A stretch of 64,000 bases of DNA, taken from Hydrolagus affinis. Lineage: Eukaryota. The notes beneath the pieces were generated by a model, which ran no database searches, was not told the origin of the DNA, and worked only from the letters and a program-made list of their open reading frames with translations. The position numbers and the translations under genes are program-made. The stretch is taken from assembly GCA_012026655.1 (NCBI GenBank), contig JAAILG010001210.1, positions 1 through 64,000 on the forward strand, read 5' to 3'. Numbering within the stretch: position 1 is the first letter of the stretch; the number at the start of each line of letters is the position of its first letter. Of the stretch, positions 1 through 64,000 are shown piece after piece.

Positions 1-371
1 TGTGTGGTTAGGTGGGGGTGGGGAGTTGCTGTGTGTGTGTGTGTGGCTGTGTGTCTGTGTGTGTGGGAGGAGGGGAAAGTTGCTGTCTGTGTGTGTATAT
101 GTGGTGGGGGTGGTGGAGGGGGGGAGAGAGAGGAGAAGGGAAGTTGCTGTGTGTTTGCAGAGAGAGGAAGTGAACATCTCCCTCCACTGACACCCCCTCT
201 CCCTTCCCCTGGGCTGACCTGTGTTGCTGGGTCTCCAGTCACTGCCGAGCCAGAGCGGCCGCCCTGAGCCTGGGAGACAAGCCGCCTCATTCCCTGCTTC
301 CTCTACCATCAGTCACAGTCTCAGCCCCAACCCCACCTGACACCGCTCTGTTTACCTGTCAAGCCTCCGGC
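1..371 (+). promoter_or_regulatory. BORCS5: Probable BORCS5 promoter and non-coding first exon (TSS not determinable; exon ends at 371)
   Basis: GC-richer segment with several CpGs and GGAAGT ETS-like motifs (~139, ~166). Strong donor GGC|GTGAGT at 372. The next good acceptor (2795) precedes the start-codon exon. No ATG between ~170 and 371. Inference, no transcript data. Confidence 0.5.
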
Positions 372-544
372 GTGAGTCTGTCTGACTCACATTATCATAA
401 GAATAATAATATCGATAATAACAACACTCCTTGCATTTGTTATAGCGTCTTATCCACGTTGTCGAGACGTCTTCAAAGCTCTTCACAGGATATAATGTAA
501 AGTGACTGGCAGTGTCGCTGCCCCTTCTGCAGTGAGTATGATTT

Positions 545-992
545 TGATATTATTATAATCCTTGCGTTTTACATTTTACACGCAGCACCTTTCACGACAG
601 GAGAAACATCTCAAAAGTGCTGCACTGGAATTATACTGTCTTAAGTGTAGTGACTGTGACTGTGTATACGCGGCTGGCAACCAGTTTGCGCACAACCAGT
701 GTTCCACAAACAGCCACAAAGTGAATGACCGATGTTATTGGGGGGGAATCGTGTTGGCCAGGAGACTGTGAGAAACTCCTTTTCTTTCTTAATTGTGCTG
801 CAGGATCTGAACAGGCAGATGAGACCTTGTCTTAAGATTTCATCCAAAATACGGCACCCCTGACAATGCAGCGCACAATCCGAGCTCTGCACTGGAGTGT
901 CGTCCTAGACTGAGTTCAAAACTCTTGACATGGGAATGGGGCCCACACGCTTTTGACTCAGAAGCTACGTGTTGTGCTACCAACTGAGCCGT
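545..992 (-). mobile_element. Old tRNA-headed Deu-domain-like SINE (longer family)
   Basis: Minus strand begins GGCTCAGTTGGTAGCAC (A-box-like), continues through a Deu-like core and ends in the shared tail. Related degraded copies at ~30160, 45440, 48940, 53690, 60040 and 61980. Family assignment is from recall. Confidence 0.65.
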
Positions 993-1279
993 GTTGATAC
1001 TCTGCTTCATGGAGCTGTTGGTGGATCGAGCTAAATTATCGGCTTCGATTTTGGCAAAACTGGTACAGCACCTCCTCGAGACTGTAGTCCATTTTACGAG
1101 CAGTTTATTTGCAACAAAAATAATAATCCTTGCTTCTTTCTAATCCCATATGTGCAGAAAGTGAAGGTTTTAATTATTTTGATTTACAAGAGAATAATCT
1201 ATAAGAGCATGGGGATGCTTTTAAGATTTTTATGTTTTCATCAACCGGAATGTTGTTATATATTTCTATATAATAATTT

Positions 1280-1580
1280 TGATGTGTTTGTGGAAGTTTA
1301 AATGTGTGAATGAATTGGAGATATTTTACAGAGATTTGTAAACAGCTGGGAAATTTCATATAATTTGAAACAAACACTTAAATTGTTTTGGAGAAACCTC
1401 AGCTGTTTTTAAAAAAAAACAATGTGTGGGTTTGTAAGAAAACTGGATGGGTTTTTTTCCTACAATTGTCAAATTGTATGAAAACTGGCCAGTTGTGTGT
1501 CACCAAGATGCCTAGCTGTTTGCAAATCTACAAATTATATCCAATTCATTCACACATTTAAACTTCCACAAACACGTTAT
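1280..1580. repeat. Long imperfect inverted repeat / foldback element
   Basis: 1284-1319 is the exact reverse complement of 1540-1575 (36 bp). Looser pairing continues inward (1353-1367 vs 1469-1483). Confidence 0.85.
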
Positions 1581-1741
1581 TGTATCTGGAACCATTTGTG
1601 TGAAACAAATCGATTCAGTTTGTTGACTTTCAATAAATATAGGAACCACTCAGTCCAACGGAATAGCATCAAACCCAAAGAATAGCTAATTCTCTGGGTT
1701 TACCCCAAGAATTGTTACATTAATATTAAGATGTTCAACTA

Positions 1742-2400
1742 AACAAGAACAACAAATTACACTTGTATAGTGCCCTTCGCATTGGAAAGACAACCCAGGA
1801 TCCTTGACAGTCAGGGATTTTTGGACTCAAGCTGGGAGATGGGGTCAGGAGAGGTGGAGGGTGGCTGAAGGCACGGTCGAAGAGGAAAGTTTTTAGATGG
1901 GACTTCAAGCAGGCAAGAGGGGGTGAGGTAGAGGGATTGGGGGATAGAGTTTCAGAGTGTGGGGACAGAGATGCTGAATGCCTGACCACCAGTAATGAGA
2001 TGGAAAATGCAGGGAATCTGAAGCAGGCCCTTGCCGCTGAGTGGTGTGACCGGACAGGCTGGAATGAGATTAGGAGATTAGAGTGTTAGATCAGAGTGTT
2101 GGGACGTCCTCCTGATGTGAAAGGTGCTACACAAGTGTAATTTTGTTGTTGTTGTTAGGGGGAGCAAGACAGTGGAGGGCTTCGAAACTGAGAACGAGGG
2201 TTTTGTCCTCGATTCTCTGAAGGATGGGCAGCTATTGAAGCTGTGCAAGAATGGGGGGTGATTGGCTTGCAGAGCCCGGTGAGGGAGAGGACACAAGCTG
2301 CAGAGTTATGAATAATTTGAAGCTTGTGGAAGGAAGAGTTGGGAAGTCCAACAAGCAGGTAGTTAGCGTAGTCAAAACTATCTTTGTGCAAGTGCAGGAA
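1742..2400 (-). mobile_element. L2-clade LINE 3' fragment, with a short opposite-strand L2 tail inserted at ~2085-2156
   Basis: Minus-strand peptides DYANYLLVGLPNSSFHKLQIIHNSAA and KSHLKTFLFDRAF are typical L2 ORF2 C-terminus. (TTG)n-like tail. Confidence 0.85.
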
Positions 2401-2831
2401 TCCAGCTACACAGTATTGGAAATGGTTTGTTTTGTTTTGATAACATCACTGAATCATCAAAGTTCAACAATGATATCATCATGGAATAACAGTGGTACTT
2501 ACTTGTACAGTCCTCAACCGATTGTTCCAATTTCAGAATGGTAGTTCTCACTCAGTTGTGCTATTTGTGTTTATTGGGTAAATACATATTTGAGGTTAAA
2601 GGCATATTAAACGCAAGTCGTGTGGGTGATCCCGTATCAATGGAAGCTACTCGATGCATTAAAACTCCACAAGTTATCAAATTCCTATTGTGTTGTTTTT
2701 CTCTTACCTGTTCATGACTGCAGAGGAGACAAGTGGTTCAAAGCACTAAAGTGATCTGTGTTACCACCTGATAACCTCATGTTTGGTTTCTGCAGAATTG
2801 CGGGGGCTTTGTGAGACTACATTGTAATAAC

Positions 2832-2889
2832 ATGGGAGCTGAGCAGAGCACGTATACTGATCATAAACATCCCGAATCACATGTCTCGG
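2832..2889 (+). CDS. BORCS5: BORCS5 coding exon 1 (MGAEQSTYTDHKHPESHVS; exon starts at 2796 with 36 nt of 5'UTR)
   Basis: Acceptor tttctgcag|2796, ATG in good context (aacATGg), MGxxxS N-myristoylation motif like human MGSEQS, donor G|GTAAGT at 2890. 58 nt, phase 1. Confidence 0.9.
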
Positions 2890-3350
2890 GTAAGTCATGC
2901 TGCAGGTTCTTGCGTGAATCCTTTCTTGTTGCTGTTTCTCTTTTCCTCTTCCCCCATCCTTTTCCCCTGATGATGCTTATTTTTGCTAAGATGCTGCTTC
3001 ACAGCTGCCAGCCGCCCTGTCTTGCCTCATTGTGCATCTGCCTGGAGACTGAGCAGGTTACTGAAGTGGAGGGCATCATGTCCTTATCATTATCTCACTA
3101 CAGGAGTTTTCTAGCAGGGATTGATGGAAACTATACTGATTACGCATGAAAACTTGTTACTCTGATCTGTATGTTGCTTTATTTATTTATTTTGCTGAAT
3201 ATAGATTGATAAGATTTATTTTACCTTAGGTTTCTTTTGGATTTCTAATGAGCGAGTCAGTCATAAAAATGTGCAACTTTCAGACTGTAGGTGACTCACT
3301 GCCCTTCCTTTACAATGTATGTGAGGCGTCTATATTCTCAGTGGTTTGAA

Positions 3351-3674
3351 GTGGAGTCCTGTCGCTCAGTGGTTAGAGCATTTGCCTTACAAGCGGAAGA
3401 CCTGTATTCAATTCCCAGCATGTCCCCAGCGAGTAAGGAAACCTGCAAGTTTCCTTACACCACATGTCTAATAAGAATCCCTCGAAAACAAAACAATAAT
3501 AACTAAATTGGTCATTTCAATCCATGACTGTTTGTGGGACACTGCTGTGTGCAATTGGCTGCCGTGTTTTGCCCCAAATACAGTCAATTCACTTTACAGT
3601 ATATTCCGTGAAGCGCTTTGAGACGTCTGGAAGATGTGGAAAGCACGATATCAAATGCAAGGATTATTATTATT
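3351..3674 (+). mobile_element. tRNA-derived SINE, full length (young family with Deu-like core and (ATT)n tail)
   Basis: Head GTGGAGTCCTGTCGCTCAGTGGTTAGAGC (A box) and TATTCAATTCC (B box). Core TGGGACACTGCTGTGTGCAATTGGCTGCC. Tail ATATCAAATGCAAGGATTATTATT. Many copies in the window. Confidence 0.9.
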
Positions 3675-3877
3675 TTCTGTGCGGTGTAAAGCAAGTGCTG
3701 TCAGTAGCGACATTAATAATAATAATCTTTGCATTTGATATAACATCTCTTCACATCATCGAGACATTCCAAAGCACTTCAGAACAGCCACAATTGCATT
3801 TACATTGGGTCTTTCACATCTGGAGGATGTCCCAAGGTGTTGATACCACAGATTGACTGTATTTTGAACATGGTCAG

Positions 3878-4261
3878 TAGTGTCTGGCGATATATCGATA
3901 TATCGGTTATATCGGTATAATTTTTCATATTGATATGCCGATATTGGAAATTCAAATACATCGGTATATCGAAAAATTCGGTATATAAAAAAAATCAGTA
4001 TATCGCAAATATCGGTATATCGTGTCCGGCGATATATCGGTTATATCGGTATAAAGCGAACTTTTTCAACTTTCCTTGTCGCCAGCATTGCAATCCTGGA
4101 CCTAGAGCACGGAATGCGCGTGCATATTGGAATGCATGCGCACCTCCGAATGCGCACGCATGCGCAGTATAAAAAACCTGGCGATATCGATAGATCGGTA
4201 TATATTGATATGAGCCCACTGATATATCGATATCGGAAAATTTCCATATCGACGGACCCTA
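3878..4261 (+). mobile_element. Non-autonomous hAT transposon (MITE), copy 1
   Basis: Imperfect TIRs TAGTGTCTGGCGATA / TATCGACGGACCCTA. Exact 8-bp TSD ATGGTCAG (3870-3877, 4262-4269). Dense subterminal ATATCG/CGATAT repeats. Confidence 0.92.
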
Positions 4262-4376
4262 ATGGTCAGTAAGAGCACTTCAAAATGATCTTCCCCTGTA
4301 TAATCCCTGCATAATCCGTTGATTCATTAAAATGGCTGCAGCACCGTGGGAGTCATTATATTCTTGTTTTAACCAG

Positions 4377-4523
4377 CTTCACCATCTCCAGCGAAGCAGA
4401 GGGCCAAGATGGATGACATCATAGTTGTTGCCACAGGGACCCAGCAGCCTGCACGAACAACGTGGAATGATCCCGATGTAATTAAGCTGCAGGAAATTCC
4501 CACCTTCCAACCTCTGCTTAAAG
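4377..4523 (+). CDS. BORCS5: BORCS5 coding exon 2 ([49 protein letters not shown])
   Basis: Acceptor ttttaaccag|, donor AAAG|GTAATG. 147 nt, phase 1-1. Matches recalled BORCS5 sequence SPAKHRAKMDDIVVV...[20 protein letters not shown]. Confidence 0.96.
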
Positions 4524-4662
4524 GTAATGTGCTTTTTGTTTCCTTCCAGGATACATTTCAAAACTGGTGGCATTTCGCTTTTAAAGTAACACATTTAAAA
4601 GCCCACAGTTTTATATAAACACACACACACGCATATGTATATATATGCACATGTGTATATAT

Positions 4663-5131
4663 TAGGGTCCGTCGATATGGAAATTTTCCAATATCGATAT
4701 ATCGGTGGGCTCATATCGATATATACCGATGTATCGATATCACCGGGTTTTTATCTTGTGCGCATGCGAGGAAATGGTGATTAGTGGGAGGAGGGGGAGG
4801 AGGGGGAATGACCGGTCTGCGCATGTCTGATTGTGTTTGGTGGTGGGGGAAGGGAAGAAGGGGGATGCGCGCATTCAGATATGCATGCTCTACATCCAGG
4901 AAGTTTGTGATGCAGGCGACAAGGTTAGTTAAATGCTATCTATGGTTTTTTGTTAGTTTAAAGGGCATTTGAACCTTTGGTTGTATATCTTGTGTATGCT
5001 GTAACGTGGCATTTGTTGACGATATACTGATATTTTGTGGATATACCGATATTTTTTTCATACCGAATTTTTCGATATACCGATATTTTCAAATTTCCGA
5101 TATCGGTATATCGATATATCGCTGGACACTA
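4663..5131 (-). mobile_element. Non-autonomous hAT transposon (MITE), copy 2, inverted relative to copy 1
   Basis: Ends TAGGGTCCGTCGATA ... TATCGCTGGACACTA. 8-bp TSD GTATATAT (4655-4662, 5132-5139). Same termini as copy 1 but a different interior. Confidence 0.92.
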
Positions 5132-5681
5132 GTATATATATATTTTTAAATGCTTTTATTTTTAAATAAAGTAAAAACAAATGTTGTCACTCAATTCAAA
5201 GCAGTTTATGAAACATTCTTGTGCTGTGTTTGTCTACCCAAAAAATGGTTATTACACTTCACAGTAAAATGCTGGCCCTAAGGCTGGCTGGCTTAATGCT
5301 TACTGAGAAGCTTGATTCACCCATCTGTTTTCTTAGCTAGGGAACAGTGCGTATTATGGGGGAGGGGGAAAAAAAAATGTGTCCTGTAGACTTAAGATAT
5401 TAAGCCCTAACTGCCTTTAATTAACACACTTAATATATTTTGAGATTATCAAGTTCTTTTGAGAAACACCCAAGTGATTTAATTATTTGTACTCTTTTTC
5501 AATGGTTCACTTCCTTTTCTTAAATCTGGATTTTAACAGAATCTTACTGGCTGCGTTGAAGTATACATGTTCAGTTTTCTGTATGAATATTCCGTAAAGT
5601 GAATTGACTATGTTTTGTCCCACAAATTATACAGTCAATTTACTTTACATTGTATTCTGTGAAGTGCTTTGAGATATCTCG

Positions 5682-6822
5682 AACAACAACAAAATTATAT
5701 TTGTGTAGCACCTTTCACATGGGAGGAAATCAGTGCTTTGGTTCTGAGCTGGAGTCGGGATCGGGGAGGGTGCAAAGAAGGGAGAGGAAGTGGGAGATGG
5801 TGTGGTGACCGGTGGAACTGTTGAAGAGGAGGGCCTTGAAGGAGGCTGGGGAGGGGTGAGGCGGAGGCATTGTGGGATGGAATTCCGAAGATAGGAGGCA
5901 GAGTGGCTGAAGGCTCGCCTGCTGATGGTGGGGTGGGTGGGTCGGGTGAAATGGAGTAGGCCGCTTAATGGAGGGAACGGAGAGGTTAGTAGGGGGTTAG
6001 GTGGTCGCAGAGGTGGGGCCATAGAGGGCTTCAAAGGTGAAGACCAACATCTTGAATTGAATCCCCTGAATGATGAGAAGCCAATGGTGTTGGGCGAAAA
6101 TAGGGTCAGGAGCTTGGTGCGGGAGAGGACATGGGCTTCATAGTTCTGGGTGATCTGCAGCCTGTGAAAGGAGGGCGTTGGCATAGTTGAGCCTGGGTGT
6201 GATGAAGGCATGAATGAGAGTTTCAACAGCTTGAGGGGTGAAATAGTGTCAGAGTTGGGCAATGTTGTGGAGGTGAGGGAAGGCAGAGCGGGTCATGGCA
6301 CAGATGTGGGGGAGAAAAAGACAGTTGAGGATCGAACAAGACACCAAGGTTCCTGACTGGGTTGGTGAGGTGGAATGTGCAATGCTGCCAGGGCCTGAGG
6401 TGCAGAGGCGTTGTTGCGAGCCAATTGGGAAGGCCTTAGTCTTGTTGTCACTCAACTGTAGAAAGTTAGATCTCATCCAGGAGTTGATGCCTTTGGTGAG
6501 GAGTGGGAAGGTGGACAGAGGAGACGGTTTGTAGTGGAGAAGAGGAGCCTGAGATTATCCTTAAACTCCATGATTATCTTGTAGTAGAAGGAAGATTTGG
6601 CAGAGGTGAGGGAGGAGTGGTAGATCTTGGTGTGATCAAACCAAATCTGCCGATGGACTGTTGGTTTGGATTTGGTCCAGGTGCATTCAGCGTCTTGCAC
6701 TTGTGTCTTGAGGGATCAGAGATGGCTGGTGCACCATAAGGATTTATGGGAGTATGAGGCGGTTCGGGTGAAAAGGGAGTCATGGATGGAGGAGAGGGAG
6801 TTATAGAGAAAAGTCGACTACC
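5682..6822 (-). mobile_element. L2 LINE, internally deleted ORF2 fragments plus 3' end
   Basis: Peptides WMRSNFLQLSDNKTK, SLTSAKSSFYYKII..NLRLLFSTTNRLL and ISRRAFSHSASYLRNSIPQ. Frameshifted. (GTT)n tail at 5682. Confidence 0.88.
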
Positions 6823-8034
6823 TGATCACATTATTATTATTATTCAACAACAACAACAACAAATTACACTTATAGAGCGCCCTTCACGTCGGGAGGACGT
6901 CCCAAGGCGCTGCTCATGTTGAAGTGACTGTTTCGCATACAAAGTACAGAAATTGCTGTCAGCTATTCAAAAAAAGTATTTGCCGGTTTACATAATTTTC
7001 TGTCATCTTACAGTCTTCTAAGTAAATTAAGTTCTAATCATCTCTAATGATGTGCTTGGTTACTCTTGTGTGTTGCACTGCTCCATATATCTTACAAATC
7101 CTATGAGTTATAGAGTCTGTTTACAGTGTTAAGAAGAACATATGTGAGTGAACTGCTCTGCTGAACCTAATCATCTTCATTAGCAAGAATGTGTATCTAC
7201 GTTTGGATAATTTTAGATACATTTGTGTCTGATTTGAAAGCTGAATTTCATGGTTTCTGCGATGCAGTTTACGCATGAATGCATGCAAATTGTAGTTGGT
7301 CACATAAGAAAAAAACCAGCAATGGCAGAGCAATTGAGAAAAATGCATTGCCAATCATGCTACAGTTAGCTTCCTGGATTACCACTGATGGGAATCTCTA
7401 CCTTTGGTGGCTGTGCTTGAATTTGACGGAGGCAACATTGCTGCTTCCAGAGGCAAGGACACTCCAGAGGCCGATGGACTGTTGCCGTTGGATGAAGACA
7501 TTGCCGTTGGCCAGTTTCTTCTGTCTTTGTGCTGAACTCTGTCCATGTTGCTGTATTGGCCTGCAATGCACTTGTTTCACTGTTGCAAGGATGGAACCGT
7601 TCCCAGAGGCCTAGATTGTTGTGGTTCCCAAGCGCATCACCCTGTAACATTATCAGAACAGATTCCATTAAAAATTACTCACCATAAAAATGGCCTCACG
7701 GAGGCAGTGTTACACAAGTGTTTCTCAGAGCAACTGGTAGGAATCACTATGATCCTAGTACTGTACAACCTTTTAATAATGAGGCTGTAGGTTATTGAAC
7801 AGTTACTTTAGTCAGAGTTTCATTGTGTACAGTGTTAACCCACTGAATCTCTGCAAGCAAGAGAGAACATTAATATGTCCTTGCATGTTTTTGGTTTTAC
7901 AGTGCTCGCATTTAGCAGGTACGTCAATATAACCACTCTGGAAACCAACTACTGTATTGTTGAAATTTAAAACCAAAATCTTTTCAAAGTCAAAACCATT
8001 CATTATCTTACCTCAATCATTTTTAGTTAATCCT

Positions 8035-8612
8035 TCAAAAAAAGTAGGTCACTCCTTTGGTCACTCAATCTATGAATGTTTCTGGGACATTGCAGTGCAC
8101 GATCGGCTGCCACGTTTTGCCCTGAAAATATACAGTCATTTCACTTTACAGTATGTTCTGTGAAGCTCTTTGAGACGTCTAAAAGATGTGAAAAGCGCTA
8201 TATCAAATGCAAGGATTTTTATTATTTACAGTATAATCTGTGAAGTGCTTTGAGACACCTGAACGACTTTATAATAATAATAATAATCCTTACATTTGAT
8301 ATAGCACTTTTCACGTCTTCTAGACGTCTCAAAGCACTTCACAGAATATACTGTAAAGTGAATTGACTGTATATTTGTGGGAGAAACGCAGCAGCCAATT
8401 GTGCACGGTAGTGTCCCACAAACAGTCATGAATCGAAATGGCCAAATTTTATTATTGTGTATTTTTTGTGTGAGATTATTTATTAAGCAGGTGGAGTAAG
8501 GAAACTTGCCCAAGGTTTCACCCTGACCTACCTGGAATTGAACACAGGTCTCATGCTTGTAAGACAAGTGCACATAAGGCACTATATCAAATGCAAAGAT
8601 TATTTTTATTCA
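8035..8612. mobile_element. Cluster of SINE pieces: + partial (8035-8225) and a + tail split by a - copy (8271-8572)
   Basis: Same SINE core and tail in both orientations. The + tail ...GAACGACTTT resumes as ATAAGGCACTATATCAAATGC after the - copy. Confidence 0.8.
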
Positions 8613-9539
8613 TTGTTATTTGAGAGGCTTAATTGATTTGCTCTAATGCCTGATTTCCCAAAAGTAAATATGATGTAGAGGTTCCATTAAGCAGCGTATT
8701 GGCCTAACAGGCGTTAATCTTTTGTAGTATGTCCCAAAAGAACAACTTGCTCTTGGCATTTATGCAATGCCAAATAGCTGCGGCCCGATGTCACAGTAAA
8801 ATATTTACAGTGGCTGAAGTGGGCTGGAACTCCTCGACTGTTGAGCAGTGACCCCTCCTGGAAAACTAGTCAAAATATTAATTGTGGCTTTAATTTCTCA
8901 CACAGCTGAACAGACTACTGGTTCCACACATGAAGAATAGTTATTTGGGTGATATCCATAAGCGTGCCTTAACTGTTGCATCAAGTTCCTGTAGCTGTAT
9001 TCACCAGAGAAAGCTCTCACATAGGATTTCGTTGCTCACTCTATTGAACACACTATCTTTATCCTGCAGAGGGCAGTAATCCTTTTCTCCTAACAGAATA
9101 AAAGGTCATCTGCTGGTTGTGGTTTCCATTTGTTGTTCTGTCATGCCTGGTGTGATCATGATTACCTTTTGGAATGAATCGGTGACCAGTTGATTAAAGC
9201 TTCTTAAATTACATAAAAAGTTTATTCCCAAACTGAATTTTATCCGCAGGACGTGCAGGTAAAGAGTACTCTGCAGTTTTCATACAAAGTTGTGGCTTTT
9301 ATTTTACTTTATTTTGCCCACAAAATACACAGTTTATCCTGTGAAGCGCTTTGAGATGTCTTGAAGAGGTGATAAGGCACTATATCAAATGCAAGCATTA
9401 TTGTTATTGCTCACCAGGCATATTTCTTTTAATACAAGGCTGCCCGTTTGTTTGCCTGATGTTTTGTTCTTGCACTTAAAAGGGGAAGAGACAACAAATC
9501 TATATAGTGCCTTTCATGTTTCCTTTTCGACCGTGCCTT

Positions 9540-9897
9540 CAGCTGCCCTCCCACCTCTCTGCCACCCCTCACCCCTACCATGCTCGGGTCCTGACCCGTT
9601 GCCTTCGCTTCTCCGGTTCTGGTCTCCTCCTTGTCCCCGGAATCCTCCGCTTCACCATCAGCGGCTGTGCCTTCAGCTACAACGCCCCGAAGCTCTGGAA
9701 CTCCCTTCCTCACTCACTTCGCTTCGCCCACTCTCTTCCTAGTTTCAGGTCTCGGCTAAAGACCTTTCTTTTCGCCCACGCCTTTGGTCACCTTTTTCCT
9801 CCTGCCCATGGCTTGGGCCCAGGATCCATTATTGTGAAGCACTCTGAGACGCCTTCCTGCGTGGAGGGCGCTATATAAATCAAAGTTGTTGTTGTTG
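9540..9897 (+). mobile_element. L2 LINE 3' end (second subfamily)
   Basis: LRFSGSGLLLVP..TISGCAFSYNAPKLWNSLPHSLR..FRSRLKTFLF. Tail GGAGGGCGCTATATAAATCAAAGTTGTTGTTG shared with 36030-36500. Confidence 0.88.
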
Positions 9898-9960
9898 ACT
9901 GTTCAACGCCTTGGGATCTCCTCACTACATGAAAGGCACTCTATAAATGTAATTTTGTTG

Positions 9961-10334
9961 TAATAATAATAATCCTTGCATTTGATATGGTGCTTTTCAC
10001 GTCTTCTAGCGCGCTATTGTGAAGCGCTCTGAGACGCTGTCCGGCATGGAGGGCGCTATATAAATCAAAGTTGTTGTTGTTTTAAAGCGCTTCAAAGAAT
10101 ATCCTGTAAAGAGAATTGACTGTATGTATGTGGGCAAAATAGGACAGCCAATTGGGCACAGCAGTATCCCACAAACAGTCTTGGATTGAAATGACCAATT
10201 TATTATTTTTTTTGAGGGATTATTATTAGGCCCATGGAATAAGGAAACTTGGCCAAGGTTTCACCCTACCTGGAATTGAACCCAGGTCTCTCGCTTGTAA
10301 AGCAGGTGCTAACTATTGAGCTGCAGGACTCCAC
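9961..10334 (-). mobile_element. tRNA SINE, full length, interrupted by an L2 tail (+, ~10010-10082)
   Basis: Reverse complement of the SINE head at 10321-10334 (CTGCAGGACTCCAC). The inserted segment equals the L2 tail at 9830-9897. Confidence 0.85.
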
Positions 10335-13300
10335 GTTGTTGTTATTCATGTTGGGACGACAGCACAAAACACTGGACAATCCATAACTAAAGGAGGTTGT
10401 TGCTGAGGGAGGTGGTACGAGGAAAGATGCAATCAAAGGAAATGTCTTGAGTCATGAAAGAGTTCAATGGTTCAGGCTGTAATTGAAATGATGTCATGGG
10501 TTTGCAAGACAGGAATTGACCAGTTCTGGCTCAGGGAAGACTCTTGGTTGATGTACCCTCCTCCCCAAATATTTCTCATAAAACTACACCCCTATTATCT
10601 GACTTTTAAATATATGTAAGATATCCCTTAACGTGGAGTGTTTACATATTGGCTATCTCATCAAGGCTGCCATTATCACTGCTTCTGATCCAGACACTGG
10701 GTCGAAATGTCTTGTTATCATAATAATAATGATAATAATAATCCTTGCAATAATCCTTGCGTCTGGAAGAAGTGAAAAGCACTATATCAAATCCAACGAT
10801 TATTATTAATATTATTATTGTTTGGTATAGCCCCTTATCACGTCTTCTAGATGTCTCAAAGCGCTTCACAGAATATACTGTAAAGCGAATTGACAGTATA
10901 TTTATGGGCAGCCGATTGCACACAGCAGTGTCCCACAACAGTCGTGGATTGAAGTGACCAATTTATAATTATTATTTATGTTAATGAGCTTCAAATGCCT
11001 TCCTGCTTGTTCAATTGATTTCAATTATGTTTTGGAGGTCGAGTGGTAATGAATGTTTTTAAATGAGTAAGAGTTCTATATCGCTTCAAAGAGACTTTTC
11101 TTTGATAGTTTTCCATGTTGTTAAACTCATTTTGGTTTGGTTGACATTTCCAAGAAGAGCCTGTGGTTTAACTGGACACTACTTGATAATATATTATATA
11201 AAGAATCATGTTGCCAGGTGCTGGAAAGGACATTCAGATTGAAAACATTTTATGTGTAAAGGATTAGTTTTCGTTCATAATCATGTGAATTGTGGATATA
11301 ACCTTCCAGCCTTTGTAAAAGCAGTCTTTTCAGTTTAATTATGCTGTGGCTGAGGTGGTTATGTTGCTATGGTATGACCTCAGAGGGTTTATGAATAAAC
11401 TTTTATTTGACCCATTATACAGTGACAGATGGAAGTCCAGCAAAGGACAAAACTGATAATGCATCTGTCTTCTTGTGCTCTTAGCAGATTAGAGAGCAAA
11501 GCAAATGGAGGGTAAACGCTGGTCCCGCTGTGAGACAAAATGCAATTTAACATCTCCTGCCACGTTGCCAGCAATGACATAACCGCTGCTTATTGCTATC
11601 ATACTAGTAAGCTTGTGTTGCCATCGCAACCAAACTGTCAGATTATAGGAAATGGACACTTCATGCCACCGAGCTTAGAAAATGTCTGTCTGCCAGATTG
11701 TTTTAACACCAGAGCGATCATGTTCAAATTGTACTAATTGCCTTTGGACGTTGGCAATAGTATTATGTTACCACATAGAAGGTTTTAAAGCAATTAGTGC
11801 CAGTTTTCCCTGCGTAGCTTTCCATATCTTCTCTCCGACCTCCCAATTGTGTTGCAGAGTTTATCTCTGTGATTCCCCACATGCTGACTTGATAGTCACA
11901 ACTGGGAAGCTGCAAACAATAATAGTTGGAGCCTTGTAAGTTGCCCAACGGACTTTAGTTTTATCAACATTCCTATAATATTCATAGTTGAGGTTGAGAC
12001 TGATTCACCAACTGATGGAAATAATCTTTTCCTATTTACCCTGTAATAGCTTTTCAGAATTTTCCTCTCTTGACTTTCTCTTCTGTCAAAATAGCTAAAG
12101 TTTATTTGCATCATAGGGAAAAATGGTTCAGATTTCTTCTTACCCCTTGGTCAGAGGATTCAAGTCCAGTACACGTAATGCTTGGAAGGGAGCAATGCTC
12201 GGGGACATAAGCAGTCTGGGCAGATGTATAGAGGTGTAGCAAGGGAACCACAAGTAAAATGAAGAGAAAGCCACAGGCTGCAAATGCATCGCAATATCAA
12301 ATCTCACTGACTAAGTGACGTGAACAGAAATGTTATTATTTATTTACCTACAATCTAATTTTGTTCCAAAACCAATATAATTCTATAAAATTGGTTTTGG
12401 CGTTAAGTTTATTTCTGATTGAAAGTGTGAAGTGGGTGAATCGAGTGACAGGCATACAAACCACAAGAAGACTGAATGGAAATGGATCGAGCAGCTCTGC
12501 AATGTAATAGTAGGAAAACAGTCTTTTGTCTGTCCCCTAGAGCTTGCAAAGTATCAGTAAATACTAATGAATTGAAGTCAGACTTGGCAGAGAGGAAGAT
12601 TTGATTCTTATTCCAACAAGCCTGGACATAGGAGCTTTCTTTGTAAACAAGAATGAAAAAAAAATACTGATGTTTGCGTTCATTATGTTAAGGAACAAAA
12701 CACTCAAAGGGGGAAAGGTTAAGGTCCTACATGGCATGCGATCAGATGATGCATTGAAAATTTCAAAAAGAATGTTGTGCTTGGACATCTGTTTAAATAT
12801 ACATTACCCGCACAATGTAATCATTTGTATTAACGCTTGTAGCCGTGAATTTTCTTTAGTTGAAAAAAAATCTCTTTTTGTTTCTCTCCCTTTACCCTTT
12901 AATTAAATAGTCAGCAGTATGCTATTAATTGGGTTACTTGTTGTATGGATCCTGCGAGCTTTGGTTTCCACTTAAAATCTTCTTTAAGCATCACCAATGG
13001 CTAAGAGTTTATCCACTCAGTCACTAAACCAGTACCTAGTGGATCTCTTTTAAAAAGTAGGAAACAGGAATTTGGCTTGTCTCTGGGCTCGTGGTAGATA
13101 CACTTCAAAAGCAATTCCCTAATATTTAATATTTCAGAATATCCCTGTTAATCTCTGAAATGATTTGTAGATTTTAAGACACTTGAGTTTGTTTGGTTTG
13201 GGAGAATCTGTTGGATGTAGCTCCATCACGATTCCTTTGGAGTCCTGTAGCATATTGATTTCCTCACTCCATGTGCTCTGCTTACCTTGCAGTAAGTAAG

Positions 13301-13989
13301 AACCTGGTTGTTGGTCGATTGACGGATTTCTTTCTGGGAGTATGACCGCTTTTTAAAAAAATGCAATTGGCTGCTGAGTTTTTCCCACAAAATATACAGT
13401 TAATTCACTTTACAGTATATTCTGCTAAACACTTTGAGATGTCTCAACGACATGATGAGGCACTATATAAAATGTAAGGTTTATTATATTGTCCCCTCAT
13501 TTTGCAGTGTTTGTGTAATCTGCTGTAGGCAGTGTGTTTCATAACTTTTCAATAAATGTAACCTGGTCTCACCAGAGAGAACTTGAATCTAGCTCAGCAT
13601 TTCATTTTAAAAAGAGGCAAGAACTGGGAATTGAACACGGCTTGCTTCGGCTATTTTACCACTCAATAAAATGTGAAATATCCCCTCAGTCACCCAACCT
13701 GTTCTTAACTGTGCAAGAATTTGGACTAAAATGTGCTGTGTTGCCTTCTATGCCGCCTTGACAAGTATGTATTTAAATTAATTACCAGATGCTAACTGAG
13801 ACTTTTTTATGGGAGAATTGTTAGTAAAATTGTTTATGAAATGTGAACAGTTTTGCAAATCATTTCTCCAATATATGAGGCTTCGGGGAATTTTCTGATA
13901 GCAATGTCTGTTTTGGCTCTTCAGATGTGTTTTTTTTTGCTAATAAGGTATGTGACTCAAATGGAAACCCATCCTCATTGCTTAAGTTG

Positions 13990-14165
13990 CCTCATTGGGA
14001 AAGGGGCAAAGGGGGTAGGAGGGCGGCTGAAGATACAGTCAAAAAGGAGGGTCTTGAGTTATGCCTTGAAGGATGCAAGAGAGGGAGCAAGGCGAAGGGA
14101 ATGTGGGAAGGTGTTCCAAAGAGTGGGGGCAGAGAGGCTGAAAACCCGGCCACAGATGGTCAGGC
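13990..14165 (-). mobile_element. L2 3' fragment
   Basis: Similar to other minus-strand L2 ends (AAAAGGAGGGTCTTGAG...GTTCCAAAGAGTGGGGGCAGAGAGGCTGAA). Confidence 0.7.
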
Positions 14166-14934
14166 GGAAGACCACAAATCATGTGAAGCACTTGGAGACT
14201 TCCAGCCCACATGATCAGACACAATATCAAATGCAAGCATTATTATTTTTAATATTATTATCTACCCAGCATGAGTCAGCACCTTCAGGGTAGAGAATAG
14301 GAACAAACCCCATCCTCCCCCACACTCCAAAAATAATGCTTTTGCCCATCTATTGAGTTACTTCCATTCTGTTGCAACACACCAAGCTTGTCTGTTCCAA
14401 ACATAGTACTGTACATTCCAAACCACTGAGGTCTTCGTCTTTAAAGCTAATTGCATAAAGAAGGAAAACAAATTCTAGCAAAGTGATCAGTCATGTGGTT
14501 TTCCATCGCCATTTGTTTATTGTTGACAACATACCGTGACCAGAGATTGTTTTCTCCAGTGATCAAATTTTTATTGACAGTGTCTTATGATTTCAGTGTG
14601 TATGTGGGATGTTTCATTTCTGACAGTGCAGGCAACTAGCACGCATTAATGACAATAGTGCCTGTATACTGTACATTGAAACATCTTCACAAACTTTTTC
14701 TTTGAAGTTTCTTTGACTGTATTTGTGAGAGAATGTGGCAGCAGTTGGGCACCGCATTGTCCCACAAACAACCATGAAATCAATGACCATTTTTTTACCT
14801 AGGGATGGTTGGCTTGGACACTCGGAGAAACTCTTCCGCACTGCACCAGAGTTGCAGTCTAGACTACGAATGCTAAGTAGAGCCTGAACCTACAACTATA
14901 TATTAAGTATATATCAAATGGAAGTGTCTTGACA

Positions 14935-15300
14935 TGAGCTGAGGAACAAAGGAATTTGCGAGTGTAGAAACATAGGTAATTGAAAGTAGCAATGCAAGTG
15001 ACGAGGGCTGTGAAGAAGGTTAATAGTATGCTGGCTTCATGCACGAGCATAGAGTATAAACGTGAATAAATCATGCTGAGGTAGTGTAAATCATTGGTTT
15101 GGTTGCAAATGGAGCATTGTATCCAGTTCTTGGCACCTTGCTTAAGACAGAATGTTAATGCCTTGAAGGGAGTGAGGAGAAGGTTTACAAGAATGTTTTC
15201 ACCCAGAGCAGTTGGGGTATGGAATGTCCTGCTGAGTAGAATGGTGGACACATTGTTGACTTGAAGAGCAAGGAAGATAGGTATATAAAAAAGAGGAATG
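14935..15300 (+). mobile_element. Degraded CR1 LINE ORF2 3' fragment
   Basis: Frameshifted remnants of EQRDLGV..AVKKA..IEYK..CIQFW(A)P..ALE.V.RRFTRM, typical of CR1 RT C-terminus. Confidence 0.75.
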
Positions 15301-16599
15301 GATTTTTTTTCAAATTTCATAAATAAACTGAGCAGGCTTCAATTCCCCTCCTCCTTCAGGATTCCATTAGATTCTACTGATGACATTTCACTGTCCAAAA
15401 GCGGAAAAGTTGAACTTGTGGTATTCCGGAAGAGATTCACGGATGGAAGTTGCAATTTCTAGGAATCTTAGGAACCAATATTTGTGATTTTTTTTTAAAT
15501 GGGGGTGGTGGGGGAGAAAATGGCAGCCTGATTCTCCTTCCTATGTGTAATTAATATGTTGTGTGTGATTGTTCCCAAATGGCAAAATATATGAGAGAGT
15601 ACAGCATTTGATGATCCTGCCACACTGATTTACTACAGTCCTGCATCGGCTTTCAATTGTATTCTGTGGTTAGGCCATCGCTTGCTGAATGAGCGAGTCT
15701 TTACAGCATAGTTCCACTTTTTCTTTAAACAATAAATTGATCCTGTACATGCATCCTAAGGTGGGTGGGTAGAGTGGGTGTGAATTAGAGAGACCTGGGA
15801 TTCCCGATGTACAATTGGTACCTTAGATTTTGTTGCAATGAAAACGTACAACACAACTATTTTTTTTTGCAAGTATCCTCACAGTCCCTTAGAAGGTGAT
15901 TTTTATTTCATGTCAGTGAAACAAGTGTCTCATACCTATGAGCATTTTTTCACACATAGAGGGACTGGTAGCATTCCAGTAGAGGTATTTTAAAAGGGAA
16001 ATGCCTGGATACACACACACATGGAACATCATGGTATAAAGAAATAAAGAGAAGGCAATAACATTTAAGAGAGTAGAAAGCTAAAGAGCTGCAGGCTAGA
16101 TGGGAGAAACGGGCCACTTTTGTCCGTGGCCCATTGGACTGGATGGCTATGCAGTACTATTGATGAAGTTCTTGTTTGATATTTATTGTTAAGTGTAGAG
16201 CTAAACCAATTTTCAGCAAATCCTGCATGCTGGATGTTGGAAGTCATTTATGTGAACATTTCTAAATGAAAATGCAACTGAATTTGGATCTGCTGCAGGT
16301 TGGGTGGTGGCAGGGGAGAAGCTTGCATAGCTTATCAGTACAAAATATGAAGTTATTTTACATTTAATTTTCTGGTGCTGTACAAACTCAAAAGATCTGG
16401 ATTTTTGGGTGAGTTTATGCTTCACCAATAATACTTCAATGACAGTATACAGTAGCTTTTTGAAAGCAGAACTCTACATTTGCAGTTCTATTGCCTTTCT
16501 TGACTTTGTTGTGCATCAGATGGAGTGGAATTAGAACCAAGACTAATCGTAGTTGCCCATTTCTCCACTTTACCTCCTCTGAGGCAAAGTAGATCTACT

Positions 16600-16942
16600 C
16601 TGGGTTGCTGGTAGCTTCTTCCTAGGTTCGATTCCCAGCAAGGCGAGGCCTTGGGCAGGTTTCCTTTCTCTGCATGCCTCTGTTCGCCTCGTGGTGAGTA
16701 GGAACATGATTGTTGGTCGATTGCAGTTTTCTTTTCCAGGGGTAATAATAATTCCTTCAATATAAATAAAAATAATTTGGTCGCTCAGTCCGCAACTGTT
16801 TGTGGGACATAATCGGCTGCCATGTTTCACTCACAAAAATATACGGTCAATTCACTTTGCAGTATATTCTGTAAAGAGCTTGGAGACGTCTCAAAGATGT
16901 GGTAAGGTGTTATATGAAATGCAAGGATTATTATTATTATTA
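16600..16942 (+). mobile_element. tRNA SINE, longer variant
   Basis: B box GGTTCGATTCC, an extra internal segment (also at ~13270 and ~38110 on -), standard core and (ATT)n tail. Confidence 0.75.
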
Positions 16943-17394
16943 TCAAGACTAACCCATCTGAAAAGAAAACCTAAAGTTCCTCCAACAATGTTTTGATCTT
17001 TATTTAATAATAACTCATTTTTTTACTAATGCGGAGTGGCAGGAAAGAGAGGAACTATTTTGACCAGAAGGTGCGAACCCCTCCCTCTACATGTTTTTTC
17101 CTCTTTTAATATAAGTAGAATTTCTAATAATCCTTAAATTTGATATAAGGTCTTACACATCAGGGGGACATCTCATGATGGTTGGCGGGAATTTTCTTCA
17201 CTTTATAAAGTAGAGGGACAGTGCATTTTGAGGACTAGCACACAGCAGTGGCCCACAAATAGCCATGAAATGAATAATCTATTTTATCTGGGGACGTGTG
17301 GGCCAGGACATTTAGAGCCCATTGTGAGCAAGTGTGTAAATTGCTGCGGTTTTGTTGGATGTTCAGGATCCAATTTTATTCTTGTATTTTACAG

Positions 17395-17552
17395 GGCTAT
17401 TAAGTGGTCAGACCACCCCCAGCACAAGTAAATTGGAGAAACTGGACTCCCAGCAAGTATTAAAGGTCTGTCTACGCTACCAGGATCACCTACATCAATG
17501 TGCGGAGGCGGTCTCTTTTGATCAGAACGCTCTTGTAAAGCGAATCAAAGAG
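17395..17552 (+). CDS. BORCS5: BORCS5 coding exon 3 ([53 protein letters not shown])
   Basis: Acceptor tattttacag|, donor GAG|GTAAGG. 158 nt, phase 1-0. Near-identical to the recalled vertebrate BORCS5 core. Confidence 0.97.
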
Positions 17553-19563
17553 GTAAGGCGGCAGGAACAAGGGACCAGAGAATTAGAGGAAGGAGCAGAA
17601 ATAAACATCTGTAAAGCTGTGCCTCCTCTGTATATGTTTCATGAGCTGACAGCTCATGCTGGAGCAGGTATTGATGTTACTGTAAATGCCAAGGCACACT
17701 GCAGCTTCAATGTGTCATCCCCTAAGAGTTTACATGTACTTAAACAAAGCCCTCAGGAAATTTCTTGTTTGGCAAATTATACGTACAGCGGGTTTTATCT
17801 CAAGTGCTCTTCCCTCCTACATTCGAATATTGTGAGCAGTTGCTCATGAAGATTTCACCAAAAAAAACACTTAACTCGCTAATAAAGAGAAATCTGAATC
17901 AAAGAATACTAAGTGGTCAGAATTCTGATATTTATTCTGCGCAGTAGCAGTTTATTTTTGCTTGCAAATGTTTGTTTGTATATAAGTATCTGTGTATATG
18001 CATGCTTCTCAGTGTAAGATGTCTTGTGATGTAAAATGGATATATTTTTTCTAATTTCACTCAGGCTTCAAGTTCTATCAGTTCTGGTGTAACACAAGTC
18101 AGGTGCAAAGTAAATTTCCACCCCAAACAAAATTCTCAATAGCGGTGTGACATTTCCATTTCACACACCAGCTGTCAATGTTCACTTGCTAGTCAATATG
18201 AGTTTGTAGTGTTGGTGTTGTGGTTTTGTGTCTATTCAAATCTGACAAAAAGTAATTTCACTTGGGGTCCATACAGATAGCTGTCTTACATATCAGCGCC
18301 TTGAGACGTCCTCCTAACATGAAAGGCACTCTATAAATGTAATTTTGCTGTTGTTATACATTCCGTCCAGAATTGGTCATGAACTCAGTGATAAAAGGGC
18401 AGTGCCTCTTACAGTCTGCCAGTCACCCAAGTCTTTGAAATTAAAATTAACCAAAACTAACAATTGCTAAATCTTGTCATTTCTGCTTAAAAGACACTGT
18501 TAACTTGGTGTTGTGTACTTGAGGAAAAATATAATTTATATTACTTCTGACTTTCCTCTTAAATTTCATCTGCAATGGGTCTAAGTAATCCTCCACTCAT
18601 AAAATATGTCCTCTCTACTATTGGCGATGTAGGTGCCACTTGTAATTAGTAATTTAGCAACTTTGGAAATGTATCTATGGGACGAGCAGATGGTAATTTT
18701 GGTAAGGTTGAGAATAAAACAGCAGTGAGTTCTGCGAGAGAAATGACTATACTATGTGTATAGAATATATATGTATATTTAATATGTATATATAATATGT
18801 GGGACTAAACTTGTGGGACTAGACAGATTAGGAAGATTGTCGTTCTGCTACAATTGGAGTTGATTTTCTTGTTTATCCAAATGTGCAGCAGTTTCGGTCA
18901 GTCGACTGAAGGTGACATTTAATGGGATAAAACCCTACCTAGTTCAGAAAAAAAAGTCTGCTGAACCATCTGAAATGTTTGTTTACTTGCCCCTGCTAAG
19001 TTTTCAGAAATTACTAATGATTGCCTTGTATACAAGTAATAATTATATGGGTGTAATATTTAATATTGGAAAGAATGCTCCTTTGCATACTTGAAGGAGA
19101 AGGGAATCTTAGGGATTTGCCTACAAAATACAGTCACTACACTTTACAGTAAATACTATAGCTCCTTCAATTGGAGTGCAGTAAATCCTGTAAAGTGCTT
19201 TGAGTTGTCCTCCTGATATGAAAGCCCTATATCAAATTATTATTTATTATTAATAGCCAGGTCTGGGAGAGGACGTTAGGAGAAGTGGAGAGTCATGTGG
19301 ATTATACAACAACAACAACAAAATTACATTTATAGAGCGCCTTTCACGTCGGGATGATGTCCCAAGGCACTGAATAGTCAGATCGATTGGCCTGTCTCCG
19401 TGTTGCAAAATTCTATGTAAATCTATGCAATGATGTTTATCTGAAAGAATTTAAGAAGGGTGGATATCAAAGTACTTGTACTTCTACAAGTTGTTTTAGA
19501 AAGCAGTATTCTTAAAGCACCATCTCAAAGCACATAAAGGCATTGTAAACAAAAATCTAAATA

Positions 19564-19951
19564 CAATAAAAGCTCGTTTATACGGCATCCAACCAACCAG
19601 AATGCTCAACCAACCGGTATCTCCCAATACAATTCACCATTCCAGCAAACAGATCTCATACCGGAGCCCTTTGCGCACGCGCGCAATGCGTGTGCATGCG
19701 CACTTATTAAACTTAAAGAATGCTGGAATTTTTATTTTACTGATCATTTTACCGAGTGTAGTGGAATGTTTTATTGGTAAGTATCCATATAATATTCTGT
19801 TATTATTTAGTCTATTATTAATATGGTATGTTTTAAAATAAGTAACATTTTTGTGTAGGATTTATGGCAACTTGCCGCTCGAATATCAGGCATATCTAAT
19901 TAAACGGCACCGGTCAGATTCCGAAGGTGCCGGATATATGAGCTTTTACTG
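19564..19951 (+). mobile_element. Tc1/mariner (pogo/Tigger-like) MITE, copy A
   Basis: TA flanks (19562-63, 19952-53). TIRs CAATAAAAGCTCGTTTATACGGCA / TGCCGGATATATGAGCTTTTACTG. Homologous over its length to 38325-38719. Confidence 0.88.
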
Positions 19952-21559
19952 TAAATCAATTGTTTTAAATTTCCATTTCCAGTGTATCACCAATACTTAA
20001 GTGGCCGTGGCACAGAGAATACCTTGAATGAACAACAGATTGTGATGTGGATGTTCTGGCCAGTCGGTTGGGTTTTCTTTGGGCTGAGATTCACTGTGTG
20101 TATTTTATTCTCTTTGGCTTTCTATTTTGAAACAGGCGAATGTACAATGAAAGTACGCACTGACAGTAAAATGGTGTCCCTTGGTGCAAGTGAATTCAAC
20201 TTTGATTCATGCTTTGTGTACGTTTCAAGTTGAGAAATCAAATTTCATTGTGAGTGATGGTAGAACTGTGATGACCTAAGAAGCTAAAATGTGTTTTTGT
20301 TTGTGTTGTGGTTCTCAGTTCCAGGCCAAGCATTACACAGTATCTGAAGATATTTGCAGATGTTTCAAGCTCTGAGGTGGTGGTTTCCACTTTCATGTCC
20401 TCTTTGGCCTAAAATAAAGTGAACTTCAAGGCTCCCTTTACTAATACTATTTCTCCTTGACTCAAACTGCTTTTCACATTGTGCACCAGCTGAGGCGATT
20501 TTATTCATCTATATCCATGCTATGAAAGTTTAGGTTCCTTTCTCTGTACAGTATATTTTGTTGTTTAAAAAATTAAAATTTATTTTAAAAATCCAAAGTT
20601 TACTGACAATGACTAAAGTACATCTCTCTTAACTAAAGGAAGTACTGTACTTGTATTGGTAAAGTACACCTTGGTTAGGGCTCATTACCCTGCTGAATGT
20701 GAATCCATGCCATTCATTTAAAACATATGATTGCAATATACATTCAAAATGACCTAGATAGGATTTATTTTGGATGTACCTCTCTTGCTTTATTTCCTCT
20801 CACATGTTTCCTCTTGGACTGTAATCCCCTCTCTCCTCACCCTTGTGTTTCTCTGCTGCCTGCTATTTTTCTCATTGTTCCTGAGTATGCAAGCACTCTG
20901 CATACTTTTAAGAGCTTTTAAGCTATGTTACTCGGTGTGGAGGGTTCTGTAAAGTGCGAGTTGTTGTTGTTGCTATAAAAAGGTTCTTAGGAATCTTCTG
21001 TTGACGCTAGACCGTGCAAATATGGTGCAAATTTTATGAACCACAAATATCTAACATTCATCTCTCCAAAATAGCCTTTTGACGTCAGCTGCGTTAATAG
21101 ATTGAAATGCACCATTAGCAACATGCACTGAGCTTTACACATGGTTGAATTTATATTTCAAGCTGTTTAATGGATACGTGTGCCATTTGGACCACACCCT
21201 GGCAAAGAATCAGATACCTTGTGTTTCCTCACATTAAGATTTCTGTTTGATGTTTGTCCAGTTATTCAGTGCTGCATCAATCTTGACCATCATGCCACCA
21301 TATAAAGGAATGGTTTGCAGACTGCCCCCTATTTAGTTTGGAACAATGCATAATATATCGGTGCACACCTTGGTTGAGACACTTAATATGTCTTATGTGT
21401 AAGTTATATGAAGCTCCTTTGACATGTTCCTTTCATACAGTGGTGCATCAGAACATGAAAGTTTGTTTGCTCCTGCTGCAAAATTAACATTTTGCTCGCG
21501 TGTGCCATGTAACCTGAAGAAATATTCTTCACCACCAATTGTGAACTTTTTTTTCGGCA

Positions 21560-21925
21560 ATTTCTATACCTTTCTTCTCCTCCACCTCTTTTGAAGTTTC
21601 ACACTCTTACCGGAGTGTGGTTCCTTTGGCACCAGTACTTTGCGCCCAAGTGGCCTCCTCCTCGTCTCCCAAATCCTCCGCTCCACTATCGGCAGCCAGG
21701 CTTTCAGCCACTATGCCCCAAAATGATGGAACTCCCTCCCTCAACCTCTCCACCTTACCTCCTCTTTCCCCATTTAAAGGACGCGCTTGAAGTCTTTTCC
21801 TTTCGACTACGTTTATGGTCACATTCCCAGTCACATTCCCCTGGCTTGACCTCGGGCTCCGACATTGTTAAGTGAGACGTCGCCCATTGTGGAGGATGCT
21901 ATGCAAATGTAATTGTTGTTGTTAC
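21560..21925 (+). mobile_element. L2 3' fragment
   Basis: ACTATCGGCAGCCAGGCTTTCAGCCACTATGCCCC..TGGAACTCCCTCCC, with tail ATGCAAATGTAATTGTTGTTGTT. Confidence 0.8.
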
Positions 21926-24285
21926 GTTACAAGAATTACTGGATTACAATGCTGATGGAAACTCTAGAGAATTTTACTCCCTATTATAACACCTTAAGTT
22001 GTGGACCAGACAAGGGCTTGAACATATGTGACTTTAATGGTACACTTGGCCTTTACCCCCTCGAACATTGATGAATTTAAGCACACAATATTATTGATGG
22101 TTCTGAACGAACGACTAAAATCTAGAGGGACAGTGGATGTCTGTACAGAATTGAGCCACTTTTGTTCTCTAATCTATATCGTCTCCAATGCAGAAATTCA
22201 TTTTAATGTACCTTTGTCCGCATCAAGTAGATTTATTTTGCAATCCTTTTTAATGGTGAATTTGTCTAATATTCTTTTCATTTAATATAAAAATATCAGT
22301 GGGTTAGATACTCAGTGATTCTCCACGACTGAGACAATTCCTTACTTCAGAGTTACATTTTGGTGCATTAAATGTTGGTCTTTAGGGGGGGGCAGGCTTT
22401 GTTGGATTTAAGATGAGGGACACACTGTTCCACAGCACAGTATAGCCTCAAGCTTGTGGGCATTATTGAATTCAATACAATGAAAACCTAGTTCCAAAAA
22501 ATGGAAAGGTGGGGTGGTGGGGGTGGAATGTTCTTTGCGACTGCCTGAGGCTGCATAAAATTTACAAAGAACCGTGGAAGTTAAGATAAATTGTGAAGTT
22601 AATCCCATCAAAGGGTTGTATGTATCTGACCTCATTGAAGCTTCTGGATGTCTTTTTCTGCTGCAGATAATAACGATGAACAGTACGATTAGAAAGGGAA
22701 AATAATTAAAGCGCTAAGTCTGTCCATAATGACTGCAAAATGTTGCTGCATGTGTCAAAGAAATGAGCTTGATGAAGACATATGTTGAGCAGACTTAATG
22801 GGGTGAAACAGCTATTTGCATAATGTGAACACATGGATGAAATACAAGGCTTAATTGCGCTTTTGTAATTAGTAAAGCAACAAGATAATTTGAGGCATTT
22901 TGGCTATGATCCAAGTCTGTAATCTACCCCTCCTTCGTGATGGTTTTACAACTCGGGTTTAAAGTTTATTAAAGCAACTTTTTTTTTCCAGTACCACAAA
23001 CAATAAAATCAATGACAATCTTTCACACTCATTTTACTTGCTCAATATCAATAACTGAGCATGGGCTATCTTTACAATTCTAAAAGTGTTTAGTGTATTA
23101 TTGTACTACTAGAATTTGTGAATGTGGTTTCTATCGAAGCATCAAAATGATGCAGGGAGTTTATTCACCGAGTAACTGGGCCATACAACCTAGAACGGTC
23201 TCAGTCTGAACACATCTAACTTGGAAAATGCCCATTTGTTAGGCTTAGTTGAATCATTAGGTTTATTTTATGTTTAATAAGTAAATCAATGTGTATAATA
23301 AGTAGTATAACATTAGAAATTTAGGCATAAAACTAAAAAGGCTGCACAATTGCAAAAACCAGTCCTGTCTGTAAAACAGAACTGAATGTAGCCAGGTTGG
23401 CACCAGTTGTAGTAGATATGATAAGTGTGAAGGACGGAGAACAGAAAACATGTTCAGTTAAAGACATCAATATAACTACTCTTTGTTTTCCCAAAGGTGA
23501 GAAATCACGGGGTAAGCAAGGAGGCAGACAAAACAGGCCTGGGTAGATGGGGAGTTGTTTTAAAATAAGTTATTTTGAGAAAACAGGAATGTTTGAGAAC
23601 CGCTCTGCTAGTCAAGATAAGTAAGGCTGGTGGAGAAGTATAAAGATAGTGGCTCATCACAACAGTTGGGGAATATCTCAAGGTGGAAACCGAAATCTCC
23701 AGCCTGCCACTGTTGTCCAGAATTACTGGAACGGGTAGCACAGTTCCAGTTGTTCTGTTTTACAGGCAGGGAAGGGCAATACATTTTAAGGTGTATTGCT
23801 AGGGGACCTCAACCTATCTTAAACCTGTATTTGAGAATTTTTAACGTTGAAGTCATAACAAGATTTTATTTAGGTGAATTTTGAGAATACATGTAAATTC
23901 ATTCAATCACTGCTCTACAACCTTCCCAGTCCCACAGCTCAATAGTTCAGCAACATGTTCGTTTTCTCAGGTCATGTTTTCATTTACCAAAAGTCAATCA
24001 GTAACGTATATGAATTCAGTGTTCTCATCTGGCCTGTGAACATTTGATTCTGTCCCCGATAGAAAAAGTGAACAAAAGTAATATCCTTCCCCTTGAAAGG
24101 TACAATTGGAATGTATTTTTAGTGCATTGTATGTCACTGCTTTGATGGTGTATTTTACTGCAACCATTCAGAGGACATACTCAGTATGAATGGTTTGTGT
24201 TGGTTATGTAATACTGTACCTCTAAATCATTGTGGTTTTAACAATATTGAGATGCGTTAATCACAATAAATGCTGCTTATAATAT

Positions 24286-24532
24286 ATTTCCCTAGGTTTT
24301 GTTTTGTTTAGACTGCAGTACCTTTGAGAGGTGATTCTTTGAAAGGTGCAAAATTCCCAGTCACATTCCCCTGGCTCGACCTCGGGCTCCGACATTGTTA
24401 AGTGAGACGTCGCCCATTGTGGAGGATGCTATGCAAATGTAATTGTTGTTGTTACATTTCCCTAGGTTTTGTTAAGCCTATGTTTAGACTGCAGTACTTT
24501 TGAGAGGTGATTATATGCAAGGTGCAAAATTC
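24286..24532 (+). repeat. Direct repeat (24286-24356 / 24456-24532) enclosing a 103-bp copy of 21823-21925
   Basis: Direct comparison: the insert differs from 21823-21925 at one base. The flanks are imperfect ~70-bp direct repeats. Confidence 0.9.
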
Positions 24533-27500
24533 TATGAATTTCATTTTTATCCTAAGTTTTAATTGAAATCCAATTGTGTTGCTGCAGATGTTTCGGGTGG
24601 GGAGAGAGAGATGAGTGAAGTAAATGACATTGTTGAAATTATTTATGAAAAAAAGAGCATTTTTAAACAATGCTTTAGGGTTGTGGGATGAAACCACAGC
24701 TTTATTTTAATCTGTATGATGTTTCCAGGCAACCGCAGGAAAAAAAGAGTCACTAATTTCAAAAGATGCAAATGGAAGTGTCCTTGATAATAGTAAATGA
24801 GTTTGCAAAGGTTATTCATTCAAGCAATTGGAATAATAATTAGCCAATCTCTTAACCAGCTACAGTTCAGGTCTCCGCAGGCAAGTGAAGGAATTCAAAT
24901 CTGCCGTTAAATACAGTATATCATTCAGGGGGCTCCAAATAGTTCAGAAAAGACTGATGATCTATCAAAGGTGTATACTGTACAGTAGAATGATAATAAT
25001 CATCACAGGAGGAACCTGAATTTGAAATCCCTCAATACTGATTTTAACCTGACCCAGCACCACTTCACACAATTAAATAAATCTGCCAGTGATTCTGTGG
25101 TGAGAAGAGTTTGGTTTGCTATAATACTGAATTCACTTTGCCTTCAGAGTTGCTTTTCCTCAGTAGATCAGCGAGTGATCCTAGCCGCAATTGTCCACCT
25201 CCTTGGGGTCAGCAGCATTGATGGAGGCATGAGCACTAGTTTGCTTCTGCAGCCCATTGTTTAAGGAACAGCACAGACCAAAGAGAAGCAAAATTGGTAT
25301 GAGCTTATGATTTTGTGTAATGAACACTGCTAGGCAAGGTTCATCAGCAGTGAGTAGAAACTCAGTTGTTAGGCGATTGGCAGAACGCTTTTCCATGGTA
25401 ATAATCTCTTCAAAAACTATTTTTTAGATAATTTGGCATTCAATCCACAACATTGTGGGGGACTCTGCTGTGCACATTTGTTGCCACATTTTGTCAACAA
25501 AATACTGTATAGCGTTAATTCACTTTATAGTATATTTTGTGAAGCATTTTGAATCATCTCGCAGAAATGATAAGGTGCTATTTAATTTCAAGGAGTATTA
25601 TTATTATAACTACTTACACTACCTAAGAACAAAAGGGTAATTGCAAAAATTTGCTCAAGTTAAATTTGGATATCAGCATCTTTGGGCATTTCCTTTACTG
25701 TACAGGATGCTTATTTTGACACATCTCACACAATGCATCTTTAAATGCAAGATCTGTAATCCAGAGTTCTGTGTGTCTAAAACTAACCTTTATAATCAGA
25801 GGGTGTAATGCACACTCGTGGGGAGTGTGTGCTTTTCGAACAAACAAATCAGTGTCAACAAACGCAGTTGCTTTGTGTCATTAATGAGAAGGACTTTGAA
25901 CCCATGCACTGAATTTTTCATTAACATACTTGAGTGTGTAGAACTGACTTGCGCACATTTACCTGCTGACAGGAGCTACTGACATATAAATAGTATTCAA
26001 AGAAATTCCCCAAACACAGGAATTTCCACGTGTAAGTGGCATGCATAGAAGTCTGTTTGGGTTGTATATGCTTAAGCACGGTGATGGGTTTTCACATTTG
26101 TCAGACACATGGCTGACCAAATGAAGGAGGAAGATAATGGAACCTTACTTTCATGTCAGTGTAGTTAAAGATGATGATGAGGTTTGATTTTCAATCCCAA
26201 TTCATTTATACAGGTATTATGTTTCGGTAATATCAATTGACAGTCTTAGAATTAAATTAATTTATATTGTGTGCTTGTTGTCCAGCCTATAACTCGTAGT
26301 AATTATTTTAGGCATTTTTGGCAGAGACTGATATTGGTCACGAGATTATATATTCTGTATTTGATCCAGTAGTTATATAATGTAATGGATTGTGTAGTTT
26401 TATTTTTTTAAATGATGAAGACGAAAACGCCACTTTAAGGTCAGGAAGATGTTGCTGCTAAATTTGAGATGCAGGGAACTCTGCTGGGTATTTTCTAAAC
26501 TGCTCTGTTTCAGAAGACAAAAAGAGCAGCAAACCGCTTGCTTAATGGACTTTCCAAAGCATGGAATGTTCTGCAAATCCAACTGTCCATCTCCTCTCAA
26601 CAGAGAGGGGTTAAAAATTCCAAAATGAAGTTATAGAAATTTGCAATTCAATGTTCAATTTCCTATTATTGAACTGTAAAACTCAGCTTCATATCAGTTT
26701 GAATCCATGGCATTTCTGCAGTTTATTTTTGTCCTGGCTAATTTGGGACTACTGCTTGGTCAGTCAGGATTAAATTCCACCCTCGGGTCCATTTACTTCC
26801 TCTTCATCCGTGTTTTGCCCCTCAATCTACAGGCCATTCAATACCAAACATATTGAAGACAGTAAGAGTATAGAGTCAGAGTATCAGAGTAGAGTCAGAG
26901 TATCAGTTTAATACAATCAAGTACCTGGGATCCAGAAAATTATAAGACAAATGTTTGCTTTGGTGCATTCGTTCTCTGAATCTCTTTGTTGCATTATGAT
27001 ACGCATTAGACATTGTATTGTCTTTTTTTCATTGAACAGCACCCGGTTTAATAAGAGGCAGAGGCAATAAATCATTGATCCATGTTGCTTATAGAACAAT
27101 TACGTTTTAAATCATTTATTTTTATGTTGCACAGCTTCAGTCATTTCAATGACCGATAAAATGGATTTCAGTACTCACAAAGTCCTCAAATTAACTGCTG
27201 GATTATTGTTGGCCTCGGTGAGTCATGTGCTAATACTAGACTTCGATATGGAGTAGTGCAGTTAGAATAAAAGGGATCATTTGTGTGTGACAACTGCACG
27301 CTGACATAAGAATACATTAATAGGTTTACCAGAAAAGCTGTGGCTATATGGGGCTTTGAGTGTATAATAGATACTGATACTGAATCCAACAGCTGTTCAA
27401 TGCACCTAAGGTATAGTGTGTAGGTGCGTAAGAGCTGGAAATAACAGACACGAAAACAGGAGGCAAATTAACTGATGCTATATGCATAAAGTATGAGCAA

Positions 27501-28082
27501 CCCTAATAAGGAAGTCTCTCTTTAGCTACAGATCTCATTTGTATAGTTAATTTGCTGCCACATTGTCATCGTGCAAATATGATCAGTTTCCCAGATACAG
27601 TGCAGATTTTTCTTATCACAAAAGAGCTTGAAGTAGAATTGGAAAGGAATTACTGTTTGTAATTTTGATCGGGTATTGAGAGGGCATAACATAGTGGAAC
27701 CAACAGCAGAAGAGGAAACTGAGCTTAAATCGTCAGCTCCTTGTTAAGATCATTGCCTCTCACTTGAGGAAGCAACATGTCCATTCATCATAATACAGTC
27801 AGACTCATTGATCAAAACATCATGATAAACTACCTTATTACCAAAAAAAAAAAAAATTCTTTAAGATTTATTAGACATTGTTAAGGTGTCATTACTTTTT
27901 GGTCACCCTGTACAATATGATGCTCCTCTCTGGTCCTTTGCCCAGTGCCTAGATACTGACTTTAAACTGACCATCCTCTGCAATTATTTTTAAGTCCTTT
28001 GCTGTTGCCTCTAGAAAATCTGCCAAGTGTACTCTTCAAGTTCCTCACCCTCACATACAAATCCATTCGTACCCTTCGTATA

Positions 28083-28394
28083 ATACTAATAATCCTTGCA
28101 TTTGATATAACACTTTTCACGTCTTCTAGACGTCTCAAAGCACTTCATAGAATACTGTATACTATAAAGTGAATTCACTGTATATTTGTGGGCGAAACGT
28201 GGCAGCAAATTGCCCACAGCTGTGTCCCACAAACAGTCGTTGATTGAAGTGACAAATTTATTATTGTTTTTTTTGAGTGATTATTATTAGGCCTGTGGAG
28301 TAAGGAAACTTGCCCAAGGTTTCGCCCTGCCGGGAATCAAACCCAGGTCTCTCGCTTGCGAGTCGAATGCTCTAACCACTGAGCTACAAGACTT
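28083..28394 (-). mobile_element. tRNA SINE, full length
   Basis: Reverse complement of head (GCTCTAACCACTGAGCTACAAGAC), core and tail. Confidence 0.9.
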
Positions 28395-29146
28395 CTTCCA
28401 TGATCTTCAGGCATAATCTAATCCTGCGTTGAGGTTGCTGCATATTTCACTGCTGCTGTCATTTCTTAATAAAGGCTGGAGCACAAGTATTTTAATTCCT
28501 GATGTTTTCAATTCCCACACAAACGGGTGGTTTATTCTGGATGTGGGAGCAAACTCTTAGTGAGGGAACAATTTTTCACATGCTGGAGTTACCAGATCTG
28601 TCGGGTCAATTTCTGACAATATTGAATGTTTTTTGCTCCAGTGGCCTAACTTGGGCTGTTTAAATTGATCTGCAAGTACAGTACTATATTTGAATTTTGC
28701 CTAGTTTGTCCTGGCAATCCTCCCTGTACACACCTCGTCCATTGCTCTCTGCTTTCCAGTGTTGGCAGACAGGATTATTAAAAGGGGGGAGGGGAAGATT
28801 CCAGAAAATAGTAACTACCCTTTTGCAGCTAGTAGACTAGCCATTGGAATGTATTATCTGTCTATTTGGCATGACTTAACAATTGCTTGTCATTAATGCA
28901 GGCTGAATTATTTTCCTTGTTCCCTTACTTCAATTACTTTGTCAACACAGCAATGGAATCTTTTGGCATGAAGCCAAATCCAGCCGTTTATTTTAATATC
29001 AGTTTCCAAGAACCGATGATGTTGAATCGTTTTTGAAATACCAATGCTGCTTCGTTTATTGTTTTGTCCTCTGCTGGCAACCCCAGCTCCCTTCTCCTTT
29101 GTCTTTTTTATGTATATTATTATATATTATTTATATACAGTATATA

Positions 29147-29169
29147 TACACACACACACACACACACAC
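29147..29169. repeat. (CA)n microsatellite
   Basis: acacacacacacacacacacac following an AT-dinucleotide run. Confidence 0.85.
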
Positions 29170-29899
29170 TAGAATTGGAATCGTAAAACTAAAATTCTAC
29201 CTACCATCTGATATTGATGAATAATAGAGGAGTGAAGTTGTACATTAGCTGTGTTGCTGCTGTTTAAAATTTTTATGACTACGCCAGGATATTGTGCAGT
29301 CAGTCTTGGTAATAAAATGACGTAATAGCTGTTACTTTTTTTTCTTTTAGATAAAGGCATGCCAAGACAATTGATGAATTTCCCGTTTAAATTGTTAGCC
29401 AGCTTGAGTGCTCAATTAGTTCATAGATAAACACCCCTGTGCGTCATGGCTGTCATTCGTATGACCTTGTCAAAGCTTAAAATCCATGGTGCATAATTTT
29501 TTTTTCGACTGATTCACCCAGTGGAATTTATGTGTAGAAAAAAAATGACCTGAAAATTGATTTGCTTTGGACAGTCTGGTTTTATTTGTTGTTGCGTCAT
29601 CTTTTCCTGTGATAATGATGGCCAGCCATTGCGCTTCACAAGGATCAATGCCTGTTGCAAAAGGATTTGCGATAATGTGTAGTTTGTTAAGGTTTGAGCA
29701 AACTTAAAGCTCTACAGTTGTTGGAGAGGGAGGGATTGGGAGAGGAAAAACGTAACTTTTCAATAATCTTTGATGAAGCAAATATTATAAAAGTGAAAGT
29801 TTGAGCCTGCTTTCATTTCTTGTGGCTCTGCCTTGCAACATTATGTGCAGTTGTATGTACAGTACTTATTTAGCTGTTGCTAACTGTACTGTGCCGAGT

Positions 29900-30035
29900 T
29901 GTGCTGACCAGCAAGGTACCAGGTTCATTCCCTGGGCTGTGCTGAGTTAGCTAACCTCAGGCAGGCCGCAATAGAATTACAATACAGTTGGATCCCTCAG
30001 TTAGGGAAGAGAATAATCAACTAGAGTTCCTGTGT
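29900..30035 (+). mobile_element. Remnant of a different ancient SINE-like repeat
   Basis: B-box-like GGTTCATTCCC followed by CTGTGCTGAGTTAGCT, which recurs at ~30726. Family not identifiable with certainty. Confidence 0.35.
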
Positions 30036-30159
30036 GAATGTTTGTTGGCATGCTTTATTGGAATCACTGCCAATCCCAATTCTGTCATCATATGTGCACT
30101 TTATCAGGAGTACAAATTGTGGTTTAGCCTGAGGGAAACCTCAATCTGCTAAAGCGAAT

Positions 30160-30590
30160 GATAATAATCCATGCATTTGATATAGCGCTTATCAGATCGT
30201 AGAGTCATTTTATAGTACTTCATAGGATTTTATTATGAAGTATTGTGACTGTGTATTTGTAAGTAGATGCAGTAGTTAATCTGTGCACAGCATTATTCCA
30301 CAAACAGCCGTGAAGTGAGTAACCAATTATATCTGGGGGATTGGGGGCAAGGACACTGGGGGAAACTCCCACTTCTTTGAATTGTGCCATGGGATCTTTA
30401 ACGTCAGGAATGGACAGTCAGAGAAGATTTCACTTGATCATCTCATCCGAAGAACAGCACCTTTGGCAATGCTCCTTTTGGCACCTCCCCACCACCAAGC
30501 CCCGCCACCCACAACATGCGTTGCAGCCAGCTTAGACTTTGTGAGTTTCAAGTCCTGATTTGGAGCTTGAACCCACAACTTTCAGATTCT
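30160..30590 (-). mobile_element. Old Deu-like SINE (long family)
   Basis: Colinear with 545-992 (CACAAACAGC..GTGCCATGGGATCTTTAACGTC..CTTGAACCCACAACTTTCAGA). Confidence 0.7.
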
Positions 30591-32809
30591 CTGGCGTATT
30601 TTGCTTTGACATCCGTCTTGATTATTTTTTATAGTTGCATCAGATATTGTTACTTCTCCCTCCTTGTAGACATTGTGTAACACTTGAGTGTTGCAGAGCT
30701 GAATTGTGCAGGATTGATTGGAGTTCTGTGCTGAGTTAGATGTTCCAACCTGGAGCTATCGAAAGCTCTTCATTTTGCCTTCATTGTCTTATGTTGACAG
30801 GGATGCAAAATGTTACACTTGTGGACAATCCCATCCTCGCCTAAGGTTGAGATACACAAGTTGTACTTTAAAATACTGGATAGTGAACAGGAGCTTTCAC
30901 CATTCAGTTCATTAGACCAAGGATGCTCAAGCATCTTACAGCTGCCTTAATTGAGATCAGCTAATGCAGGTACTAAATCCAATCAGCAAACTTCTGGTCA
31001 GGATCCATCGAGTTACATTAGTCTTTGCTAGTCAGGTACTGCCTGGAAAAAATGAAGGATCATTTTACTCTTGCAAAAGACTTTGCAAACCACTAGAAAG
31101 AGAAATATGTAAACGTTTTAGTAACTTTGAACACATGATAGCTCTTATCATTCCTTAGTAATGACTTAGTTAACTGTTAGCATTCAGTAAATTGTCAAAT
31201 ATTTATTGTGTATATCACTGACCACCACAGCAATCGTTTGTGCAATGCAGAAGACTCCATATGGGCATGTCTTATCAAAAGCAAGAGTAGATCACTTTTG
31301 ATTTTATCTAAGATATTATTTTCATCAGCCAGCTCACAGGACTATTACAAACTGGCCCAATGATGACAATCTCCGAACTACAGTATTCCACAAGATTGTC
31401 TTATAATTGCTACCAGGTATTTGCCATTCTCTATCAAAAAAATCAGAAGTGTTTCTGTGTACAAATTACACTATCAATCAACATAGAAAAATCTGAACCC
31501 AGTTATTTTATCAGATATATTTTAATTCAATTTGCCTCATTTCAGTACTACAAAATATTAAATCCTAAAATATCAAATGAGTCTTTCAGTTTTCTTGCAA
31601 ATCATCCACAGAAAAAATAGTAACAATCCTTGCAATTCATATAGTGTGTTTTGTGTCATAGCATTTACAGGATATTGCTACCAATCATGCAAGAGGGGTA
31701 CATAACCAAATCCAAATGGTTACTGGAAGATTTCTCTGAAACCTTCCATTCTTTTATTTACTGATGTTTAGTTTTTTATCTGTTCTCTTTCCTCCTCCCC
31801 TCACCCCATCCCACCAGCTGCACCATATATCACAGTTGAGAGATTAAGTAGCAATATCCTCCTAGTCCTGTGCTAAAGTAGCTGTTTGAAATAGCCTAGG
31901 AACGTGCATGACAGGTGGTCATTTTAATTAAAATATTCACCGATTATCCATTTAATGGTGCTCAGGCTGAGGATCCACTCCGGCATGATTAGACAGAAAG
32001 GTGGTCAGTAAATTGAGTGACTTCTGATTTCAAGAGTTTTTTTTACTGTATATTCCAGATGTCAGTTTGGCTTAGTTGTCGTAATGCTAGCTTCTGAGTC
32101 AGGAGGTTTTGAGGTACTGTACATTGCTACCAGTGTCATGACCAACAATCCCCCAGCATTGATTTCATAGTTTTTTTATGGGATTCTGTTAATTGCAAAT
32201 TGGCTGTCGCAAAATGCAGAGTTGCTTTAAAGTAAAACCTGTGAAGCACTTTGAGAAGTTCTCCCAACATGAAATAGAAGAACTTTATTATTTTCTTGAA
32301 ACCCTCTGCTGACCTTTAATACATGTATTTTGCCAAAGTTTTATGAACACATAAACGAAAGGGAAAGAAACTTAAAAATGATGCTGATGAAGCAGTCTCC
32401 TATATGAAACTGGGCTCCATGGGTGGTATATTTTACATCAACTTGAATCTTTATAGGTAGTCCCTCCCTTCCGGCAGGGTACATACCCTAATATGACCTT
32501 ATATAAGCACTTTGTCAGCTTGGGTATCTTTACAAATGCCAGAACATATTCCCAAAGTATTGCTTTAACGACTGTTAAGATGCATCATGCTTTGATAATG
32601 GCTAAGACTCATTGTATATGTGCTGTGCATTATACATTCAGTAATCACTGCATTCAGGCAATACCCATTTATTTTGTACAGCTCATTGCTGTCATGAAAT
32701 TCATTTTAACTACTGACATTAATTACCAAGGTGACTTGACAGGAATGGCAGGTTTGGAATCAGGAATACTATGTGGGATATGCAGTCCATATAACATTGT
32801 GTGAAAGGA

Positions 32810-33012
32810 TAATAATAATCCTTGCATTTGCTTTAGAGCTTTTCACATCTTCTAGATGTCTCAAAGTGCTTCACAGAATATACTGTAAAGTGCATTGACT
32901 GTATATTATGAGCAAAACATGACAGCCAATTGCGCACAAGTGTCCCACAAACAGTCATGGATTTAAATGACCAATTAATTATTGTGTGTGTTTTTTGAGG
33001 GATTATTATTAG
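32810..33012 (-). mobile_element. tRNA SINE, 5'-truncated
   Basis: Tail and core match the young SINE family. Confidence 0.85.
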
Positions 33013-35049
33013 ATGTGTATTATTAGGATGTATTATTATTAGGATGTAGTGGTATAGTGACCTATTGAACATTTTGTCGTTTGTACTATTGTCTAATTCT
33101 AAGGTATTGCTACTGTTGTAGAGTATGTAGTTTTTGGTGCCTCCGGTGCACCAAAGTAGTGAAATCCTGGTTTTTCTAACTTTTCAGACATTAAGCTTGC
33201 AACTTCCAACAGCAAACCGCTTCATTTCATTAACTGATGTGCGGTCTGTATGAAAGGCTCTGAGTTGCATTCCACTGTGCTGTACATTGTTGGGTAAGCA
33301 ATAGATGGGCCACCAATGCTAAAGGGAGGAAGAAAAGTCCCATTTGCTAATTCTGAGCCTTTGCAGGGAACTTTCTGGTTGTATCATTGTGTGATAATCA
33401 TTCATCAATATATTGACAACCAATCCGTACACTTCAGATGTACTCTTGGTATCCTGGCCAACATTCCCCCAAATAGGATTGGTCGTTCACTTCATGGCTG
33501 TTTGTGGAACATTGCTGTGTACAAGTTGGCTGCTGTGTTTTCCTACAAAATACACAATCACTATAGTTCATGGTATATCCAATTAAATGCTTTGAGGCTT
33601 TCTCCTGATGTGATAAAGTGCTGCATCAAAATGTAATGTCTGCCTAATGAAACTTATTCATTAGCTGCATGGACATGTTAGGCATAATTTGTATTTTCAG
33701 ACTGAATTACAAGCATTTACACAATGCAAAATTATATCTATACAGCATGTTTCACATTGGAGGACGTCCCAATGCATTGGACAGTCAGGGATTTGCACCC
33801 GAGCAGGGTTGTTACAGAGAAAGGATTTCCCCAAATTACTATAAATATTCATCAAAGGAACACTGTTTAAGTGTAAAATCTATGCGTTTGACTTCTTCTC
33901 AAATAAATGTTGCGAAAACATCAAGGTTGAAGCATTTCCTCTAACGTAATCGGAGGCCACAGCTTCTACTTTTTGTTGTGCATTTTCCTAACATAAGTCA
34001 TGGAATCGTAGTTTTCCAGCACCTTGTGCCAGTGTCAGGTCTTTGAAAGACGGACCCATCTATTCATTTCCATTTTCCTATTGCTGAAGTAGGTCCTAAT
34101 GTTTCCGCTTTCTGCAGTGGATTTTGTCCCCTACACTAGTGAAATCTGTTTCTGCTTTTCAGTGTATTTCGGATAAGATGAAATCAATATGCCTCCTTAG
34201 TTACTATGCAATATAATTTTGTACACAGTTTTGGCACAGTTAAAGGAAAATCTTTTTAATATCAGTTTCCAAAATTCTGTCAAGTTAAAAAAAATACCAA
34301 CGACGAGCCGGCCAAAGTGATTTCATCCAGAATGACTGCTGTTAAATTGTTCTCGTGCTGTCTGCTGCTGGAAACTGCAAGGTCTGTGCTATATGTCTGA
34401 TGAGGTCTCAGTGTTTCATTGGTGTTAACAAGTTGGAATACATCAGACATGGTTTTTGCAGATTTTAGTTAAAATCATTGGAATTCCAGGATTGTTTTAA
34501 ACTTTTGCTCAATGACCGAGTCCTTGCCCAATGTCCCACACTGGTTAACTGGTAAATTTTGGTAGATAGTAAGTTTGGCTGGCCGTGGCACATGAAACTC
34601 TTCCAGTTAAGGGAGCAGTTGTGTACATGTTAATTTCTATACTGCTGTGTACGTTGGAGCAATCAAACTTACAGTTCTGTGTATTTAACCAGCAGAAAAT
34701 AGAAAATTGTGGAAGGTTTTCTTACTGTCAAAAAAAAACCAGGACGATGTGCACACAATTTAGTGGTAAGGGAACTGGAGCCCTTGGAAAATAAACAAAT
34801 TACGTATTACACATTATTACGTAATGTTGAAGGATGAGACCTGAATCAACTGTGTCTGTGAGTTGAATAATTAAAATAATCTTTACTTGAATCAGGGCCT
34901 TTCATGCCGAGGTGGATGTCTCCCAGCGCTTCAAAGCATTTACTGTAAAGTGTGGCACCTGTGTTTAGTTTGTGAAAGAAGCAACCAATTTGCACACAGC
35001 CGACAAATCAACTCACTCCTTAACACCTCCCTACATCTTTGCTTAAATG

Positions 35050-36500
35050 TAAATGCTCAAATGCCCTGCTGGTCAGTCTTCCCAATTCCTCCCTCCACAG
35101 GCTGCAGATAATCCAGAATTCAGCGGGCCGTGTCCTTTACCGTTCCAAACTCCGTGACCCCATCTCCCCCATCCTTGCCCGACTCCATTGGCTCCCCATC
35201 ATCCAGAGGATCCAATTCAAGATCCTGGTCCTCACATTTAATGCCCTCTACAACCTCGCCCTACCCTACATCTGTGACCTCCTATCCCCTTACTAACCTG
35301 CCAGCCACCTCCGCTCAGCAGGCTCTGGCCTGCTCCACGTCCCCCGACCCACCCACCCAACCATCCAACTATTGGCGGGCGAGCCTTCAATCACTCTTCC
35401 CCCAACCTCTGGAACTCCATCCTGAAGTCCCTCCGCCTCGCCCCTCCCTGGCCCAAGTCTTGCCTCAAGACTCTCCTCTTCGATGGTCCCATTGGCAACT
35501 CCTTATCCCCCTGTTCCCTCCCCCCCTCCCCCCATCCTCAGCTCGGTTCTGAAGCAGTTACTGTCCAGCGCCTTGGGACGTCCTCCTGATGTGAAAGGCA
35601 CTATACAAATGTCATTTTGCTGCTGCTGTTGCTTGCATCTTACTGCTCTACCTCCACCCTTCGCTCAGCTGGTTTTGGCCTCCTGCATGTCTCTTGTCCC
35701 CTACGCTCCACCGTTGGTACCCATGTCTTCAGTCACTATGCCCCAATACAATGGAACTTGTGCCTCAATCCCTCCACCTTGTCCCCCTCCTTGCTCATCT
35801 TCAGATCATATCTGAATGAATACCATCCTCTTTGACTTATGGTTATTTTCCCTCCTCTCTTGGGTTGGTTTTGTGCTCTGCCACTGATAAGCACTCTTAG
35901 GGGCTACCACACATAAAAGGCACTATGTAAATGCAAATTGTAGTTGTATAAAATAATTTACTCTCCTTTTACAATAAAGTAAAGCTTGAGATTGGGAGTA
36001 AATTGCTATGTTAACAATATTCGTCTTTAACGCACTGCTTAGTTCAGCTCATTCAGAACTCTGCCATCTGCATTTTCACCCACACCAAACTTCACTCCCC
36101 GATTACCCCAGTCCTTGCCAGACTTCACTGGCTCCCTGTCCCAGAGAGGATCAATTTCAAGATCATCACTCTTGTTTTCAAGTCTCTCCATTCCTCTGCA
36201 CCCATCTATCTTTGCTCCTCCAGTTCTGGTCTCCTCCCTGTCCCCCGAATCCTTCGCTCCACTATCAGCGGCCGTGCCTTCAGCCACTACACCCCGAAAC
36301 TCTAGAACTCACTCCCTTCACCTTGCCCCCTCTCTTCTTAGTTTGAGGACACAGCTGAAGACTTTTCTTTTTGACCACGCCTTTGGTCAACTTTTTGCCC
36401 CTCCCCCTTCCCCTGGCTTGGGCCCAGGATCTGTTATTGTGAAGCGCTCTGAGACACCGTCCGGCGTGGAGGGTGCTATTTAAATCAAAGTTGTTGTTGT
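35050..36500 (+). mobile_element. Three consecutive L2 3' fragments (35050-35620, 35620-35950, 36030-36500)
   Basis: NALLVSLPNSSLHRLQIIQNSAGRVL..PISPILARLHWLPIIQRIQFKILVLTFNAL is classic L2 ORF2. Each fragment ends in its own (TTG)-like tail. Confidence 0.88.
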
Positions 36501-36504
36501 CGGT

Positions 36505-36660
36505 TGGTTTGGGGAGGGCATTATTTGAGGAGAACAAGTTTGCAGGGTTATGGGGAGAGAGCTGGGGAGTGGGATTGACTTTGAATAGTTCTTGTTAAAG
36601 AGCCGGCACAGACACGATGGGCCGAATGGCCTCCTTTTATGCTGTAAAATTCTATGATTA
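36505..36660 (+). mobile_element. CR1 LINE 3' terminus
   Basis: GGTTATGGGGAGAGAGCTGGGGAGTGGGATT..GATGGGCCGAATGGCCTCCT..AATTCTATGATT. Related tails at ~19260-19430, 41540-41650, 50060-50205 and 62770-62920. Confidence 0.8.
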
Positions 36661-36778
36661 GTACAAAGCTTTTCAACAGGATAGTTACCATGGGTACTGT
36701 TTTATAATGAAGCTAACTTGTAGTTCTGCATATGCCACTTCCTTGCTCTGTTCCTCTTGTCATCACAAACAGCAACTA

Positions 36779-37309
36779 CCGTATATCTCCGCGTATAAGG
36801 TGCACTTTTTTTCACGTCGGAAGATCTCGAAAGTTGGGGGTGCGCCCTATACGCAGGTACAAGAAATTTTGAGCCTCGGAAATACAGTAAACAGGAGGGG
36901 CGGCCGGCGCACTGTCAGCCGGGGTTTGGTCAGTGTCCGGCGGGGGTTGGGGGGAGCGGATGACGGGGCTTCGGCCTCGGCCGCCCGGGCAGCGGCAGCA
37001 GTAGCGGACTTCAGTGCTGTGCTCGCTGCCTGCCTTCTGCCAAACCCAGTCTGCCTGCCTCCCTCCCTGCCGCTCTCTCTCTCTGCCTGCCTGCCTCTCT
37101 CCTTCTCTCTCTCCCTGGCTGCCTGCCTGCNNNNNNNNNNNNNNNNNNNNNNNNNNNNNNNNNNNNNNNNNNNNNNNNNNNNNNNNNNNNNNNNNNNNNN
37201 NNNNNNNNNNNNNNNNNNNNNNNNNNNNNNTTTTTTTTTCACCAAGAAAAGGTCAAAAGTGGGGGGTGCGCCTTATACGCGAGTGCGCCTTATACGCGGA
37301 GATATACGG
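36779..37309. mobile_element. Young Tc1/mariner (pogo-like) non-autonomous transposon spanning an assembly gap
   Basis: 27-bp TIR CCGTATATCTCCGCGTATAAGG(T/C)GCAC with one mismatch. TA flanks at 36777-78 and 37310-11. CpG-rich interior. Confidence 0.9.
37131..37230. other. Assembly gap (100 N)
   Basis: Run of n. True length unknown. Confidence 0.99.
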
Positions 37310-37573
37310 TAAGTATTAAATTAAAAGGCAAGTACTGTATGTGACTCTGGCAAATGCTCAGATCATTATTCACATGTTACCCTGCCTTAAAACATTTCTA
37401 TTTTCCCCATCAGTGAAATGAATGCGCATTTGTGTTTGTTGCATTGTGTTCTCAGATGTGGAAAATGACTTTTTTTTAGCTCAGGGGAAGCCTCTTTTGG
37501 GGGCTTCATATAATGGGGTTGCCCTATGTGGTAGTTTATAAGGTAGTCTCTCAGACATCCCTACCTATCTAAT

Positions 37574-38155
37574 TAATAATAATAATACAGTACTGTACTT
37601 GCATTTCGTATAGCATCTTATCACATTTTTGAGATGTTTCAAATTGCTTCATGAAATATACTGTGAAAATAATTTACTAATAATTTGTGGAGTCCTGTAT
37701 CTCAGTGGTTAGAGCACCCGCCTTGCAAGTGAGAGACCTGTGTTCAATTCCAAGTAGGGTAAAACCTTGGGCAGTTTGCTTACTCAACATGCCTGATAAT
37801 AATCCCTTAAATATAAATAATAATAAATTGGTCATTTCAAACCACAACTGTTTGTGGGATACTGCTGTGCGCAATTGGCTGCCACGTTTCTCCCACAAAA
37901 TTACAGTCAATTCACTTTACAGTGTATTCTCTGAAGCGTTTTGAGATGTCTAGAAGACGTGACTATTTCAAATGCAAGAATTATTATTAAGTGACTTGAT
38001 TGTATATTCTGTGAGTGAAACGCGGCAACAAAATGTGCACAGCAGTGTCCCACAAACAGTTGTGGATTGAAGTGACCAATTTATTATTTTTTATACAGCA
38101 GTTATTACCCCTGGGAAAATCTGCCTATCAATTAACAACCAGGTTTCTACTCATC
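37574..38155. mobile_element. Full + SINE (37687-37990) nested inside a - SINE (37574-37675 and 37991-38155)
   Basis: Head GTGGAGTCCTGTATCTCAGTGGTTAGAGC at 37687. The flanking pieces are consecutive parts of a reverse copy. Confidence 0.82.
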
Positions 38156-38324
38156 TTTCTAACTCCAGTTTGCGTACCGAGTTAAATGTATTGCTTTTAA
38201 CACAAGGGGAATCCTCCTATGATGCAGTGACAAGAATTGTATGAAGGACTGTTTGAACAGCTGGAATATGTATTCTTGGGGAATTTAACTCAACTGATTT
38301 AGCAGTGCATTCTACAGCATTCTA

Positions 38325-38719
38325 CAGTAAAAGCTTGGTTATCCGGCACCCTTGGGACCTGACCGGTGCCTTTTAATCAAATATGCTGGATATTCGAGCG
38401 GCAAGTTGCCGAAAATCCTACACAAAAAATTTACTTAATTTAAAACATGCACCATATTAATAATAGACTAAATAATAACAAAATATTGTATGGATACTTA
38501 CGAATAAAGCATTCCAGCACACTCGGTAAAATAAAAATTCCAGCGTTCATTAAGTTTAATAAGTGCGCATGTACATGCATGCACAAAGTGAGCATACTCG
38601 TGAGTGTCCCAGATAGCTCTGGTATGAGATCTGTTTGCTGGAATGGTGAATTGTATTGGGAAATACCGGTTGGTTGAGCGTTCCGGTTGGTTGGGTGCCG
38701 TATAAACAAGCTTTTACTA
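38325..38719 (-). mobile_element. Tc1/mariner MITE, copy B (inverted relative to 19564-19951)
   Basis: TA|CAGTAAAAGCTTGGTTATCCGGCACC ... GTGCCGTATAAACAAGCTTTTACTA|TA. Confidence 0.88.
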
Positions 38720-38874
38720 TATTTGCATCAGTTATTGCTGCCTCATTCTGTTTCCACATGCAGTACAATAGGTTATGCCTAGGATTCTTTCAGCTTAATA
38801 ATTATTCTTACATTTGGTTATTTGAACCATATAATGTCTTCACGATATCTCAAAGTGTGTCATAGGATCTTACT

Positions 38875-39147
38875 GTTCACCCTCTCTGCCTCCACCCTTT
38901 GGAACTCCATACCACAATCCCTTGGCCTTGCTCCCCCGCCTCCTTCAAAACCCGGGTTAAGACTCTCCTTTTCGAATGTGTCTTCAGCCGCCCATCTTCT
39001 CTCTGCCTTCCCTGATCCCAACTCTGTCCATTCCCCCCCCTCCCCGCCCATACTTGGATCCTGATCCCTGATTGTTCCGTGCCTTAGAACCGTGTCCTCC
39101 CCACATGAAAGCCACTTTACAAATATAATTTTTTGTTATTGTTGTTG
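38875..39147 (+). mobile_element. L2 3' fragment
   Basis: SASTLWNSIPQSLGLA peptide and L2-type tail. Confidence 0.75.
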
Positions 39148-39646
39148 TACCACTACTAATTTACAATAAACGCTTCCTTTTACAACAACATCCAATCTTG
39201 CTTTAACATTTTAGCCCTAAATATGGCTACATCAGAGTAGAGAGGGTACTTTTAAAAAAAACGGCAGTAGTACAAGTATTTTGTGTGTAGCGACCTTTCC
39301 CATGGTATTTGTCTACATTACTTCTCCTGAGGTTTACCCTTTGAGACAAAATCACATTTATTACTCTATTAAATGTGGAATAGCACTACCTATTTCTTGT
39401 TTACAAGCAAATTCAGGAACCCAAATAAACTTATTATCTTCTGCAACCAGTCATTTTCTTTCACTTGTATATAAAACATACTAGCATTTAGTTTTTTTTT
39501 GTCAGTCAAGTGTTCCTCAGAAATTCATCACAATGCTAAAGACTATACCTCAGCCAATTCACCGAGTTATACATATGTGTGGAAATATAGTAGCGTTAAA
39601 TATTTGGCCAATTTTATATTTTAAAAGTATTTTTTTTCCCTTGTAG

Positions 39647-39880
39647 ATGGATCTCTCTGTGGAAGCCTTGTTCACCATTATGCAGGAGCGGCAAAAGAGA
39701 TACGCCAAGTATGCTGAGCAAATCCAGAAGGTTAATGAGATGTCTGCTATCCTCCGACGCATACAGATGGGCATAGATCAAACTATTCCGTTAATGCAGA
39801 AACTCAATAGCCTACTGCCAGAGAATGATCGACTTGAACACTTCAGCATGAAGCCTGACAAAGATTCAAAGCATCAGTAG
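39647..39880 (+). CDS. BORCS5: BORCS5 last coding exon ([45 protein letters not shown]...[12 protein letters not shown])
   Basis: Acceptor ttttcccttgtag|, phase 0, TAG stop at 39878-39880. Spliced CDS is 58+147+158+234=597 nt, 198 aa. Confidence 0.97.
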
Positions 39881-40513
39881 ACAATTCGGAGTTGTGTCTC
39901 TCTATCCTTTGCACTCCACGAAAATCCTGCAGTTCATTAGTCAGTAGTGGGCTGTAGCTCATCTTAGGGATCAGATGTTGAGAAAAATTATAAAGCATCA
40001 TGCATTTGCAGGCATGCTGATCATCAGTAGTAATCCACTATCTGCTGCTGCTTCAGAATGATTGGCAATACTCAATATGCCTCCTGATAGTAGCCTCCTG
40101 ATATACTGTACATTATAATATGTGAAGACAAAGGATGGTTTCTCACAAACCAGCTGTGATTGCATTTTTGGGGGCTCAATGTAATTTATTATTGGTTAGT
40201 ATCAGATCTGTTTAAGACTGGAGAGAAATTGGGCTGAAACATCTGAGCCGATTTGCACTTTTCCAAACAGACATAGGATTGCAACAGCCTCTACCAGAGT
40301 AGTTTAATTGATGTATGCAAAGTAACATGACATTAATACTCTGATTTGCAACTTCTCCACTTAGCTCATGGCACCACCACTTTGGTCTCATTGTAGTGTG
40401 GGACACCAGTTACCTGTGCCTTGTTTGTCTGGTAGGCATGGTCTTGACAGCTTTAGCAGATCATTTCTCCCCTCATTTACTGTTTTGTGAAGAGATGAGC
40501 TGTACTGTACTTG

Positions 40514-40569
40514 AATAAAATGTACATTCACCTCCCCCAGTTTACTCAGGAACGTGACATTGTAATAAA
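40514..40569 (+). terminator. Candidate BORCS5 polyadenylation signals (AATAAA at 40514 and 40564; another at 40765)
   Basis: AATAAA hexamers ~630-690 nt after the stop codon. Usage cannot be shown from sequence. Confidence 0.4.
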
Positions 40570-43218
40570 AAAAAACTTGTGCATTTTAGAACCAATTCTG
40601 AATGTTGGAACTTTCTACTGTCAATGCAATTCTGACTGTAGATAATTTGAATTACATTTCCTTTAAATTACCTATTGGATTGATGTAGGTACATGTTGCT
40701 TTGCAGGTTAGTTCAAATAGATGTAAACTTGAACCTTGCAACTCAAATTTTGTGTGTTAAAAATAATAAACATTTTACTTGACTTTCTTTTGAAAGAAGG
40801 ACAGCACTTAAGAGTAGTAGTATTCATTGGTACCCAGGTTTTGCAGACACTACCTACAGATGAAATGTATTTAATCACCATGTATTGATACATGGTGGAA
40901 CTTTTAAACTAAATGATACAAACATATTACATGGGAGGTGGAGGGGTTGGGGAGTATTTTTGACTTGCCAGTAAATATACAGAATGATCTGTGTGTATTC
41001 ACCAACAAGCAAAAAAAATCACCTAATTGTGATTAAACTGGACCGGTTATCAATCAAGGAATTAAGTCTGACAGTGTATTGCTTTGAAGCGATGAAGGGA
41101 AAGGAGAAATAATTGCAAAAATAGCAACAACTGTTTCACTGTTACATAGCTAGGACATGTACAGTACATACCGTCCACTTGCAGAAAGTGTTAGTTGATT
41201 GGCAGTCATGCACTTTGTCCTGTGTTTTGCTAAACCTGCTGCTGTTACCTAAACAGGTACGAGGGAAATTATTTGGTGTGAGGTTGCATTGTTTTGAGTG
41301 CATGCCTTCACTGTTTTTCAGTTTTATCCCCTCCTGAAAAATCACCTCAAGTTTTGATGTTCATTTTGTTTCATTTCTTTGTACAGTAATGTGTGTTGTA
41401 TTGCATACACCTTTGAACAGTAAAACAAATTGACTAACAGTCGAGTTCCTACTTTGTTTTGCTTTGATGATGTATTGTAAATCATTAGTGACTTGGTGTT
41501 AATATTCCCATTGTATGTACTTGTATATATGAGGGACAGAAGGGAATGAAGGGAAATGGGAGAGGCCAGGGAATGGGGGGTTAGGATGAAAATTCAACAC
41601 ATTGTGGACTAGTTGGTCCGAATGGCCTCTTTGTTGCTACAGATTAAATGTAATGTACTGCAGTGAATTTGATCAATAGTTGAGGGAAAGTATAGATCCA
41701 ATGATATTTGAGTGTCCTCTCTCATAATTGAAATGGCCATGGACCAGTATGTCTCTTGTACAGAATTGTTAATAATCGTATCATTTGATATAACATTTTA
41801 TATCGTCAGAACACTTCACAGGATTTAGGACTGTGGAGTGACTCTGCTTGAAAAGGTCAATCCGTGCACAGGAATCCTTTGAATCACTTTTTTTTTTAAA
41901 AATCAATACTGCTCAAATGCAGTCTCCTTTCTAGTTCATATCCAAATTAATTTAAGTTGCCTCTACATCCATCTTAACATTAACACACTGTCTCCTACTG
42001 CCAGTCTTTCCCAGGACCTCGTGTTTATAGAATTTCTGGTCTCACTCAACTCGTCAGTAGGCTTTTGAAGCCAAGACTCCTGTTGCTTAATCATTTTTTG
42101 GCATCTTGTGTTTTCCTGCTATTTGTTTGAATGTTGGTGTCCTACATTATCCAACATTCATCTTGGCTTTCAATTTGTTTTAAATTCACACAAGAACATT
42201 TCTGTGAAATGGAAATAAATCACATTAGGTTTAAGCTTCTTTCCATTCAGCTGGAAGTTTTATGCACTTCAAAGTGCCCATCCATTGCTTATGAAAATGC
42301 TTCAGCAAACACCTGGTAATAGATTTTTTTTGTACAAGATTGATAATTAATTTATACCTGATGGAAGATGTTGTGAGCAAGTGGCAGGAAGTGGCATTGT
42401 ACTGCAATTTCCCCACATTTCACCATTCTGATCTCATCCACGCATTGGATGGAAGTACGATTTGGATGGAAAACACAGGACAAGGTGTTTTCCCATAGGA
42501 AAGGGGACATAAACTGTATCGGACAGTGTTGGCAATAACCCAATGGCGGAAGCCATCTGCGGGGCCTTACAATTAACCCCCTGAATATTCGCACTAGTCT
42601 AGATAAGCGCGTTTTTGATTGGTAGTATGTTTCCAGGTGTTTCTTGATTGAATATTTCGTAATTTGTGGCATAAATGTTCAAGAACATTTATTTTGGCCA
42701 CCACTGGCATAATACAGGGTTGCCCATGTATCTGATCTACACTGTTTAAGGCCTGCATAATATACATTGCAGCCAGGACCAAATGTCTTACAGTCATTGC
42801 AGATCCTCAGTGGATAAGTGAATAGGGGCGGAAAGTCACACATTTACTGAATAACAATTCTCTGCATCCCCAAACCAGATCTCCCATCCATCAGTTTTCT
42901 TGAAGCACAAGCTTCAGTTCATTACAACAACAATGAGGATTCATGTTGCATCCTTCGTGTGAGGTATTGTCTCAGAATGCAAGATTAATTGGAATGGTGA
43001 TGAGCGCATTGCACTGGACTACTTTATGAAACCACTCAATGCCATAAAGTAAGTGTAGTATTCTGGAAAGACGAGATTAAAAGTACCTTATTCATCCAAA
43101 GTGATTTTTCGCTCCTTGTCTTCCCAACGTGAAAGGCAAATATTATTATCTGCAACACACTGAGTACGTGAAACACTGGTTTAAGTCACACTTGTATGTA
43201 ACAAGTACCATCTCCGAT

Positions 43219-43224
43219 TTTATT
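43219..43224 (-). terminator. Candidate DUSP16 polyadenylation signal (alternatives at 43752-43757 and 42688-42693)
   Basis: tttatt on + equals AATAAA on -, about 940 nt past the DUSP16 stop. Not verifiable without transcripts. Confidence 0.35.
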
Positions 43225-44161
43225 TCAACATCTCATTTCACCTGAAGATAAACATTTGTCGCTATCACCACTGACAACTTTCCATACACCCAATACATTA
43301 TACTCTAGACATTTGAACCAAATAGTTCCACCCTGTCCAGACACATTGTACCACCCTGAACAAGTTTCCAGCACTTCTCCACCAGAAGACTCCTACAAGC
43401 ATCCTTCTACCCTGTCACTCATGCACACTGCACAGAAATCACACATCTGTTTCACTTTACTTTTGTTTTGTCACTTGCTTTTGACATGTGCCCTCTACAT
43501 TACATGGTCACAAGTAAAATGTACACACAGACCGTTTTCTCAGTGCTAATTCACCACATTAGCAGTTTAACTCAGACCTACCAGAAAAACTGTATATCTC
43601 ATCTGTATAAAGTAAGACCTGAGATCTGATTTTGCTGAATACCTACATACAGTATAAGAAGCTTTCTTTTTTTAAAAAATTCTGAGGTATTTGCTCTAAG
43701 CAGCACTGGCACATTACCTATCCATAAATTCAAATCAAGATAGTTACAATGTTTATTTACAGATGCAAAAAGTATTTGCATCAGGCAAGCTATGATTACA
43801 CACCAGGTATCCAGATTCTGCCAGCTTGTCTGGAATTTAAAAAATAAATCTCCACAGAACTTGGCTCAGTCTTCGGAGGCAAAGTGCATTAATGGACAAT
43901 CGCATAATGCTAACTGGTATTTTTTTTCCCCATACGAATAAGGAAAGCCTGACAATTCTGCTTCATTGCATTGATTAGATAAGTGACTTGTATGTTTAAT
44001 TAATAGCGAACAAACAGTTGTCCCCTATAGCATTTGAGTAACAATAGTCTGTATTTAGATGTCCTTGCTTGGAAGTTGGGAAGTGCAGTTTTTGCAGACA
44101 CTATCTAGACATGTGAAGTACAACTTCACTAAATCACCACAGTCTGCATTCTCGCATTCTT

Positions 44162-45371
44162 TCAGGATACTTCAATGATTTCCATGCTGCCAGAGAAACT
44201 GGACTGACTTCCAATTTTCCCGAGGTCCTCCCGGGACCTGCTTTCATTCATTCCCTCCTCGAACTCCATTTGGCAACTGCGGCGTTTGTACTGTTTTTCG
44301 AACGGGCTTTCCTCGTGCCAGCTGCGCCTGGAATCTCGCCGGTCGCAGTGCTTTTCCCGCCTTCGGACCATCCCAGCCTGGTCACAGCCGGTCGGTAGTT
44401 GACTACAGCTGAAGGCAGAGTAGGCCGTTGACCCTCCAAACAGAGCTGTGCTGGACATAAAGTGAGGAGGCTGTCCCGCCAAGGCCTCGGTTGCAAAGTA
44501 CCAGGTGTTCGTCAATGATGCCGTTGGAGTCTGAGGTGAGAGTATATCTGAGTGCCATCCCTTGAGTCCCATCCCTGCTGCAGATGTTGCCAAATGCTGC
44601 TGGCTGCTTGAGAGGCCCAGCAGGAAGTTTGTTCTATAGTTATCCTCCATGCTGCCACTTCTGTGCAAGGGACACAGCAGTGTTCTGGGCACTGGGGCTG
44701 TGCTCGAGGCCATTTGCGTTGAAGTAGTAGCTGTACTTTTTGGTGTTCCCTGCTCCCATATGGTTTGTGGCTGGTTGGTGCTGGCCTCTAACACGGGGTG
44801 GATAGCATGCTTCGAAAGCTGCTCCATTTCTCCCTGAATGGCGGAGAAATGGTAGGATTCGCCTTCATTCAGTTCCATGGGAAGATCACAACCACTTTTC
44901 AAACCGTCAGGAACTGGCGAAGAACCGGGCTCGCCGCTGCTTACGGAATACGATACAGACTTTATGTCTAAAGAAAATGAGCGCTTTAACCGATTGTTGT
45001 CCTCCAGCCTGTCTACGGACAGGGTAAGTCCGTTGATCCCTTGTTCCAGAGGCCACTCCTCTTCCATGTTGGAAATTGTGGGTTCCATAAGTGCAGATAA
45101 TGGTGTGGCTAGTTCAGTAGTGTTCTGATCCACAATGGCCGAGGTAGAGGGTTTGAAGGGTTGGCTTTCTCTGACAGCGTCGAACTGGCCGCTGTCCTGA
45201 GCTGCTCGCTGCTCCCCGGCTCGTTCTAGCTGCAGAAGTGTCAGTTTGGTAATGGCTCCTAACTGCCCAGTCGACTGCAGCATCTGTGGCTTCAGCTTTT
45301 TCTCGAAATCCAGCAATTGGCCAAGGAAGTTAAAGTTGGGTGAAATGGTTGGCCTCTTCTCCTTGACAAAT
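44162..45371 (-). CDS. DUSP16: DUSP16 (MKP-7) last coding exon: end of phosphatase domain and long C-terminal tail
   Basis: Acceptor aaag|A TTT GTC. Translates (R)FVKEKRPTISPNFNFLGQLLDFEKK...RLKRSFSLDIKSVSYS...GLKGWHSDIL...DSRRSWHEESPFEKQYKRRSCQMEF...SQSSFSGSMEIIEVS*. The GWHSDIL and RRSWHEESPFEKQ blocks favour DUSP16 over its paralog DUSP8, as does adjacency to BORCS5. Confidence 0.96.
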
Positions 45372-45439
45372 CTTTAAAATTTTTAAGAATTAAAAAAAAT
45401 TATTTCATTCATAAATCAGAAAGCATCACAGTTCAGGAT

Positions 45440-45755
45440 AACAATAATAATCCTTGCATTTGATATAGAGTCTTATCACGTCTTCAAAGACATCTCAGAG
45501 CACTTTGTTGTATATAATGTAAAGGGGATTGACTGTATATTTTGTTAGTGAAATGCTGTAGCCAATTTGTGCACAAACAAGATTCCACAAACAGCCATGG
45601 AGTGAGAAATCCATTTTTTTTAAGGGGTCGAATTTATTAGCCAGGATACCGAGAGAAACAACCTTCTCTTTTCGAACCATGCCATAGGACATTTAATGTC
45701 TACCTGAATAGGCAAATAGGCACTAAGTTTAATGTCTCATCTGAATGAACAGTCA
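45440..45755 (-). mobile_element. Deu-like SINE copy close to the last DUSP16 acceptor
   Basis: TAATCCTTGCATTTGATATAG tail, core, and GCCATAGGACATTTAATGTCTACCTGAATAGGC. Confidence 0.75.
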
Positions 45756-47833
45756 GAGACTTGTCCCAACAATGGCCATTGGAAGTCCTGTGAAGATCTG
45801 ATCAGCCAAATAGGTTGCGTAGGCAAACAGAACAAAAAGTCCAGGTGTTGTCCTTTAACCGCAGTGGTTGCTCGCTATCTATACTTAGAGCTAGGAGAGC
45901 AGTGAGTGCCCAGGTGTGCTGGTGCAAATGCAAAGAGTATGCACTTAAAATCAATATGAGAGACAACAATTCTGCCTCCTTCTCAACCATTTGCTCTTCT
46001 CTCCAGTTTTCCAAAATCGTTGCACTGTTCCAATGTCCACTCCTATTCACCTCTCAGTTAGAATTTGTTCCAAATACACACAATCTACTAAAAGCTGCTG
46101 GCTGTATTGAATGGCAACCCAATTAACCCCATATTAGAGAGCTATATAATATCAGGGAGTAAATCTAATTCAATGCCACGAAGCTTGAAAATCAAATGGA
46201 TCTTTTCAGTGGATCCAATCTTGTAGCTCTTCCAGCTTCTGACAGTCACAACACACAAATTGCAGAAAACAACATGTAGACCTGTTAAGTATACTTTTTT
46301 ATTTTCAAAAATTGCACAGGTCTTTTGCTGCATATTTTTAAAGCTGATGAAAAATGTCTTTTTTTAAAAAAAATCCCAAGGTTTGGAGGTGGATAGGAAA
46401 TGATTGTGGTGATTTTGCAAACCATTTTACAATTATCTTTTTAAAAACAAATTAACGTGGCGTTATGTTTTAAAATTTTCTCTCAATTGACAATGCCTTT
46501 GATCCTGGTCCCCAGTCTCCTCTTGCTGGGATGCATTCCACAAGCCAGGATATGCTCTTTGGTACCCTGACCAAAGTGACTATTGTTCACTATTATTATC
46601 TGTATCAGCAAGTCTGTAGTGGGCATCACAGCTGAGCCAGTTCTCTCCCCATCCGGCTGCCACACTTGCACACGTGGATGCATGCACACATGCACCCACG
46701 CACACAGCTGAAGATAGACCAGGAAAGCCAGCTGGTTTGAACATTACCACACTCGTAAGGTTTCAAGATGCCTCATTGATACTATGGGCCGACCAAGCTG
46801 CTCAGAAACAAATTCAGGTCAAAACGTCACCACATTGGCCACTTGAGAATGTCTGCACTGAGCAGATGTCAGACCGCAACAATGCAAACGTCTCGAATGT
46901 GGTTTTCACTATTTTAGTTTAGTTTCAATTTTTAAACATTATAACTGTTGGCATTTTAGCAGCTGCCTCGCTGACATTAACTCTGTACAAATCCCACCCC
47001 ACCCCCACCCCCACCCTACCTACAGCTCTAGTAACATTGCTGGGGGTGGATTATGGGGGTGGAAAGTGAACCGAAAAAAGCCCCTTTTTACTTCAGCCAT
47101 TTAGGAGATTTCTCTGAATTCATCACAGCAACATCTGTACTCCCCAACCTCTCTTCTCCTCTACTCCGCCTCCTTCCCAGATTCCCATCGCTATCTATAT
47201 GCAAAAAGGTAAAATTGAATAAACAGTGATAACCCAGTTGAGGAATAAGGAGCGAAGTACTGTATAACAAAAATCTCTTACTTCAAACCAAAGTACAAAC
47301 GTTTTTCTTGCTCACTGGCCAGGAAGCTAGATTTTCTGCTGCCCATCTCCTTCTGAGCTAGACAACCTACCATTACAACCTGCTACCAGATTTCCATTGT
47401 TTTTAGGCCTGTGATCTGTGTCATTGCTCAGTCAGTGCTACACAAAATGCTGCCTGTTGGTTGTAAAATTCCAGCTGTGTACACAAGATGCTTTCATTTG
47501 TCTTCAGAATCACTTTGTTGAGTCGGCTACTTTGGGTGACAAATAGCTGAACTACAGTAATGACGGCACCTTGCACAGCTGCAGTTTGATGTGATCGAGA
47601 CAACGTGGCAGATCACAGGGAAAGCAGAATCCATGGTTTTGTTCTCCACCCCTTGTGAGCAGGTAGATCAGGGCTTTATGACTGTACTACTGTTTCCACT
47701 GTAATGATCTGTGTGTACAAATAACTTTAATCTAATTTATTACTACCCTCTAACTTCCTCCATTTTAATATTTTCACAACTTGTAGGAAGCACCATGCAC
47801 AGAAAGCATCAGCAACAATACAACACTTCTTAC

Positions 47834-47957
47834 CTATAAGCTTCATCCAGTGACATGTCCATTCTTTTCATGATGTAAGCTATGGCGATGGTGGCAGAAC
47901 GAGAAATTCCAGCTAGGCAGTGCACTAACACACGACCATTTGATGCTTTTGCCTTCT
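47834..47957 (-). CDS. DUSP16: DUSP16 catalytic exon (EKAKASNGRVLVHCLAGISRSATIAIAYIMKRMDMSLDEAYR)
   Basis: Intact HCxxGxxRS motif (47896-47922). Acceptor tctgtag|, donor AG|GTAAGA. 124 nt, phase 1-2. Confidence 0.97.
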
Positions 47958-48939
47958 CTACAGATAGAATGATGAATGAATATGAGAATGGATAGAACTC
48001 AAGTCTTACATATTCTAAAGTTATTTGAGGTGATAGCTTATTATTTTGCAACGTTAAGAGCATTGCTTTTCAAACATATGTATTTAATATTGTTATCTAA
48101 CTGCCCGCCCACCACCACCACCACTTAACCTTCCCTTACTAATCCCTATAATGTGTACACCATTGCGGCTTTGTTAAAAGTGGTTTGAAAATGAGTTTGG
48201 AATGCAATGTACTTCTTCAATGCCACCTTGAATTTGCACACTGTACCGATATGTCTACTTGATCTTCCCCTGTGAGCCAAATTGGTAAAGGAGCTATATC
48301 AAATTGCAAGGATGCTTACTATTTTACTGTAATTCAATCACTCAGTCTGACCAAGAAATAGAAGGAAAATGGTTCCCAGAGCTCAAAAGATGCTCCTTAA
48401 TAGAATGGCCAAACATCATAACTCAATACATTCAATGAGAAATCTATGGGTTAATCTCCTAAACTCCCATTGATGGTAGGTTGGATCAGTGGGGAAGTAG
48501 CTAGAAGGAAGAAGTTAAACCGTTTAAATGATCAAAACCTAATTTACCACATCAAGCATTCTCTAAATGTCTAACAGGAATTCAGGATGAACAGCAGACA
48601 CAAAGCTTTTAGTAAAGATGCATGGAAATTGATTCTATTTGATGTCAAACATTTGGCTGGTAACAATTAGGCATTAAAATGAGAGAAAATTAATTTAACT
48701 TGAAGAGTTCAAATGTCATTAAAAAAATATGGGTTATCAACAGGTGGGCACATTTGTTTCAGTTCTCCAGTGCTTTGGTTTGATAAAAACAAACATTAAA
48801 ATGCAATCGGATGGGCCATCTGCAATACAATTCAGAGGTGTACCACCAACCAAAGATATGCAGTGAACATTTTTTTGTTCTCTTTTGCTTGACTCTTCTT
48901 AACACAAGTGCAACAATAATATTACAGAAGCCACATTAT

Positions 48940-49262
48940 GGGTACAATGTGGGAATATGCTTGTGATTTTCATACACATCAGGAACAATCATTTTGATGA
49001 AGTTGGTAGGCAAATGAGGCAGCCAATTTGCAAGCAGCAATGTCCCACAAAGAGCAATGAAATGAATGACCAATTTTATGTGGGGGCAATTGTTGTTCAG
49101 GATGTCCCTGGAAGTAACTCCCTTGTCTTTTCACATAGTACCCCAGGTTCCTAACGTCCATCTGAACAGGCAGATTGGTTTAATGTCTTTTCCAAAGAAT
49201 GGCACCTCTGACAATGCAGACTTCCCCAGTACTGCATAGGAGTGCCAGCCTAATTGCAAGTA
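48940..49262 (-). mobile_element. Old Deu-like SINE fragment
   Basis: GCAGCCAATTTGC..CCCACAAA..CATCTGAACAGGCAGA..GGCACCTCTGACAATGCAG. Confidence 0.7.
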
Positions 49263-49410
49263 TGGAGAACCAAGGAGAAGGAAGAAAATACACTTTACAG
49301 TAAAAAAAAACTTAACCAGTTCCATTGAGAAAATAGCAAAAAAAAATCTTTAATAGAACTTTTGGTAATAACAAAACCAAATAAGAATCAGTATGAAAGC
49401 CTGCACTGAC

Positions 49411-49570
49411 CTATAAATTCCACCGAGTTGTCAAGCCAAGGTAAAATCTTCTCACAAAAGCTGTCATTGACTGGAACACGAAGAAAGTGACTCTCTGGGA
49501 TAAAGTCAGGTTTTGGGCAGGTGTTACTTGCATTCAGGACGTAGCCAATATCAATCTGCTGCATGAGTTC
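49411..49570 (-). CDS. DUSP16: DUSP16 exon (ELMQQIDIGYVLNASNTCPKPDFIPESHFLRVPVNDSFCEKILPWLDNSVEFI); not in the ORF track
   Basis: Translated by hand. Acceptor ttatag|GAA, donor ATAG|GTCAGT. 160 nt, phase 0-1. Contains the general-acid loop Asp (VPVND). Confidence 0.95.
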
Positions 49571-50466
49571 CTATAATTTAAACAAAAAAAACTTAATGAG
49601 CTTACTGAAACAAATCAAATGGAAAGCATTAAAACCTTAAACCTTTGACACTGTTTGGCCATTATTCAACTTGAGTTAAGATGTAGAAAATTTAGTTCAA
49701 AGGATGTGGAACATTACTGGTACACGTCAGTGACACAATTAAGGCCATGATTTATTTAAATTTGCTTTATTTAAAAATCCCCAGGCACTCTACTTAGACA
49801 AAGAACGGGTGAAGGGGGAGGGGGGAAAATCAGGCTTTCCTAGTGATTTACTTCCTATCAGAGAGTTTACTGGGCAGCATTGTCCAAAACATGGGAACAG
49901 GCCAAAAATAAGGAGGGGAAGAAAAACTCTGCAGGTATGATGATGGTGGTGGTGAAGAAAAATCAGAGGTAGGTCACAACCCACTGTTTGTTGAGACATT
50001 TTTGGCCCACCTATAGATAACTTTCAAGTTTATTAATTCAGTTAAATGACAACATGAGAATAGGGAGAATAGGATAAAGGTATACGAGGTGGGAGTGAGG
50101 GAGATGGAGGATTATGATGAACGGAGGCTCCTGTGGAGTATAAACACCCACATAGATTAGTTGGGTTGAATGGCCTGATTCAATGCTGTACAGACTATGT
50201 GATTAAGTGAATCATAATAATAATAATCCTTGCATTTGATATAACACCTTACCACGACTTTGAAGATGTCTTAAAGTGCTTGTAAAATGAATTGTCAGTG
50301 TATTTTGCGGGTGAAACGCAGTCGAAAATTGAGCACCGCAGGATCCCACAAACAGTTTGGATTGGATTGAGAGTCCAATTTATTCCATTTTATTTTAAGG
50401 ATTGCTAACTCCATTTGACTTTTCTCAGAAAAGTTTATTCATTGGATGAAATGTCCTGCTGCTTAC

Positions 50467-50630
50467 CTGGTTCAACACATCTCGCTGGCAGCCAAGATAG
50501 AGATGAGGGAGAATTCGAGTGGGGCCAATATTAGTCACTGGTAAGCATGGCTGGGAAATGCTTGTGGGCACCAGAGCAGATTTCCCTTCACACAGACCAG
50601 GAAAGCTAGATGAAAATGCAGCATATCCGC
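50467..50630 (-). CDS. DUSP16: DUSP16 exon (GGYAAFSSSFPGLCEGKSALVPTSISQPCLPVTNIGPTRILPHLYLGCQRDVLNQ)
   Basis: Acceptor ctttag|GC, donor CAG|GTAAGC. 164 nt, phase 1-0. End of rhodanese domain and start of DSP domain. Confidence 0.96.
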
Positions 50631-53600
50631 CTAAAGAAGCAAAAAACATGGTTTTACATTGGAAGCTTAACAACACTGGTATAAATAGCAACATTGACTG
50701 CTTACGTGAGCGGTGAGATTCTTGGGAATTTGTTGCATTTCCTGAATCACTTTGATAAAAGGATAACCACATACAAAAGACATCAAGCCCTTTTCTGTCT
50801 CTTTGATGAGAATATGGCTCAGAATTTAAAGAAATCCCAAACCCTAAGAATACTACCACCCAATATATTCACAGGCTCTGTGGCAGGATATTATTAACCA
50901 TGAAAGCACATTTTATAGTGAGCATTACACAAGTCATTTTTAGCACATACAATGTGAGTACCACAAGATTGTTTTGGATCTTCCCTATGGAAAGCTTCCT
51001 GAGAAATTGGTTAAACGTGACAATGGAAAACGCTGTCAATATAAAGCCACTATTGATAGAAGCAATAACATGATAAGCGTAAGGATGTAATGAAAGAAAC
51101 ATCATTGTACATTTCCGTATGAAATGGATCTCAAATTCTGTCACAGACTCCAATCAAACATTGCATAGTCTGTTTCTGCTGCATCAGTTCTGTGGATGAA
51201 AGGGATGTTCCAGTCACGAACATGATCCATTCAGCACAGAATAATTTGCTGACCAAAAGCCCACAATGATATGTAGTGATTAGTACCTCATTTGTGGTGA
51301 TCAAACATATGATTCATTTTCTTTTGAGTGTACAGATCACGTCATTCTGTTTACAAAATTTCTTTGCAATATTTGTAGGACTTGGGTTAGTGGATTTTTT
51401 AATTAAAAAAATTAACACACACACACAACAGTTATGGGCCTAACAAATCCTGTGAAATTGGGTCATCACCAACATTTTATATTCCTTCATCAAAAATAGG
51501 GTTTATTTTGTCAAGAGTATTTTATTTAAAAAAATTAAAGAGCATTTATTTCAGGAACCAAAGCAGCTGTGCCAGAAAAACAAGCTGTGTTTTCAGGTTA
51601 CAGGTGATAAGGCACCAAACCAGACCATTTGGCCCAACCAGTCCATACAGGTTGTAACTATAATAACCAACACTTGCATTCATATAACGCTCTTCGGATA
51701 ACATCTCAGAGTGTTGAATTACAAATGCATACCCTGTCAAGCTCTCTTTATAACTTAACAATTTAGCAACAACAACTTGCTATTATCTGCAAATATAACT
51801 ATTTTAAATTGGACTTGTGAATGCAGATCATTAATGTATATGTATATATAAGGAACAGAAGAGATTCCAGTACAGACTCCCAAGGGTCTGTACTGGAATA
51901 TCCTCCCACTCCTCCATCATTTTGACCTAGCTTGCCTAACAATGACACTGCTTCCTTCTCTTCAGTCATTTCTGAATCCAATTCTTGCCCTTGTTACCAC
52001 TGAATATGCTCTGAAGCATTATATGGATTATTGTTGTTGCTGAATGCTATCACTAATATAGTAATAATGTTGCAAGAGCACCACGTGAAAGTCTGTCATA
52101 AACTGATATCACATTGTATTAACGCTACTAAAAATATTTACTCCTGTTTAGTTAGCAAACTGCATTTAAACCTGCAACTAATTCAGGTAAGATTTCCTCT
52201 TCAACTGTAATAAAGTTGCATGTCTATTTCTTCAGCAAAAGGAAAAGCTGGTGACCTAATGCATCTCTCTTTTTTATGTGATGCGTTACTATTTTTCTGC
52301 AAGTTTCAATGTCTTTGAGCTTTAGCTCCATCCTAAAGTTAATAACTCACAAATTTCCCAATGCAGTCCCAGTGGAAACAATTTCACTCCCAACCTCCCC
52401 ACATTTACACAGTGATCTCACCATGGTTTTCTTGTCTCTTCATTTCCATGTGAAATGAATGATCAGTGGTAAGACATCATATTGATATACAGCATTGTGC
52501 CTGGACAAAATTTTGAAAGTACTGTATTAAGCATTAAAGTCTATCATTTGTAACTTCATCGAGAGCCAACTGGGTAAGAAGACGCAGTGAGAAGGACTTT
52601 TGATGAACAGACTAGAGAGAGCAGGAGAGTCTGAGACAAGGGAATGCAAATCTATTTTTTGTCCTTGTAGCACATGGGAATGCTTTTCCTTATTAGATCA
52701 GAATCAAATAAAGAACAATGGCCAGGACAACAAAATGGACACAATACTAGATATAAATAGGAGATTGAGAATTGAAGTTTTACTAGAGAATAACAACATT
52801 GAAAAAAATCCTCTGGTATTTGACTTATTCAGGTCATCAAATATGAGTCTTTCCTGAACTATAAACTAGATCAGAATTCAATGTGGCCATACTGCCTGGA
52901 ATTGCTGCTCTGATTAAAAAGCCTATGTGCACCAGTCCTGCTTTATTGCAGTTCATATGAATTCCAATTTGGATACTATTCCCCAGTAAATCTAAGAGTG
53001 CCAGGGACTAGGCCATTTTTACAGGTGGCTCTTAAAAATGTAGTTGAAAGATCTACAACTTCATTCTGGCAGATTAAACAAACTTTTAGACACAGTGGAA
53101 AGTACATTGATGTCAGGATCAGGTGTTTTTGGTGTTTAGTTTTGGATCACTATGAAGTCCCAATTCCTCTTGATGTTGCCTATTGCAATCTACATAGTTT
53201 GAAACAAACTTTAATGTGTATGGATAAAAGTTCGAAGTCGGAACCCTCACCTGTCAGCATCGTCAGTGCCTGTGCTCTACAGCACTGCACTCAGAAGGCA
53301 ACAGGGTTTTCTCAAAGCCTTCTGAGGGGCCTCAAGAACAGATGTTCATTTGCATTTACCAAAGCAAAGTGAAGACAAAGCAGCACGTGCCAGCAGTCGT
53401 AAGAAGTGGGCATTATGATGCAAATTAAACAACTTCATAAGCAAGTTCCTGGAACACGCATCAGTTCATTGGTTCCTGCACAAATAAGATCCTTTAACAC
53501 TGCATTTATATCACACAGTATGTGAGAACCGATTCAAATAGAACTGGAGCACCAGTTTGTGCTGGGCAGTGAGGTTCACCTAAGTGGAGGCTCAGAGTCA

Positions 53601-53811
53601 CTTGTAGTGGCACTTCTGTTTTGACAGTGTATCATTCACCTTGAATATCAGGTGAGGAGGGGAAACTTCTGTCCACTTTACTACTCTATTTTGTAGGTGA
53701 ATGCAAAAGCCAATTTGTACACAGCAATGGTTCCACAAACAGCCATGATGTGATTGACCAATTGTTATCTGGAGAATTTAGGGGGAGAAATTCCCTTCTC
53801 TTTTTTGTATA

Positions 53812-54730
53812 CAGGTATCCCTCCCCAACCGTGGGGGATACATCCCTCTAAGCCTCCTCAGTTGGTAAAATCGCGGTTGGAAAATTCAGGGCCCTATGGG
53901 AAACATGGAGATAGGGGGAGTACGTTTGCTTTTTCACGGTTGGAAATGCAAGGCCCTATGGCAAACATGGGGATAGGGGAAGTAAGTTCACATTTCGTAG
54001 AACTAAACACAAAAAAAACACATACAGTTATAACATACATGGGGATAAGAGGAGTAAGTTTGGGCGCATCTGCAGCAATCCGCGAGGCTGTCTGACTGAC
54101 TGATCTACACAGAGACAGAGAGAGAGAGAGACACAGAAGGTGGTGGTGGTGGTGGGCGGGGGGGTTAAATGGAGGGCTGGGGATGCTGTCTGACTGATCT
54201 AGAGAGAGAGAGAAATCAACGGAGAAGGTGTGGTGGGTGACACGGAGGGCTGGGGGGAGCTGTCTGATTGACCGACTGACTGCTACAGACAGAGAGAGGG
54301 GGGGGGAGGAGGGGGCGTGGGGGGAAGAGAAGGTGAAATAAAGAGAAGGTGAGAGAGAGAGAGAGAGAGAGATACATTTACACACAGAGAGACAGATCTG
54401 CAGATCCTGGCAGCCAATGCTCCAAAACTTACTAGCTAGGCTGCAGAGAAGCGACAATAAATTCGTATTATTTACCTTAATTCTAAGAGAGAGGTGTTGT
54501 CACTGGTTGATTGCAACATCGCAACTGGATCCTAGTGCTATACGCTAGCGCGAAGCGACATCGAGGCTGGTTGATGCAACTGGGTCCTAGCGCTAAATGC
54601 TAGTGTTAGTGTTTAAACTCATGGATAAGGAAGGGTTATAAGCCGTGGTTAGCAAGGGTTGTTGCATTTTGCAAACCATGGATGCGTGAGTTTCGTGGTT
54701 GACGAGGCTGCGGTTGGGGCGAGGTACCTG
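53812..54730. mobile_element. Tigger/pogo-like non-autonomous DNA transposon nested in an old Deu-like SINE (53690-53811 and 54731-54920)
   Basis: TA|CAGGTATCCCTCCCCAACCG ... CGGTTGGGGCGAGGTACCTG|TA. Interior has a duplicated CGGTTGGAAA..AGG(G)CCCTATGG.AAACATGG unit and (GA)n runs. No transposase ORF. Confidence 0.85.
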
Positions 54731-55259
54731 TAGTTCCATTGGATATTTAATGTCCATCTGAACAAGCAGACAAGACCTCATCCGAAGGCATAAAAATGCA
54801 GCACTCCCCCAGCATTGCATTGGGAGTGTCAGCCTAAACTGTGAGTTCAAAGTCCTGACTTGAAACCACAACCTTCTGACTCAGTGATGAGAATACTACC
54901 AAGTCAGCGAGACTGACACCTAAACTGGACTCATTTCATTTTGTCTACAATATGCACAGTCACTGCAATTGACAGCAATTCCTTGTGAAGGAGCTTGAGA
55001 GACTATTATAAAAAAAAACTAATAAGATGGGTGGGAACATAGAGTTCTATTAACCAGATTGAATAGAGTTTACGGAAAAACTAATATTTCTAAGTTAATG
55101 TGAATTGAGCCAATGTGTTCATTATGTTTTCGTTTTGAAATATTAAAGTGAATGAAGCGTTCCTTTTCAGTAGACACAGTGGGCTGAGAGTACACTCGTC
55201 TAATGGAAAACCGCTCTTCTTTTGCTTGTGAAAAATCCAATAGACTGTGAGGTTTCAGG

Positions 55260-56425
55260 CATTAGAGGTATCAGCATCCACGGAAGCACACTCCACTTCA
55301 CCAAGCCAGTCATGAACCTGGGTGTCTTGTTCGACCTTCAACTGTCCTTTATCCCTCATATCCATGTCATAACCAGCACTGCCTTCCACCACCTGCGCAA
55401 CGTTGCCCAACTCTGTCATTGCCTCTTGGTCATTTCCCTCGGGCCGCCAAATCCCTCACACATGCTTACAGTTGTCACTCAAGGCTTGACTACAGACTCT
55501 CCCTCCTGATCGGCCTCCCCAACTCTTCCTTCCATAAACTGCTGATCAGCCAAAACTCTGCAGCTCATGTCCTCTACCAGGCTCCGTGACTCCAACACCC
55601 CTACCCTCACCCAGTTCCACTGGCTTCCCATCTCAACTGTGGAACTCCTGTGGCTTAGTTGTTAGAGCACTTGTTTTGCAAGCTAGGGAGACCACGCTGG
55701 GGAGACCTGTGTTCAAATCCAGGCAGGTCAGGGCGAAACCTTGGGCAAGTTTCCTTACTCCACAAGCCTAATAATAATCCATTAAAAAAAAACACACTAA
55801 TAAAATCGGTCATTTCAATCCATTTCAATCTATTTGTGGGACACTGCTATGCACAATTGGCTGCCGCGATTTGCCCACAAATATACAGTCAATTCACTTT
55901 ACAGTATATTCTGTAAAGCGCTTTGGGACGTCGATAAGATATGAAAAGCGCTATATCAAATGCAAGGATTATTATTATTATTATCTGTCAGAGGGTAGAA
56001 TTTTAAAATCCTCATCCTCACTTTCAAGGCCCTCCATGGCCTTGCCCCCTTCTACCTTTATGACCTACTGACCCCCTATCAACATGTCTGATCCCTCTGT
56101 TTAGCAGGCTAGAGCCTGCTCCTTGACTCTCACCAGACCCGCCCTACCATCAGTGGCCGGGCTTTCCTCTCTCCAACCCCACTCTAGGAACTCCACCCCA
56201 CAATCTCTTCTCCTTGCTCCCTCCCTTGCCTCCATCAAGGTCTAACTCAAGACCCTCCTTTTCGACCGTGCCTTCAGCCTCCCTCTTACCTCTTTGGCCT
56301 CCCTCATTCCAACCCTGCATCCCCACCACCCGTGCTCAGGTCCTGATTCCTGACTGTTCAGGGCCTTGCAATGTCCTCCCAACATGAAAGGCGCTCTACA
56401 AATGTAAATTTGTTTTGTTGTTGTT
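55260..56425 (+). mobile_element. L2 ORF2 3' region split by a SINE insertion
   Basis: VMNLGVLFDLQLSFIPHIHVITSTAFHHLRNVAQL peptide. L2 sequence resumes after the SINE. (TTG)n tail at ~56410. Confidence 0.85.
55639..55984 (+). mobile_element. tRNA SINE, full length, inside L2
   Basis: Head GTGGAACTCCTGTGGCTTAGTTGTTAGAGC, B box GTTCAAATCC, (ATT)n tail. Confidence 0.9.
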
Positions 56426-56464
56426 GGCTCCTCTGCATGTTTTAAATGATGAGCTTAACCAGAT

Positions 56465-56712
56465 GTTTGGTTCCAGGGAGGGCAAAATCTTGGGGAAGTT
56501 TCCTTACCCCACATTGCCTGTTAATAATCCCTCAAGAAAAAAAACACAATAATAAATTGGTCACTTCACTCCCCGTGACACTGCTGTGTGCAATTGGCTG
56601 CCACGTTTCACCCACAACTGTAGTCAATTCACTTTACAGTATATTCTATGAAGTGCTTTAAGACATCTAGAAGGCATGAAAAGTGCTATATCAAATGCAA
56701 GAATTATTATTT
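56465..56712 (+). mobile_element. tRNA SINE, 5'-truncated
   Basis: Core and tail match. Confidence 0.82.
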
Positions 56713-57344
56713 ACATTATAGATAGGAATGAGGAAGTTCCCTTCAGGTGGGATTTTGCAGAGTGAAGCCACCATTCCCACACTGTTTCGTGCCCACAAAA
56801 TGGCTTTGTGCCCATTTCAAATTTGCGTTGACTGCAAGGAGCTTTGGATTTCTTACCCTTCCCTCTCTGTGCTCCTAGAATGCCAACATTAGCAATCAAT
56901 CCGAGTGACAGCCATTGAGAGCTGCCCAAACTCATCTAAAAGGCTCTCCCAAGAGAGGAGACTCTCAGTCTATTTCTTTGCATTGGAGTCAAACTAGGTT
57001 TCTGAGCTGACAAATGGACAATGTCCTAACACACTGCATCACCCAGGCCTTTCAGTCTGACATTCTTTGCCAGCTCTAATTCCACGTGGGGATTTCTCTC
57101 AAGGTTTTTAATGTTCTAGATAAGTTAAAATTAAAATAGTCGCAAGTAAGCAAGAGAAATCTCTCGCGATTGAGGATATCCTGAACCTCATGCCACCCCT
57201 ATTTTCAAAATCTTACATGTTCCCACACTATAGTGTGGTTTCATTTTGTCACACTATAATGTGGTTGCACTTTCTCACGTTATAAAGTGTGTTTTTTTGC
57301 TATTTCTGTGCCCAGCCATGAGAGCAGACTTAGCCACAAGCAAC

Positions 57345-57532
57345 AATCTCAATCGCTCCGCCTTGCCCCCTCTCTCCCACTTTTCACGTTCTGCCTGAAA
57401 ACCTCCCTATTCAACTGTGCTTACTGTCACCCCAACCCTCCCAGCTTAGAGTCAGGTTCCCCCACTTTTAAGCACTCGGAGACACTAGGAGGAGGAGCGT
57501 GCTATATAATTGCAAGTTATTGTTGTTGTTGG
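57345..57532 (+). mobile_element. L2 3' fragment
   Basis: QSLRLAPSLPLFTFCLKTSLF peptide and tail. Confidence 0.7.
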
Positions 57533-58838
57533 TCAGCCAACTGTCAAGCGTCTCAGAGCGCTTGAATAATGACATTGGAGAATGGCATTTAAAACAAGTT
57601 TTCCCTTCCCAGAGCTCATGCTCACTGTTAAAGCCAACTCTTTATGAATTAGTTGTGCATTTAATTTCTTTCTTCCTTTCCTTCTGCAATCTATTAACCC
57701 TGCGAGCCAAAAAGCCCTAATGTGTAGGCTAGTCCGAGTTGGACAAGGAGTGCAAAACATTCCAGACAGCAGTCTCAGTGGCAAGGTATGTGGTTTTAGC
57801 TGGTTAGACTCCAGGAGTATTCCAATGTGGGGTCAACAATTCTTGGCTCTTGCTAACCTGTGTCTAATATATTCTGGAATTAGGTAAGCAGGATGCCTCC
57901 CTCTAGGGAAGAGTGAGTTTTCCATTTCAGTAAACATCTCACTGGATTTCTAAATGCTAGCTTGGTATCACCTTCTTGACTTCTTTTCTCGCCTCTTTTA
58001 GCCTCAGTGGTGTGCTGCCCTATTTCTCAATGCAAATATTCACTGACTTTCAGCTGCAGGCTGTAGTACTTGGGGATATTGAATTTGATACCTCTTCATG
58101 ATATGTGCGCATGCATTAACATTTTGCCAAACCTAACCATGGTTAGAGGTACCTACTTCAACAGGCTGTCAAGAGTACAAACCTCATCAATTCCTCACTG
58201 GAAGTTGTCTGAGGCTGCAAAGCAGGAGATTCTCATCAGACAGTGTGTCAAAAAACATTAAGAAGCGATTTCCTGCTGGTTTCAGGTTAAAAACGAACAT
58301 TAGCAAAAGCAACAGGGTCTTTAGAAGCACTGGGAATAGCTCAAATCACATGTAGCTAGCTAATCCTAATGTTATCTCGGAGAGGGTGGGGGCATTGAAA
58401 ATCTTAAGAAAGGAGTTGTTCAAACTCATTCGGCCACATTAGACAAAGCTGCTACTTTCTTTTTAAAAATATGGATAACTACAGCCCCAATTACAACTGG
58501 TTCTCTTTGAGGAAGTTGAAAAGCAGGTTTTTTTTTGGCTTCTAAACACCTTTCATTTATCTTTAAGGTGAACTATTTCAAGTGCGTGAAGCACAGCAAA
58601 AAAAAGACAACGGTATATATAAGCAGAAAATACAGCACCTGATACATTTAGTGCACTTAGCCTTTGATGAGTTTAACACCAGGATACCTCTTTATCATTG
58701 ATAATAAAACACACTGATAGAAAAACTGGTCCTTTACTTTCCCAATGTAACTTTCAGGCCCCAGGTGATATCAACCGATAGCTCATCTAAGCTTTGGTTC
58801 TCATTATATTGAGAGCCATGTGCTACCACTCCATGATT

Positions 58839-59468
58839 GTGGAGCTCCTGTAGCTCAGTGGTTAGAACACTCGCCTTACAAGCATGAGACACGTGTTCAA
58901 ATCCAGGCAGATCAGGGTGAAATCTTGGGCAAGTTTCCTTACTCTACACGCCTAAAAATAATCCATCCCCCCAAAAACACACAATAATAAAAATTGGTCT
59001 GCTGTGTGCAATTGGCTGCTGCGTTTCACCCACAAATATACAGTCAATTCACTTTACAGTATATTGTGTGAAGTGCTTTGAGACATCGATAAGATGTCAA
59101 AAGCGCTATATCAAATCCAAGGATTATTTTTATTGTAATATAATGCTTGTATATTAATGCATTACCATCAGGAACAGGTGGATTTTGCAGAGTTCTGTAG
59201 CTTAAGAGTTAGAGCACTCGCCTTACAAGCGAGAGGATCTGGGTTCGTCTCGCAGGCAGAGTGTTAGGCAAGTTTCCTTAATAATAATGCCTTAACAAAA
59301 TGTGGTTAATCAAACCACGACTGTTTGTGGCACACTGCTGTGTGCTATTGGCTTGGGCTGCTATGTTTCGCACATGTAATATAGTCAATTCACTTTACAG
59401 CATATTTTGTGAAACACTTTGACGTGTTGAGGCACTTATCAAATGCAAGGATTATTATTTTATTATTT
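58839..59468 (+). mobile_element. Two tandem tRNA SINE copies (58839-59133 and 59188-59468)
   Basis: Each has a CTGTAGCT..GTTAGA head, core and ATCAAAT.CAAGGATTATT tail. Confidence 0.87.
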
Positions 59469-60699
59469 TACAGGTAGGAATTTCTCCATAAAATTCTGAA
59501 CAAAGACAATGTGTATGTTTTTTAACGTGTATTTTTGATTTCACGAAGGATCAAGTAGATCGGTTCAATGGCTTTTTGAATTGATTGTAACCTTTAAATC
59601 ATTTAATGTTCTATTGGGTTTTCCCCGTTAAGCTCACTAAGATGTATCCAGAGACATAAAGAATAACCTTTCCACACAATAACATGCCAGATTCTTGGAG
59701 AACTACCCTCCTTTTGTTTAAAGCAAAATTAAGATTTTCATTCTGCAGTTCCCACAATGTAAGTTACAAAGTAATAAGTCTCTGAGATTAATCAGAGGCA
59801 TGTTACAAAAGCAGCCGTTCGACTGGTTGCCCCACTTTTAACTAGTCATTCTGGATTTTTAATACCCTAAGAGATACATGGGAGTGACATTTGTGCAATT
59901 CCCTGCTGAAGGAACCTGGTATTCAGTGAGATCCCATGTGGTTTGGCTCTGCTTTGTTAATAATGTAACCTAATACAGGTATTTGATATTAAACTTTTCA
60001 AGGTGAAATGTTTCAAAGCATTTCACAGTGTTTCACTTTAAACTGTAATGATCCTTGTATTTTGCATGCATTTTATTTCCTATCTGTGGGATTGTTGACC
60101 GGGACACTGGGAGACATTCCCTCCTCTTTTCAAATTGTGCCATAGGATCCTTGGATTAGCCGATATCCTGGGACCTTGGTTTAATGTCTCGACTGAAGGA
60201 AGGCTGCTCTAAGAATTCAGCTCTCGCCCAGCAATGTTGGGAGTGGCAACCTAGACTGTGAGCTCACACACCTGTGCCAAATCAAACCTACTTGCTGTTT
60301 TCTACAGAAATAAAACACAAATCAGTCTATAAATATTACACTCAATACTGAACGACTGTCAGTGAATTGCAGACTATAATTTGATCTCAGAGCTTGGCTG
60401 ATAACCTAATGCACATTGTGTGAAGTCTTTGATTGCAATCTTGTAATGAAATCCAGTATTCTTGGTTTATTTGTTCCTTTTTGATGACACAAGCGCAATA
60501 AATTACCATATGAAATAACTTCCATGCCAATGAGGAAAAAACACACACAAAGTAAAGAGCCTTATTCATATTGAAAGTTATTTTCACCCATTATGAAAAT
60601 GCATTGTTTTTTTCGCAGTATATCTTTCATATTTTGCATTCCAACACAATTCCCTAAAGGTTCATTAGTTTGGCTCTGTGTAACATCTTGTACTACATG

Positions 60700-60836
60700 C
60701 AAAACACAAGATACTACAGATGCTGGGAATCTGAAACAAAAACAAAAGTTGCTGGGGAAACTCAGCAGGTCAGGCAGCATCCATGGAGAAAGGAAAAAGA
60801 GTCAATGTTTCGGATCTACAACCCTTCGTCAGAACT
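60700..60836 (-). mobile_element. Penelope-like element terminal fragment with hammerhead-like core
   Basis: ACAGATGCTGGGAATCTG..AACTCAGCAGGTCAGGCAGCATC..GTTTCGG..CCCTTCGTCAGAACT resembles shark Penelope ends as I recall them. The minus strand has CUGACGA..GAAA. Confidence 0.65.
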
Positions 60837-61228
60837 AGGGTTTGTTTGGAAGTACTACATTGTTTGGATTGCACTACATGCAATTGTGTTCTGAAGTTGC
60901 TGCTGCAATTCACTTTGCCACCCTGAATATTCAAGGTGTTTAATATATAAGATATTGTTTAATATAAAATAATGACATTACTACCGGGATATTAAATGTT
61001 TCACACCAAATCAGGTCAGGTTGCTATTTCTGAGCATGAAAACTAAATATGTGGACATCTTCAATTCTGGGGAGTTTTTGACGGTTGACTTACACTATTT
61101 AGGAAGTGAAGAGATCTGACACAGGAGCCCCTGACTAATTTATCCCTATAATATAATTTAGTTTATCCTTTTAGCTAGATCTGAATTGATGTTTAAGCTA
61201 AATTTTCTTTTTTTAAAAAAAACCCGAG

Positions 61229-61251
61229 GGGAATTTCCACTGGGAATTTCC
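61229..61251 (+). promoter_or_regulatory. Two tandem consensus NF-kB sites (GGGAATTTCC x2) in a DUSP16 intron
   Basis: GGGAATTTCC at 61229-61238 and 61242-61251. Function is inferred. Confidence 0.55.
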
Positions 61252-62159
61252 ACCTAGTCCTTTAAACGTTTGATTGATATACACTGGATGTTGCAACCCA
61301 CATTAATGAACCGCAGCTTTTACAGTTATGTCAACAAGACAGTTAATCTTCTGGTCTAAACACCACCCTGCATCTAAAACTCATAGTAAACTGAAATTTG
61401 ACATTGGCACAGACAGCTGTTGTTGGTATAAAACAGCCCAAAAGTTAAATAAACCATTCCTCAGTTTATAAATGTACATTATGAAAATGTAGATCAGGAA
61501 GTGATTGTAATTTAATATTGAGGTTCAGACACCTGGATCTTTCCTCTCACACTTCGTAAAACTACAGATACAGGTCCCAAGATACATATTTTGGGAACAT
61601 TTCTGTTCTAATCATCTAAAAATCTCTTAAACAAGATCACTATGTTGTAAAAAAAATCCATTATTGTCTACTTGGAAATTATATATCATATATCAAATGT
61701 TAGCACTGAAATAAATTGGGGAAGAATGATTATTATTATTTAAGAAGAATAATTCATAAGTAGACTCCACAAAAACCATTTGGAAAAGTGTGCCAAATTT
61801 TTTTAAACAATAACAGTAAAATAGTTTACAACTCACATAAAATATAATGTTGTGAGTTCTGCTGGATTGAAACCCAACTCTAAAACACGTCCCTAAAACA
61901 TGTTTTCCATTGGGGAAAGCAATATTGAGATATTTATCCCAAGCCATTAATTGAAAACAACTTTTTTTAAAACCACATTGAAGAACAGGTGGACGAGACC
62001 TCAGTTTGACATCTCATCCGCAAAAGCCACCTCCAGCCATGCATTACCCCTTCACCCCAATACTGCAACTATGTTTACAGCATTGATGGAGGTAATCTTG
62101 GGCCTACACATTCAATCATTGTTTTATATGTTACAAGAATAACATTCCCTGCCTCCGTA

Positions 62160-62234
62160 GCTTTTCCTCACAACTCAGGTGTCCAAACACAGTTTTCAGT
62201 CCAGGGTTTGGACATTTGAGTTGTGAGGAGAAGC
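62160..62234 (+). repeat. 75-nt hairpin with 29-bp arms and a 17-nt loop
   Basis: 62160-62188 pairs with 62206-62234. Three non-Watson-Crick positions, all G-U on +. Confidence 0.85.
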
Positions 62235-62769
62235 AAAGTTATATCCCCGCCAATGCCAAAAAATAAAAAACCCTTATTGTGGTACAGTGATCCATTGGGG
62301 GGCTGGAGGTTACAAGCCTCTCATCCAGTACCGATTTTGCTGGCAGCTTGATGACTGCTGAGTTGCCTTAGTTCAGTTAACCCATTTTGACAATCAGTCA
62401 GATTCCAAAAACCCATTCTAACCTACATATTTTGGTCAATGATAGTTCCATCAGGTAAATCCCAGCTGTAGAGTAAACACCCACACTTTTGTCTCACTAA
62501 ATAAATACCTTATGTTTCCCATTCCCTCAAACCCTCTGTACCTCAACACCCCTGTAAATGTACTGTATAGTAAATAATTTCTCAAGATGCAAGATGGTGG
62601 AAGGATATATTGGCAGCTCTTCAGGACATCAACCTGAAGCTTATATCTTCCGGTAGAGTTGCTGCAAGAATAATTTATCTACTGTGTGTTTTCTTGCTTC
62701 TGTATTTTTTTGACTCTTGAACATGTATAGATGAACATGGATATCATGGATTTTTCTTTTAAGTTGATA

Positions 62770-62920
62770 GATTTCTTGTGGATAAAGGGATTAAGGGGTA
62801 TGGGGATAAGGCGGGTAGGTGGAGTTAGAATAGAAGATCAACCATGATCTTATTGAATGGCAGGGCAGGCTCAAGGGGTCAAATGGCCTACTCCTGCTAC
62901 TAATTCTTATGTTCTTATAA
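62770..62920 (+). mobile_element. CR1 LINE 3' terminus
   Basis: AAGGGATTAAGGGGTATGGGG..GATCAACCATGATCTTATTGAATGGC..AAATGGCCTACTCCTGCT..TTCTTATGTTCTTAT. Confidence 0.82.
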
Positions 62921-63585
62921 ATTTACAAATATCTAGAAAATTGTTTGAAGGGCAGTTGAAATTCCTGATGTGGCTTCTTCTCTCCCTCTTTTCTACGTGT
63001 AAAAGCTCCACAGTTCTAAACGACACTGTTCGCCACCGTGAAGTGCTCTGGGACGCTAGCCCGCATGAAGGGTGCTATGTAAAATCAAGTTGTTGTAGTT
63101 CTACCATCAGCCTCCACAACCTTTTTAAACCCAAAAGATTAATGATCATCTTAAACATTGGCATTTCACGCAAAGTGATGATAATGTGGTTTGGGACAAA
63201 TGCAATACCTACTTTCTCAGTCTAGAAACAGAAACACAAAGCAGGTTCTGCAATTACTTGTACAGTACTTTAAATGTCATCTTCATCTCCCATTCCAGCG
63301 GACTGTCCTATTCTTTAGTTCAATTGTCTCCCAAAGCATTGCAATCTGAAATGTCAATCCTATACCTCAAGGAAATGATGATGAAAACCTCGACACTTTA
63401 ATTAAAACTAATTTTTGGAAGCTTCCTCTTCCCATAAAAATAGCAAAATATTTTCAGTTAGTTTTAATCTTTTTTTTAAAAATCAATGGGCTACAGATTA
63501 AAGAGGAAACCCAGGCACAACATCCCTGTACATCCTGGACTTTGACAGGGAACAGAAGTTTGTATATGTTTGTAATGAATCTTAC

Positions 63586-63724
63586 CTGTGAGGACAAACA
63601 CGCTGTCAAAACTCTTCTCTAATTTGCTCAGAAGGACAGAAAGAAAGCAGTCAGAGGAAAGCCCTCCAATGTCTTGTGTGCATTGGTCATACACCATCAC
63701 ATCCTGCTTGCTATCGATCTCGAT
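63586..63724 (-). CDS. DUSP16: DUSP16 rhodanese/MAPK-binding domain exon (IEIDSKQDVMVYDQCTQDIGGLSSDCFLSVLLSKLEKSFDSVFVLT); upstream exon(s) outside window
   Basis: Acceptor ttacag|ATC, donor ACAG|GTAAGA. 139 nt, phase 0-1. Matches recalled VVVYDQ..SSDCFLTVLLGKLEKSF. Confidence 0.94.
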
Positions 63725-63867
63725 CTGTAATGCCAATGAAGGTGAAATGATCAGTACAATACGCACAATAAAGCTAATGCAGTTTTACCTTAATACGTAA
63801 TTTAATTCATTTTTTGAAATAAACATGAAAAACTGTCGCTGCTGCAAAAAGTTGGAAGGATCAACCA

Positions 63868-63966
63868 CAGAAATATACAGTCAATTCACTTTACAGCATA
63901 TTCTATGAAGCGCTTTGAGATATCTTGAAGACGTGATAAAGCACTATATCAAATGCAAGGATCATT
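63868..63966 (+). mobile_element. SINE 3' tail fragment
   Basis: AAATATACAGTCAATTCACTTTACAG..CACTATATCAAATGCAAGGAT. Confidence 0.8.
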
Positions 63967-64000
63967 CTGCTTCACTGGTACATCTCTGTCTGATACCAAT

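Follow-up and report, generated by a model that had tools for sequence, protein, structure and literature searches.

The window, a 64,000-nt stretch of Hydrolagus affinis genomic DNA (contig JAAILG010001210.1), contains the coding exons of BORCS5:

2832..2889, + strand: first coding exon, coding part (58 nt; opens with ATG, MGAEQ..., and ends in phase 1)
4377..4523, + strand: second coding exon, hereafter exon 2 (147 nt; AG/GT splice sites, phase 1-1, residues 20–68)
17395..17552, + strand: third coding exon (158 nt), in which PF10158 begins
39647..39880, + strand: last coding exon, including the stop codon

The match of the exon at 17395–17552 to PF10158 (E 8.5e-20) identifies the gene as BORCS5, for which the genome assembly (G000) holds one locus only. 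Among proteins, the top match is BORCS5 of Callorhinchus milii (P0135), identical at 19/19, 48/48, 50/52 and 74/77 residues across exons 1 to 4, respectively. An acceptor-like AG at 2794–2795, before the first coding exon, indicates that a non-coding upstream exon may exist. Loss of BORCS5 causes severe phenotypes in human and zebrafish, as described in the accessible text of PMC12083638.

Exon 2 is strongly conserved, with 37–39 of 48 residues identical to tetrapod and lungfish BORCS5. The initial annotation had described it as 147 nt long, phase 1-1 and a multiple of three, all of which was confirmed. It had also pointed to an ATG at 4409 within a stop-free, in-frame loop; this holds in the sequence as a property of a conserved exon. 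Frame 2 is open, the ATG lies in frame, and the exon repeated end to end stays stop-free because it is symmetric and coding, as any symmetric coding exon would. The Met is conserved across vertebrates, with the motif AKM[DN]DI present in 88 of the 136 BORCS5 proteins compared; the stop-free loop and the Met are thus no argument for a translated circle. Separately, 11 of 120 BORCS5 records start at the exon-2 Met (P0010–P0013, P0037, P0043 and others), several of them 166 aa long, and such forms would be without the N-terminal MG. The pyrimidine tract at the exon 2 acceptor is short; a simple branch-point pattern returns just a weak site, 54 nt upstream.

Two small transposable elements, each with its own pair of TSDs, closely bracket exon 2:

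3878..4261, + strand: MITE 1 (384 bp), of a short subfamily (about 360–400 bp), with its 5′ end (TAGTGTC) outward and its 3′ end toward the exon
4663..5131, − strand: MITE 2 (469 bp), of a long subfamily (about 470–530 bp), with its 3′ end toward the exon
3870..3877, no strand: TSD of MITE 1, left copy (ATGGTCAG)
4262..4269, no strand: TSD of MITE 1, right copy (ATGGTCAG)
4655..4662, no strand: TSD of MITE 2, left copy (GTATATAT)
5132..5139, no strand: TSD of MITE 2, right copy (GTATATAT)
4172..4263 (+) and 4661..4752 (−): inner pairing arms (92 nt, 6 mismatches, 93% complementary)
3927..4023 (+) and 5019..5117 (−): outer pairing arms (84% over 99 nt)

The description of two hAT MITEs in opposite orientation, with different 8-bp TSDs and lying 115 and 139 nt from the exon, checks out at every coordinate: both TSDs are perfect, they differ from one another, MITE 1 ends 115 nt before exon 2 and MITE 2 begins 139 nt after it. 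The strong complementarity claimed for the inner ~90 nt and the outer ends was likewise borne out, at the values given above, and five of the six inner-arm mismatches are read as CpG decay. Element orientation was set by two transposase-bearing relatives (L081 and L084), according to which both window copies aim their 3′ ends at the exon. MITE 1 repeats its 5′ terminal sequence internally at 4022–4054, a feature that also marks the short subfamily in general and the 1.2-kb derivatives.

The label "young", given earlier to both elements, stands only in a relative sense. Measured against the majority sequence of its own subfamily, the divergence of each copy is 1.8% and 2.3%, respectively, at non-CpG sites and 10% and 12.5% at CpG sites. 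Judged by these sequence differences, the insertions are fairly recent but not fresh. Genomic A>G hyper-editing was not seen, with 0 and 1 A>G changes in the window copies and no more than 5 in any copy among 40. The non-CpG changes of the long-subfamily copies L001–L030 are strand-asymmetric (A>G 52 versus T>C 30; C>T 66 versus G>A 30), and base composition is a possible cause.

Turning to the family to which these elements belong, its 18-nt terminus occurs exactly 6,390 times in the 1.11-Gb genome, corresponding to at least 6,390 copies. Of 19 copies located by their interior, 9 retain this terminus intact, so the family probably numbers about 13,000 copies. TSDs were surveyed at 48 other loci, of which 7 were dropped because both ends could not be located; among the remaining 41 copies, 38 are flanked by 8-bp TSDs that differ from each other at no more than one position. 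The duplications are biased toward nTnnnnAn, with T at position 2 in 30/42 and A at position 7 in 31/42 (window copies counted twice each). The TIRs are short and imperfect, the two termini agreeing at 13 of their first 16 bases. Non-autonomous elements of the Ac family of hAT transposons, such as those of hobo and Hermes, are alike in the 8-bp TSD with the consensus nTnnnnAn, short imperfect TIRs, subterminal repeats and dissimilar ends, as described in the accessible text of PMC8961557 and PMC10368747.

Three loci connect the family to a hAT transposase. In deletion derivatives of about 1.2 kb, fragments of the PF05699 hAT dimerisation domain lie between the MITE's ends at L081:851-2051 (1,201 bp, perfect TSD) and L084:1226-2419 (1,194 bp, TSD with one mismatch), and likewise at L060, where the 5′ end was not located. 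In contrast to hobo and Hermes, no intact autonomous partner was found in the 30 of 72 PF05699 loci examined, where transposase sequence between family ends consists of short C-terminal fragments only. By their sequence, the window elements are non-autonomous hAT elements (MITEs): small, non-coding and of high copy number. Two unusual copies were also noted. At L087:602-914 (G000:C578), a 313-bp fold-back copy carries the family 3′ end at both termini, is without a TSD (TTGCACTG / CCCAATAC) and looks like a collapsed remnant of two inverted copies; at L059:2169-2678, one family copy is apparently nested in, or abuts, another.

The claim of a DNA-transposon-built stem around the exon is supported in silico. 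Folding of 3878–5131 yields 248 inter-element pairs, including an inner stem of 89 pairs with a mean probability of 0.98, and the joint fold gains 171 kcal/mol relative to the parts folded separately. The MITEs are accordingly predicted to form a strong RNA stem that loops out exon 2. The predicted loop of ~400 nt holds the branch region, the acceptor and the donor, each 42–47% unpaired.

How exceptional this arrangement is can be gauged from the family's other copies. In a count of pairs with 3′ ends facing, which covered four gap ranges up to 416 nt, the genome contains none with a gap of 100–160 nt, two at 200–260 nt, one at 300–360 nt and three at 386–416 nt, the last including the window pair. 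Across these ranges, 214 nt in total, random placement would give 3.6 pairs, and five besides the window pair are present (P=0.30; n=5, a small number); in all five there is family sequence on both sides. Corrected for mutated termini, the pair density is about 70 per kb of gap. A typical vertebrate has ~200,000 coding exons, and on that assumption this geometry alone is expected to bracket ~0.6 exons within 500 nt and ~4 within 1 kb. The BORCS5 locus is thus at the tight end of chance expectation, not outside it, and with insertions in the thousands, chance is the likely origin of the arrangement. A further pair with 3′ ends facing, met outside the count at L073/L089 (L089:1729-2601; G000:C4666), has a gap of 393 nt, and one of its partners is a transposase-fragment derivative.

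Other inverted repeats are present in the gene. Those crossing exon 3 (19 HSPs) and a further five HSPs crossing exon 2 lie 4–29 kb apart, and of all inverted pairs that span an exon of BORCS5, the two MITEs lie nearest to each other. Intron 1 also contains a 27-nt inverted pair (3648–3674/3715–3741; 96%, 40 nt apart), which we take to resemble two facing retroposon tails. Elsewhere in the window, four additional inverted pairs of at least 60 nt with gaps <2 kb occur at 1284–1350/1511–1575, 8276–8354/9329–9408, 9329–9389/10821–10881 and 18293–18355/19311–19373.

RNA evidence came from three stranded poly(A) raw-read runs (X2, X3 and X4) of one sample of "organism B", possibly a relative, which may or may not carry both MITEs; inclusion of exon 2 was judged from read depth, and the joints within reads were dominated by ones derived from repeats. 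Depth at position 4414 in exon 2 was 4, 39 and 3 in the three runs, compared with about 2, 32 and 1.4 in a unique bin of the upstream coding exon (X2 and X4 by arithmetic), so that exon 2 equalled or exceeded the upstream exon in 3/3 runs. Depth was near zero in repeat-free intron bins, and all first mates on exon 2 were on the minus strand, consistent with sense transcription. Exon 2 is thus included in messages. Poly(A) libraries drop off toward the 5′ end, which lowers first-exon depth, and moderate skipping therefore stays compatible with these reads.

Exon-3 depth (X3 42, X4 23, X2 3) was discarded as a measure of inclusion because a repeat lies within its bin (X1 depth 8,206). Taken literally, the X4 values of 23 there and 3 on exon 2 would point to skipping or to 3′ bias, in a bin confounded by that repeat. 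The exon 2 RNA reads share one synonymous difference with the DNA run X1. A contig of X1 ends at about 4236 as judged from read-end distances, 25 nt inside MITE 1, which suggests that the organism behind X1 also has MITE 1. As regards RNA editing, A>G differences are about as frequent as T>C differences over the whole stretch (623–640 versus 637–642), and the reads that cover the MITEs derive from many family copies.

Taking these observations together, we consider it most probable (roughly 0.7) that this is a chance pair of MITEs forming a real duplex in the pre-mRNA, perhaps edited, with at most a small effect on splicing. Copies of two hAT MITE subfamilies inserted separately and now flank BORCS5 exon 2 in inverted orientation, an arrangement likely due to chance. 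With the outer arms, a predicted duplex of ~90 bp would form as soon as MITE 2 has been transcribed and would close a loop of ~400 nt containing both splice sites. This duplex may be subject to A-to-I editing and may somewhat increase in-frame skipping of exon 2, which mammals can already skip. A 147-nt circle would be yielded little or not at all. Exon 2 is likely still present in most messages, and hence the MITE pair is likely a tolerated passenger.

A feature that sits uneasily with a passenger is the stem itself, which is predicted to be very strong and far tighter than the Alu pair of TBXT. In hominoid TBXT, as in BORCS5, two independent inverted transposable elements (AluY and AluSx1) flank an in-frame skippable exon and are predicted to form a stem-loop; the accessible text of PMC10901737 shows both the exon skipping and its dependence on the two Alus. 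The window elements differ from those of TBXT in being DNA-transposon MITEs and in enclosing a predicted loop of ~400 nt rather than 1,448 bp (PMC10901737, same text). By this precedent, the MITE stem could act as a switch that substantially raises, in this lineage, an in-frame BORCS5 without residues 20–68; the product would be 149 aa long, with the MG at its N terminus and the helical portion of PF10158 both retained. The 89-pair inner stem at a mean probability of 0.98 and the short loop speak for such a switch, as do the short pyrimidine tract, the weak branch-point site 54 nt upstream and the skippability of the exon in mammals.

The corresponding protein is already on record. An exact join of exon 1 to exon 3 occurs in 12 of the 136 BORCS5 proteins compared, all mammalian by source name, and these include the curated human RefSeq isoform 3 (NP_001317285.1; P0121; 148 aa), which is exactly the predicted exon 1–exon 3 product. 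The exon-skip isoform is therefore not new, and since it exists in mammals, skippability does not need these MITEs. No skip-type protein from a cartilaginous fish was present among the 136 proteins compared, the search having given the best 120 of 235 matches. This distribution argues against a switch, as do the depth of exon 2 in all three RNA runs, the strong conservation of the exon, splice signals that are about 42–47% unpaired within the loop, and an arrangement that occurs at chance frequency. We therefore regard a substantial MITE-driven switch as unlikely.

Much less probable still is that the stem promotes back-splicing into a 147-nt circRNA on which translation, begun at the ATG at 4409, runs continuously round the circle. 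A close model is exon 2 of Drosophila laccase2, flanked by inverted DNAREP1_DM repeats, which is likewise a non-Alu pair very near its exon with ~100 nt of pairing (PMC4617980, in its accessible text). Together with the stop-free loop and in-frame ATG, this geometry would favour a circle. The same text, however, gives the laccase2 exon as 490 nt long, with a demonstrated circle, whereas the BORCS5 exon is 147 nt. It further describes efficient circularisation between the laccase2 introns only for exons of at least 300 nt, and exons of at most 400 nt circularised poorly with ZKSCAN1 (PMC4201285, as far as accessible). At 147 nt, exon 2 falls below the ~300-nt length of efficient circularisation in published minigenes. 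The loop follows from exon symmetry and the Met is conserved, and neither is a sign of design.

Links between MITEs and circRNAs do exist outside animals. In poplar, hAT and PIF/Harbinger MITEs flank circRNAs, and hAT-superfamily MITEs are tied to circRNA output, as reviewed in PMC12595863 (accessible text); that is a plant system with transgenic support, whereas the BORCS5 pair is known from sequence. For rice, the accessible part of PMC7843763 gives a general MITE–circRNA association only, and the case in the corresponding part of PMC2533698 is one of two Alus inside one intron. The involvement of non-SINE transposons in exon looping is accordingly already in print (laccase2 and the poplar MITEs), and the mechanism is known. 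The window elements have the features of hAT MITEs, and the exon length associated with repeat-driven circRNAs is not among the features of the locus. In a literature mostly outside subscription journals and without supplements, we found neither this locus nor any hAT MITE pair of a vertebrate described, and within the same limits no account of BORCS5 exon-2 skipping.

Finally, the proximity of the two copies had been taken as a hint of local hopping, or of a composite element that captured the exon. Proximity is the one point in favour, along with family copies that at other loci occasionally adjoin or nest in one another (L025, L059 and L088). MITE 1 and MITE 2 differ in interior and length and thus belong to different subfamilies, and the closest matches of each are distant copies (93% and 94%), on which grounds local hopping is rejected. 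A composite is unsupported: the outer flanks share no TSD (ATGGTCAG versus GTATATAT), and the pair therefore did not insert as a single unit. Each copy has its 5′ end on the outside, and for Hermes a 5′–5′ outer-end arrangement is described as unable to support transposition (PMC10368747, accessible text). In addition, the exon is a single native copy in the genome, and the sole symmetric-ended copy examined (L087, with two 3′ ends outward) is without a TSD. The sequence comparison supports independent insertion of the two window MITEs, and a hop of one of them or a composite able to carry the exon is hardly credible.

If a chance pair with little effect on splicing is indeed what BORCS5 carries, the arrangement matters little, being one of perhaps a few exons bracketed by chance by an abundant MITE family. 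It is improbable, in our estimation, that the MITE stem serves chimaeras as a splice switch of the TBXT type, arriving convergently at the human isoform 3; the ~13,000-copy family would then supply pairs across the genome for examining the roles of stem strength and loop size. Should skipping prove MITE-dependent, the mechanism known from TBXT would extend from Alu to a cut-and-paste family in cartilaginous fish, and the locus would offer a natural test of the function of BORCS5 residues 20–68.
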